From: Anthoceros angustus | Taxonomy: Eukaryota > Plantae > Anthocerotophyta | Reading direction: 5' to 3' | Length of the DNA: 52,761 bases | Assembly: GCA_010909165.1 (NCBI GenBank) | Contig: VJWM01000338.1 | Span: 1 to 52,761 of the forward strand | In this document: positions 1 through 52,761 of the stretch, one piece after another | How the letters are laid out: each line of letters starts with the position of its first letter | How positions within the stretch are numbered: position 1 is the stretch's first letter | Program-made: the position numbers and the translations under genes | Notes under the pieces: model-generated | Databases searched by the model: none | What the model saw: the letters and a program-made list of their open reading frames with translations, nothing else | What the model was told of the DNA's origin: nothing

Positions 1-559
1 AGTTGCTCCCTTGTGAATGGTTGGAAATTGCTTTGCTTTGGGTGTGTGGCAAATGCCCGAGAACTCTCGGCTTGAGGGTAGACTACGTGGAAAGACTCGG
101 AGGTTCTCGCCGTCGTGTCAAACTCAGCAACCGCCCAAGGAAGAACTTGCCGGTGGAGGCGACCTGCAGCCAGCTGAAGGGCTAGCCGAAAGAGTCTTGA
201 ATGAAGGGAGAATAGAGCAAGGATGAGGAGTGGAGAAGATGAGAAGAGGATTAAAGTGAGGTGTTAGTGGCGCCCGTGGTAGGCTCGTCCCGAGGCGACT
301 GCAGTGTTGTGCCCCGAGGAAGTTCTTAGAAGTAGGGACGAAATCGCGTGAACGGGGGTCCGGGCGCCCGTGGTAGGCCTGTCACGAGGTGACCCGCAAT
401 TGTTTTGTGTCGCTGTGGGTCGAGGTTGGCGATTTTCAAGCAAGTGCGGTGCAGAGGGAGAGGAGGGCGCCTTGCTTGTTGAGAAGGCCGAGAGTTGTGC
501 AGTGTAGCGATTGGTGACCACAAGGCCTCGAATTTTCACACAAGTCTCATGGGACTAAA

Positions 560-2526
560 CCCAACGCACGGGATGGGATAAGTGTACGCTTATAGTGGGA
601 GGACCCTGGGAGTGCCCTGATTCTCCCTACCATGTATATCCACTCCATTCTCAAGGTCACACCCTTATCTCCCTTCTAATTACCGATTTATCACCGTGAG
701 TCTATCTATGCTAAGATCTTTAGCTCTAGTTTGGAGATCTTGACTACTTCGTCCGAGGAGGCTAAGGTGCGTGCTCGAGGCTGTTTCACCTGGCCGGAAT
801 ACTTTGGATCATCTTTTACCCTCCGGCTATTGTTGAAGGCTCGACATCCAAGAAGCACCGTTGTTTTGTTGACTTTAAGCGTGCTTTCAACTCATGCCTT
901 GGGATAAGTTGTTTGACGGACTTCAATCTCTTAAGATGCCTCCTCATTTGTGGCATGCTACCCTTCTCTACAAAAGGGTCTTTGCTCGAATCAAGACTCC
1001 GTGGTTTGTCTTCCCACCGATCCCTATCCAACTTGGCGTCATGAGGCGACCTTTGTCCCCAAATCTCTTTGGGTTGTATATTGATGAGCTTGAGGAATGG
1101 CTTCGATCCGGCGACCGTGCTCGGCTATCGAAAGTATTCCTATCCTCCTATATGGATGATATTGTTCTTTATCTCATGAGGGCCTGCAAAGCAACCGGAT
1201 GTTTTATCCCTTTTTGTAAAACCAAGGGTCTCTTTGTCAATCACAAGACCAAGATTATGTTCAACACTCGGGATTACAAGGGTGATTGCAAATTTTATTA
1301 TGATGGTCAGGAGGTGGAGATGGTTCGATCCTATACTTATCTGGGTATCACTATTTTCGGTCCTAAATTTAACTGGACCTCCTCTGCCTCCTCCCGCGCT
1401 ACCAAGGGGATGGGCTCTGTCTGTGCTTTGCGCCGTTCTTTATACAGGATGAATCTTCAGGATATCAATCTTCGGAAGCAGCTGTTCAACACTATGGTAA
1501 TTCCCTCCGCCTTGTATGGCGCTGAAATTTGGGGCCCGGATCTTTCCCCTTCTTCTTGGGCGAAGGTGGAAAGGGTTCAATCTTCCTTTCTCCGCGCTCA
1601 CATTGCTTGTAAGCGTTCAACTCCATTACCCATCCTCCTTTCTCAATTTGCAGCCTTTCCTCGAACTTGATGGCCTTTTTCGCCTCTCATCCTTTCTTTA
1701 CCGCCCACCTCCTTGATATTGCTAATCCCATTTTGGATCCCCTTACCTCCTCCTTGCCTTTAGGTCCTCCTCCGCCTCCGCTCAATCCGACCCACAAGCT
1801 TCTTTTGCGGCTTTCTCAAGCTGCCAACCGGCTTAGAAGATTCGAGTTTGAACCTTTTCGACTCCCTCGCTTCTCCCTCCTCCCAACTCCCCTTTCTCAC
1901 ATCCCCCAACCACTCCATTCGCGGGCCCTTAAATTAAGATACCTTCGCCTCACACGGTCCCCTCTTTCCTTTTCCCCTCTCACTTCTAGACTCCGCTTTT
2001 ACAAAGGCAGGCTCGAGTTAATCCTCCCTGTAAATTTCCTACCCTTGCTACCTCGGTTCCCCCTTTCCTTCAAACTCCGCACACTCATAGGTCAATTTCG
2101 TGTTAGCTCCCACCACCTCCTGGATTGACCGACCGTTGGCTCAAGCCTACCACCCCTCCCAAGGCGATAGGATGCAAGCTTTGCTCCTTGGATCCACGAA
2201 TCAATCACACTTCCTCTTTTATTGTCACGCCTATGCCGATATTCGGTCTCGTTACTCTCTTCTTTTGAATGTGCCGGCTTCTCATTCAGATTTTTCTCTT
2301 TCCACATTCCTAGGCTCTCTGGACTATGTCTCTCGAGCTTCTTGATCTTGGCGGTCCTTGTTGGACTCCTTGTAGTCTTGCCTTCTTTTCGCTTCCCTCA
2401 GTCGCTTCTCTAGTTCAGACGTGCGTAAGTGTACTCGGTTTTTAAACCTCTTTTACGCTGTACTATCTCTGTCCCATGATGGTTCTCCCATCCTTAGTGA
2501 ACATAAATAAAGTTGTTGTTGTTGTT
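560..2526 (+). mobile_element. 5'-truncated, frameshifted non-LTR retrotransposon (RTE/RTEX-like): RT domain, C-terminal Zn-knuckle remnant, AATAAA+(GTT)n tail
   Basis: Across frames: SNYRFIT, LDH.FTLR, CFVDFKRAF, PLSPNLFGLYID, SYMDDIVL, YTYLG, LYGAEIWG; later QFRVSSHHL and HFLFYCHAYADIR; AATAAA at 2506-2511 followed by (GTT)5 at 2512-2526. Confidence 0.85.
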
Positions 2527-2534
2527 CTTGTTAT

Positions 2535-2700
2535 TGGTCTAGTGTTTGGGAAAATGTCTGGGAATGAGTAGATTGTGGGTTCAAATCTCTTAGGCTTTTT
2601 AGTAAACCAACTTTGTTGATTTTAAGAGCGCTGGCATGCCCACGCCCATGCACGCATCTGCTATCAATCCGGATGATATGGTTTGATAGAAAGGCTAAGT
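2535..2700. repeat. Terminal module of the DUF7869-type element (tRNA-like A/B boxes, AACCAACTTTGTTGATTTTAAG, CTATCAA/TTGATAG motifs)
   Basis: Homologous by eye to 25060-25440 and 26990-27140; TGGTCTAGTGT at 2535-2545 and GGTTCAAATC at 2578-2587. Confidence 0.5.
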
Positions 2701-4700
2701 GGGCATTGACTCACATGTCTTTATTTTGACCAGCATAATTAAGGATTTCTAGTTTTAAACCCAAAATCATGGGAAATATCTTTCAATCGTTGATCGTGAG
2801 TTTGAAATTATATATAACGATATATTAATGATGGCAAATTATAAAGGAATCAAAATGGTAAAGAGAGCTATGGCTCACTCAAGTTTCTTCCGTTTTATTA
2901 AGCTCATTGGAGGTCGACCATTATATTGTGGAGGTCACAGCCCTAGGCATGTGTTTCACTCTTGGACACCATCTTTGCGATCAACCGAGACTGTACATTG
3001 TGATTTGACATGTGAAAGATCTCATATTTTTGTTCATTCAATTTGAAACATACATTCAAATGGTTGAGGGAATGGGTTACTTGTTTGATGAAGGCAACGA
3101 TTCAAACCCGTGAAAGCCAAATCCGGGCAGGCAAAAACGTCCTCGTAAACCAAAACGGCAAAGGAATGATGCATAGAACACGATATCTTGTGAAGGGGGT
3201 GAATATTCACGAAGGGGGTTTTCCGAAAAATATCTCCGGAAGGGGGTTTGACATGGGTCCATGAACTCGTGGTTTTAGAGGTATGAATGAATATAAGGCA
3301 GAAAAGAAGGGTGGACATTCCTGTGAACCATTGATATGAGGTCCATTTCATGCCAGCGAAGGGTTATGGTGCAAGAGATAACCCTATTTGGGGTGCATTT
3401 AAGACCCATGTCAAGGACCATTGCTACCGGCCACTCCTGCTCTTCCTCGCACAACAACCTTAAACATTTGTAAAAACCACGATGATCAGAATTGGATAAG
3501 AGGCGAACCCGCTGATGGCTGTGAGCAAAGATAAATTGAGAGCAGTGGCCGCCGCCGCTCCGCATTGCTCGATCTATTGGGAAAGGCGGTGGTTACTAAG
3601 GTGCCCATAGCCCAATGTGTGTACACAAAGGCTCGGGTGTGGGGTGAGTGGTGTCTTCCGCACACCCTAAATTGTGCTCGAATATAATCACATCGCTCGC
3701 CCAAAGACTGCAATCGATAAACGGGAAAACATGGGCGGCGACTGGTTCCCGCCGACATATCGCACACATAAACATGCCCGGCGGGCTGAACATGTGTTGC
3801 CTGCCAATAGGCCGCAATGTTTAGGCAATCACGCCATACTTCCTCCATGTCCTTCCGCTTGTAAAAGAAAATGGCTTGCACATCGAAAGTTATAAAGCAT
3901 GTGAAGTCTACATAGGGATACAGAGAACAGGCACAACCAATATCCTATCATGGGCCTACACTCTTTTAAGACATATGTGCTGCGCTCCGAAATGTGCACT
4001 CCAAACTTCAGGATTTGAGGTACACGCATAGCCTCCCCAATCGCCCCTGGAAGATGACCTAACATTCATATGGTTTTCTACTCTTCGCCAGACGCCACGC
4101 CATCATCTTCGCTGGGTCCGGCATCATGACCATCATCTTCACTGTCCTCAGTGGTACTTTGACTCGCTGGTTGAATGAAGCCTCACAGTTCAATTAAGTT
4201 CTCTTTGATTGCCTTCTTATCTACAGCGTACAAGTGTCTCCTCGTAGTCAAGCTGAACCCATAATAGAGGATGACCATTTGGTGAACAAAAACCTTTTGG
4301 ATATTTTTTTTGATGGATGGTTCGCTCCCCTTTTCCACTGCATTACTCCGCTCTGGCATCCTCGATTAAATATTCTTCTCATTATCTTCCCTTGCGCATC
4401 TGTGTTCGATTACGTACCAATGAACAAGGAAGTGAGTGGCGGATGTAATCAAGCATGACCTTCCCAATCAAAAGGGTCATTATGCTTATGCATGTCCTGG
4501 GGCGCAACAAACATCCTTGTCTTTATTTCCGCGATATCACCATTCCACCGTGCCATTTCCTGTTGTTGCCTCCCCAGGGTTTGGTATGCTCCCAAATACA
4601 TATCTCGTTGTGGAGGTCCCTTATGCCTCCTCCGACTACCACATACGGAACATGGAGGTTGAAATTTCCATCCATCAACATAAGGCCTAAGTTCAAAGAC
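2700..4700 (-). pseudogene. 3' part of the long DUF7869-transposon gene, copy 1 (decayed)
   Basis: Shares RDMYLGAY..NGDI.EIK with 45290-45370 and YYGF.LT..HL...DKK.IK with 45620-45690 and 23200-23260; nucleotide homology 3180-4240 vs 22140-23240 and 2670-3180 vs 47170-47690. Confidence 0.6.
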
Positions 4701-5590
4701 CATCCTTAAGATGGGCAGCGGCTGCCGATTAGTGATAATGGCTGCGTTCCTTTTTATCCCTTAATAGCGGTCGGGAGCGCTGTTATTATAGGAAGGCACA
4801 AATTTGAAACTCCAAACCCCTTCCGCTTTCCCATTGTGGTGAGGTCGAATCGCTTGCTCGATAGCAATCACAAACTCATGTTCGCTTTCTCCTCACGGTT
4901 ATTTTAAATGTGTTGGAACGATAAATTGTTCAATCTCTTTCTGGCCGCCCCATAAGTGAGTCCTCTCGGCCTTGTCTAATAGGCCACACATATGTAATCG
5001 CCACTTGATCAATATCTTTACTTCGGTGAAGGTGTCGATGCATCAAGATCTCACGACGCGGGGGTGTGAGCTTCTTTATGTTTCAAGCTTTTGGAGAAGC
5101 AAGAAAATATCTGGTCGATAATGAAATAGTGTTGATTCATTAGGGTTTAGTAATATCTATTTATATGTAGTGTGTATTTAGATTTATTTTTAGTTGCTCA
5201 CCCTTTTCACTAGGGTTATGTCCTTTCCCTAAGGTCACGTCTTTTCGTTAATTAAGTTAAGTCTAGCAACAGCGTATCTCAGCATAGGGGTTATTCTCCA
5301 TTAAAGGGGTTTGGGTCCCTAAAGACCAAAAAATGACCCCCGAAAACGGGCCAAAATGCATCATCTTTAGCAAAACCACTCTTTAGACATGTCTTGAAAG
5401 ACATTGACCATGTTATTTTCTCGTGAATACTTACGCTAAGGTTGAAGCGAAGAAGGTTCGATTTCACCTTCACAAGGAAGGGATTTCAAGGATTTTTAAT
5501 AGGTGCTAGGAATCCTAAACACCTCTTTCGATAGTACTTCCTAGCGGGGTGAGCAGTGGGCAAACCAAACAAAATTAGTCCAGCCAAAGC

Positions 5591-5920
5591 TACGGACGTC
5601 CGCAACCAACATAAAAGTAGCAATTCGAAGCGAAAAGAAACAGCTGGCGACGTCCGGCAATTGTGAAGAACATTAACCGATAGCGATCATGGCCATCTCG
5701 AGAGGACCAAACTACGACTCTAAGTAAGTCGGTGCACTTTGTGAGTACACAACCCCGGATCTCCATTGTTAGAGTGAAAACATAGAAGGAATTGGAACAA
5801 TGCGCGGACGTTCGGCACATTGGCTGCCACTAAAGCTGCGCCGGACGTCCGCGCATTTTAGACCCCAATCTTGTGGGCGTCGGCGAGATGGAAATGGTGG
5901 AGTGGATGCGGACGTCCGTA
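5591..5920. repeat. Cluster of CGGACGTCCG palindromes, possible small TA-flanked MITE
   Basis: Perfect 10-mers at 5593, 5842 and 5909, variants near 5649 and 5805; ends TACGGACGTCCGC / GCGGACGTCCGTA. Confidence 0.35.
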
Positions 5921-6051
5921 TCTATATATTGTATTGTCTTTGTAAAATCGCTCGGGATAGGTGCAGATAGACTCAATGGCATAAGAACTCAAGGTTAAGC
6001 ACCGGTCGGATCAAAGGATGGGGTGCTTGACTTGTCTTTGGAACTTGGATC

Positions 6052-6138
6052 ATTAGCTAGGATGGCTTGCTTGTTTTGGTGCTTTGAACTTTTGACTCTC
6101 GATTAGCTAGGATGGCTTGCTTGTTTTGGCGCTTTGAA
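6052..6138. repeat. 37-bp direct repeat x2 (50-bp period)
   Basis: ATTAGCTAGGATGGCTTGCTTGTTTTGG(T/C)GCTTTGAA at 6052-6088 and 6102-6138. Confidence 0.9.
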
Positions 6139-7439
6139 AACTTTGTAACAACTCCTTAAGCAACCTAGGCGTATCAATACTAGGATGGAGTGTTGATTTT
6201 AGTGGTTTGAAAAATTTGTAAATCATCCGGTATCTAGGCGTAAAGTCATGAATATTATTTTTGAAAATCATTTGTTGGTTGATGTTATATTCCCACATTC
6301 GCTTTGTATACAACATGTAAAACCTTTTGGCCTTACTCTATGTGCCCCTTCGATGACTTGCTGGATCTCTTTGATTGGTCGCCAAATGTCTCATTCGAGT
6401 TTGATGCACGATAGATGCATAGGCCTTGGTTTCTAGATGAGCTACATTTTCCAAAATTCGACATGTATGATGGTGGTTTCTAATGGCCAAGACGACAATG
6501 TTTCACAATGTTTTAGAAGCAAGAAAATAAATAGAATAGATGATTTTTCCTTGAGTAATGAAAGCACAGCCGGATGCGATCGAACACAAGCATAAGAGAG
6601 CATCTGCACAGCACTGCGAGCCCTAGTGAGAGCCTGAGTATCTGAAGAAAGAGGCTGGTCGCCCAGTGGGGTTTTGACCAAATGGTGAGTATTTGAGGCT
6701 AAGGAGGACTGTCTATACCCAGCGCCCACACTGGCGCTAGGTGTTCAGACGAACTATAGCCAAGCTTCCGGAGATTTTGAATTTAAGATCGACTTGCTCC
6801 ATGTGCCACCCATGGATAGATTAAGGTTGAAAGCGATGCGGACTTGACAAGAAGAAATGTAAGCTCGAAGAGTTTGATCAAGAGCGGTTGAGGAGGCCTC
6901 ACCATCCTTTACCTTGTCCAATTCTGTGAGGCCCAATCTCTGGATCTAAGTGCGGCTTATCTCCACGGAGGGGCCAGTCGGGAGGTATGCTGCCGTGCAG
7001 GATTGCTCAATCACGGGTTTGAAAAGAGAATTGATGTGAGTGTTTGCGGTGGCAAGTGTGCACAAGCAACTTGAGCAAAGTGCTTGCCTACACAAGTATT
7101 GCGCAACCCTCTCCAAACCCGGTGTATTGCACCTCTTTGGAGTATAAGTCGGGGCGTTGGTGCACTCCGGCTCTTTGGAGCATAAGTCGCATGATCATCC
7201 GGCCACTTGGTACAAAGTGTGTCCGTCATTTGTCGGACGGTGGGCACATTAGGTCTTCCTTGGGCTCGGATGCATGGGCATGGGTTCGCAAATCAGCAGT
7301 GAAATGAGACATGTGCATTTCGGATGGTTAGGGCCAAATGGGGTTCGAGGAGACAAACCCTATCTTGGCTCTTGTGTTTTGATTATTATGATGGATTCTT
7401 TCTTAAGAACAATACAATGTAATTACTCAATACGTAATT

Positions 7440-9110
7440 GATCTGCACCTATTACATATTTTGTTAGTCGATTTGATCATGCGTATGCCCGACCAAAAGG
7501 AATCCCACCTTCACTTTTTCAAAAGTACCCATATCAACAAGCATGTTCAGATATGCAATAAGCAGCTGGTTCTTGTTCTCCCTGTTGTCTAGCTGCAAAT
7601 ACAAAACTCTTGGCAGCACTCCTTCATAATTATGTATAACGTCCTGAATGATGCTGATCGTTAGATTCGCGTCGTTCCGTAAATTCGCATAATGTAAATA
7701 GGCCCTCGCTTTGTGTGTGTAGTTGTGAATCATACACCCAACCACGTGGACTGAAATACGACACTCCTCTACGAGGTTTTTCGGCCACCGGAGAAGATGA
7801 GGAATCTCTGTCTTTTTCTGGTCCATTCCATCTATGGACAACAGCATATACTTATGTGGCTCCATACCTCACTCTGTGTTTGGACATTTTCTCCCGCTCC
7901 CAGTGGAAGCACTGCAGTGTGCTTCCAAAACTGAAATTTCTGCACAAACAAATGACAAATGTCCTAGTCGTAAATATAAGAGACTCCTCAATAAGCGGCA
8001 TCCGTGGGTCCCTCCAAATCCACAGACAGTGCCGACCTTTACAGGGAAACTTCCTCACATGCAAATAATGCTTATTTGCGCATTATTTGCAGATGACGTT
8101 CATCCCAAATCCGGATACAGGGCAGCTAGTGGGGTGGGGGGCGCCGGCCGGCGCCCATCCTCACTCTCTGCCTCTGTCTCCGAATTTGGGATAGGGCTGT
8201 TGGAACATAATCACATAGACCTCTGACGAGGCCGCCATCCCCACTCTCTGCCGCGCAGTTGGGGGGTTAGGCAAGCGGCTTCCACAGTGAAAGCACACTA
8301 GCAGGAGGCAGCCAGCCGGCCCGATGTTGAAGTGCTGCTTTTTGTTTCAAAACCAAACACATGGAAAGTTCTGGAACATGCACGTACATGCATCTAATAT
8401 GACAAAAGGCGACATCAGAGGAGAACATCCGGTCCATGAGGGTAGTGAAGAAAATCCGCAAGCAGATGATCAACCCCATGGAGGACACATTGGTGCAAAT
8501 TGCCTTGATCTTCCTTGTGCATTGTGTTCCTGATAGTGCTCTTCAGACCTGCACAATGCGAGCATGTTGAAAACTTGTTGGACTTCGGGATTTTTACTCT
8601 AGGGAAGTTGCTTCTCCACAGTTTCAAGAACCATGGACACTTCACATAGCGAATGTTAGAGTTTTCGCACTGACGCTTGTACAAGGTCCATATTTCCAAC
8701 TTTGAATACGTGTCGGGTAGATTAAAAACATCCAAGTTTGCCAGCCGCTCTGCCATAAATGTAAAAGCGTTGTCCATCCACGAAATGGCATCCATCGACA
8801 CGCCGATCAGTGCCTTCGGTTTGGTTCAAATCCATCCCAAGGTGATTCCCAAATGACTCTGCTCTTTAGCTCCTCATACCTCCTGTGGCCAAGACAATAC
8901 ACTCTTCTAAAGGCCTTCAAGCGGCGGTATAGGAGTTGCCCCATGACATGTGTCACCACTTTCTTCCTATCACCTCGGGATCAATCGATTGAACGAAGCG
9001 CAATGTCTCTTCTGCGCCTCCCCATGAAGAAAGTACGTTGCTCTAAAATCGCTCTTTACCCAACCTCAGCAAACACATTTTTATGCAACACGGCTTCAAA
9101 TCCATGGTCA
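7440..9110 (-). mobile_element. DUF7869-type (Sola-like DDD) DNA transposase, copy 1, decayed, with a putative GC-AG intron 8503->7940
   Basis: KPCC..C N-terminus; DAISWMD..NLPDTYSKLEIW..FPRVKIPKSNKFSTCSHCAGLK; core IDGMDQKKT, LYLQLDN.RENKN, FLLVGHTHDQID. Confidence 0.8.
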
Positions 9111-11917
9111 TTGTATCCCCTTAAGCTTTTTATGCAACGACCTCGACAGCGTCTTCGTGATACAACAATTGACCTTGTTAGAGCCTTTAGAGACTCACTC
9201 AAAGGCTTCGGATGGAAGGAACGGGCATGCATCAGTGGCTGAACACGCCTCGAATCTTCGTTGTCGCCAATGGGACCTTCCTCAACCCGGTGAGCGGGCC
9301 GCGACCAAGATCCGCGAGAAACAAACCGCGGCGTACAGCCGATGTGTCTGCGGGAGAAACGCCCGACATTGGGAAAGAGCGTCGGTTGGATGGGCTTCCC
9401 TCCAACGCAGCGTACCGATGCAAATTCCTAGGTGTTGGAGGAACACCCCGCGGGACAGTTGGCGACGCCAACTGTCGACATCTTCGTCGCGTATCTGCAA
9501 CAGCAATATAGAAAGAATGAATAAGTATCCCACCACATGCAGTTTCAGCACAAGCGTCTACAGTTCCAATATGAAAAAAATCAACTTCAACCTTCATCAT
9601 CAAGACGTCTTTCGGGAATGGCAAAGCGCACTTGACGGGGATGCACAGGTTCAGGTGATGTGGTGGCCTGTACAACAAGTCTCCTCACTTCTCTGACTGT
9701 ACGCGAAGCACGCGGACATTGTGAAGACAAATCTTCTTCCCACTGTTCATCCTAAAACCGGATCCACTTACTGAACTCATAATCCGAAAACAAAATTGAG
9801 GATGAAAACCAAGTAAGCCTTCCAAAAGGGGCGAACTCCAACCTCTTCGCTAGCTGGGGTGTGGATGAGACGCAACATGCTGTGAAAACAACTTGCAGAA
9901 GAACGTCGATTGAGACCACACTCGCCGCGGAAATAAAAGACCGTGGAAGGCCAACAGGCCTTTTGGAAGAGACCTCCAGTGACGAGGAGAATGGTGAAGC
10001 AAGATGAGTGCAAATGGCCACTGTCTCTATTGATAGGCGTAGCGCATAGATGAGGATATTATTTTTTCCCCTGTATGGACGACAACATGATGGAGTTCCT
10101 GATACAGATATCCAACGGCATATCGCGCCGTCCTGCATTTTTATGGTCGACAATGAATGTGCCTCGGCCAGCCGTCACGAAAGTCAACATGATTATGGTT
10201 CAGCAGTAGTTTATATCTGGGTATATGGAAATATGCTGGCATATGTTAATTCAGGCATGTTTTTGGGCTATAAATACCTGTTGGCGAGGAAACCCTAATT
10301 ACTCTTTGTTTTCTCTTGCCACTTTCCATCACGGTGGAGCATTCTGGCGAGTACTTCCTGTGGAGGGAAGTAACGAGGGAGTGTGCTGACTGCGGGTGTT
10401 GTTGGCCGAATTCGAGGAGGTCTCCGAGCAGAATTCCACGCATCCTCCCTTCGCGGCCGCGCGAGCTTGTGATTTGAGCCATCACGGGCAGGCGCTGAGG
10501 GTGGGGGAGACAGGTGCCGGGCATTCCTCAAGTGCATCAATCGGCAGGGTCCGTGGGGGAGGTTCATTCGACTTTCATGTGAACCAATTGTCTGCTTCCT
10601 TCCAATTTCGTGATGTGCTGACAGGCTGCAGGGTTCATTCCTTGAAGATACGTACAACGTGAAGGTTTTTTAGTGCCCTGAAGCTGACACTGCTGCGTGA
10701 CGCAATGAAGTACATTGTCTAGAGGGTAATGTCTCGGACCTTGTGTGATGCTTCATGAATGTAGAAACATTTGTATTGTGGCACAAGCAAATGTACAAGG
10801 ATTGATGATGTGTGCATACACATCTTCCTTCTCAAGCTCACTACTTGTATGTTACCCTGTATATATGTACAGTTAAGACTGAGGTTGCTTCACATCAAAG
10901 CACACGGTTGAAGAGAAGCTGGTTAAGGTGGTGCTGCATCTTAGCGGAGGGGGAGGTCCAGCCGTCGTTGTCTGCGTAGAGGTAATATGCGACTGGCATT
11001 GTGCAAAGACGTGTTTGCAGGTGGGGCAGCCGATGGAGTGAAGACATGCTGCACCAGCTGTTTCATGTTGAATCCACTACAGCTCGGATGTCGTGGGCCG
11101 CTTCCTCCTTGCTCTTCTCCGGGTACTCTTTCATATGAACAACCATACTGTTGATTTCCGATATCCCACTCTGTGACGGTTGCCGACAAAGGCGCAGCAA
11201 ATTCAGGATTGAACGGGTCATGTATGAGGCTGTGATTAACGGAGTCTGCAACCTTCAGTTGACGCATGCGCAATATTATCGTACCTGGTAAGATCTGACG
11301 TCGTTCAAGAGGCGCACCACAGTCCCAGCCTTGATGTTCAGGTCGTGGTACTCCGAGTTGATGGCCTCCTCGCTCAGTTCCACGCCGGGTATCAAGAAGC
11401 CAGGTCCCAGACTACAGAGCTCCGCCGATGCAGATTGCGCCGACTGGGATGAATTGGTCCCAGGTGGGAATAATGCCATCCCGCTTCCACTTGGCTCGGA
11501 TCGTCACGCATTCACGTAGCGTTGCAACTGCGCGTGGGATGTGAGATAAGCCAACGCAGAAGCGAAGTATCAGGCTGTTAGGAATGTGAAAGATCTCTAA
11601 TTCACTCACCGATGCGACCACATGCCTGCTCATCGCGGCCCTGCTCCTTGGATGCTTTGTCGGCTATCTCAACGATGGTGTCGTAGATGCCCATGAAAAC
11701 GATGCGCTGCCTGAGGTTGGTGTGGTCGATCATGGACGGGTCCCAGCTGCAGACATGTGGGATGCACGCAAGGGGTGAGGAAACCAAGCCGGTCCGGTCA
11801 TTGAGTATGGTTGTGGATCCGGATGATGGGCTATAACGGTACCTTTGGTGGCAGCCTGGAACCGGTCGAGCTCGTCCTGGGGAACTCCCGGACAGGTGGT
11901 GTAATCGTCGAGTAACA

Positions 11918-12734
11918 AAAGGCATATAGTATAAACTTAATTCCTTATACACATGAAATATTATGAAAAGAATAGAATAAAATTGTAAGATTCAAACTCG
12001 ATGTGGATCATAAAATGCATATAGTATGAACTCAATTCCCTAGACAAATAAAATGATTGGATTAGAAATATAACACCTATACATCAGCTTTTCTTTTTTC
12101 TTAGAATGGGTACTCCTTTAGCGATATCATCGTTGGCTTTTTCATTTCTTTTTGGGACGTGGTTGTTGGTCATGTGTGTTTTGATGGGTGCTCTCATGCA
12201 TCCATAAAAGCAAAATAGAATACAAAGTTAGGATTCCCTTAGCATATAGGTAGAATATTACTACTAGGAAAGGAGTGGTATTATCACACTTATATCACGG
12301 TTTATGTAGCCTATTATATACGATCTTGTCACACTTTTGGAATGGTGGAGGTAAGGTAACCGAACCCCTTGGTGGTGTAATGCTTATTACTTCGGCACTA
12401 CGCGAAAGCATATCACCTTGTCCGAGTGTGCATTGGCCCGGGCGACACTAGACTACTGTGATTAACAATGCCTTCCGTTTCTATTTTGGCTTTGGATTTC
12501 TACTGACAATGACTAAAGGCATATAGTATAAACTTAATTCCTTATACCATGAAATTTTATGAAAACAATAGAACAAAATTGTAAGATTCAAACTCACATC
12601 GATCACGAATGCATATAGTATGAACTCAATTCTTTATACAAATAAAATGATTGGATTAGAAATATAACATCTATACATCGCTTTTCTTTTCTTCTTAGAC
12701 CGAGTACTCCTTTAGGGACATCATCGTTGGCTTT
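11918..12734. repeat. ~220-bp imperfect direct repeat x2 (11918-12140, 12515-12734) around a 374-bp spacer
   Basis: Both start AAAGGCATATAGTATAAACTTAATTCCTTATAC and end CATCGTTGGCTTT; no TG..CA ends or PBS seen. Confidence 0.9.
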
Positions 12735-12779
12735 GTCATGACTCAAGAGGTCATTGATTTGCGATGTCGATTAATAATT

Positions 12780-14000
12780 ACGGACACCATGCACCCTCAC
12801 ACGGTCGCACACTTGCGGCAGTAAGACAAGCACACACAGTCGAGATTTGTTCCATTCCTTTCCAGTTGTTTTAGGCCATAGAGACCTTTGATTAGCCTAC
12901 ATACCATGCCTTCTTTGCCTTTGACCTCATAACCCGCAGTTGTTTCATGTATATTTCTTCTTGGATGCGTCCATGCAAATAAGGTTTGACATCCATCATA
13001 TGAAGATGTAAACCATGTTGGGTGACAAGGCAATTATCATTCTAAAGGAGGCAAACTTTGCTCGGAGCATAGGTAGCCGGTATGTAGTCTAAACCCGATA
13101 TGGGTAAAACCTCGCTACTAGTCTTGCCTTGTATCTCTCAATGGAACCATCGCTTACGCTTAATTTTGAAGACCCATTTGCTCCCTATTTTTCTCCCTCA
13201 CGGGTGGTTTGACTAATTCCCATGTAGAGTTCTTAACTAGGGAATCATACTCGAGTCCACCGCGCTGCTTTCCATAAATCCTTCTCGAGGAAAAGCTTGT
13301 TTCAAGGTTAGCTCTTCGTGATCAATTGTAGCTTTATAAACAACTTGATGAAAATGGGAGAAAGGTGAGGAGGGATCATCAAAAGTGGTAAGGTATCCTA
13401 AGGGTGGTTCCTTTCATCCCGCAGCCCAGAGCAGTCGGTTCTTAGGTTGTACCTTAGTGCAGTTGTGCATCTTCGTTGATGACTTGTTCTAAAGAGTTTT
13501 CTTCTTCTTCATATGCTTCAGGAGCTGGTTCAACTATAGGGGGAACCGGCTGATCTGCATCCAGATATTCAGGCTCGAAAAAGTCATCATCCGGGATATC
13601 ATGAATATCGTCAAGGTGTTGAGGAATTTCCATGTCTGGATCTGGAGTAGTGGGTCGTCGTGGAGAAGGTGGCTCCTCCTCCTCCTACAATATAGGTTCA
13701 ACCAAAGGAGAGGAAGGAGAGTAATGTAGGCTAATAATGAAAGATAGTAATTTTATTATATAAGAATTTTTATTTGTATGATATATTTTAATATAATGAT
13801 TTTTTATTTTAACTTTATTCATAATTTCATTAAACCACTCTTGATTGCCTCTTTCTTGTGAAAAGTCTTCAAGCCATGCAAGCGGCCATGAAATTGATGT
13901 AGTGAAAGAGATTGGAGTATATCGCTACGTGTTTAGCCAATGAGTCTTTGTTTTGGTCATTGTCATAGCATGGCATAATAGCATCGGGACAATTTCTTAT
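12780..14000 (-). mobile_element. Ty1/Copia pol fragment (RT N-terminal half, possible pre-integrase remnant)
   Basis: IGSKWVFKIKR..GSIERYKARLVAR, GLDY..TYAP, YEVKGKEGMVCRLIKGLYGLKQ. Confidence 0.85.
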
Positions 14001-14179
14001 TCTATAGCTACGCATATTATAGTTACTAAATCGCATGTTAGAATCTTGACGGGTTCGACCCCGATTTACCCTAGCTCTAAGCGGGCTGCTCAACGTGCTT
14101 GTGGGACGACCACACCAAGGGTGCGAATGTTTTGAATCATGAGCCAGAGCAAGGCTGAACGTGGCCTGAGGCGGAGTGT

Positions 14180-15215
14180 GAAGATGGCGGCGTGCGACAA
14201 GGAAAATTGGCATTTAGGGCTGGAAATAGCTATTGTTGAAGTCCCACCTTGCAGCGCTGTCCATAGGAGAGAACTCCTAGCCTGCAGGGCAATGGACACC
14301 CGTTGCCTGAAAGAAGCCATCACACAAGAAAAGGGGGAGACCAACCGCATTCCTGCGGCTGTGGTAGGCTTTAGCACAGGCCTTGATGAACCTAGAGAAG
14401 TCCTTGCCCATGGCCCCGTGAGTCTCGATGGCAAGGGGGATGAAGGCGTGGCCCACCTCCCCTTACTTTTCCACTACGTTCTTCCTCAACCACTATAAAC
14501 TAATAGCCGCCTAAAGCCCGATTAACCTTTGGCCCTCTTTAGGAGTCGTCGCTCTCGTGGCAGCGCATTGTACTCACGCATCACGCCCGTCCGACGCCAT
14601 GTTCTCGGCGAGGGGACTAGGTTTCCGATGTGGTCGTGGTGCATTATGACCTTGCGGCGGCGTGCAAGCACGTCATCATCAACCCTCCGGGTTGGGTGGC
14701 GGAGAGATGCGCGACGAGCTCACAAGTACTACGTCGTAGCCCTGACCCTCATGGGTGTGGACCTATAGTCGTGGGGTGTCGTTGTAGTGCAGGCGGTGAT
14801 TGACGGAGCATGGTGAGGCGTGGTTGCTCGTGGAGTGAGTTGAGGTTGCTCGGTGAGGGAGCTTGGGGTGTGAAGAGGTGTGTGGTTTGTGCCTTGGATC
14901 TGGTGACCGACAAACAAGAGTCTCATGGGACGAAACCTATTGTACTTAGCGACAGTGGGATAAGTGTGGCCACTAGAGGGTGAATCTCGGAAGCCCCGGG
15001 ATCTGCCTCCCACACTCCTCCTCATCAAATCGGGCCTTTACCTCTTCCTCTCGCCGCCCTTGCACACTGAGCCATGTGAGGGCCAACGCAGCTTGGTCCA
15101 ACAAATCTGACTGGGCCCGGATCATAGATGTGGTTAGTTCCTGCAAATCCACTTGTTGAGGAGGAGGCCAGATGCCATTCCCTCAAGCACCTTCCTTCCC
15201 AATAGGGGTGCGCAC
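14180..15215 (-). mobile_element. CRE-like (RLE-type) non-LTR retrotransposon, decayed 3' part, abutting and truncating the diterpene synthase
   Basis: GHAFIPLAIETHGAMG and FRQRVSIALQ, typical of the C-terminus of restriction-like-endonuclease non-LTR elements; PIGK.G remnant at the junction. Confidence 0.65.
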
Positions 15216-15229
15216 TCTAACCAATTATG

Positions 15230-16586
15230 CCGTCGACCCAGCACGAGAACTGGTCTCCTTGCAGAAAGCCTTGAACACATCTGCATGCACAGTAGACAAG
15301 TATACAGTCACCAAACGTCTAGGATAAGCGCTAGCGCAAGCAGGCGCAAGGATCAAACCTGCAGAAACGGGGTAGCCGTGCTGGCGCAGTAGGCGGAAGC
15401 CCATGCTGGTGTCGTCCAGGTCGGTGACGTTGCAATCGGTGGCCCAGCTCAGTCCCCGTTGTGTCCAGCGCTGGAAGGCGAAGTCCAGGATGTCCTTGAT
15501 CTCGGGCTTGAAGTGGCGCGCGATTCCCAGGCGCTGCAGCCGGTCCACGATCCACAGCCGCTCGAAGATGTCGACAGGCGAGTGGTTGGGGATAACACCC
15601 CGTCGTCTCCACCAGCAGGGTGAGGTACTGCAGCGCCTTGCTGTCGCCGGTGTGCATGTACAAGCAGGCGGTGGAGGCCGGAGAGGTGAGCATGTGGCCG
15701 GCCGGCGACTGCAGCCTCCGGATCTTGTCCCAGTCGATACCCTCAGGGCATCCATCCCTTCCAGTGACGCCAGCAGCGTCGTGGGCTGCGACTGCAGCAA
15801 CTGCACCGGGATCTCCTTCAGCTTGCGCCGCTCCCGCAGAATAGTGATGGTGGCTGGCGCGTCGTACGGCAGGTCCAGGTCCAGCGCCCGCGCCCGCTCC
15901 AGCATGGCCGGGAACACCATCTCGAACCCCACGGTCCTGTGGATCTCGGCCTCGGAATCCACCTGGTGCACGTGCTCCCGGATGAATGCACACCCCCGGC
16001 GACCCGCATCGGGATGCGCGCTCCACGTTCGCAGCGCCAGCACGCACGCTAAAGTCGCCACCAGTCGGTCGTAGACGTTGAACAGGTGCGCGTCGCCCGC
16101 CCAGCATCCGTCGGGAAGCTGGGAGCGCACCACCCACTCCAGCGCTGCAGGAAACTGCGGCCCCGCCGCGCCGCCCACCGCCGGCACCATGGCCACCCAC
16201 GCCGCGTCGTATGGGCTCCCGGAGATGGCCCCGTCCCCGAGCGACCGCAGCATGCTCTGGATGCTCCGGATCGACTCCTGGACCTCCACCACCGCCGGAT
16301 CCGGCACTGGCCGCTCTAGCTTCTGCACCTCCAGGTCGAGCCCAGCTTGTACATCTGCGGCCAGAGCTTGCAGCGGCCCGACTCCGGACGCCTGCCGTGC
16401 TTGTGCCGCCTCATACTTGCCTGGTCCACTACTTCTCTCGATCGAAAGCACGATGCTTCGCGGAAGTTTTCCGGGCCGGCCAATCTGGTAACTACTGCTC
16501 CACTCCGGCAGAGGTACACGGCGTTGCAGAAGAGAACTCGAAGATGCCCCTGCTGCTCTTGGGACACTCGGTGCAGCCATTGCCAT
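15230..16586 (-). pseudogene. Class II diterpene cyclase (CPS-like; transit peptide + gamma + partial beta domain), frameshifted and 3'-truncated as assembled
   Basis: SPYDAAWVAMVP, QLPDGCW, GFEMVFPAML, PTTLLASLEG, IDWDKI..LQSPAG, SPASTA, FERLWIVDRLQRLGI, DLDDTSMGFRLLRQHGY (DxDD at 15411-15422); 78-nt GT-AG intron 15358->15281 at the usual GYxVS|DVF position; frameshifts near 15744, 15600 and 15257. Confidence 0.9.
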
Positions 16587-16669
16587 GTTCAGAAGATTAT
16601 TGAAATGGGCCTCAGGAGTGAGTGAGGAGATACCGGCTCTGTGCTGAAAGACAGGATTCTAGCACTTGC

Positions 16670-16676
16670 TTATATA
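16670..16676 (-). promoter_or_regulatory. Putative TATA box of the diterpene synthase
   Basis: TATATAA on the minus strand about 85 bp upstream of the ATG at 16586. Confidence 0.5.
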
Positions 16677-16899
16677 GAGCCAGGCCTGCCGGGGGCCTAT
16701 TAGCTACCTCAATCACACAAGGTTCGTGGACGGGGGGAATCCAGAATTCCGAAATCTCATCGACTTCCTCCAAAGTGACCGAATGCCGGTCCTGTCTCGA
16801 ACTTATAACCTGGATTCTGGACTCCAACTTATTACCACCTTGATTCTGTACTCTATGTTGTACTTCATGCGTTTAACCTAGTCTGTGAACGTTTTCAGG

Positions 16900-17778
16900 C
16901 CCGTCGCCTAAGGCTAACGCAAACTTAATGAGCCCTGCCATTCGTACCGCCCGTGTGGCCACGCACCCCGATGCAGAGCCGAGAGGCATGAGGCCGGCAT
17001 GCGGGCATGCCTCTCTTTCTTTCCGGTGTCTCCCTTACCGGCAACGGGGCGTCCGTCGTCTCTCCTCTCAACGGCTCCCTCCACCCTCCTCTCAACGGCT
17101 CCGTCCGCGCTCCTTTCAACGCCGTCCTTCCGCACCTGCTCACCCGTCTGTGGTCTCAACCTGTTTCCCCATCCCTGTTCTCGTTCCTTATGCGCGCCAA
17201 AACGAACGTTTCAAGTATTTATAACCCAGTTCTAATGCGGCTCAGTTCAGAGGAAGCTTGACGGGTACGATCGAGCAAGCGAGCGGTAGTCTCTCCAAAA
17301 TTGTGATGTCAGCGGAATGGAACATTTGCCTCACACTCAAGTGCAGACACCGGAGCCCGGCATCTTCACCAAGGAGCATTTGTCATAGGCTGTAGGCAAT
17401 CATCGAGGGAAGATGAAAATGCACATGAATGTGAAGCGCGCTTACATTCCTGCTGACCGTGTAGCTGATTTTATTGCAGGTGAGAAAACATAATCTATTA
17501 CAGTATGTTCAAAATGAACAGGACAGTGAGAGTTCGTGATCGAGTGCTTGGTGAACAGATTGAGACCAGAGATGGGTGACCATAAAGAGGAGCGCGGACG
17601 GGGCCGTTGAGAGGAGCGACGACGGACGCCCCGTTGCCGGAAAAGGAGACGGCGGAAAGAAAGACAAGCATGCCCGCATGCCGGCCTCATGCCTCTCGGC
17701 TTTGCATCGGGGTGCGTGACCACACGGGCGGTACGAATGGCAGGGCTCATTAAGTTTGCGTTAGCCTTAGGCGACGGG
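16900..17778. mobile_element. Non-autonomous Mutator-like element (MULE), 879 bp
   Basis: Long TIRs (~16900-17165 and ~17555-17778, ends CCCGTCGCCTAAGG / CCTTAGGCGACGGG); exact 9-bp TSD GTTTTCAGG at 16891-16899 and 17779-17787; internal AYIPADRVADFIAGE (17440-17484) resembles the N-terminus of SWIM-type MULE transposases. Confidence 0.9.
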
Positions 17779-17900
17779 GTTTTCAGGGCAAGCAGGAATC
17801 TCCGAATAGAAGAGGACGAAGAACCGTACAGCGTCTCGTACGGCCTCTACTACTGAGTTTTCCAGTTGCCCGTGCAATTCTTAGCCTGCTTGTCGGGATG

Positions 17901-18255
17901 GCTCATGGAACACCTAAGAGGTGTTTAGTTGCCATGCCAAGGCTTAGCCTCGAGGGAAAGGAAAGCGTCGGTTAAAAGCTGGCTTAGCCTCGAGGGAAAG
18001 GAAAGCGTCGGTTAAAAGCTGGCTTAGCCTCGAGGGAAAGGAAAGCGTCGGTTAAAAGCTGGCTTAGCCTCGAGGGAAAGGAAAGCGTCGGTTAAAAGCT
18101 GGCTTAGCCTCGAGGGAAAGGAAAGCGTCGGTTAAAAGCTGGCTTAGCCTCGAGGGAAAGGAAAGCGTCGGTTAAAAGCTCATGGAACACCCAAGAGGTG
18201 TTTAGTTGCCATGCCAAGGCTTAGCCTCGACGGAAAGGAAAGCGTCGGTTAAAAG
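17901..18255. repeat. Tandem array: six perfect 40-bp units nested in a duplicated ~78-bp unit
   Basis: GGCTTAGCCTCGAGGGAAAGGAAAGCGTCGGTTAAAAGCT x6 at 17941-18180; flanking unit GCTCATGGAACAC..GTTAAAAG at 17901-17978 and 18178-18255. Confidence 0.95.
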
Positions 18256-18844
18256 AATGTACGTGCTCGGATACTCCATGCCTCCAGGTCGTGACAGAAC
18301 AATGGGCCTGCGGCCCTGCGCCCGTGTGTGCACCAGGCTAGGAATTCAATGCGCGCGCGCAACTCGATGGAAGCCCGCATCTGCATAGCCAGGTGTGCTC
18401 CGCAAATAGTCGCATCTTCATGACGCTGAGGAAAATCGTTGGGGCCGCGGGCCGCGATCGTCCGCGCCGTGCACCCCGAGGATTCTGGGAAAGGAAGGCG
18501 CGCGATTCCCGATTGCAAGCCTGCGCATGCCACAGTGATACTGTTCCTTGTTTCCTTTCCTAGAAAGAAGCGACGCAACGTTCAATGGGACATCCGCGCG
18601 CGGATCCTCTCTGGATCCCGCATTACAGGAGATGCGCGCTGGTTGGATCTGGAGGCAAGCTTGCAAGCACGAGAAATACCCCGCTAGCTGTAAATGTGCA
18701 CCAATATGGACGATCCGCATGCGTGGGTACATAAGAGCATTGTAACAGGTTGATCTGGGCACTGTCGTTGGCTTTCCTTGCTTGCTCACTGTTGAGGGAA
18801 GATCTGTGTGTGCTGTTGGTGTACGTCGCCGGTATACTAGTGCG

Positions 18845-21073
18845 ATGACAGGTGTAGTGGAGCCAGAGATTGCGCCACATGTATTGCAAGATCCTGTGCT
18901 TCTGCTACTCGCCACTGCGCTTGCAGCTGTAGTGGCGCTCGCGTCCCTGCTCTCCATTCTGCGGAACAGGAGGCGGCCCAATCTCCCGCCGAGTCCGCCA
19001 GGGGTGCCGGTGTTCGGGAATTTGGGGGTGTTCGTGAGCACCAGTCTGCCGCATCAGAAGATCACCCAGCTGGCGCACAAGTATGGCCCCATCATGTCTC
19101 TCAAGCTGGGAGCCAAGCTTGCCATCGTCGTCACGTCTCCGGAGATGGCCAAGGAAGTTTTCAAGAACTACGACAAAGAATTTGCTGATCGTCCCCCGTC
19201 GACATTCAAGGAGGCTGCCTGCTACGGCGACCATTGCATGCCATTGCTCGAGTACGGCCCTAACTGGCGGAATCTCAGGTACTCCCATGTGACTCTTTCT
19301 GCAAGCTTTTATCAGTCCACAAGATCTAGCTATATCTCAAGCGCGCGCGCGGCATAGATCGATCCATGTTAGCTAGCCAGATATGACGAATTTACTGATC
19401 ACCCTCAACAAATTCACCGCCGGACTGTTCCGCTATCGCGACCTGCAGGAAAGTTGTGACCTTGGAACTGCTTACTGCCAAGAGGATCCAGCAATTTGAG
19501 GGGGTGCGGAGGGAGGAGGTGTCGGGCATCATTCGTTCCATTCTGGAGGACAACCGAAACGGGGAGCATGTCGACATGGACAAAAAGAGCACCTATGTGA
19601 TCATGAACATTGCCACCCGCATTCTCATGAGCAAGAGATTCTACGCCTACAGCAAAGAGTCCAGAGAACAACAAGCTGCAGGCCGTGAGGTATATAATAA
19701 TACATCAGCTTTCACATATAAACTTGTCATCTCAGGTTCCAACTGTAGACATCCCAGGATACTATTGTCTTGAAAACTTGAGTCGATAGCACCAGCATGG
19801 TTACACACAATTGGTTCTAGATAGATCGCGTTCTAATATCATTGATAGATTATTGATGGGATGTCCAGAAGAATAATCAGACTGAGGACCTGAGCGACGA
19901 GTTTAAGAGGCTTGTGAGCGAAGTGGCCTCATTGGCCAGCATTCCTCTCATCGGGGATGTCATCCCCTACCTGGGTTTTCTGGATCGGGTGCAAAACCGC
20001 AAGGGCAAGATGGTCAAAGTCCACAACAGGTACGACTCGTTTCTGGATGGAATCCTGAAGGAGCATCGAGAGACCCGGGCTGCCCACGTGGGCGAGCCCC
20101 GAGATTTCGTTGATGTTTTGCTCGATCTGCCGCAAGAAGCAGGAGAAAAAGAAGGGGTCCGGGACGATCGCATCAAAGCACTTGTCATGGTAAGAACATG
20201 TACGCCTGTCATCGTGCACCAGTTAAGTCATACAGTCCTGACTAAATGATCTTGATACTTCATGACCGACTGCATACAAGTATATGCATATATTGCTGGC
20301 CTGCAGGACATGATCAACGCAGGAGTGCATTCGACCAGCCTGTGCATGGAGTGGGCCATGGCGGAGCTCATCCGGAATCCTGGCGTCATGAAGAAGCTGC
20401 AGGCTGAAATCGACGGAATTGTGGGCCGCGACAGGCAGGTGATGGAAGCCGACGTTGCTCAGGCCAGCTACCTGCAAGCCTTCTTGAAGGAGGTGTTAAG
20501 ACTCCACCCTCCTGGACCACTGGCCATTCCTCGCCAGTCTAATGAATGGTGCAAGGTGGCCGGCTACGACATCCCCCCCAACACCCAACTCTTCCTCAAC
20601 GTCTGGGGCATCTGCCGGGACCCCACTGTATGGCCAGACCCGCTTCACTTCCAGCCTGAACGATTCCTTACCAGGTAATTAATGTTTCTAGCACTAGAAG
20701 TATGTATGCCTGCATTACCATCTCTCTTCTGTTCAACCACAAATCCCAGACCTCTAAGCTTGTTTAAATGACAAGATTGATATAGAACGTAAACCAAAGA
20801 CACGGTTTGGCCTGCAGTGACATCGACTTCAAGGGCCATCACTACGAGTTTCTCCCCTTTGGAACTGGGAGGAGAGGGTGCCCAGGGATGAACATGGCCT
20901 TGATTCTGCTGAGCTACACTTTGGCCAGGCTTGTGCACAGCTTCGACTGGGCTCTCCCGGATGGGCAAAAGCCCGAAGACTTGGACATGTCCGAGAAGTT
21001 CGAGCTGGCGCTCCCCAGAGCTCAACCTTTGATCGTAGTCCCAACTCCTCGACTAGCAGATCATATGTACTGA
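18845..21073 (+). CDS. Cytochrome P450, CYP71 clan (A-type), 5 exons, ~535-539 aa, apparently intact
   Basis: Exons 18845-19278, 19449-19689, 19869 (or 19881)-20189, 20307-20674, 20818-21073 with GT-AG introns in consistent phase; TM anchor, LPPSPPGVPVFGNL, KYGPIMSLKLG, EVLRLHPP (ExxR), PERF, FGTGRRGCPG (20858-20887). Confidence 0.95.
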
Positions 21074-22139
21074 CGGATTTTTCAATCACTCCGGATTTCA
21101 CTTTGCAATCTGAACTTAGAAAGTGCGAAACCTGAACTAGTTAATGGTAGGATATCTCAAAAGAAATGTGAGCTTACAACTTGGAAGCAAGGACTTGGTT
21201 ATGCAGATATAAACCGGATCTCCCGGATTGCCTCTTATATACATATGGCATACATAAATTTCAAGTCAAATTTCTATAACCAAACTCTCTGTAAATATGC
21301 TTTTAAATAAAAATTCAGCATAAAAATATAATTAAAACTATAATTCGATTCCAATTTATGAACCATTGCAAATGTAGATTACCTAGATATATTATTTGTT
21401 TACTTCTGTATCATCTATATAAGTAAAATATTTAAGCCATATGTAGATACTTAAAAGCCAAAAACACATTCGATAGAATGAGTATATTTGGAAAACATTA
21501 TAAAATGATTCTTTAAATATAAAATAATTTTAATATTATAATTTATATATTCTATAATACTAACTATTATACTATAAAATATGTATATTTAAATAGAATT
21601 ATTTTGACTCCACATGCCTGCATGTATGTGCCTCCTTATCTTTATACAAGGGGGGACCGCGTACTCAAGGCTTCATACGAGGGAAGCCAACATGCCCGGA
21701 TTCACTAGAACTATTTAAACACACCACGCGAGGTCCGAGAGAAGTCAATCTCGGATGTATCAATTGAGCATCTAACTAATTTAAGATGTAAAAACCAAAC
21801 AGTACGCAACATCAATATCATCAGTCAATTTTGAGAAGAACTAAAAGATGTTGGCACAAACATTACCAAGCATAATTTGATCGTCAGTATACTTGTGATT
21901 CCCCAACCGAGGCTTGAGTCTCAATAAGAGCTGAGTTTCTAAATGGGATTGAATGAGTTGATGTTCTGATACGAGATTGGGAATGAGAGATTGGGAAAAA
22001 AATGAGGAAAAAAAATGAAGATGAGAATGGAGTGGTTGAATAACAAGCAAATGGTGCGTTTGAAGTTGTCTGTACATGATAGCTGGTGGCACATGTGGAA
22101 ACTCATGATGTGTGTGAGTCCACCGGTGAGATGAACACG

Positions 22140-23260
22140 ATTTTTTGGGGTGAATATATAGGAAGGGGGTTTTGTGCCTTTTATCTGCCGAAGGGAGTTT
22201 CACATAGGTATTGAACTCGTGTTTTCAGGGTATGGGTGAAACAAAGTAAAAGAAGGGTATCAATTTGTGTCAACCAAGTCTTAAATGCAGTATGCTAGCG
22301 AAGGGTTATGGTTTAAGAGTATACCTCATTTTGGGTGCATTTAAGACCCATGGACAAGGGCCATTGCTACCGGTCACCCTACAAAAAAATGACTATGCGA
22401 CAGAGCGACATGCATAAATCATGAAGAGTAACGCTATTCTCATCGCAACCACAGAGACCCCTAAAAGTCAGGATGAGATTTTGTTGACTGCACCCTAACA
22501 TCTGTGGGGAGCATGACAGTGAGGGAAGGTGGCGACCACCGGCCTGGCGATGACACATCGCGACTGTCGTACACTCGCAGGCCAATATTGGGACCCGTTT
22601 GGAAAGGGTCTTTGGGGTTTGGGGTTTGGGGTTTGGGGTTTGGGAAGGGCTTTGGCATAGCCTCAATTGTGCTCGCAGATATATTCATATGATTCGGTCC
22701 CACTAACTACAGTAGATTAAAGAGAAATGGTATGCGGCAACTAGTCCATTGACATATCGCTCGGGGAAAAATGCCTGTAGGGATCATCCTGTCCTGCCTG
22801 ACAATATGCAGCAATGCAGAGCACGGGCCCACTGGCACCCTCCCCATAGGACCTTAAGCATGTAATGGAAAAAGGTTTGAACCTTGGTAAATATCAAGTA
22901 TTTCAAGTTTGTAACGGCTCACACAGGACAACCGCAAACAAAATCCTACTCTCGGCCAAGATGCTTTTGAAGAATATGTGCTCAGCTTGCAAATGGACAC
23001 TCCAAAAGCCTAAAGCATGCCCTTACCAGTTGCCCGCCGAAGATAAGCCAACATTCTGAGAGTTTCCTACTCTTTTCCCGAATGCACGCCATCATCTTCG
23101 CTGGGCACGGCATCATCACCGTCATCTTCACTGTCCTCAATGGCACTTTGACTCGCTGATTGAATAAAGCCTTGCAATTCAATCAACTTATCCTTGATTG
23201 CCTTTTTATCCATAGCATACAAATGTTTCTGTGCATTCAAGTTGATCATCTTCGCCCGGT
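22140..23260 (-). pseudogene. Paralogous 3' part of the long DUF7869-transposon gene
   Basis: Colinear nucleotide homology with 3180-4240; KHLYAMDKKAIKDKLIEL..EDSEDDGDD. Confidence 0.65.
22611..22644. repeat. (TTTGGGG)~5 heptamer run, telomere-like variant
   Basis: TTTGGGG x4 + TTTGGG read directly. Confidence 0.9.
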
Positions 23261-23269
23261 TCAGCCAGG

Positions 23270-24660
23270 AGACTCACAAGCTGAGGTGCGAGAAGCCACC
23301 TCCATCAGGACTATCCCCATATCTGATCCATGTGTGGGGACACTACAACCTCCTGAAGGAGGGGGAAGAAGAGCGGGCGCTCCGGAAAGGGCTGGCGGCC
23401 CTACCGGAAGCGGAGCGGGCAAAGGCGCCCGAGGAGGAAGCCCGGCCCGTCCGGAGCAAGAGAGCGCGGGAGGAAGACGACTGGGAGGGAATCCCAGACT
23501 CCATACGTTTGGAGCGGACTCCCTCGCCACCAAGGGAAGTGTGGGAGGACATCCCCGCTTCCTCCTCCTCCCGGTCACCGAGCCATCCACAGAGACGGCC
23601 GAGGCGGGTGTCGGCGGCTCCAGCCGGCCATGCACCACCACAGGCGGCCGAGCCCGACGGACTCGGGGGGACCAAGAGGCGGAAGACGTGCCACCCGCCA
23701 ACGCACACTGGACGGCGCTGTGCCGCCCGCCAACGGAATGGCGGTGGAGGCCGAGGAGGCAGAAGGGCGGAAAGGGACGCCACCAAGGAGGCTACTAGCG
23801 GCCCACCGGGCAGGCCTGCCTCCGACCGGGAGAGGCAAGAGGGTCGCCCAACCCCTCACCCTCCGAGCCCTGGAGAAAGAGGGCGAGAGGGAGTTGGCGC
23901 CAAGAGGGCCAAAGAAGGTGAGGCTCGGGCCTCCGAGACCTAAGGGTCTGATTAGGGGAGAGCCCAGTCCGGACTCGCTCGGATCAGTATGGAGTCCTGG
24001 CAGAGAGATACCCTCCCCACAACGGACTTATTTGGGGCCTCACCAGTGGCAGCCGTGGAAGAGACACGGCGGGTCCTGGCTACCGTCATGGACGGTATGC
24101 TCTGGGGTCTCTGCGGGACGGCCGAGAAGACCCAGGAGGTGGAAGCCACAAGGAGGCGCATGGTGCTCCTCCAGGAGCAGATGGAGGCGGCCCAGGAGGC
24201 GAGGAGGAAGGCAGAAGCTCTCGGCCGCATCGAGGAGGGGAAGCGCCGGGAGGCCGAGAGGGAAGTCTGGTCCATTCGACAGGACCGGACTAAGTTTCTT
24301 CAGCTGGGTGAGCAGCTGAAGCAGGCACAGGAGGCCCAAGCACGGGCTGAGGATCTCTGCCAACGAAGGAGGGAGGCGCAGCAGGAGGCGGAGAGGGCTC
24401 GCGACCTGGCTGAGGCGGCCCGGCTGGCCCAACAGCAGACCAGCGAGGCTCAGCTGAAGGCAGCGCGGGAAGCGGAAGCCACGGCAAAGGTCGACCGGGA
24501 TCACTATCGACGTGATCGGAACCGGTGGAGGGAGACGGCTGGGGTAGCCGCGGCCAACCTCAAGGCCGAGCAGCGGCATGAGCAAGCACGGCCGAGCCGT
24601 GAGGAGGCGCTGGAGGTCACCGGGAGATCGGGGACCTGTGGTGCGAAGCCGCAGAGGTAG
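23270..24660 (+). mobile_element. GC-rich insertion encoding low-complexity and coiled-coil ORFs, resembling accessory ORFs of Gypsy-type LTR elements
   Basis: LSPYLIHVWGHYNLLKEGEE followed by Pro/Ser-rich linker and E/A/Q/R heptad region (23989-24660); no gag/pol motif in this fragment. Confidence 0.4.
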
Positions 24661-24799
24661 AAGGGCGGGAGGGAGGACAAGAAGGATACCTTGGAGCGCA
24701 ACTCCAAGACGCAAAGAACAAAAGCGACATTAAACAAAGACGAATGAATGAATGAAAATAGGTTCAAAGGTTTTTTGGAAAATGGGTGCAATCATGACA

Positions 24800-25440
24800 T
24801 GAGACAAGAGTTTCAATATACGCATCCATGAAGAGAACGCTGGCCGACCGGCCCCAACATGCCTTGCCTATGGGCGCCGGCCGGCCAGCGCCCTCCCCAA
24901 ACATACCCTCCTCATGAGCGCCGGCCGGCCGGTGCCCTCCCCATGCACCCCCTCCCCATGGGTGCTGGCCGACCGGCGCCCTCCCATGCATGTCCTCCTC
25001 ATGGGCTACCATTGAGAAAATAAATAGTTAGTGCTTCCAATGCTTTCTAGTTTGTGATAGTTGCTCAAGTGGTTTGAGAAAATTTAATCATGAGTAGATC
25101 ATGAGTTTAAGCTCACTAGAGTTTAAGTAAATCAACCCACTTGATTTTAAGGGCGCATGGGCACGAGCACTTAAGGGCGTTGGCATGCCCGTGCCGATGC
25201 GCCTTTCTGCTATCAATCTGAATGATTAAGTGCGCTGATGGCATGCCCGTGCCGATGCGCCCTTCTGCTCCGAATGATTAATGTGTTGGCATGCCCGCGC
25301 TAATGCACCCTTCCGCTATCAATCCAATGATATGGTTGATAGAAGGGCACATGCACCCATTTGCTATCAATCCGAATGATATGGTTTGATAGAGGGGCCC
25401 ATGCCTACTGCTATCGAGATGATATAGTTTGATAGATAAT
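24800..25440. repeat. Terminal module: GC-rich CATGGGCGCCGGCCGG repeats, tRNA-like boxes, TTGATAG/CTATCAA array
   Basis: Same order and orientation as 26700-27150; 25060-25380 homologous to 2535-2700. Confidence 0.6.
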
Positions 25441-26600
25441 ATCATAATTTTGAAGGGGTGAATAATCAAGGGGTTTTCCGTAAATAATCTCAAGGGGTTT
25501 TGATGGGCCCTAAAACAACGCTTTTAAGGCATTCGAAAACATCTCCAAAAAAGGGTGTCACCCACTAAAGTTCCTACTTTCCATCCAAAGAATGTTTCAC
25601 GAATGGTGGTCAAACTCGAACCTATGGGATTAATGCAAAGTAGGAACGGTAAGGAAGGCCGTTCTCCCGGAAGGGACGATATAGAATTCAGTTTTGGGAG
25701 GAAAATGTGGTTTAGTAAGGACACAACAAAAGCCAATGTGGTATTTCCAAAACACAAGAATATCCGGAACTGACGTACAACATTCACTGGGACCCCGGAC
25801 AAACCGTGATTTCGCCACTCATCACCGTAGTTCAATCCTTCGTCATCACTTGGTCCAAATTCTCCAAAGATTGTCATCACTATCTTCAGCACTTTGACTC
25901 GCAGTATGAAGCCGCAACTGCAGAGCTTATCCCTTATCGCTTTTGTCCACCGCATACACATGTTTCGCGCTCAACACAAACCCATAATTCAAGATGGTGT
26001 TTCATTCACAAACACCTCTTGTATGTTTTTGGGTAATGGACCTTATTCCTTTTTCCCCAAGATCGCACTGGGTTGCACTGACTGACCATGTATTCCTACA
26101 CATATCTCCTTCAGACGCATCCGTGTGCTCGGTCCGATACTGGATAAGAAAGTGAGGTCGTGGTGCATCTAGCTCACGTCCAATGACTTTCCCAATCCAT
26201 GCGCGTGTCCATAGTGCATGGTGCACCGCTGTAAACATCCCCTCGGATTTCCATTATGTCCCCATTCATCCGCCATTCTATCTTCCGCATTTTGATATGC
26301 CCTCACATATCACGCCGTGGGAGGTCCTCAATAATGCCTCATCTAGCAAAGCTTCATCCGCACTTGAAGTGGTCAGCCGTATGATCCACTTCGCACGTGA
26401 AAACCACTTCCAAGGAAGCTGTAGCACTAGCCCAATGTTATTCTCCACAATGATAGTAATCTCCTTTTGGTCCACCCAAAAGGCTTTCCACCACTTGTAC
26501 TCTTCAGCAGTCACCTATGGACGCAAATCTTTTAACCCTTCCAAAGCCAAATGGGCCCTTCCGTCGGTGATAGAATACTGGTTCCTTCTTATCCCCCGCT
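25440..26600 (-). pseudogene. DUF7869-transposon gene fragment (post-catalytic region), internally deleted or diverged
   Basis: WWKAFWVDQKEITIIVENN..WKW matches WEDQEEIATIVDNN..WKW at 45130-45200; ENPLIIHPF matches KTPFVNIHPL (~3200) and TILPPF (~46670). Confidence 0.55.
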
Positions 26601-27160
26601 TCACCATGCATGGTAGGATGGTGCTAGGGCGCCGGCGGGCGCCCTTCAGCATGCCTCATGGGTGTACATGCCGTCGGTGCATGTGGGTGGAGCTAGGGGA
26701 GGCGCGATCGGCCCGCGCCTCCCCTGCCACACTCATGGGCGCCGGCCGGGCCCTCCCCTAACACACCGCCCATGGGCACCGGCCGCGCCCCCACACTGCC
26801 CATGGTGGCCGGCCGGCAGCGCCATCCCCTAACACCTTGCCCATGGGCGCCTGGCCGCCTCCCCCCCTGCCCATGGGCGCGCCGCCCTCCCACTCCTCAT
26901 GGCTCTTAAAGAAAATTAATATTTAGCGGCTCATAAGTCTTGTAGCTTGAACTTGTTCGTTGGAATCGGACATAAATAAAGTTGTTGTTGAAAGAAGTGG
27001 TTGGGATAAAGGTACAATAATGAGGAGGTTTTGAGTTCGAATCTTACATCTTCATCAAAACTCAGCTTTGTTGACTTTAAGGGCGCTTGCATGGATGCAT
27101 GGGCGCATGGGCAACCAACTTTGTTCATTTTAAGGACGCTTGCATTGCCTTAAAGCCCAA
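26600..27160. repeat. Second terminal module with GC-rich repeats and a short LINE-type tail
   Basis: CCATGGGCGC..GGCCG repeats; ACATAAATAAAGTTGTTGTTG at 26970-26990; AACCAACTTTGTT.ATTTTAAG near 27113. Confidence 0.55.
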
Positions 27161-28299
27161 GTGGTTGCATTGAGTGCCAGAAGGTTGAAGACCACGATTG
27201 GCGAGCTTTTGGATGAGGGTCAGCAGACCCTAAATGTTGTGTGTAGGCGAGGTGTTGGGAGTGGAGAACGTGGTGACAATGGATCCAGTGATGGGGGGCA
27301 CTCAAGCTCAAGAATTATACTAATGAATACAAGCATTGGAGGAGAATGAGACTTTTTGACGAGAGGATATGGACCGCCTTCGGAATTTGGTGGTGGTCCT
27401 TGACTCAGTATCGGCACAAGGCATAGATGAGTTGCTCGGCCAAACTCTTGAATGACTATTGTCAATGCTGATGACCACTTCCTCCTTTAGGAGTTGTTTG
27501 TTGAAATGTTCTCACGACCACTGAAATAAGACTCCCGTTAATACAGGATTGTTTTCATTGTGTTCCACCACTTGAAAGTAAAAGTTTTCGGTTGTAATAA
27601 ACAAATGAAAATGGCAGCCCTCTATGCATTCTACAAAAACGCAGACGGGCCCACACACACCCTCGTGCTCTAGGAGTGTAGACTTGAAAGTAACAAGATA
27701 ATATTTGAATCAGGAATATACGAACCCGCTTTGAAAACCCGGGACCAGTTCGTTCCCATCCAAATCGTGATGCAAGTTTAATGCTTGTGGTTTGCGCATC
27801 CCGTTTTGTGGGTGCTTTCACGATGTGGGTATGTGTTATGCATTGGACCTCTCTCGGTGCAGCCGAATGTCTTAAAGGTGAAACGAGCTCTGGATATTTT
27901 GCAGCCGTCAGCGGATGTCATCCACGACAAAGCGAATAACAATGTCTCATAGTTAAAGAAGGAGGATAGCAGGGCGGCATGCGGCGCCATCTGATTCTAA
28001 CCATGCGGTTATGGTACTTTCAAAAGTAAACTAGACTTACTTCCCTCTGGGGATTCTCGGCAGGGGTGGCTCGGAGGCATTGTCGACACGCTATCTAACA
28101 CAACTTCTCCTTCCTCGAGCATCCTCGGATCCTCAAAATTGTCGTTTGACCATAGCATTTCCGTGATATCGCATCCTCCTTGCTCTTCTCCAAATAGTCG
28201 GGATGCCACAATGCGGGGGTTTTGGCGATCATCATCACTCTCAGCAACCCAAGTGGGACTACGGGCACAGGATGCATCCTTCTCGGACAAGCTCAATTC

Positions 28300-30400
28300 T
28301 TTTGCCCAGGTGGGTGGGGCCTCGGCGGTGTGGCTCATGGGTCAACTCCTCCTCTGCGTCAGGTAAAACTTCATAGCCATAGATCCTTTGCGGAATGAAC
28401 TTGCAGCGTTTGTCAACCTCCGCAATGCAATTTCGGCCACAAGGAGTGCCGCTAATGTCGTTGTTCCACTCCACGCACATGCATCTAATATCAATCTCCT
28501 TCTGCGGAAGTTCTTGATCAACTTCATCATTAGACCATTGGCCTCACGATGCGGAAACAACCAGCTTGTCGGTGACATGTATAATCTTCTTCACCAGTCG
28601 TGTGCAATAACGCTCGCCCATTATTGAAAGAGCCACGCAAGGTGACGACATGGACACCTTTGTCTTCTTGCTCGTGCGGTCACACCCCACCGATGTACTC
28701 CACGATGTCAAAGCCTCCTTGGTCATTGTGCATATTAGTTTTGAGACCATGCCTCCACCACACCACTTCCTCATACTCTCACGACAATGCGGCTCTTCCA
28801 CACCATGCATTACTATCATTACGATCTCGTCGCACATTGTCATGTCATGGAAGGAATGAAATATGTTTGCCATTTGCGCCTCAAGTTTGACATCATACTT
28901 CCCTTGTTGTTGAATCCCACAGGGACATCCATCACCACCGTTGTATACTTCCGACTCCAAAGAAACCCTCTCATTTACGCCACATCTCTGCGCACCACTT
29001 GATACTTCACTAACTCCTCTGGGGCACGATAAAAGATTGCAGCCCTTCCTCCATGTCCATGTCCGCAAGTGCCCTCTGCTCATCCTCCAGCCCTTTCCAT
29101 GTGTGGACCTCTAATATAAAAGCACGGAAATCTTACGGTAGCTTTTGGTCTTCAACATCTTTAACTTCTGCAAAATAACACAAAACAAGTGAGGTTGCGA
29201 AAGTCGATTGCGGGGACAATAGGGAAAGGGAGGCGGCATGCGGCGCCCTCAATAGTTCTATCTTGGTAGAGCAGTGAAACTCACCTTCCCTTGAGGCGGT
29301 CTAAATGCATCCGTTGAGTGCAGTACTCCTTCCTCACCATCTCGAATGAATTGCAGCCTAGATGCTTACATGCCGCCACTTGGATCACATGTAGTTTCTT
29401 AGAAGAGTGATCTCCTTGGCCATACCATTGAGGTCTATGAGACTGTCGACCTTCTCGATTGACAGTCAACATTTTTGGCGGTCTCACCCGGTGGAATACC
29501 ACGAAAACTTAGGCTTCCTTGCATGTCCTTTTGGCTTCACAAAACTTTGGTCCACCGACTTCGCCTCATCTGATCTTAGTTTCCCCTTGCTCTTGCTTGT
29601 TCCTATGACAACATGTTTGGCTTATTACGGCAACATGGCCTCCACTTCGTGAAGATCTTATCGACATTTTCCCACACTCTCCCTCAAGTTTGGCGATGCA
29701 AAGGATATGTGTGCGATTATCGACCTTGTTTTGCTATCTTGCTCATCCTCTCGGCCTCATCATCATCTATCAAGCCCCACCTTATACTGGGTTGAACTTC
29801 CGGTTCATGCTCATATTGACACCATCTCTCTTTGCAATACAGCTCATCTCATAAAGTACTTACTTGCTCAATGAAATTCATCTTCGTTTGTCGGACATAG
29901 TGTTGTGGTGATTGGCGGAACCCTCATCTCAGTAAGTGAGCCCACAATACACATGGGCTTCCATCCATCCATCGGCCTTGATGGAATATGCGCGGATGCT
30001 TCATCGGCTGCATAGGTGTGATTGCCACGAGCACTCCATGACATACTTCTTGGCTCTAAACTTACTATGGATTGAATGTCGGCGGTCCGATGGGTCAATC
30101 ATGCATAGTAGACACACCTTCCCACTCTACCTTCGAAATGACTCGAGCCGGTGGTTGGTCCAAGCATCAAATCCACAATCTGTATCTGGAGAAAGAAAGG
30201 ATCACGAGGCCTTAATTCTCTAATTTCAAAAAGGCATTTCCGAGACCACTTTCTTAGCGTATCTTTGCCTCCTACGATACTCCATAAATAATCTTCGACC
30301 ATCCACAGAATGGGCCTCAGGCCTCTCCCGTCGATCGCGACAACATGCATAAGTGTCCATACGCTTTAGTGTGACATGACATAGCTAGATTTGTGTCATT
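28300..30400 (-). pseudogene. ParB-like + beta-class N4C/N6A DNA methyltransferase (N6_N4_Mtase-like), copy A, decayed
   Basis: WTNHRL (30145-30162, ParB-like DGNHR remnant); TTVVMDVPVG (motif IV-like, 28915-28929); GFDIVEYI; RGSFNNGR; LMMKLIKNF..ILDACAWSGTTTLAALL.GRNCIA.EVD (motif I, ~28410-28530). Confidence 0.75.
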
Positions 30401-32288
30401 TGGTCACATGGACCCGGCCCTCTGTGTCATCGAATTCAAAATTACAGCAGGAAGGAACCTCGCGGGAACATAAAAATGTGGCGCTCCGCGTGTCCACTTT
30501 CTAGAGGCCAGGAACCGATCGTGCATAACCAAGCCGGACTTCCTTCGCCCATTACGCCATCCCGTTGATGTCATATGGACCGCGGTGGGTGTTGCTTTGG
30601 GATGCATTCATGGCATATGTTCTTGAATTGATGTGAAAAGCTTGCATTCTGCGGTGAGCGTACATACACTGCGATACAGGGTGCAAATGCGGAGGCGAGC
30701 GGTGCGGCGATCGTTGTGTGTAAGGTTTCCGGCATGGATTGTGTAGGAATCGCCGATTGTGCGAGAATAAGCGATTTGTGATTGGAAGTTTCTCAAGCGA
30801 TTGGGGTGGTTACGCCCATGATGGCCCGCTCTCCTTGTAGTCAGCAGCGGTATTGGGGTGAGAAGGCGTCTGCGGCGGGAGCTTTGGCGAAGGCTGCGAG
30901 CAAGCGCAAAATAGGAATGAGCCGGTGGACATAGTAGGCAGTGCAGCGGCAACATCGGCCTCCACCTCCACAAGCCCAGTGCGGCAGCGATGCAGCGCGT
31001 TATTTCAAGGTCGTTGGGGTTGATACCGCACAATCTCGTGGCCAGCAACTAGCAAGGGGCTTGGAGAGCAATTCTTGCGGATGACAAGTGAGTTCTCGAT
31101 TGCAATGTCGTGAGATCTATAGTACTTTTGAAGAGCTTCCTCTGAAGGACTTTCGGACTCCCGGCACCGGAAAGATGAAGAGTTGTTTATCGCTCATGAG
31201 GAATATGATGGCATGTAAGAATTTGAAGGATGTTCGTGTCGGCGATCACCGCGAGCCGTAAATACGCCTGAATATCATTTTGCCGGTCGGATGACCATCG
31301 ATTCCCACACGCCAAGCACATTGGTGTGAGTTGGAGCGCATCCGATCTGCAGTGAAATTATGGGGTGGGAAGGATTGTCGGGCCAAGGTATGTGGTGCGG
31401 GTCCCAAGGAAGCTTAGGTCCGATGTGATCTCGGATGATGTGAAAGCCAGATTCTGCACTGGGAGCTCGCCTCTCGACCTTCCTCCAACACAAAGGACAC
31501 CAAGCGCCACGCATCGGGACCAAACACTTTTGAGACATCATCCACTTCTTGGATACTTCATGTGAGATGAATATGTCACTGGATTCCATGCTTGTGTTGT
31601 GAGTGCGAACCTTCATCTGTGCTCCCTCACCTTCCATGCTTGTTTGTACTTCACGGCGTTATATGTTAGCACTACCTTCCAAATTCGTGTTTGACTCTTG
31701 GGCATGATGGTATGGAAGGGTGTTCACGAGGCTTCTCGTATGCATACCGGTGTTGTGATTTAGGGAGGTGATATGGGGTGGATGATTGGTGTTGGAAGGG
31801 CTATGTGATGCCCGTATGGCCTTGTGATGGTTTGGGCTGATTGGTGATGTTGATTCCCGCACTGGTTATGTTTGGGCAAGGCCGGGTTCCCTTTGGTGTG
31901 GGAGGACGGGGTGTTGTGGTTGCGCTTTGATTGGGGTGGTCACCGGGTGATTTTAGTGGACGCGTGGATGATGTGGAACCGGTGATGTGGTGGTCCGCTA
32001 TCTTGTTGATTGATGCGGTGATGTGGATGATGGCATGGTGATAAGGTGGACGGATTGGTGATGTCATGGAGTAGGTGGAGCTCGCTTTGCACTTAGTGAT
32101 GTGGTGGATGTGTTGGTGTTGATGATGGAATGGTGATCACCGCACGGTTTGGTGATGTTTTGGAGTTGTTCCATTTTAGTTGGCATCACTTGGTGACCTC
32201 GTGTCCGTCGTTGGAAGTGTGTTGCACGTTTTGATATTGGCCATCCATCGGTGATACCATCTGCATGTTGTAATGAAATCTGTTTGAT

Positions 32289-33750
32289 GTGTGCAATTCT
32301 AGTTCTGCGAGCATCGACATTTCAATTGGGCAGCGAACTTTTGAGAAATTGAAGCCGTATTTTGTGAAAGACTGCAGGCGGAACTTGTCTTTGTCTTGGT
32401 ATCATGTGGAAATGGCCTTTCTCAAGGCGCTTTCAATGCTATCTTGTCTGTCTTTCAAGTGTGCATCCGAGGTCAATGTCATTATCCATGTGACATATGT
32501 GCTCCCCAAGAAGGTGACGGGCTTGTTCAAGAGTGTAGTCAAGCAACACATGTGTTGTCTGTATCAGGATGTTGTCGAAATTGCTTTGTGTGCGAAGGAG
32601 GCAAGCTGGATGGCACAACCTCGCATGTTTGCGGGGCACTTGTGTGGGGAATTGCAGCGCCCCGAGTCATCGAATGATAAGCTTCCTCGGTCCAGTCCTC
32701 GGTGGCGCGTTTTCAATACCAAGTCGTTGGTTTCCCAAGATGGGCATGAGAAGAAGCGGATCAAACTTGTTTTCATGGAGACTCATCCATTGATTTTGTC
32801 ATGTACTTGAAAGAAAAATTGAAAGAGTTCATCACGCGATTTTGTGCTGATAGCAAGGTTGGAATTTCGATTGCTTGGAGTGGTTCCGTGATGTTGTCGT
32901 CTACATCATGGACTTGATCGAACTATGCGTTTGGTGTTCAAAAGCGAAATTCAATCTATGCATTGGCATAATGACCAGTTTCGATTTTTGTCTTGGTGTT
33001 CTATAGGAGGACGGGTCCAATTGATGCACGAGGAACCGGCTGCTAACATCGACAAATACTATCACTTCTACATCGGTGATGATATGGTCCACGATACCTT
33101 TGTTGTATGCAAGATTCATGTTGCATTGGCGGATGGATGCGGTCTTTCAGTGCCCGGGAACATTGGTGTTGGTCGATGGGGCTAGTCAATTTAAAGCATG
33201 TAGGCCTTCTTACTTTGTTGCGGTACCCTAAGCTTGACTGGTGGTTGCAAGATGCTATGGTCGTTCTTTGGCGTGGGCATGGCAAAGGCGAACATGGAGC
33301 AGTGCAATCTTGAAAAGGGCATTGCGGGCTGCGAGTCCTCTCCGAATGCTCCTGCGATGCGCCTCGATGTTGTCACCTACTTAAGAGAACATCTCGGCGG
33401 TGCAACAACGTCGTCTGAGTGGAGCATCGTCCATAGGAGCTTGGCGATTGGGAAAAGCGAGGTGAGCAGGAGGAACAAGTTTAATTGTGACCCAATACAG
33501 GTCAAAAAATGCATAGCATATATGGTTTCTTCTGGACCCAACTCAATGAAAATGCATGTTGGCATGTACATCTTGTTGTCTTGACGCATTCTCTATAAAC
33601 GCCGCCCATGCGAGGATCTGGAGACTCGTATCCATTAGGCCACATGGACAACCCACGGAGCCGTACTCGGAGAAGAGGGATGGTGTGGCGGATACCTTCG
33701 CGTTTGCTACTCGGGAGGAACAAGGAGCTTTGGAAACTACCGTTGATGGC
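32289..33750 (+). mobile_element. Sola2-type DNA transposase, decayed
   Basis: ISIGQRTFEKLKPYFVK, KRIKLVFMET, D..NY.F..Q.EIQSMHWHNDQ, HFYIGDDMVHDT, HWCWSDG.SQFKA, WSFFG.GHGKGEH (33275-33295). Confidence 0.8.
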
Positions 33751-35559
33751 CTTGACGATGATGCTATGGAGGATGTAGGACATGGCCGACCTCCTAGAAG
33801 TTGGTGATACGTTTGTTGTGCGGCGACGAGGCGAGGGCAATTGTTTTACCTTGTCGTTGCACGGTTGAAGCAAACCCTCTGTAACAAGTGGTGCCCTTGG
33901 AGCAACTCAACATTAGTGGGAGAAGTGGTTGGTTCTGGGATACTACACACTCCACGGCGGCGTCTGTGTACACAGGTGAAGAGAATGAGGAGTGCACCCT
34001 TCATGCCGACTGTGTCCTAAGTTGCAAGATTGAACTGCGGGTGTACACTGATAGTGAAGGTGTGGAGTGCTATTCTTTAGAGGGGGAAGCTCTCGACAGA
34101 GTGACCACCTTGGTGAGAGAAAGCAACTCGAGCCTTGTGCTAGAAAGCACATGTGCGTAATGATTGGTCACCCTCTATTGTACGAGGCCCACGTTTGGCA
34201 AACATAACCACGCGACCACCAAACAGCTGGTCACTAACTATTTGCTCACTAACCAGGTTGTCACTAACCAGGTGGCGCCCAGGTTCACCAGAAAGTTATT
34301 TTGCAAATGGGTCTTGTCCATGTTAACACGTTGATACATGGCTTCTTTAGGGGTCTGAAGGTCCAAGCGGGATGCACACATATGCCGATTGCATTCATGC
34401 AAAACACTTATTCGTGGAATTTGCTTACAAGGGCATTTGCATTAAAAGTTGAGTTCTGGTCTCCGGGACACATGATTATCCGCCACACGTTGAAGCCCAC
34501 TTTACGCCAATTGACCCCACGTGGTGTCCAGGCCTTGTCCTTGGTGGCACATAGTCAGGCTTTAAATGGCGCACAAGCCCGGGTCAGTCACTGCATCTTC
34601 TTACGGCTACCAGGAATGCAATGGCCGCCATGTGCTCTAACTTGGGTCTTGTGATTTGTCGAACCCACACGCCGCTCCTCTGGTTCCGCCCTTGATCTGG
34701 GAGAAGCCATGGGCAGCCGAGGGAGCTTGATGGAAGCGAAGGTTTTGGCCGCAATGCGGCGGTTCAAGATCGGCCCGGGCGGTGGCGCGGCGCGTTCAGC
34801 GAAGAGGGAGCGTGGATCGCCATATGCAGAAGACCTCGAAGTCGCTCGGAGGAAGGGATGTCGATTGTTGAGGATGATTGTGACATATGTATAGACAATG
34901 AATCAAGGATGGCGGTGGAAAGTGGCGACTCTTGATGGCGCAGGTTTGCCCAGCTACGCAATGGAAGCATGCTGTTAGCTACGGTCTTGTGATTGGGGCC
35001 GTCTTCCACATTGCGTTGGATAGCCTGGACATGGCGTGCATGTTGTTGTGCCGAAGCCCTTGTAGGCGGCAGCGTGCTTGGATGTAGTTGTTACCCAAGT
35101 CTCGTAACTAGATCCCTCCCCAGGCTGTGTACCTGAGTTGGAAAGGATGTTGTGTGGCATGTGCTAATGCAAGGCGGGTTGAAGGCATGTTTCGTTAATG
35201 TCAAGTGCGGTAAATCTTGTTGCCTCATGTCGGCAAGTTTATCGTGACCATTGTATGTGGATCAACCAAAAAGCACGGGCCTCCTTAACAACCCTACATT
35301 TAGGCATGGGTGCCTAGAAACTCAAAACCACGCACGGTGCGCCGACCATACCAGCCAAGACAATCACTTGACTGAGTCCCTCCTTGTCATGCTCCCTCTT
35401 AGCCACCCTCGGATATTTGGCGATTGTGGGGCTCACACTGGATGTCTTGGGTAGCCTTGGGATGGCGATCATCTGAAGTTTGCCAAAACCATGTCCTCCT
35501 CTATTGCGATTGGGGTGACCACGGACACACGAGTTAGGAGCTGGTACACCCCTCGAATT

Positions 35560-36021
35560 TGGCTCTGCTCGTAATAATAAGCCATGATCACCCTCATAGG
35601 AAACACCTTGCCGCTTTGCCATGCTTTGTCGAAGCGGCTTGGCTATGTGGGCGTCGATACATCACATAGAACTCCACATGCTCTACATTTCCCTTGGGAG
35701 CCAACCATAAAGTTACTACACCGCACGGGTGTCCACTCATAAGACCTTGAGGCATGGGTGGGGCGGGCACTTCATCCACATTCTCTGTGACCATTGAGCA
35801 CCCTTGTGCTTCCCACGGATGTTTCTTTTGGGGGCTGTTTCCCATTCTTCCTTTTCAGGCCTCCGGCGAACTTGGCGGAGGAGGTGGCGCTCTCTGGGAC
35901 TCCATTTATGCATCTTTTTCCTTTCCTTCATTGGTTTTCTGATTCGCCCACGGTGCTCGAACTCATCAACCATTTCAAAAGTCACCATTTCATTCGCAGG
36001 CCCACCTTCTTCATTGGGCAT
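35560..36021 (-). pseudogene. Myb/SANT-like (trihelix-type) DNA-binding domain remnant, probably TE-associated
   Basis: KWSPRERHLLRQVRRRPEKEEWETAPK..KGAQW, later SRFDKAW; spaced Trp pattern only. Confidence 0.4.
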
Positions 36022-39000
36022 GATGGGCCCACCACCACTTGCAAGAACACCACGTCGACCAAGCTGGTGAAGAGCACGGACATTGATTCACAGTTGCAAG
36101 TATGTTCCGGATCGTGACACCGCCTCCACATCGCCGGGATGCTCCAAAAGTTTTTGATGTTCGCGATTGAGGCGTCATCCGCAACAACCCTATCTCTATT
36201 GGCACCAATCATCACGGTATCCACGCCACCCTCATACGGATCTCCACCGCCACCACACAGCTACCAAGCGGTGGACATCACCGGTTGTCGTCAATGCCAA
36301 ATGGACACTTTGGTCACCGTCACACATGATCCAAGATATTGGTCACGGTAGAACACCACCGACTCCTGCCGATTCGTCACATTTATCAACACATTCAATT
36401 GCGGCCACCTCCAAGTTATCACTTGATTCACAAGACTCTGGACACCACAACCATTTCATCACCTACATCCACACCTCCACTGAATACCGGTGGAAGGCAC
36501 CGTTATGCATCGCAATGAGAGCACAATACACCAGCAAGGTGACCACCGTTGTAGCTTGTCGTGGCTGGTCATCCTGCAGCGGACAAACATGTACTCAAAG
36601 TGTAGACAACAATATCTAGTTTCAACAAAGCAATGCCCTCACAAACCCACACGATGTCCTTCGGAGGAACACACATGCCAACTTGCATTCCTCACCAACT
36701 TCAACCCTGAGGACCTTGTGTCTGGCCTTGGTGGAGTAGGAGCTATGTCCAGCGAGGGCTGCTGTGGCACTGTGTGGGACAACGTCATCTTCAATTTGTG
36801 AGTCTAGCACCATCGAGTAATCGCTGCCCAAACATGCGAACAACACGAGGCTTTTCCCCTCGGGCATTGGGGTGCGAAGGAATTCACGTGCTTCATGTGC
36901 CTCCCTTGGGCGGCAAATTCATCAGCTACAGTGCGAGAAATATGTTGACATCGTCAGTTGGCATAATTGCACCTGGACGAGTTCGAGATCTTTGTATGAC
37001 ACAAAATTTAGTCGAGCGGACTTAGCGAAAATGGACAAGACAACAAACAGGCATGGAACATACATATTGGAGACTCAAGATTTTTTGCTCTGGGGTGGCC
37101 AACCAATTCTTTGTTGGTGATTGTGACTCAATGTCTTTCCATCATGTCATGGTCGTGGTCTCCAATGCACTCGAGGAACTCTTTCTCCCAAGTGTCTCAG
37201 TCCTGTTCCCATGGAAGGAGCTTCTCCTGGTGCTTTGATCAAACCCTTCGCTCTCAACCATGATGCGGGCATCGATTGCACCACAGACGTGGGCGGCAAC
37301 AATGTTTGTCAAGTGCACTGCAGGCGGATATCGTGGAAGCAATGGCCACATGGAGTGAACACCATCTCGTTCAGGCGTACCACCCCATGACACACATTAC
37401 ACTTTAGGACACACGAAGCTTGCGCTTTGAAGGAAAACCACGGTTGCGTGAGAAAGGATCACCTTGGCCTTGGCACCACATGACTAGGTGGTGCCAAGGC
37501 CACCTCCTCATCGCCACCCCACCACTACATCACCAAGTCCAACCCATCCACGAAACCATGACATCACCGGGCCACACGCCCACCAACCTACCACTACATC
37601 ACATGCCACCACCGCCCACCGACCTACCCCTAATCACGAGGCCATAACCGCACACAAGCCATGCACTACATCACCAAGGCCACCAAAAGCTCACGGGACA
37701 CCCAGATGAACACAGACCAATTCCTCACCATCCCGTCAAGTGATCACCCACCCTTCCACGGAGAACACATGAGTCACCACCCCTTGAGCACCTACCACCA
37801 CCTCACCATCCCGTGAGCGTCACGGGGGCACCCAAGTCCACCCAGCAAGCCACATCACCATAAGGAAAACATCGGTCGGACACCTCGTCCGTGTGCAAGA
37901 AGAATCCACACTTCGTACAAACACTACGTTACGGGGGGCATGACTTGGCGGGAGGCGGGAGCCGACACCCAGTGATCCATGTTACATGCCCATTGAGCCT
38001 GGAGAACATCCTCATGTTTTCAAGAGAAGCGGTGTCCGGAGCTTGTTCCTCACAGTTTTTTTCTCCAACTCGGTGAACACCCTCGGAATATTTAGTTTTG
38101 TCAAGCCGAATTTGAATCTTGTCAGTCTCGCATGAATACTCTCGTCAAGCCCTCCACTATTCATGACCATGTCGGCAAGCTGGACCTTGGTGTTGCCCAA
38201 ATCCAAGAGTGCCTCCTCCCATCTTTTGACAAAACAGCCTCCTCATGACACAAGCTTCCAACTCTGCACGAATTTTTCCACAGACCTCATCCATGACAAC
38301 CTTTGGTGCCCATGGCTCAAGACACGAGCGGCCGGTGTCACTTTTCTCGCGCACCGATTGACTCCTCGTCTCCCTTCTTGCCGGCCTCCTCTTCTACATT
38401 CTTTGCGGGAGGTCCGTCCTTCTTCATGGCCTTACATGCTTCCTCTTCCCAACTCGGAGCTCCAGGATTCTTTGGGAGGATCGCCTCGTGGGCTGTTCTC
38501 GGCTCACTTTGGCAGTGGAACACTCTTCCACATCAACCTCCGCTCCCGCATCACACCACCAGCGTTGTGAAGAATCGTTGTATTCTCTGCGGATGGGACT
38601 TCCACAACTGTGATTTCTTCTCCATCGCATCGCCTTATCCTTCCTCTTCTCAGCTAAATAGTACTCAAACCAATTCACACGCCAAGCTTCTTCTCGATTA
38701 GGAACCCAAGTGCCACCGTGGCACCCTTTGATGCAACAGCGTGGGAGCCCGCCCATCTGACTTCTCAACAACTATCAACATCGTCCACTCTATGTCGAGA
38801 CGGTAGTGCATGATCCCCAAGAGGTATCCATCGTTCCATTAGTGACATCCCCAAAATGCCTCTTGATCTCATCTTCACCTCAATAGCCTCCTTTAGTCCA
38901 ACCTGTAGTTCGACACATTCACACCGTAGTTGACAATTCCATATCACCGTAGTGCCAACACCAATGCTCCCCAATTTTTGAATGTCGTGTCCTTGCGAGC

Positions 39001-42000
39001 CGACACCTTTGCGGCTCTATCCAACCTAGCCTTCATGGCGCCTAAGCGTTCTGTCCATCTTGCTTGCAGGCGCTTGACACACCACCGGAATTATGCGCAC
39101 CGCCGCCGAGCCTTCACCCTACTCGTTGCTAGTGACATGGTGTCCTTCACCTCCTGGCTGCCTTGTCCGTGCACCACTCCGTTGGCGCACAGCGCTCCTC
39201 GTTCGGAGGCGGGTGCCGCATGGTCGAACCCAAAGGCCTTGCACAAACCCACCTAACTGCGCTCCCAAATCCACGAGCACCACAGCTCCACAAATCCGAG
39301 CTCCCAAAATGCGGATTTCACTGACTACCAAACGGTTGCGCGCGTACACACCCCGTCACACCCACTATTCGCGCGAAAGCTCTAGCATATAGGGACTCAC
39401 GGAAAACCTCGTGGCTGGTGGCTGCCTATCAGGTTCGCGCGCACCACAACGCGCTGCAGCCTCCACGTTCCACGAAAAGGCCTGCGGACGGACCCAAACG
39501 CCCTCGCAAAGCCACCGCCGCACTGCACCCGAGCTACCAATCCGGCCGTAAGCGGTTCCGACCCAGCTGCGCACAATCACGCCGTCACACCACCTATTGC
39601 CCGCACGACATAGCTCTAGCAAAACCCATGTAGGGACTCCATGGTGACCATCCTCACCGCTGGTCAAGGTTGAGCTCGCGATTCGGTGCATGCACAAATC
39701 AATGCTTGTGAGTCTCAACATTAGGAGCACGGCGGAAGTGGATAACCTCATTATCACCCTTAAAAGTCAGAGCATCCGCTCGTTTCCTCACTTCCCGGTC
39801 GGTCACGAGTTTGTATAATAAATTGTCCCTAGCATATATAGCAAGACTTAAACCAATAATATATCAAATAAATCAATTTTCCAAATAAAAATTTAAATAT
39901 ATCTATGAAGTTAAAAACGAATAGCCCTAAAAATATCGGTCAAAATGGGCATAATTTCAATTGTTAAGAAATCTGTGTGTCATGCAAAACACCACTTAGA
40001 GACAGTTTCGCCCGTTTCCGAAATTAGTGGTCACCTAACCATGCTCACACCCCATAGTCGGGATTTCGTTGCTATCTGCAGCTCCTGCTGCGCGCTTGCC
40101 TTTCTTCCTTCTCAAATCTCTTTCGGGCTCCACATTTGTTGACCTGCCCCCCAAACCAGTTGCATATGTCGAACTCCGTTGGCGCTTCCTACTACCTCCC
40201 GATCGCCTCACGTATCCCTCGGCATCACGGAGGCGGCATCGTCTGCGTCCCCAAGGCCGGGCGCATGCGGCGCCCTCCCTCTATGTCCCAAGGCCGAGGC
40301 GGCCGGCATGCAGCGCCCTCCCTCCGTGCAGGGCCCGGCCAGCTAGTCGGCGGATGGTCGGCTCCCAGGTGCCCTCACCTGCAGATCCCATAGTACTTGG
40401 ATGCCGCCTTGTCTCCTCCCATGCCTTCATACCACAAAACCAGTGCCTGTGGGTACCCAACTCCATGTTCTCCTGCTGGAGCAATTCCCCTGCGACCCAT
40501 GTCCTCATCTGGATTGGAAGGAATAGTGGGCACCGGCATGGATGCCCCAAGCATTATGGAAGCAAATTCCATTACGTCCTCAATCTTATCACCGTCCTCC
40601 TCCGACATTTCGTCATCATGCGTAGCTCGTATAGGGCCATCCTCTTCACGAGGGTCCATACTGCCCTCCTCATCTCCTTCAGGTTCATAGTCGGATAGCT
40701 CCACGTCCTTCTAAAGACATCTCCGGCGGTGATTGATGATAGAACTTGTAATCACTCACATAAGCATCGATAAAAATTCCTTGCATTGCCCAAGCTAGAG
40801 AAGTGCCAAAAGTGTTAAGTGGATGCAATGATGTTCCAAAACTTCAAAATCAATGACTTCCAAAGACATACACTTACAATCCTTGATTCGAAGAGCTTCC
40901 GAATTTAAGAGGCAGTTCGTGGCTCGCACTTTTCTTGTGCAAGCTATACTCAACACGAACACCGTAGTCTTGGCCCCTTGGCAAAGCTTCAAACCCATAA
41001 GGCTTTGAAGTCACCAGGCTGAATATCCGGATCTCCTTCCGCTTCTATCAAAGTTGCCGGACCACATACCCACGGCTCTGATTGCAAAGCACCATTGTGG
41101 CCATAAATCCACAATTTCAGCATGGGTGTCCACACCACATTGTCTTCTTGACTCTGGCTCATGTCACAAGCGTCCTTCTCCGGGATTGTCTCATCAATGC
41201 GGTTGGTGTGTCTGCGCACAATTGAGCATCTCCTCAAGCGTAAAGGTGAGGATTAGAATCCATGGCGGTATCTTGTGACTTGGCCATCTCGATTTCCCTC
41301 CGCCCCGCTCCCTTCGTTGCTCACCTTTGGGCCAGCGGGATCCACGAGAGTTCGGGGCAGCGCTACTGCGGTCAGCTCGTTACCTTTGAAGATTGTGCTC
41401 ACATTGGAACACCATGTCGGCTCGAACTTTGGTGTGCATCCACTCCACACGGCTCCTTTGCGTGGCTGCTACCTTCTTCCCTTTGGTCTCTTCGGTTTTG
41501 GTTTGTCCACATGCGGTTTCTTCTTCGATCCACCATTCCTTCTTCTGCCACTTGCCATAGCTCTGCGCGCGCGGTTGATTACGGTGACTACCCAATTCTC
41601 CCTCAATGCAAAAGGAGGTGAGGATGCCGCACGAAGTCACGGGCAGCGGGCAATTGCCAAAATCCACAAGCGGCGTGGGCGGCGCAATCCCGGCCTTCAC
41701 GGCTTGCGGAAGTGGGCGCAACTCGGCGTGAACACGGTGTAGTCGTGATGGGCCCATTACGGTAAGGTTGAACGCCTAAAAAGGGGAGGTTAAAAGCGTG
41801 ACGGTAATCGCCACCGCGTTTGTGTCCATTTTCTAACCTAATTTTGGCACCGCTTGCTTTGCCATGGTTTCGTAAAGCGGGTGCCCATGTGCGTGGTGTT
41901 CGTACTACATTAAATGATTCCGATACCAAGCAAAAGCCGCAACATTTATGTCCGCTAGAATGACGGCCGGATCCGCACTTGATAGGTAGATCTTCTCATG

Positions 42001-42859
42001 GAATGCTGGAAATATTGACGCTAAGGCATCCACCGCTTGTTCTCCGATGTCTCATACTAATTTGCCCACCTCCTTGTTTGTTGCTCTGCCGCTTTGCCCG
42101 CGAGACGTGAACCACACCATGCTCCACTCCACCCATACCGATGAGGACACAGAGGTAGCTTCCGAAAAGCGATTGCTCGCTTCAATGTAGTTTATCCGGT
42201 CGTTGTTCCCGACGTGATGTCATGCGGATCGACGAGTGATGGGAGGAACTTGTCCGATACTTGTAATGTCTTGCACTCCAAGCGACACCTACATGCGAAA
42301 AGGAGCATCCGATCTATTTCAAGCGCTTGCAAACTTTGGCAGGGGAGCGACCACATTCAAGTGCTCTTTGTTGAAAAGCTCGTGTTTCATAATTGCGGAT
42401 TTCCGGATGTTTTCCGCAAGCTGTGCCATCGGGGCATGCGGGTTTGCAATGGTAATCATCACCGTGCTGGATGACGGCGAGCTTCACCTTGTATTCGCAA
42501 AATTGCGTGCAGCTCGTGGTGCCAAGGACTCATCACCATTCGCACCCCTATGTGCCACCGACGCCTAACTTGAACTTGTATGCGGCTATGGAACTTAGCC
42601 GAAGACGAGGAGATGCCGCCGCCCTCGAGTGAGCCATCAACGGCAATGAGGTCTCTTCGCCGTGTGGAGTTTTGGGTGCATCGGGGAGCCGATATTGCCG
42701 GGCGACAACGTTCCCCACCCTCCCGTTCACCTCCCGGGCTGCAGCAGTACATATCATCCGAAGCCAATGTCGGAGACATTGCACGAGCGAGCTTGCTTGT
42801 AAACACACGGGCTGGTGTCTCCTTGAAGAAGACCGAGACGGACAGCCTGGAGGATTTCC

Positions 42860-45800
42860 GTAAACCGTGTTGCAACAAAGTATGTATTCAACGACTTTCG
42901 AGGAAGGTTGTGAAGAGAGGCAAAGGTTCCTTAGGTTGGGAAGGTCCGAGTGAGACATTCCTAGAGACCCTTGTAAGACGACCATGGTTCGAATGGCAAA
43001 GACCGTACTCAAGGCACCGGTTCCAATCAAGTGTTGCCCAAATCCTTCGAAGGGTGTATTGCATAGGGTCGGAAAGGTACGAGGAGGTGAAGGGCGAGTA
43101 TCGTTGAATTCACCATGGGATTGTAGCAAGCCAAGCCCGGGTGAAATCCTCTCATGCATTGGCGCTATTGCATGGATGGATGCAACATTTCGCAATTGGC
43201 GTAGCGCCGCCTAATGTTGAAGTCTACAATCTTCGACACTTTCACCAAACTAGAAGTGTGGACACAATACAAATGTGACCTGGAGCAAAAAGGGCTGCAG
43301 TATATTTCGTATGCATACTTTCTGAGACTATGGGAGCAGAACTTCAAGCGCGTGAAGATACCCAAATCCAATCGGTTTTCAACATGTTCTCTTTGCGCCG
43401 GTCTAAAGTTCAACATTCGGAGCACTGGATCGCGACAGATCAAGGTAAGCTCATCGCTCCACACCGTTTTTCGGCATGGTATAAAGAGGGTGAAAGGTTA
43501 GGCGTGAATGATGTGCCATCGATATCTAACGGTGGGCGTTGTGATGGTGGAGGTTGAACCTTGGTCGAGGCAACCGGTTCGGCCCTGGAAGAAGGCGGGG
43601 CAGGCGGGCAGCCGGGTGGGGAGAGGGAGGGGAGGCGCATGCCGCCTCATGGGTGGAGGGTGTGCAGAGAGGAGGCGGCGATGCCGGGACCTAAACCCTA
43701 AAGGAGGTAGGGAAGGCGCGCATGCCACAGCCCTCATTGAGGCGGAGGGGGGGCGCGGCATGCATGGTGCCTGTGGGGGGAGGAGGAGGCTGCATGCGCC
43801 TCATGGGTGGAGGGTGTGCAATGGGGAGGAGGCGGCAACATGCGGGACCTAAACCCTAAAGGAGCTTGGGAGGCGCCAGATGCCATCCCTCATTGAGGCG
43901 GAGGGGAGGCGGCATGCCAGTGTAGGAGGGAGAGGGCGATGCGGGGGAGCTGAGCGCAACAGGACGGTGGATTAGAGGATCAGGGCCGCTGCTACAACGG
44001 TGGAACCCTAGGTTGTTGTGGGGCATGACCTTCCGAGGGTTGCCATCATGCTATTGCCCCCCCTTGACTCGTCTAGACTCGGTTATGTCGATCTCGTGCG
44101 TTTCTCGTTGGTTGGTCTGGTTGCGATGACGTTATATTTCATGGATGGACGACATGATGTTTGGTTGAAGGCGATATATATCGGGACGCGTTGAACAAAC
44201 ATCGCATAAAGCTTATGGAGGAGGCGGAAGAAGTTGACAAAACATCGAGCGAAAGGATACACCGAGCCTCACAAGTACATGTTGTTATGTATCGATGGCA
44301 TGGATCGAGAAAAAACATCCTTACCGCATATACTTAGATGGCCTAAGGAGCTAAAGGAAGACTGCCGTGTTATTGTCCATGTGGTGGGGTGTATGATCCA
44401 CAATCACACGTTCAAGTCCAGGGCGTATCTGCACTACGCAAATTTGCGGAATGATGCTAGTTTAACCATATGCATTATCCAAGATGTGATACATACATAT
44501 GTTGGCTTACTTCCCAAGGTTCTATATTTGCAACTAGACAACACATGTCGGGAGAACAAGAATCAACTGCTGTTTGCTTATCTGAATATGCTCGTGGAGC
44601 TGGGGACTTTTGAAAAAGTGAAGGTGGGCTTTCTTCTTGTAGGTCACACACATGACCGTGGACCAAATGTTCTCGTGTTTTTCCAAACATTTGAAGCACA
44701 AAGAGGCAAAACTCTTCCGTCATGCAGATATATTGAGCAAGGCTTTCACGCCAAACCCAGTGAAGGTCGACCGAGGTTCGGACTTCCGTTCTTTCTCGGC
44801 CTTTGAAAGCGAGGAAAGCGCACGGAAGTTTAAAGTGCGCAAGCTAAACAATCTATCATACCAACACCGGTTCAAAATCACGGGAGGAAAAGTCGGGGGT
44901 AAAATGCTTATTCGAGTAAGCGATGACCTCACCGTTATGGGAAGCGATGGGCTGGAGTTCTTGTCTTTTATTCCAAATCTTTGAGATTGGACCTACAACC
45001 ACTAGCTCTGAGGCCAAGGACAAGAAAGGCGTTGATGGAAGCCTCACCGCGAGATGGAGTAGACCACTTAAGAAAGGGTTTGCAAAAGCGTCAACATATC
45101 TAACATGGTGAGGAGGTGGTGGAGTGACTTGGGAGGATCAAGAGGAGATCGCAACTATTGTGGACAATAACATTTATGCGAAAAGGCAGTGGAAGTGGTA
45201 TAGCGGATCTGCGCAGATGCACTTGTACCACTGCAGTTCGGAGGAGGCTATATTGGCGAAGCCTTATTGCGAGGCGTGCCTCACGGGACATGTACTTGGG
45301 TGCTTACAGTGTGGAAAGGCGGGAACAAGAGGTCGAGCGGATGAATGGTGACATCATGGAGATAAAAAGGTATGTTTATTGTCACCTTGTGAGGGGACAC
45401 TCTGTGGCATTACAGGTTGCAAAGGTCTTGAGTGTGCACATGACCCATGACCTACTTCAGTGCGGTGGCGAACCGAGCACACCATGCATCTGAGGGCAAG
45501 TATGTGGGAATACTTTGTTAGGACCGGAGGACGAGAACTACCTCCTACCAACAAAGGTGCAAAAGCATGGAAGCCTCCCAACATTCGAAGTTGTTTGTCC
45601 ATAAGGCAGTCATTGTGTACTATGGGTTCAATCTCACTTCTAGGAAACATCATCTGTGGATAAAAAGCTATCAAAGAAGTTAAGTGCCCTCGTCCCCATC
45701 TTCAACCTGCACTCCCTCGGTGGGCGAGGATGATGGGGATAGCAGTCTTGGGCATGGAGAAGGACGGTCTCGAGTCGGTGAGGAGTGAATAACCGAACGG

Positions 45801-46700
45801 CTTCAAATATATTCCGTCATGGTCGCTCCTAAGAACTTATGGCGCAACCCTTTTTAACACCCTTTGCGATGGCATGCCGCACTCCTTCGACCACATTTTG
45901 TCGTCCATTCCTAGTGGCCCCTTCCATTGTCACCGGCTGCCATGGCTCTGTTCGATTAGTGGATTCGTTTAATGGTGGCGCCAACCCAATGTTCCGTGAA
46001 ACTTGGCAGCCTTTCCAGTGGTATGCCAAATTGTGGTTTTGTTGAGGGTTCACAAGAACATGGTACACTACAAGAGATTTCTCCGCTCACGGATATCAAA
46101 CCATGGACATGTTTGGTGGCAGGAATGGCTAAGGGCCTTTTTGCAAGGTGTGCACGATGGGCGCCGGCATCGCGCCATGCGTGCTGGTTACACCTTTCTA
46201 CCATAGAGAGGCACATTTTCCATACCTTGCCACCTAAATGTGAACCCGGATGCAAAAGTGGCATTCCCTTGATATAAGACAATATATTGTAAAACCGTCA
46301 GGTTTCGGATCCACAAAGGGTGTGAAGTCGGTGCTAAATCATTGCAAACCCTCGGGAATGTCCCCACGACCCTTTTTGGGTGCTCTTGTAAATTTGAAGT
46401 AGAATGTGATTTTGACCATAATTTTGAACACATTATCCGACTACATGAACATCGATTTAGTGACCATCCACAACCGTTCAGCGTATATTCATGCATAAAG
46501 CCGCTTGATGTATATTCCGCCGGTTCAAATATTATGGTGTTAAGTGCATCTTTTATCAAAGGTATGGGCTCAGAAAGGGTGTGCGCATTATCAAAGTAGG
46601 GCAGATATGCTGTTGCAGGAAGGTTGTACATCGGACAAGGGGGTGCTGTCTCGACCGAAGGGGGTTACTATATTGCCCCCTTTCAAAAATTATCATGTTA
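42860..46700 (+). mobile_element. DUF7869-type transposase with long downstream extension, copy 2 (most complete), GT-AG intron 43445-44170
   Basis: KPCCNKVC; GAIAWMDATF; FKRVKIPKSNRFSTCSLCAGLK; IDGMDREKT, LYLQLDNTCRENKN, FLLVGHTHD; then WEDQ, RDMYLGAY, YYGFNLT, GHVW.AGMAKG and TILPPF, colinear with the minus-strand copies. Confidence 0.8.
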
Positions 46701-47200
46701 GATGTTATGCTTTGATAGAAGGGCTAATTGATGATATGGTTTGATAGATGTTATGGTTTGATAGAAGGCTAATTGGGCATAGTTTAATATATGTTATGAT
46801 TTGATAGAAAGGCTAATTGGTGATGTGGTTTGATAGAAGGGCTAATTGGGCATAGTTTAATAAATGTTATGATTTGATAGAAGGGCTAATTGGTGATATG
46901 GTTTGATAGATGTTATGGTTTGATAGAAGGGCTAATTGGGCATAGTTTGATAGATGTTATGATTTGATAGAGGGGCTAATTGGTGATATGGTTTGATAGA
47001 TGTTATGGTTTGATAGAAGGGCTAATTGGTGATATGGTTTGATAGAAGGGCCCATCTGCCTATCTGCTATCAATCCGAATGATATGGTTTGATAGAAGGG
47101 CCCATGTGCCCATCTGCTATCAATCCAGATGATATCAAACTTATCAGTCCAGATGATATAGTTTGATAGATGTTATGGTTTGATAGAAGGGCTAATTGGG
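46700..47200. repeat. Degenerate higher-order tandem array of the TTTGATAG motif
   Basis: About 16 TTTGATAG cores in ~17- and ~28-bp monomers (GATATGGTTTGATAGA, AGGGCTAATTGG), with inverted CTATCAA copies near 47067 and 47117. Confidence 0.9.
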
Positions 47201-47690
47201 CATGGTCTATGGTTCGACTAACATGCCCTTATTACGCCAGCATAGTTAAGAATTTATAGTTTTAAACCCAAAATCATGGCAAATATCATTCAATTGTTGA
47301 TCGTGAGTTTGAAATTACTCATAACGTTATATTAATGGTTGCAAATTATAAAGGAATCAAAATGGTGAAGAGAGCTATGGCTCACTCAAGTTTCTTCCAT
47401 TTTGTCGAGCTCATTGAAGGCCGCGACCATTGTATTGCGGAGGTCATAACTCCTGGGCATGTGTTTCAATCTTGGACACCATCTTTGCGATCGACCAATT
47501 TGTACATTGTGATTTGATATGTGAAAGATGTCATATTTTACTCTTTGAAACATACATTCAAATTAAGCGATAGAGGAATGGGTTACTTGTTTCATAAAGG
47601 CAATGATTCAAACTGTGAAGCGAAAAAGGCGAGGCATGAACATCCTCGTACACCAAAGTGGCAAAGGAATGATGCATAGGCTACGATCAC
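47200..47690 (-). pseudogene. 3'-terminal fragment of another DUF7869-element copy, tail-to-tail with copy 2
   Basis: High nucleotide similarity in the same orientation to 2700-3180 (e.g. GCAAATTATAAAGGAATCAAAATGGT.AAGAGAGCTATGGCTCACTCAAGTTTCTTCC). Confidence 0.75.
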
Positions 47691-47719
47691 AGCTGCCAAG
47701 AGGGTTTCACATGAGCCTA

Positions 47720-48290
47720 ATAGTATTGACAAACGTAAGGATAAGCAGATGATGGATACTGTTTTGCAGAGCCTTGTTGAGAAAACCACTAGTGATGAGT
47801 TGAGGATGATTGTGATGCATGGTGTCGAGGAGGCACACACTGTTAGGGAGTCCATGCGGAAGTGGAGCGGGAAAGGGGCTTGGTCTCATTTGTGTGGGAC
47901 AAGGCGAACATGAATAATGACAAGGATGGATTTGAAACCGTGGAGTATGTTACAATGGGTTGGGGAGTAAAAAGGCGTGCACAAGGGATAGGGTTGCAAT
48001 GATGCCAAATGTCATGCATGGGACTTTTAACAATGGGAGGTCTGTCATCACCCATGAGACTGCTAGAAGAAACCGGTGTACATATCATGACAAGGTGATG
48101 GTATGCCCATAGCGAGGCCTGGGGCTAATGATGAAACTTATCAAACCTTCTCCAAAGAGGAGATTGGGTTTTGGATGCTTGGTCCGTAGTGGGACAACTT
48201 TATTGGCGACCTTATGCGGCGACGAAATTGTATTGCTATCGAGGCTGACTTGAGGTGTGTAGAATCGTTCCTAGCGGATCCATGGAGTAC
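47720..48290 (+). pseudogene. N4C/N6A DNA methyltransferase, copy B, 5'-truncated and frameshifted
   Basis: MIVMHGVEEAH.VRESMRKW, GFETVEYV, GTFNNGRSV, LMMKLI..FSKE.DWVLDAWS.SGTTL..L...RNCIAIEAD; each block matches copy A. Confidence 0.75.
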
Positions 48291-48569
48291 AGTGCCAAAT
48301 GCGACAAAGAATTGACCTTGAGGCCCACTGCAGAGGACTTGCACAATTTTGGGCAAAGGAGGTATGTATCGTGAGAAGGACTCTTTGAAAGCACGGTGGT
48401 TTTGAGTGCTCGTGATGAAGACCAAAACTAGAGCGTTCTTAGCGGAGGGCCAACAAATCCTTGATAATGTATGGCAGCCTTCCCCACCTCTTGATGACGA
48501 CGACACTGGCGTGAATGAAGACGCGAGGGCTTTGGGTGAGAACTAAGTATGTCGTGGTCAAAAATAAGG

Positions 48570-49035
48570 AAGGCGCCGGCGCTATCCACTACTGCCCCCG
48601 CAGCCGACGAGTGTCTCTTTCCATCCATGGTGGATGATATTCATATCTTAAGACTAGGGGACAAGGTCGGGAAGGCGTTCGAACTCTTCTCCTCATAGCT
48701 ATCCACTTTGGGTTTGAGGTCAAGATCCGAAGTGCAAGGTTTGGTCCCCGTCGAGCATCACTCCCTCTCTTCAATATCCTAGGGGGAACATTGTTTCCGC
48801 GCAAGGACTTCACCTCTTGGGGGTCTCGGTGGGAATCCCGGACTTTGTCTGTGGTTTTGTCCATGCTGCTGGGAGGCTTTGCCCACATCGGCGACCTCTT
48901 TCAGCTAGGGGACCCTCATGTGGCATTTGGCATCCTTTCTTCTTGCTTCGCGCGTTGGCTAAGATACCTCACCAGAATGGTTGCTCCCTCCCCAGTATTT
49001 CTATCAAGCTTGGGGAAGTTCGTGATAAAATAGCT
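48570..49035 (+). mobile_element. CRE-like non-LTR RT fragment (catalytic and thumb region)
   Basis: CLFPSMVDDIHI; LGDPHVAFGILSSCF..YLTRMVAPS. Confidence 0.75.
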
Positions 49036-49038
49036 TAC

Positions 49039-50590
49039 TATTAGGGCACTCTTCACTAAGGCACCTAGGACTTAATAATTAATTTAGTCCTTAGGGCTCT
49101 AGGTAGTTTCTTTTAGTAGTTATTTAATTGGTTAGTTGTTACAACAACCTTGCCTACATAAAGGCATGAACTTCCTATTATGAATCAATGCAACACATAT
49201 TACTTGAGCTTGTGTATGATTCTCATCATGGTATCAGAGCACACTTGCTCTTTATTTGCTTGTGCATCCTCATGCATCTAAGTAGCTTATCTAGGAGATA
49301 CTTTCTAATCTAGCATTTGCCTAGATGGATTGTGTTTATCCTAGAATTGCTACTTTTGCATGCATTCTTTTTATGCTAACATTTCTCTTCTAACAATGCT
49401 TTTATGCACTAATTCTTTGTCCTTCCTCCATGGATTTGTGTTCCTTAGAAGGAGAAGGCATAGAGTTAAGAAGAGAAGTAGTCTGCAAGACAACAAGAAC
49501 AAATTAGGAGCCCAACACATAGAAGCAATAGAAGACAACAAGCTATAGAGGGAGAGATAGAAACCTCCTCTTGTATAGCAAACTTCATTGCATCTATTTT
49601 AATTTCTAAACCGGATCAAGGGAAGTTTATCAAGCTAGCTAGACGTGATTTGCTAGAAGTTTTTAGTCCAATTCACGCCAAGGCATTAGAATTAGCTCTC
49701 CAACATATCCCAAATTTGAATGCCGGGTATTAGTACTCCTTTATCTTCTAGTCTGCAAGACAAAAATAGCATAGAAACTCTTAGATTTCAAGAAATTGAT
49801 AGTCAATTAGCAACTCTTAGAATCCAATCCTTTGATCTTAAGGAGAATTATCTGAATTAAGGACAAAATTGTCTATTCTCTCTAAGGTTGATAATGCGCA
49901 GAGATTTGAGAGCATGCTATCATCATCCGAATCGATTATGATGCAAGAGAAGAGTTTCGCGTGCAATAGAGAAGATGAGAGTATCTGCGAGGCCTAGTCC
50001 TCTAAATCACCTACAATGGCTGGAGTGATCAATGATGAAGAACAAACTGCTCCTAATTCCCCATTGGGTAATGATAATGCTAACACTTCATTGCATTATC
50101 ATTATGGTGACGATTTCAAAGAGAAAGATAGATTCAATGGAAGGATTATGACATCCGGGTCATTGAGAATGCGAGGAGCTTTGCGGCAAAGAGACCTTTG
50201 GGGCATCGTCGATGGATCAATTCCAAGGCCACACGCCCGATTTGAACGTGAACTTTAACCTTCCTGGGACGCCAGGGACGAGAAGGCACAAGATTTATTG
50301 GTCAGTGGACTTTCTCAATATATGGTGAGACATGTCGCACGCAAAGACCTCCAAGGATATGTGGACTCACCTTGCTCAATTATATTCATCTCGAGATGTA
50401 ATGAGTATTGTTGCAGCCTTCACGTAACCGCAACCTCTCAATGAAGGAGTCCAACACCATCGAACATCATGTTAATGCTTTTCGATTGGCACGATCTCAT
50501 TTGGAATCTTCAATCATGTATCTCATGGAGGCTTACGTCATTCTCTTATTTTCTTTGCCACCTTCTTATAGGCCTTCATTACAACTCAAA
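49039..50590 (+). mobile_element. Ty1/Copia 5' end: LTR, PBS(tRNA-iMet), decayed gag
   Basis: ..TCA followed by TGGTATCAGAGC at 49229-49240; KDRFNG..LRQRDLWGIVDGSIPRP. Confidence 0.85.
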
Positions 50591-51300
50591 ATGCGTTGAT
50601 TGTTAAATATATCTGCAATTAGCTAGAACACCTAGGCTAGAGAGCAAGACTCAAAACGAATGTTTTATAAATGAATAAAGATGTCCTTATATACAAAATT
50701 GTAAGTGTCTTGAGTTAGATAAACTAACTCGTGATTAATCTATCTTGAGTAAATTAGTGTTGGGTTTAATCCCCCAACACTCCCACTAAACCCAAACGAG
50801 GTTTACACACTTTACTCCGCACAGGCAACAATCATTTAGAAGCATTACGCCCCAGCTACCAATTGAGTGACAAAGTACATCACATGGAGCTCCTGACCGC
50901 GTTCCTCTTATGTTGCGCATATGGGCCGCTAAAAGATATAAACTTCTCTACGCCACCCTAATTGTGTGCCTTCTTCTGAAGGGCATGCTCAAATATGGCA
51001 TTTCAATGCCCATCAAAAACCCCATTCCGCGTACATTCACGTCAAAAGCCGCTTAATGTATATTCAGCCGCTTCAAATATTATCGTGTTGGAGAGCGAGT
51101 TCTTCCGACATACTCAAAAATGGCATATCGCTTAGGTGGATTTATTTCGACTAGGGAGGATCAAATCTCTATTGCAGATGCCATCATATCGACCCTACGA
51201 CACTGCTTTGTGAGCACATCATCAAGCCTCGTGGTTGGGCAACAGAGAGATGTGCAACATCCAAAGTACAAAAGTACACACCTATGCAGACGGCCATGCC
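50590..51300 (-). mobile_element. Ty1/Copia 3' end: RT/RNase H remnant, PPT and start of LTR
   Basis: Degenerate KST..Y and AEYI motifs; AGTGGGAG|TGTTG junction at 50787-50775; LTR unlike that at 49039. Confidence 0.7.
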
Positions 51301-51329
51301 TTCATCCCCTCGGCATTGAGACCCACCGG

Positions 51330-52130
51330 TCATGGGCAAAAGATTTCGGACGGATCATGAAGGATTGTGCAAAGCCTACCATGGTGCCAAGAGGGCACCC
51401 GGGGTCCCCTTATCTCATGTTGTTGCCGAGTCGCACGGATACTTCTTGGTAGATGGCCCATGTTGAAAGTAGAGGTTAGATGGAGAACCATAAAAGAGCG
51501 GACAAATGGAATAAGACTTGCCAATTGCCCGCCCGCATCCTTGAGCTCCGTAAAAATAGCCATCCTAAAGAGTGTTGAAAGCGTTCGGCGTCCATTTGGA
51601 GGGCGACCCAACTGGATGAGACTCCAAACCGCCTCGACTCTAAACGCCACTGCCAAATTTCTAGAGTGGCAATCCCATTGATGGGGCAAAGGTGCTCTTG
51701 GAACTGCCCCCGGAGTTGAATGGCAATGCTGCGGCTTATGAGGCGCAAGAACTCCTCCCGAACGGCGATAGGGCACACCCAGGTATTGGCTTCTCCAAAG
51801 CCAGTATTCTACTGGCACCCAACACATGAGAAATCCGGTGGGGGGTCACTCCCCTCGCAACGAGCGCCGCTAGAATAAAAAGCTCCGAAAAACCACTAGA
51901 AGGATCCTCGGGAGCAAAATAATCCCGAAGGTGGTCATAGACTGTCCCAGACAGACCACCCGAAGAAAGCCGTGGGGCAGTGGTAAGGGCCCTGTCGAAG
52001 ACTGCCTTGTCAAGACAAAAAGGCTCCTCCACCACGTAATCTAGGATATCCAGTGGAATGAGGTCACATGGGCCGGATGAAGGGCGCGGAGAGTAGCAAT
52101 GGTCTCCTCGGAGGCTAGCGCCATCAGCTT
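51330..52130 (-). mobile_element. CRE-like non-LTR RT fragment (N-terminal half)
   Basis: APRLSSGGLSGTVYDHLRD.F.PEDPSSGF, LGASRILALEKP, PIAV.EEFLRLISR, WVALQMD, PFVRSF, LYFQHG, degenerate QGDP. Confidence 0.8.
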
Positions 52131-52374
52131 TGGGCGAAGAGCTCAGGTAGCCCTGGCATATTCCCTAGCACGGCCCAGCATGAGGCATCTCTGAAGTCAC
52201 GCCTTGGTGGGGTCTGGACGGACGTGATCCACCTTACGACTCCCTAGACCTCCGACGCCCCTTGCCTCCCTCCCTCTGCAGCCTCCCATTCCCCCGGCCG
52301 AACTGACAGACAGTGCAGCCACCTCCCTATGTCCTAAAAGACCACTGAGGCTAAGACACCGAGGAGAAAGAGAA

Positions 52375-52474
52375 ACAAAGTCCAAGCCACCACAAAGTCC
52401 AAGCCACCACAAAGTCCAAGCCACCTCGTCACAAAGTCCAAGCCACCTCGTCACAAAGTCCAAGCCACCTCGTC
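52375..52474. repeat. Tandem repeat, 5 units (17,17,22,22,22 bp)
   Basis: ACAAAGTCCAAGCCACC(TCGTC). Confidence 0.95.
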
Positions 52475-52510
52475 CCTGGATTGAACGTGAGGCTCTCCAT
52501 GGGAAGCCGG

Positions 52511-52761
52511 GTGAATGGTTTTGTTGATGTCGAAGATGTTGCAAAAGCAGCAGTACTGATGATGGAGTCAACAATCAATGGAAAAGATTTATCGTAAATG
52601 GTGATAACTGGTCGTTCAGACAGGTCTTTAATACCATCGCTGATGGATTCAATAAAAACGTCCTTCAATCGAAGCAACCCCTTTCTTTCGGACTGGCATG
52701 GAGATTGGAGAAATTAAAAGCGTTGTTCGGCAAAAGATCCTGTTAACAAAAGAAAGTGCAA
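52511..52761 (+). other. Bacterial-like NAD-dependent epimerase/dehydratase (extended SDR) C-terminal fragment running off the window
   Basis: After adjusting single-base indels, mostly in A runs: VNGFVDVEDVAKAAVLMMESTINGKRFIVNGDNWSFRQVFNTIADGFNKKRP..EATPF.GLAWRLEKLK..LLTKESA; no introns, abrupt drop in GC. Confidence 0.7.

Follow-up and report, generated by a model that had tools for sequence, protein, structure and literature searches.

Two enzyme genes that face each other in the genome of the hornwort Anthoceros angustus raise the question of whether they form the core of a diterpenoid gene cluster. They lie in a window, that is the whole stretch of DNA analysed, of 52,761 nt (assembly GCA_010909165.1, contig VJWM01000338.1). 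The original prediction, drawn over 15230-21073, described a class II diterpene synthase and a CYP71-clan cytochrome P450 (P450) as a cluster driven by a shared bidirectional promoter. Well-documented cases of linkage between diterpene synthase and P450 genes come from seed plants and from one moss; in the literature searched, no such linkage was described for a hornwort. To our knowledge, hornwort diterpenoid chemistry is almost unknown. We find that the TPS-P450 pairing is real and conserved, but the copy present here is defective and the diterpenoid pathway is a candidate. Our main reading, to which we give a probability of about 0.5, is that the stretch carries an inherited divergent pair composed of a live P450 and the remnant of a synthase gene, the intact synthase RNA arising from a paralog.

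Two divergent enzyme genes and their surroundings

Homology searches were run exon by exon, and the spliced P450 and an RNA-corrected synthase exon were used to check frames and motifs. Read-based contigs were taken from a DNA run (X1), an RNA run (X2, the sole RNA data set, used as contigs) and a further set (X3), together with an independent Logan contig (L001). The contig comparison covered 15200-21100, including 32 nt of flank at the 15232 junction, while the 11910 junction is known from the assembly alone. The features of the locus are as follows.

10898..11910, minus strand: alpha-domain remnants of the synthase, in two pieces (11412-11910 and 10898-11209) detected by tblastn
11911..15231, no strand: 3.3 kb of unrelated DNA, partly transposon-derived, in place of about 780 bp of synthase
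15232..15280, minus strand: first 49 nt of synthase exon 2, with a further 1-nt deletion (after 15256)
15281..15358, minus strand: synthase intron 1, 78 nt, GT..AG, spliced out in X2 RNA contigs
15359..16586, minus strand: exon 1 of the class II diterpene synthase (TPS-c, CPS-like), from Pfam, PDB and RNA contigs
16587..16828, minus strand: synthase 5' UTR and proximal upstream region, an RNA contig reaching 16721
16891..17787, no strand: region of a non-autonomous DNA transposon, from terminal inverted repeats, target-site duplication and k-mer depth
17901..18255, no strand: minisatellite with a 40-nt unit, six perfect copies at 17941-18180
18336..18844, plus strand: P450 proximal upstream region and 5' UTR, the RNA contig starting at 18761
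18845..19278, plus strand: P450 exon 1, with membrane anchor and PPSPPG hinge
19449..19689, plus strand: P450 exon 2, from the RNA contig
19869..20189, plus strand: P450 exon 3, from the RNA contig
20307..20674, plus strand: P450 exon 4, from the I-helix to PERF
20818..21073, plus strand: P450 exon 5, with haem-binding FGTGRRGCPG and the stop codon

The P450 gene is complete, running from an ATG at 18845 to a stop at 21073 through five exons that encode 539 aa in a 1620-nt frame without stops, with GT..AG borders at all four introns. A spliced RNA contig of 1927 nt matches it with 0 mismatches and 0 gaps and extends about 195 nt past 21100, as 3' UTR. All five exons match PF00067, and the RNA-supported frame carries the expected features of the class, namely an N-terminal anchor, a Pro-rich hinge, ExxR, PERF and the haem-binding FxxGxRxCxG. 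The I-helix diverges, reading AGVHST (20319-20336) instead of AGxD/ET, and the oxygen-activation motif A/G-G-x-D/E-T-T/S is thus absent; among P450 homologs, D/E followed by T/S was found in 121 of 154 I-helix motif matches. The closest relatives in the PDB are CYP93C, CYP76AH1, CYP76AH3 and CYP73A, and the nearest named proteins are CYP75-, CYP80- and CYP750-like, at an overall identity of about 35-45% that is too low for family assignment. These relatives support the predicted membership of the CYP71 clan. A homolog search with exon 1 returned no match among eligible proteins, which were of 79-252 aa only.

Other genes of a pathway were sought in the remainder of the window by Pfam, using 105 stop-to-stop ORFs of at least 100 aa and 20 chosen ORFs. 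The only domains detected were transposon-type (DUF7869 three times, RVT_1 once and a weak RVT_2), with no further host gene, class I synthase or third pathway gene among them. A tblastn search with eight P450s located a single P450 locus in the window and no second one, and Rfam found no RNA family over 10-23 kb. At the level of Pfam and ORFs, these are indeed the only two host-type genes in 53 kb, as had been proposed. A biosynthetic gene cluster is defined by at least three non-homologous genes of one pathway side by side; with two enzyme genes and transposon-type domains in the rest of the 53 kb, the locus does not qualify as a diterpenoid gene cluster.

The head-to-head orientation was confirmed, with 2258 bp between the start codons at 16586 (minus strand) and 18845 (plus strand). 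A bidirectional promoter implies divergent starts less than about 1 kb apart and shared regulatory sequence. Here the transcript contigs end at 16721 and 18761, 2040 bp apart (about 1150 bp once the transposon is discounted), and both the transposon and the minisatellite lie between them. The transposon itself (16900-17778, 879 bp) is recent, with 193-nt terminal inverted repeats that are 93% complementary and an intact flanking target-site duplication, GTTTTCAGG, and its k-mer depth of 57-156 in the DNA run, versus about 9.6 for single-copy sequence, shows it to be multi-copy. Conservation with L001 is confined to the parts adjoining each gene, that is a 43-nt block at 16786-16828 on the synthase side and 18336-18923, which is 69% identical to the far end of L001, on the P450 side. 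Conserved blocks therefore lie beside each gene and are not shared, and the gap is not a compact bidirectional promoter of the kind that had been suggested.

The synthase and its breaks

The 453-aa ORF on the minus strand at 15225-16586 corresponds to the N-terminal gamma-beta half of class II diterpene synthases. Its residues 103-411 match ent-CPS 3pya (7.6e-79), 8i6p (1.8e-77) and 3s9v (3e-76), the ORF matches Pfam Terpene_synth (PF01397), and exon 1 combines a transit-peptide-like N-terminus with the gamma-beta domains. The general-acid motif DxDD is present as DLDD (15411-15422), in L001 likewise. Consequently, the identification as a class II diterpene synthase stands, but the ORF is not the whole gene that it had been taken for, as it comprises exon 1, intron 1 (78 nt) and the first 49 nt of exon 2. 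The synthase is 44-48% identical to the seed-plant relatives retrieved. The class I motif reads DDYTT (11895-11909, also in L001) instead of the DDxxD of bifunctional class II/I synthases and is thus degenerate, as in monofunctional CPS enzymes.

In ent-CPS of the hormone pathway, the catalytic base is a His-Asn dyad located in the LHS and PNV motifs, and changes to this dyad alter the product: an aromatic residue for His yields ent-KPP and Ser for Asn yields hydroxy-CPP, Ala at the His position not being covered (PMC9169658). In both the window and L001 the first site reads LAS (within LLASLEG, 15756-15776 of the window) and the second PNH (15576-15593), so that the complete dyad is absent. 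Among 81 relatives inspected, Ala at the catalytic-base His was found in the window and L001 only, while His itself occurs in 15 of 61 relatives with a recognisable motif. The synthase thus shares with Arabidopsis GA1 (3pya) and hornwort PcCPS (PMC9169658) the fold, the family, DxDD, the Asn of the dyad and the loss of the class I motif, but differs from hormone-pathway ent-CPS by the His to Ala change. LAS instead of LHS points to specialised rather than hormone metabolism and, with Ala replacing the catalytic-base His, the product is probably other than plain ent-CPP. Compared with L001 over 315 codons, a dN/dS of 0.27 at a dS of 0.26 indicates long-term constraint on the synthase.

As assembled, no uninterrupted frame spans all three synthase domains. 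Relative to L001, exon 1 has deletions of 3 nt (15827), 1 nt (15743) and 2 nt (15597), the 48 codons between the last two being out of frame. Homology to L001 and to the RNA contigs stops by 15232 at the latest, and the main RNA contig diverges at 15257. The part missing beyond the break comprises what remains of exon 2 and everything up to where the DDxxD exon begins, or roughly 215 codons. In its place, the 3.3-kb insert contains a weak remnant of a Ty1/copia RT (12797-13033; at a Pfam E-value of 0.008 it does not reach the curated cut-off) and a 230-nt direct repeat (11915-12145 and 12512-12739); tblastn with eight synthases and the L001 product detected no synthase coding remnants in 11911-15231. 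The alpha-domain remnants farther on, which fall outside the originally drawn 15230-21073, are 82% identical to L001 over 11591-11910 and bear more 1-nt and 2-nt deletions relative to it. A processed pseudogene (retrocopy) was first suspected because exon 1 has no introns, and was rejected since the intact L001 has this long exon too, with introns after it, and the window retains intron 1, which is spliced out of the RNA.

Transcripts, paralogs and the conserved pair

An X2 RNA contig matches 15767-16721 with 0 mismatches, and this segment is single-copy in X1 (depth 4.6-9 versus 9.6 for the P450), which points to an active synthase promoter. RNA contigs of the same organism carry an intact, nearly identical version of the synthase, and over 15357-15841 there are 26 differences between the window and an X1 contig of about 3x depth; paralogs therefore exist. 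According to our main reading, the promoter would still be functioning while the gene itself would be a remnant with frame-breaking deletions in exon 1. Through a break within exon 2, about 215 codons would have been lost and 3.3 kb of DNA, in part from transposons, gained, with decay of the alpha-domain exons on the far side. The intact message would come from a paralog, and sequence patches common to the copies would reflect gene conversion.

Several observations count against a remnant. The deletions of 3, 1 and 1 nt (after 15827, 15743 and 15256) are found in no other data set, being absent from X1, X2 and L001, with X3 covering 15827 only, and all frame-breaking differences fall within a zone where paralogous reads could mislead polishing. 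Between the window and matching DNA contigs of the same organism we counted about 27 gap letters versus 3 substitutions, and such differences, being almost only indels, resemble long-read assembly errors. Past 15257 none of the RNA contigs follows the window, whose form of 15232-15256 is covered by none of them, and the main RNA path leads from the window's unique 5' end into the intact gene. The synthase could thus be intact in the living plant and the window misrepresent a live, expressed TPS-P450 pair, the small deletions and a 65-nt patch being consensus or polishing errors from paralogous reads and the 15232 break a mis-join or a strain difference. Indeed, applying the X2 RNA differences to the window repairs the frame throughout exon 1 and brings back the conserved segment, the patch (15573-15637) agrees letter for letter with the 3x paralog contig, and a chain of RNA contigs at depths of 22.5, 38.5 and about 45.6 connects the window's unique 5' UTR to the intact exon 2. 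These depths, however, fit two sources of about 22x equally well, and de Bruijn contigs lose rarer variants and can mix paralogs into mosaics, so that the chain is no proof of a single transcript. Moreover, a 3.3-kb insertion and a 780-bp loss followed by collinear alpha-domain remnants make up a coherent dead gene, which an assembler is unlikely to create, and the P450 exons of the same assembly are free of errors. We consider a synthase intact in the plant possible but on balance somewhat unlikely, and retain the remnant beside an expressed paralog. The comparison also calls for caution with this assembly, in which loci rich in paralogs may contain consensus errors.

The pairing itself is seen again in L001, where an intact-looking synthase copy is faced by the same P450 5' end at about 1.3 kb from ATG to ATG. 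Such recurrence means that the pairing has been inherited and conserved; the linkage that had been proposed is again head to head, with conserved blocks beside each gene. In organism B, both genes have counterparts of about 94% identity, on separate contigs, while the longest match of at least 90% in organism C is only 36 nt, with no close ortholog. X2, the one RNA data set, contains transcripts of both genes, at depths that are not comparable. The stretch would accordingly represent one copy of a divergent pair in which a monofunctional class II diterpene synthase (CPS-like, TPS-c) faces a CYP71-clan P450, a pair that exists in at least two copies or lineages. The P450 here is a working gene, spliced and expressed; with the synthase broken beside it, the stretch looks like what is left of a candidate pair of diterpenoid genes whose intact form survives elsewhere.

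A rival view appears unlikely, namely that the two genes owe their proximity to inheritance alone, within a duplicated segment holding a synthase and an unrelated P450 of another pathway, so that neither this copy nor the intact ones would form a diterpenoid module. CYP71-clan chemistry is mostly phenylpropanoid, alkaloid and other, and the named relatives of this P450 (flavonoid-hydroxylase-like, CYP80-like and CYP750-like, at 35-45%) include no diterpenoid oxidase. An intact and expressed P450 next to a broken neighbour suggests that it is independent of this synthase copy, the 53 kb revealed no class I synthase or other pathway gene, and conserved upstream sequence adjoins each gene separately. 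Yet the arrangement was kept between copies at a dS of 0.26, both genes are transcribed in the same sample, and the solved P450 relatives include the diterpenoid oxidases CYP76AH1 and CYP76AH3, albeit at clan level only. Diterpene synthase-P450 adjacency also recurs in plant diterpenoid clusters, one of them in a moss (PMC10140866).

Relation to known diterpenoid gene clusters

A class II synthase alone yields a diphosphate, which is not a P450 substrate. The intact synthase would protonate GGPP at DLDD to form a bicyclic labdane-type diphosphate, from which a class I synthase, encoded at another locus, would cleave the diphosphate. Oxidation of the resulting diterpene by the P450 may follow, a functional link that we consider possible but less likely than not. 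In rice, the clusters OsCPS4-OsKSL4-CYP99A2/3 and OsCPS2-KSL-CYP71Z/CYP76M associate a monofunctional class II CPS with CYP71-clan P450s; they also hold a class I KSL partner and several P450s, and are co-induced. The CPS-P450 linkage is alike here, whereas the class I partner was not found in the window.

The main precedent outside vascular plants is the momilactone cluster of the moss Calohypnum plumiforme (CpMS, CpCYP970A14, CpDTC1/HpDTC1 and CpCYP964A1), whose pathway has been demonstrated (PMC10140866). There as here, a bryophyte diterpene synthase adjoins P450 genes. The moss synthase, however, is bifunctional (class II and I) and gives an olefin usable by the P450s within a set of four genes, while the hornwort locus has a class II enzyme only (DDYTT), one P450, no third gene in 53 kb and a broken synthase. 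Over exon 4, the P450 is related to the ferruginol synthase CYP76AH1 (7.5e-32) and to the isoflavone synthase CYP93C (4.2e-33), with which it shares the CYP71-clan fold and motifs; the likeness is at clan level only, and the I-helix acid-alcohol pair is His-Ser instead of Asp/Glu-Thr.

A more ambitious reading, which we regard as improbable, is that the breaks are assembly artefacts and the window copy is alive, as part of a conserved, duplicated hornwort module in which a neofunctionalised class II synthase (Ala for the catalytic-base His) faces a lineage-specific CYP71-clan P450 (His-Ser I-helix) at the core of an undescribed labdane-type pathway. If true, this would be the first such module of diterpenoid synthase and P450 to be known for hornworts. 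A conserved pair whose synthase lacks the hormone-pathway catalytic base offers a concrete and cheap entry to hornwort diterpenoids, as only these two genes and a class I partner need be expressed, and bears on whether synthase-P450 linkage arose repeatedly in land plants. Under our main reading, the copy studied here would exemplify module decay, with the P450 kept and the synthase lost.

Arrangement, transcription and inheritance of the pair

The synthase and P450 genes are arranged head to head as originally noted, with the class II diterpene synthase on the minus strand (start codon at 16586), the P450 on the plus strand (18845-21073) and 2258 bp between the start codons. The claim that they are the only two host-type genes also held, at the Pfam level for the 105 other stop-to-stop ORFs of at least 100 aa and by tblastn, which found no further synthase or P450 fragments in the window. 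Pfam matches among those 105 ORFs were limited to three DUF7869 and one reverse transcriptase. The RVT_1 ORF and the three DUF7869 ORFs lie at 879-1667 and 42462-44843; the remaining ORFs of at least 100 aa have no Pfam domain, so that the bulk of the "transposon" DNA is unclassified.

The P450 gene is complete and expressed. The Pfam P450 family was matched by all five ORF pieces within 18845-21073. Public contigs of four runs were aligned to positions 15200-21100, among them those of X1, the best-matching DNA run (organism A), and of X2, an RNA run from the same sample; the runs consist of contigs only, and depth, transcript ends and absence are thus weak evidence. A 1927-nt X2 RNA contig covers the P450 with 0 mismatches and 0 gaps and skips four stretches which, after shifting of the alignment boundaries, are GT..AG introns. 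It delimits the following exons:

18845-19278, plus strand, P450 exon 1
19449-19689, plus strand, P450 exon 2
19869-20189, plus strand, P450 exon 3
20307-20674, plus strand, P450 exon 4
20818-21073, plus strand, P450 exon 5

This contig extends from 18761 to about 195 nt beyond 21100. Once joined, the frame measures 1620 nt (539 codons and a stop codon), has no internal stop and carries the PPSPPG hinge, ExxR, PERF and FGTGRRGCPG. Its nearest relatives agree with the predicted CYP71 clan: the top solved relatives of exon 4 are CYP93C, CYP76AH1, CYP76AH3 and CYP73A, and the closest full-length proteins bear names such as flavonoid hydroxylase, CYP80-like and CYP750A1-like. Because the latter are only 35-45% identical overall, the placement is valid for the clan and a family is not assignable. 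The I-helix (20319-20336) reads AGVHST, with His-Ser where the Asp/Glu-Thr oxygen-activation pair is usual; the Asp/Glu-Thr type was present in 121 of the 154 motif matches among P450 relatives, and few of the 150 nearest cluster representatives have His-Ser. Such an I-helix could confer atypical P450 chemistry.

A shared bidirectional promoter, as had been proposed, is not what the intergenic region suggests, since 2040 bp separate the ends of the transcript contigs (16721 and 18761), and two repeats lie between them:

16891-17787, non-autonomous DNA transposon (element 16900-17778, 879 bp) with 193-nt terminal inverted repeats, 93% complementary
17901-18255, 40-nt minisatellite upstream of the P450, with six perfect copies at 17941-18180

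The 879-bp transposon, a recent insertion between the two genes, is flanked by an intact 9-bp target-site duplication, GTTTTCAGG, and is multi-copy in X1 (depth 57-156 vs about 9.6). Sequence conserved in L001, a 3887-bp genomic Logan contig (run SRR33208241) carrying the closest relative of the synthase, is confined to about 240 bp beside the synthase and about 500 bp beside the P450. The layout resembles a divergent pair in which each gene has its own proximal promoter.

The contigs compared show that the pairing itself is inherited. L001 carries an intact-looking synthase facing the same P450 start: its far end, on the opposite strand, is homologous to window 18336-18923 and covers the first 26 P450 codons (20 of 26 residues identical). 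L001 therefore holds the same facing pair in another genome or copy, with an ATG-to-ATG spacing of about 1.3 kb. The P450 ATG of the window is ACG in L001 (1-120, reverse strand), with an in-frame ATG 10 codons upstream, and the translation start probably differs between the two copies. Both genes also have counterparts in organism B, another organism with matching contigs, at about 94% identity: the synthase with an intact exon 2 and the P450 gene in full, on separate contigs.

Identity and condition of the synthase

The synthase ORF (15225-16586, minus strand, 453 aa) aligns with the gamma-beta portion, the N-terminal half, of class II diterpene synthases and matches PF01397. Among solved structures it fits Arabidopsis ent-CPS (3pya, 7.6e-79), rice syn-CPS (1.8e-77) and abietadiene synthase (3e-76) best, and the DxDD acid is present as DLDD (15411-15422). 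The closest relative, protein P0001 encoded on L001, shows 72% protein identity, with 85% DNA identity over window 16593-15232 and a start codon in common. DDYTT stands at the class I motif in the window and L001 alike, and the synthase is therefore monofunctional, of class II. Both sequences have a single long exon 1 (window 15359-16586, L001 1407-2640) that comprises the first 409-411 codons, a stretch in which seed-plant CPS genes have several introns; the lineage seems to have lost its 5' introns and kept short 3' ones. Between the window and L001, dN/dS is 0.27 with a dS of 0.26 (315 alignable exon 1 codons), which argues that the lineage was constrained for most of its history and that any decay here is recent.

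As assembled, the synthase is a remnant. Compared with L001, exon 1 of the window has deletions of 3 nt at 15827, 1 nt at 15743 and 2 nt at 15597, and the 48 codons between the latter two are out of frame, which destroys a conserved segment present in L001 and all relatives. Alignment with L001 places the first intron as follows:

15281-15358, minus strand, synthase intron 1 (78 nt)

Exon 2 contains one further 1-nt deletion, and L001 homology stops at 15232. Missing from the window are L001 positions 2667-3447, which span the remainder of exon 2, exon 3, the greater part of the exon after it and two introns, with about 215 codons; in their place stand 3.3 kb of DNA bearing a weak copia RT remnant and an internal 230-nt repeat; no synthase coding signal was found within this replacement DNA. 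Homology restarts at 11910 inside an exon, at 82% to L001 and with more 1-nt and 2-nt deletions, and the other alpha-domain pieces run on to 11412 and from 11209 to 10898.

An RNA contig of 958 nt covers 15767-16721 without a mismatch, and X1 shows this 5' part as single-copy (depth 4.6-9 vs 9.6 over the P450 gene), so the synthase has an active promoter at this locus. The RNA contig after it (15397-15796) departs from the window only in ten substitutions at 15573-15637, CC after 15597 and C after 15743, which together are precisely what is needed to bring the frame back; at all ten substituted sites it agrees with L001 and organism B. The RNA contigs have intron 1 spliced out. The main one parts from the window at 15257, a minor one at 15232, and each goes on into a proper exon 2; none covers the window form of 15232-15256. 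Over 15357-15841, the sole cover in X1 is one contig at about 3x single-copy depth, with 26 differences from the window and the window states in the 15573-15637 patch, 2-nt deletion included, so the window sequence combines the expressed version with this multi-copy one in a mosaic. X1 contigs over 15357-15935, at about 3x depth and with about 5% differing sites, have the 2-nt deletion at 15597 and then a normal exon 2, and a minor RNA contig of this type exists. Several partial or dead synthase copies, weakly transcribed, therefore seem to exist.

If the assembly is right, a reading to which we assign a probability of about 0.5, the locus would be a recently broken synthase copy that swapped patches with paralogs, and the intact message would be supplied by an intact paralog. 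The locus might instead be intact and the assembly affected by consensus errors, perhaps also a mis-join, in a paralog-rich zone. The window deletions after 15827, 15743 and 15256 were found in no other data set, bearing in mind that contigs can be mosaics and lose rare variants and that the aligned stretch, 15200-21100, did not span either junction (15232 and 11910). Elsewhere (16230-21100), matching X1 contigs differ from the window by about 27 gap letters and only 3 substitutions, an indel excess that points to leftover indel errors, or to repeat-length polymorphism, in the non-coding and the paralog-rich parts of the assembly. However, none of these differences falls in the P450 exons, which are error-free in the same assembly, and the insertion-plus-deletion followed by collinear alpha-domain remnants forms a coherent dead-gene structure. 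Both readings fit the evidence; for these two reasons we consider a broken copy the more likely one.

Likely function and known clusters

Hormone-metabolism ent-CPS, a hornwort enzyme included, use a His-Asn catalytic-base dyad in LHS and PNV motifs, and dyad changes alter the product, an aromatic residue for His yielding ent-KPP and Ser for Asn hydroxy-CPP (PMC9169658). In the window and L001 these motifs read LAS and PNH, with Ala (LLASLEG, 15756-15776) at the position of the His and the Asn partner kept. Among the 81 relatives inspected, 61 of which had the motif found, Ala at this site was confined to the window and L001, which points to an enzyme family that is probably neofunctionalised. 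This supports the "specialised" part of the predicted specialised diterpenoid pathway. No class I synthase was found in the window, and one is required before the P450 can act because the class II product is a diphosphate. The putative tie of the P450 to diterpenes consists of adjacency and clan membership, nothing beyond. Family, motifs and expression are observed; we infer the chemistry.

Rice CPS-KSL-CYP clusters include a class I activity along with several tailoring genes, and their chemistry is proven. Together with these, the moss momilactone cluster (PMC10140866) is the closest precedent, and it shares all three features. Full-text literature searches found no description of a hornwort diterpene-synthase/P450 cluster, and a recent review holds little on hornwort diterpenoids. 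Since synthase-P450 linkage is already known in moss and rice, the hornwort pairing is an additional case of a known type, with the window copy defective as assembled.
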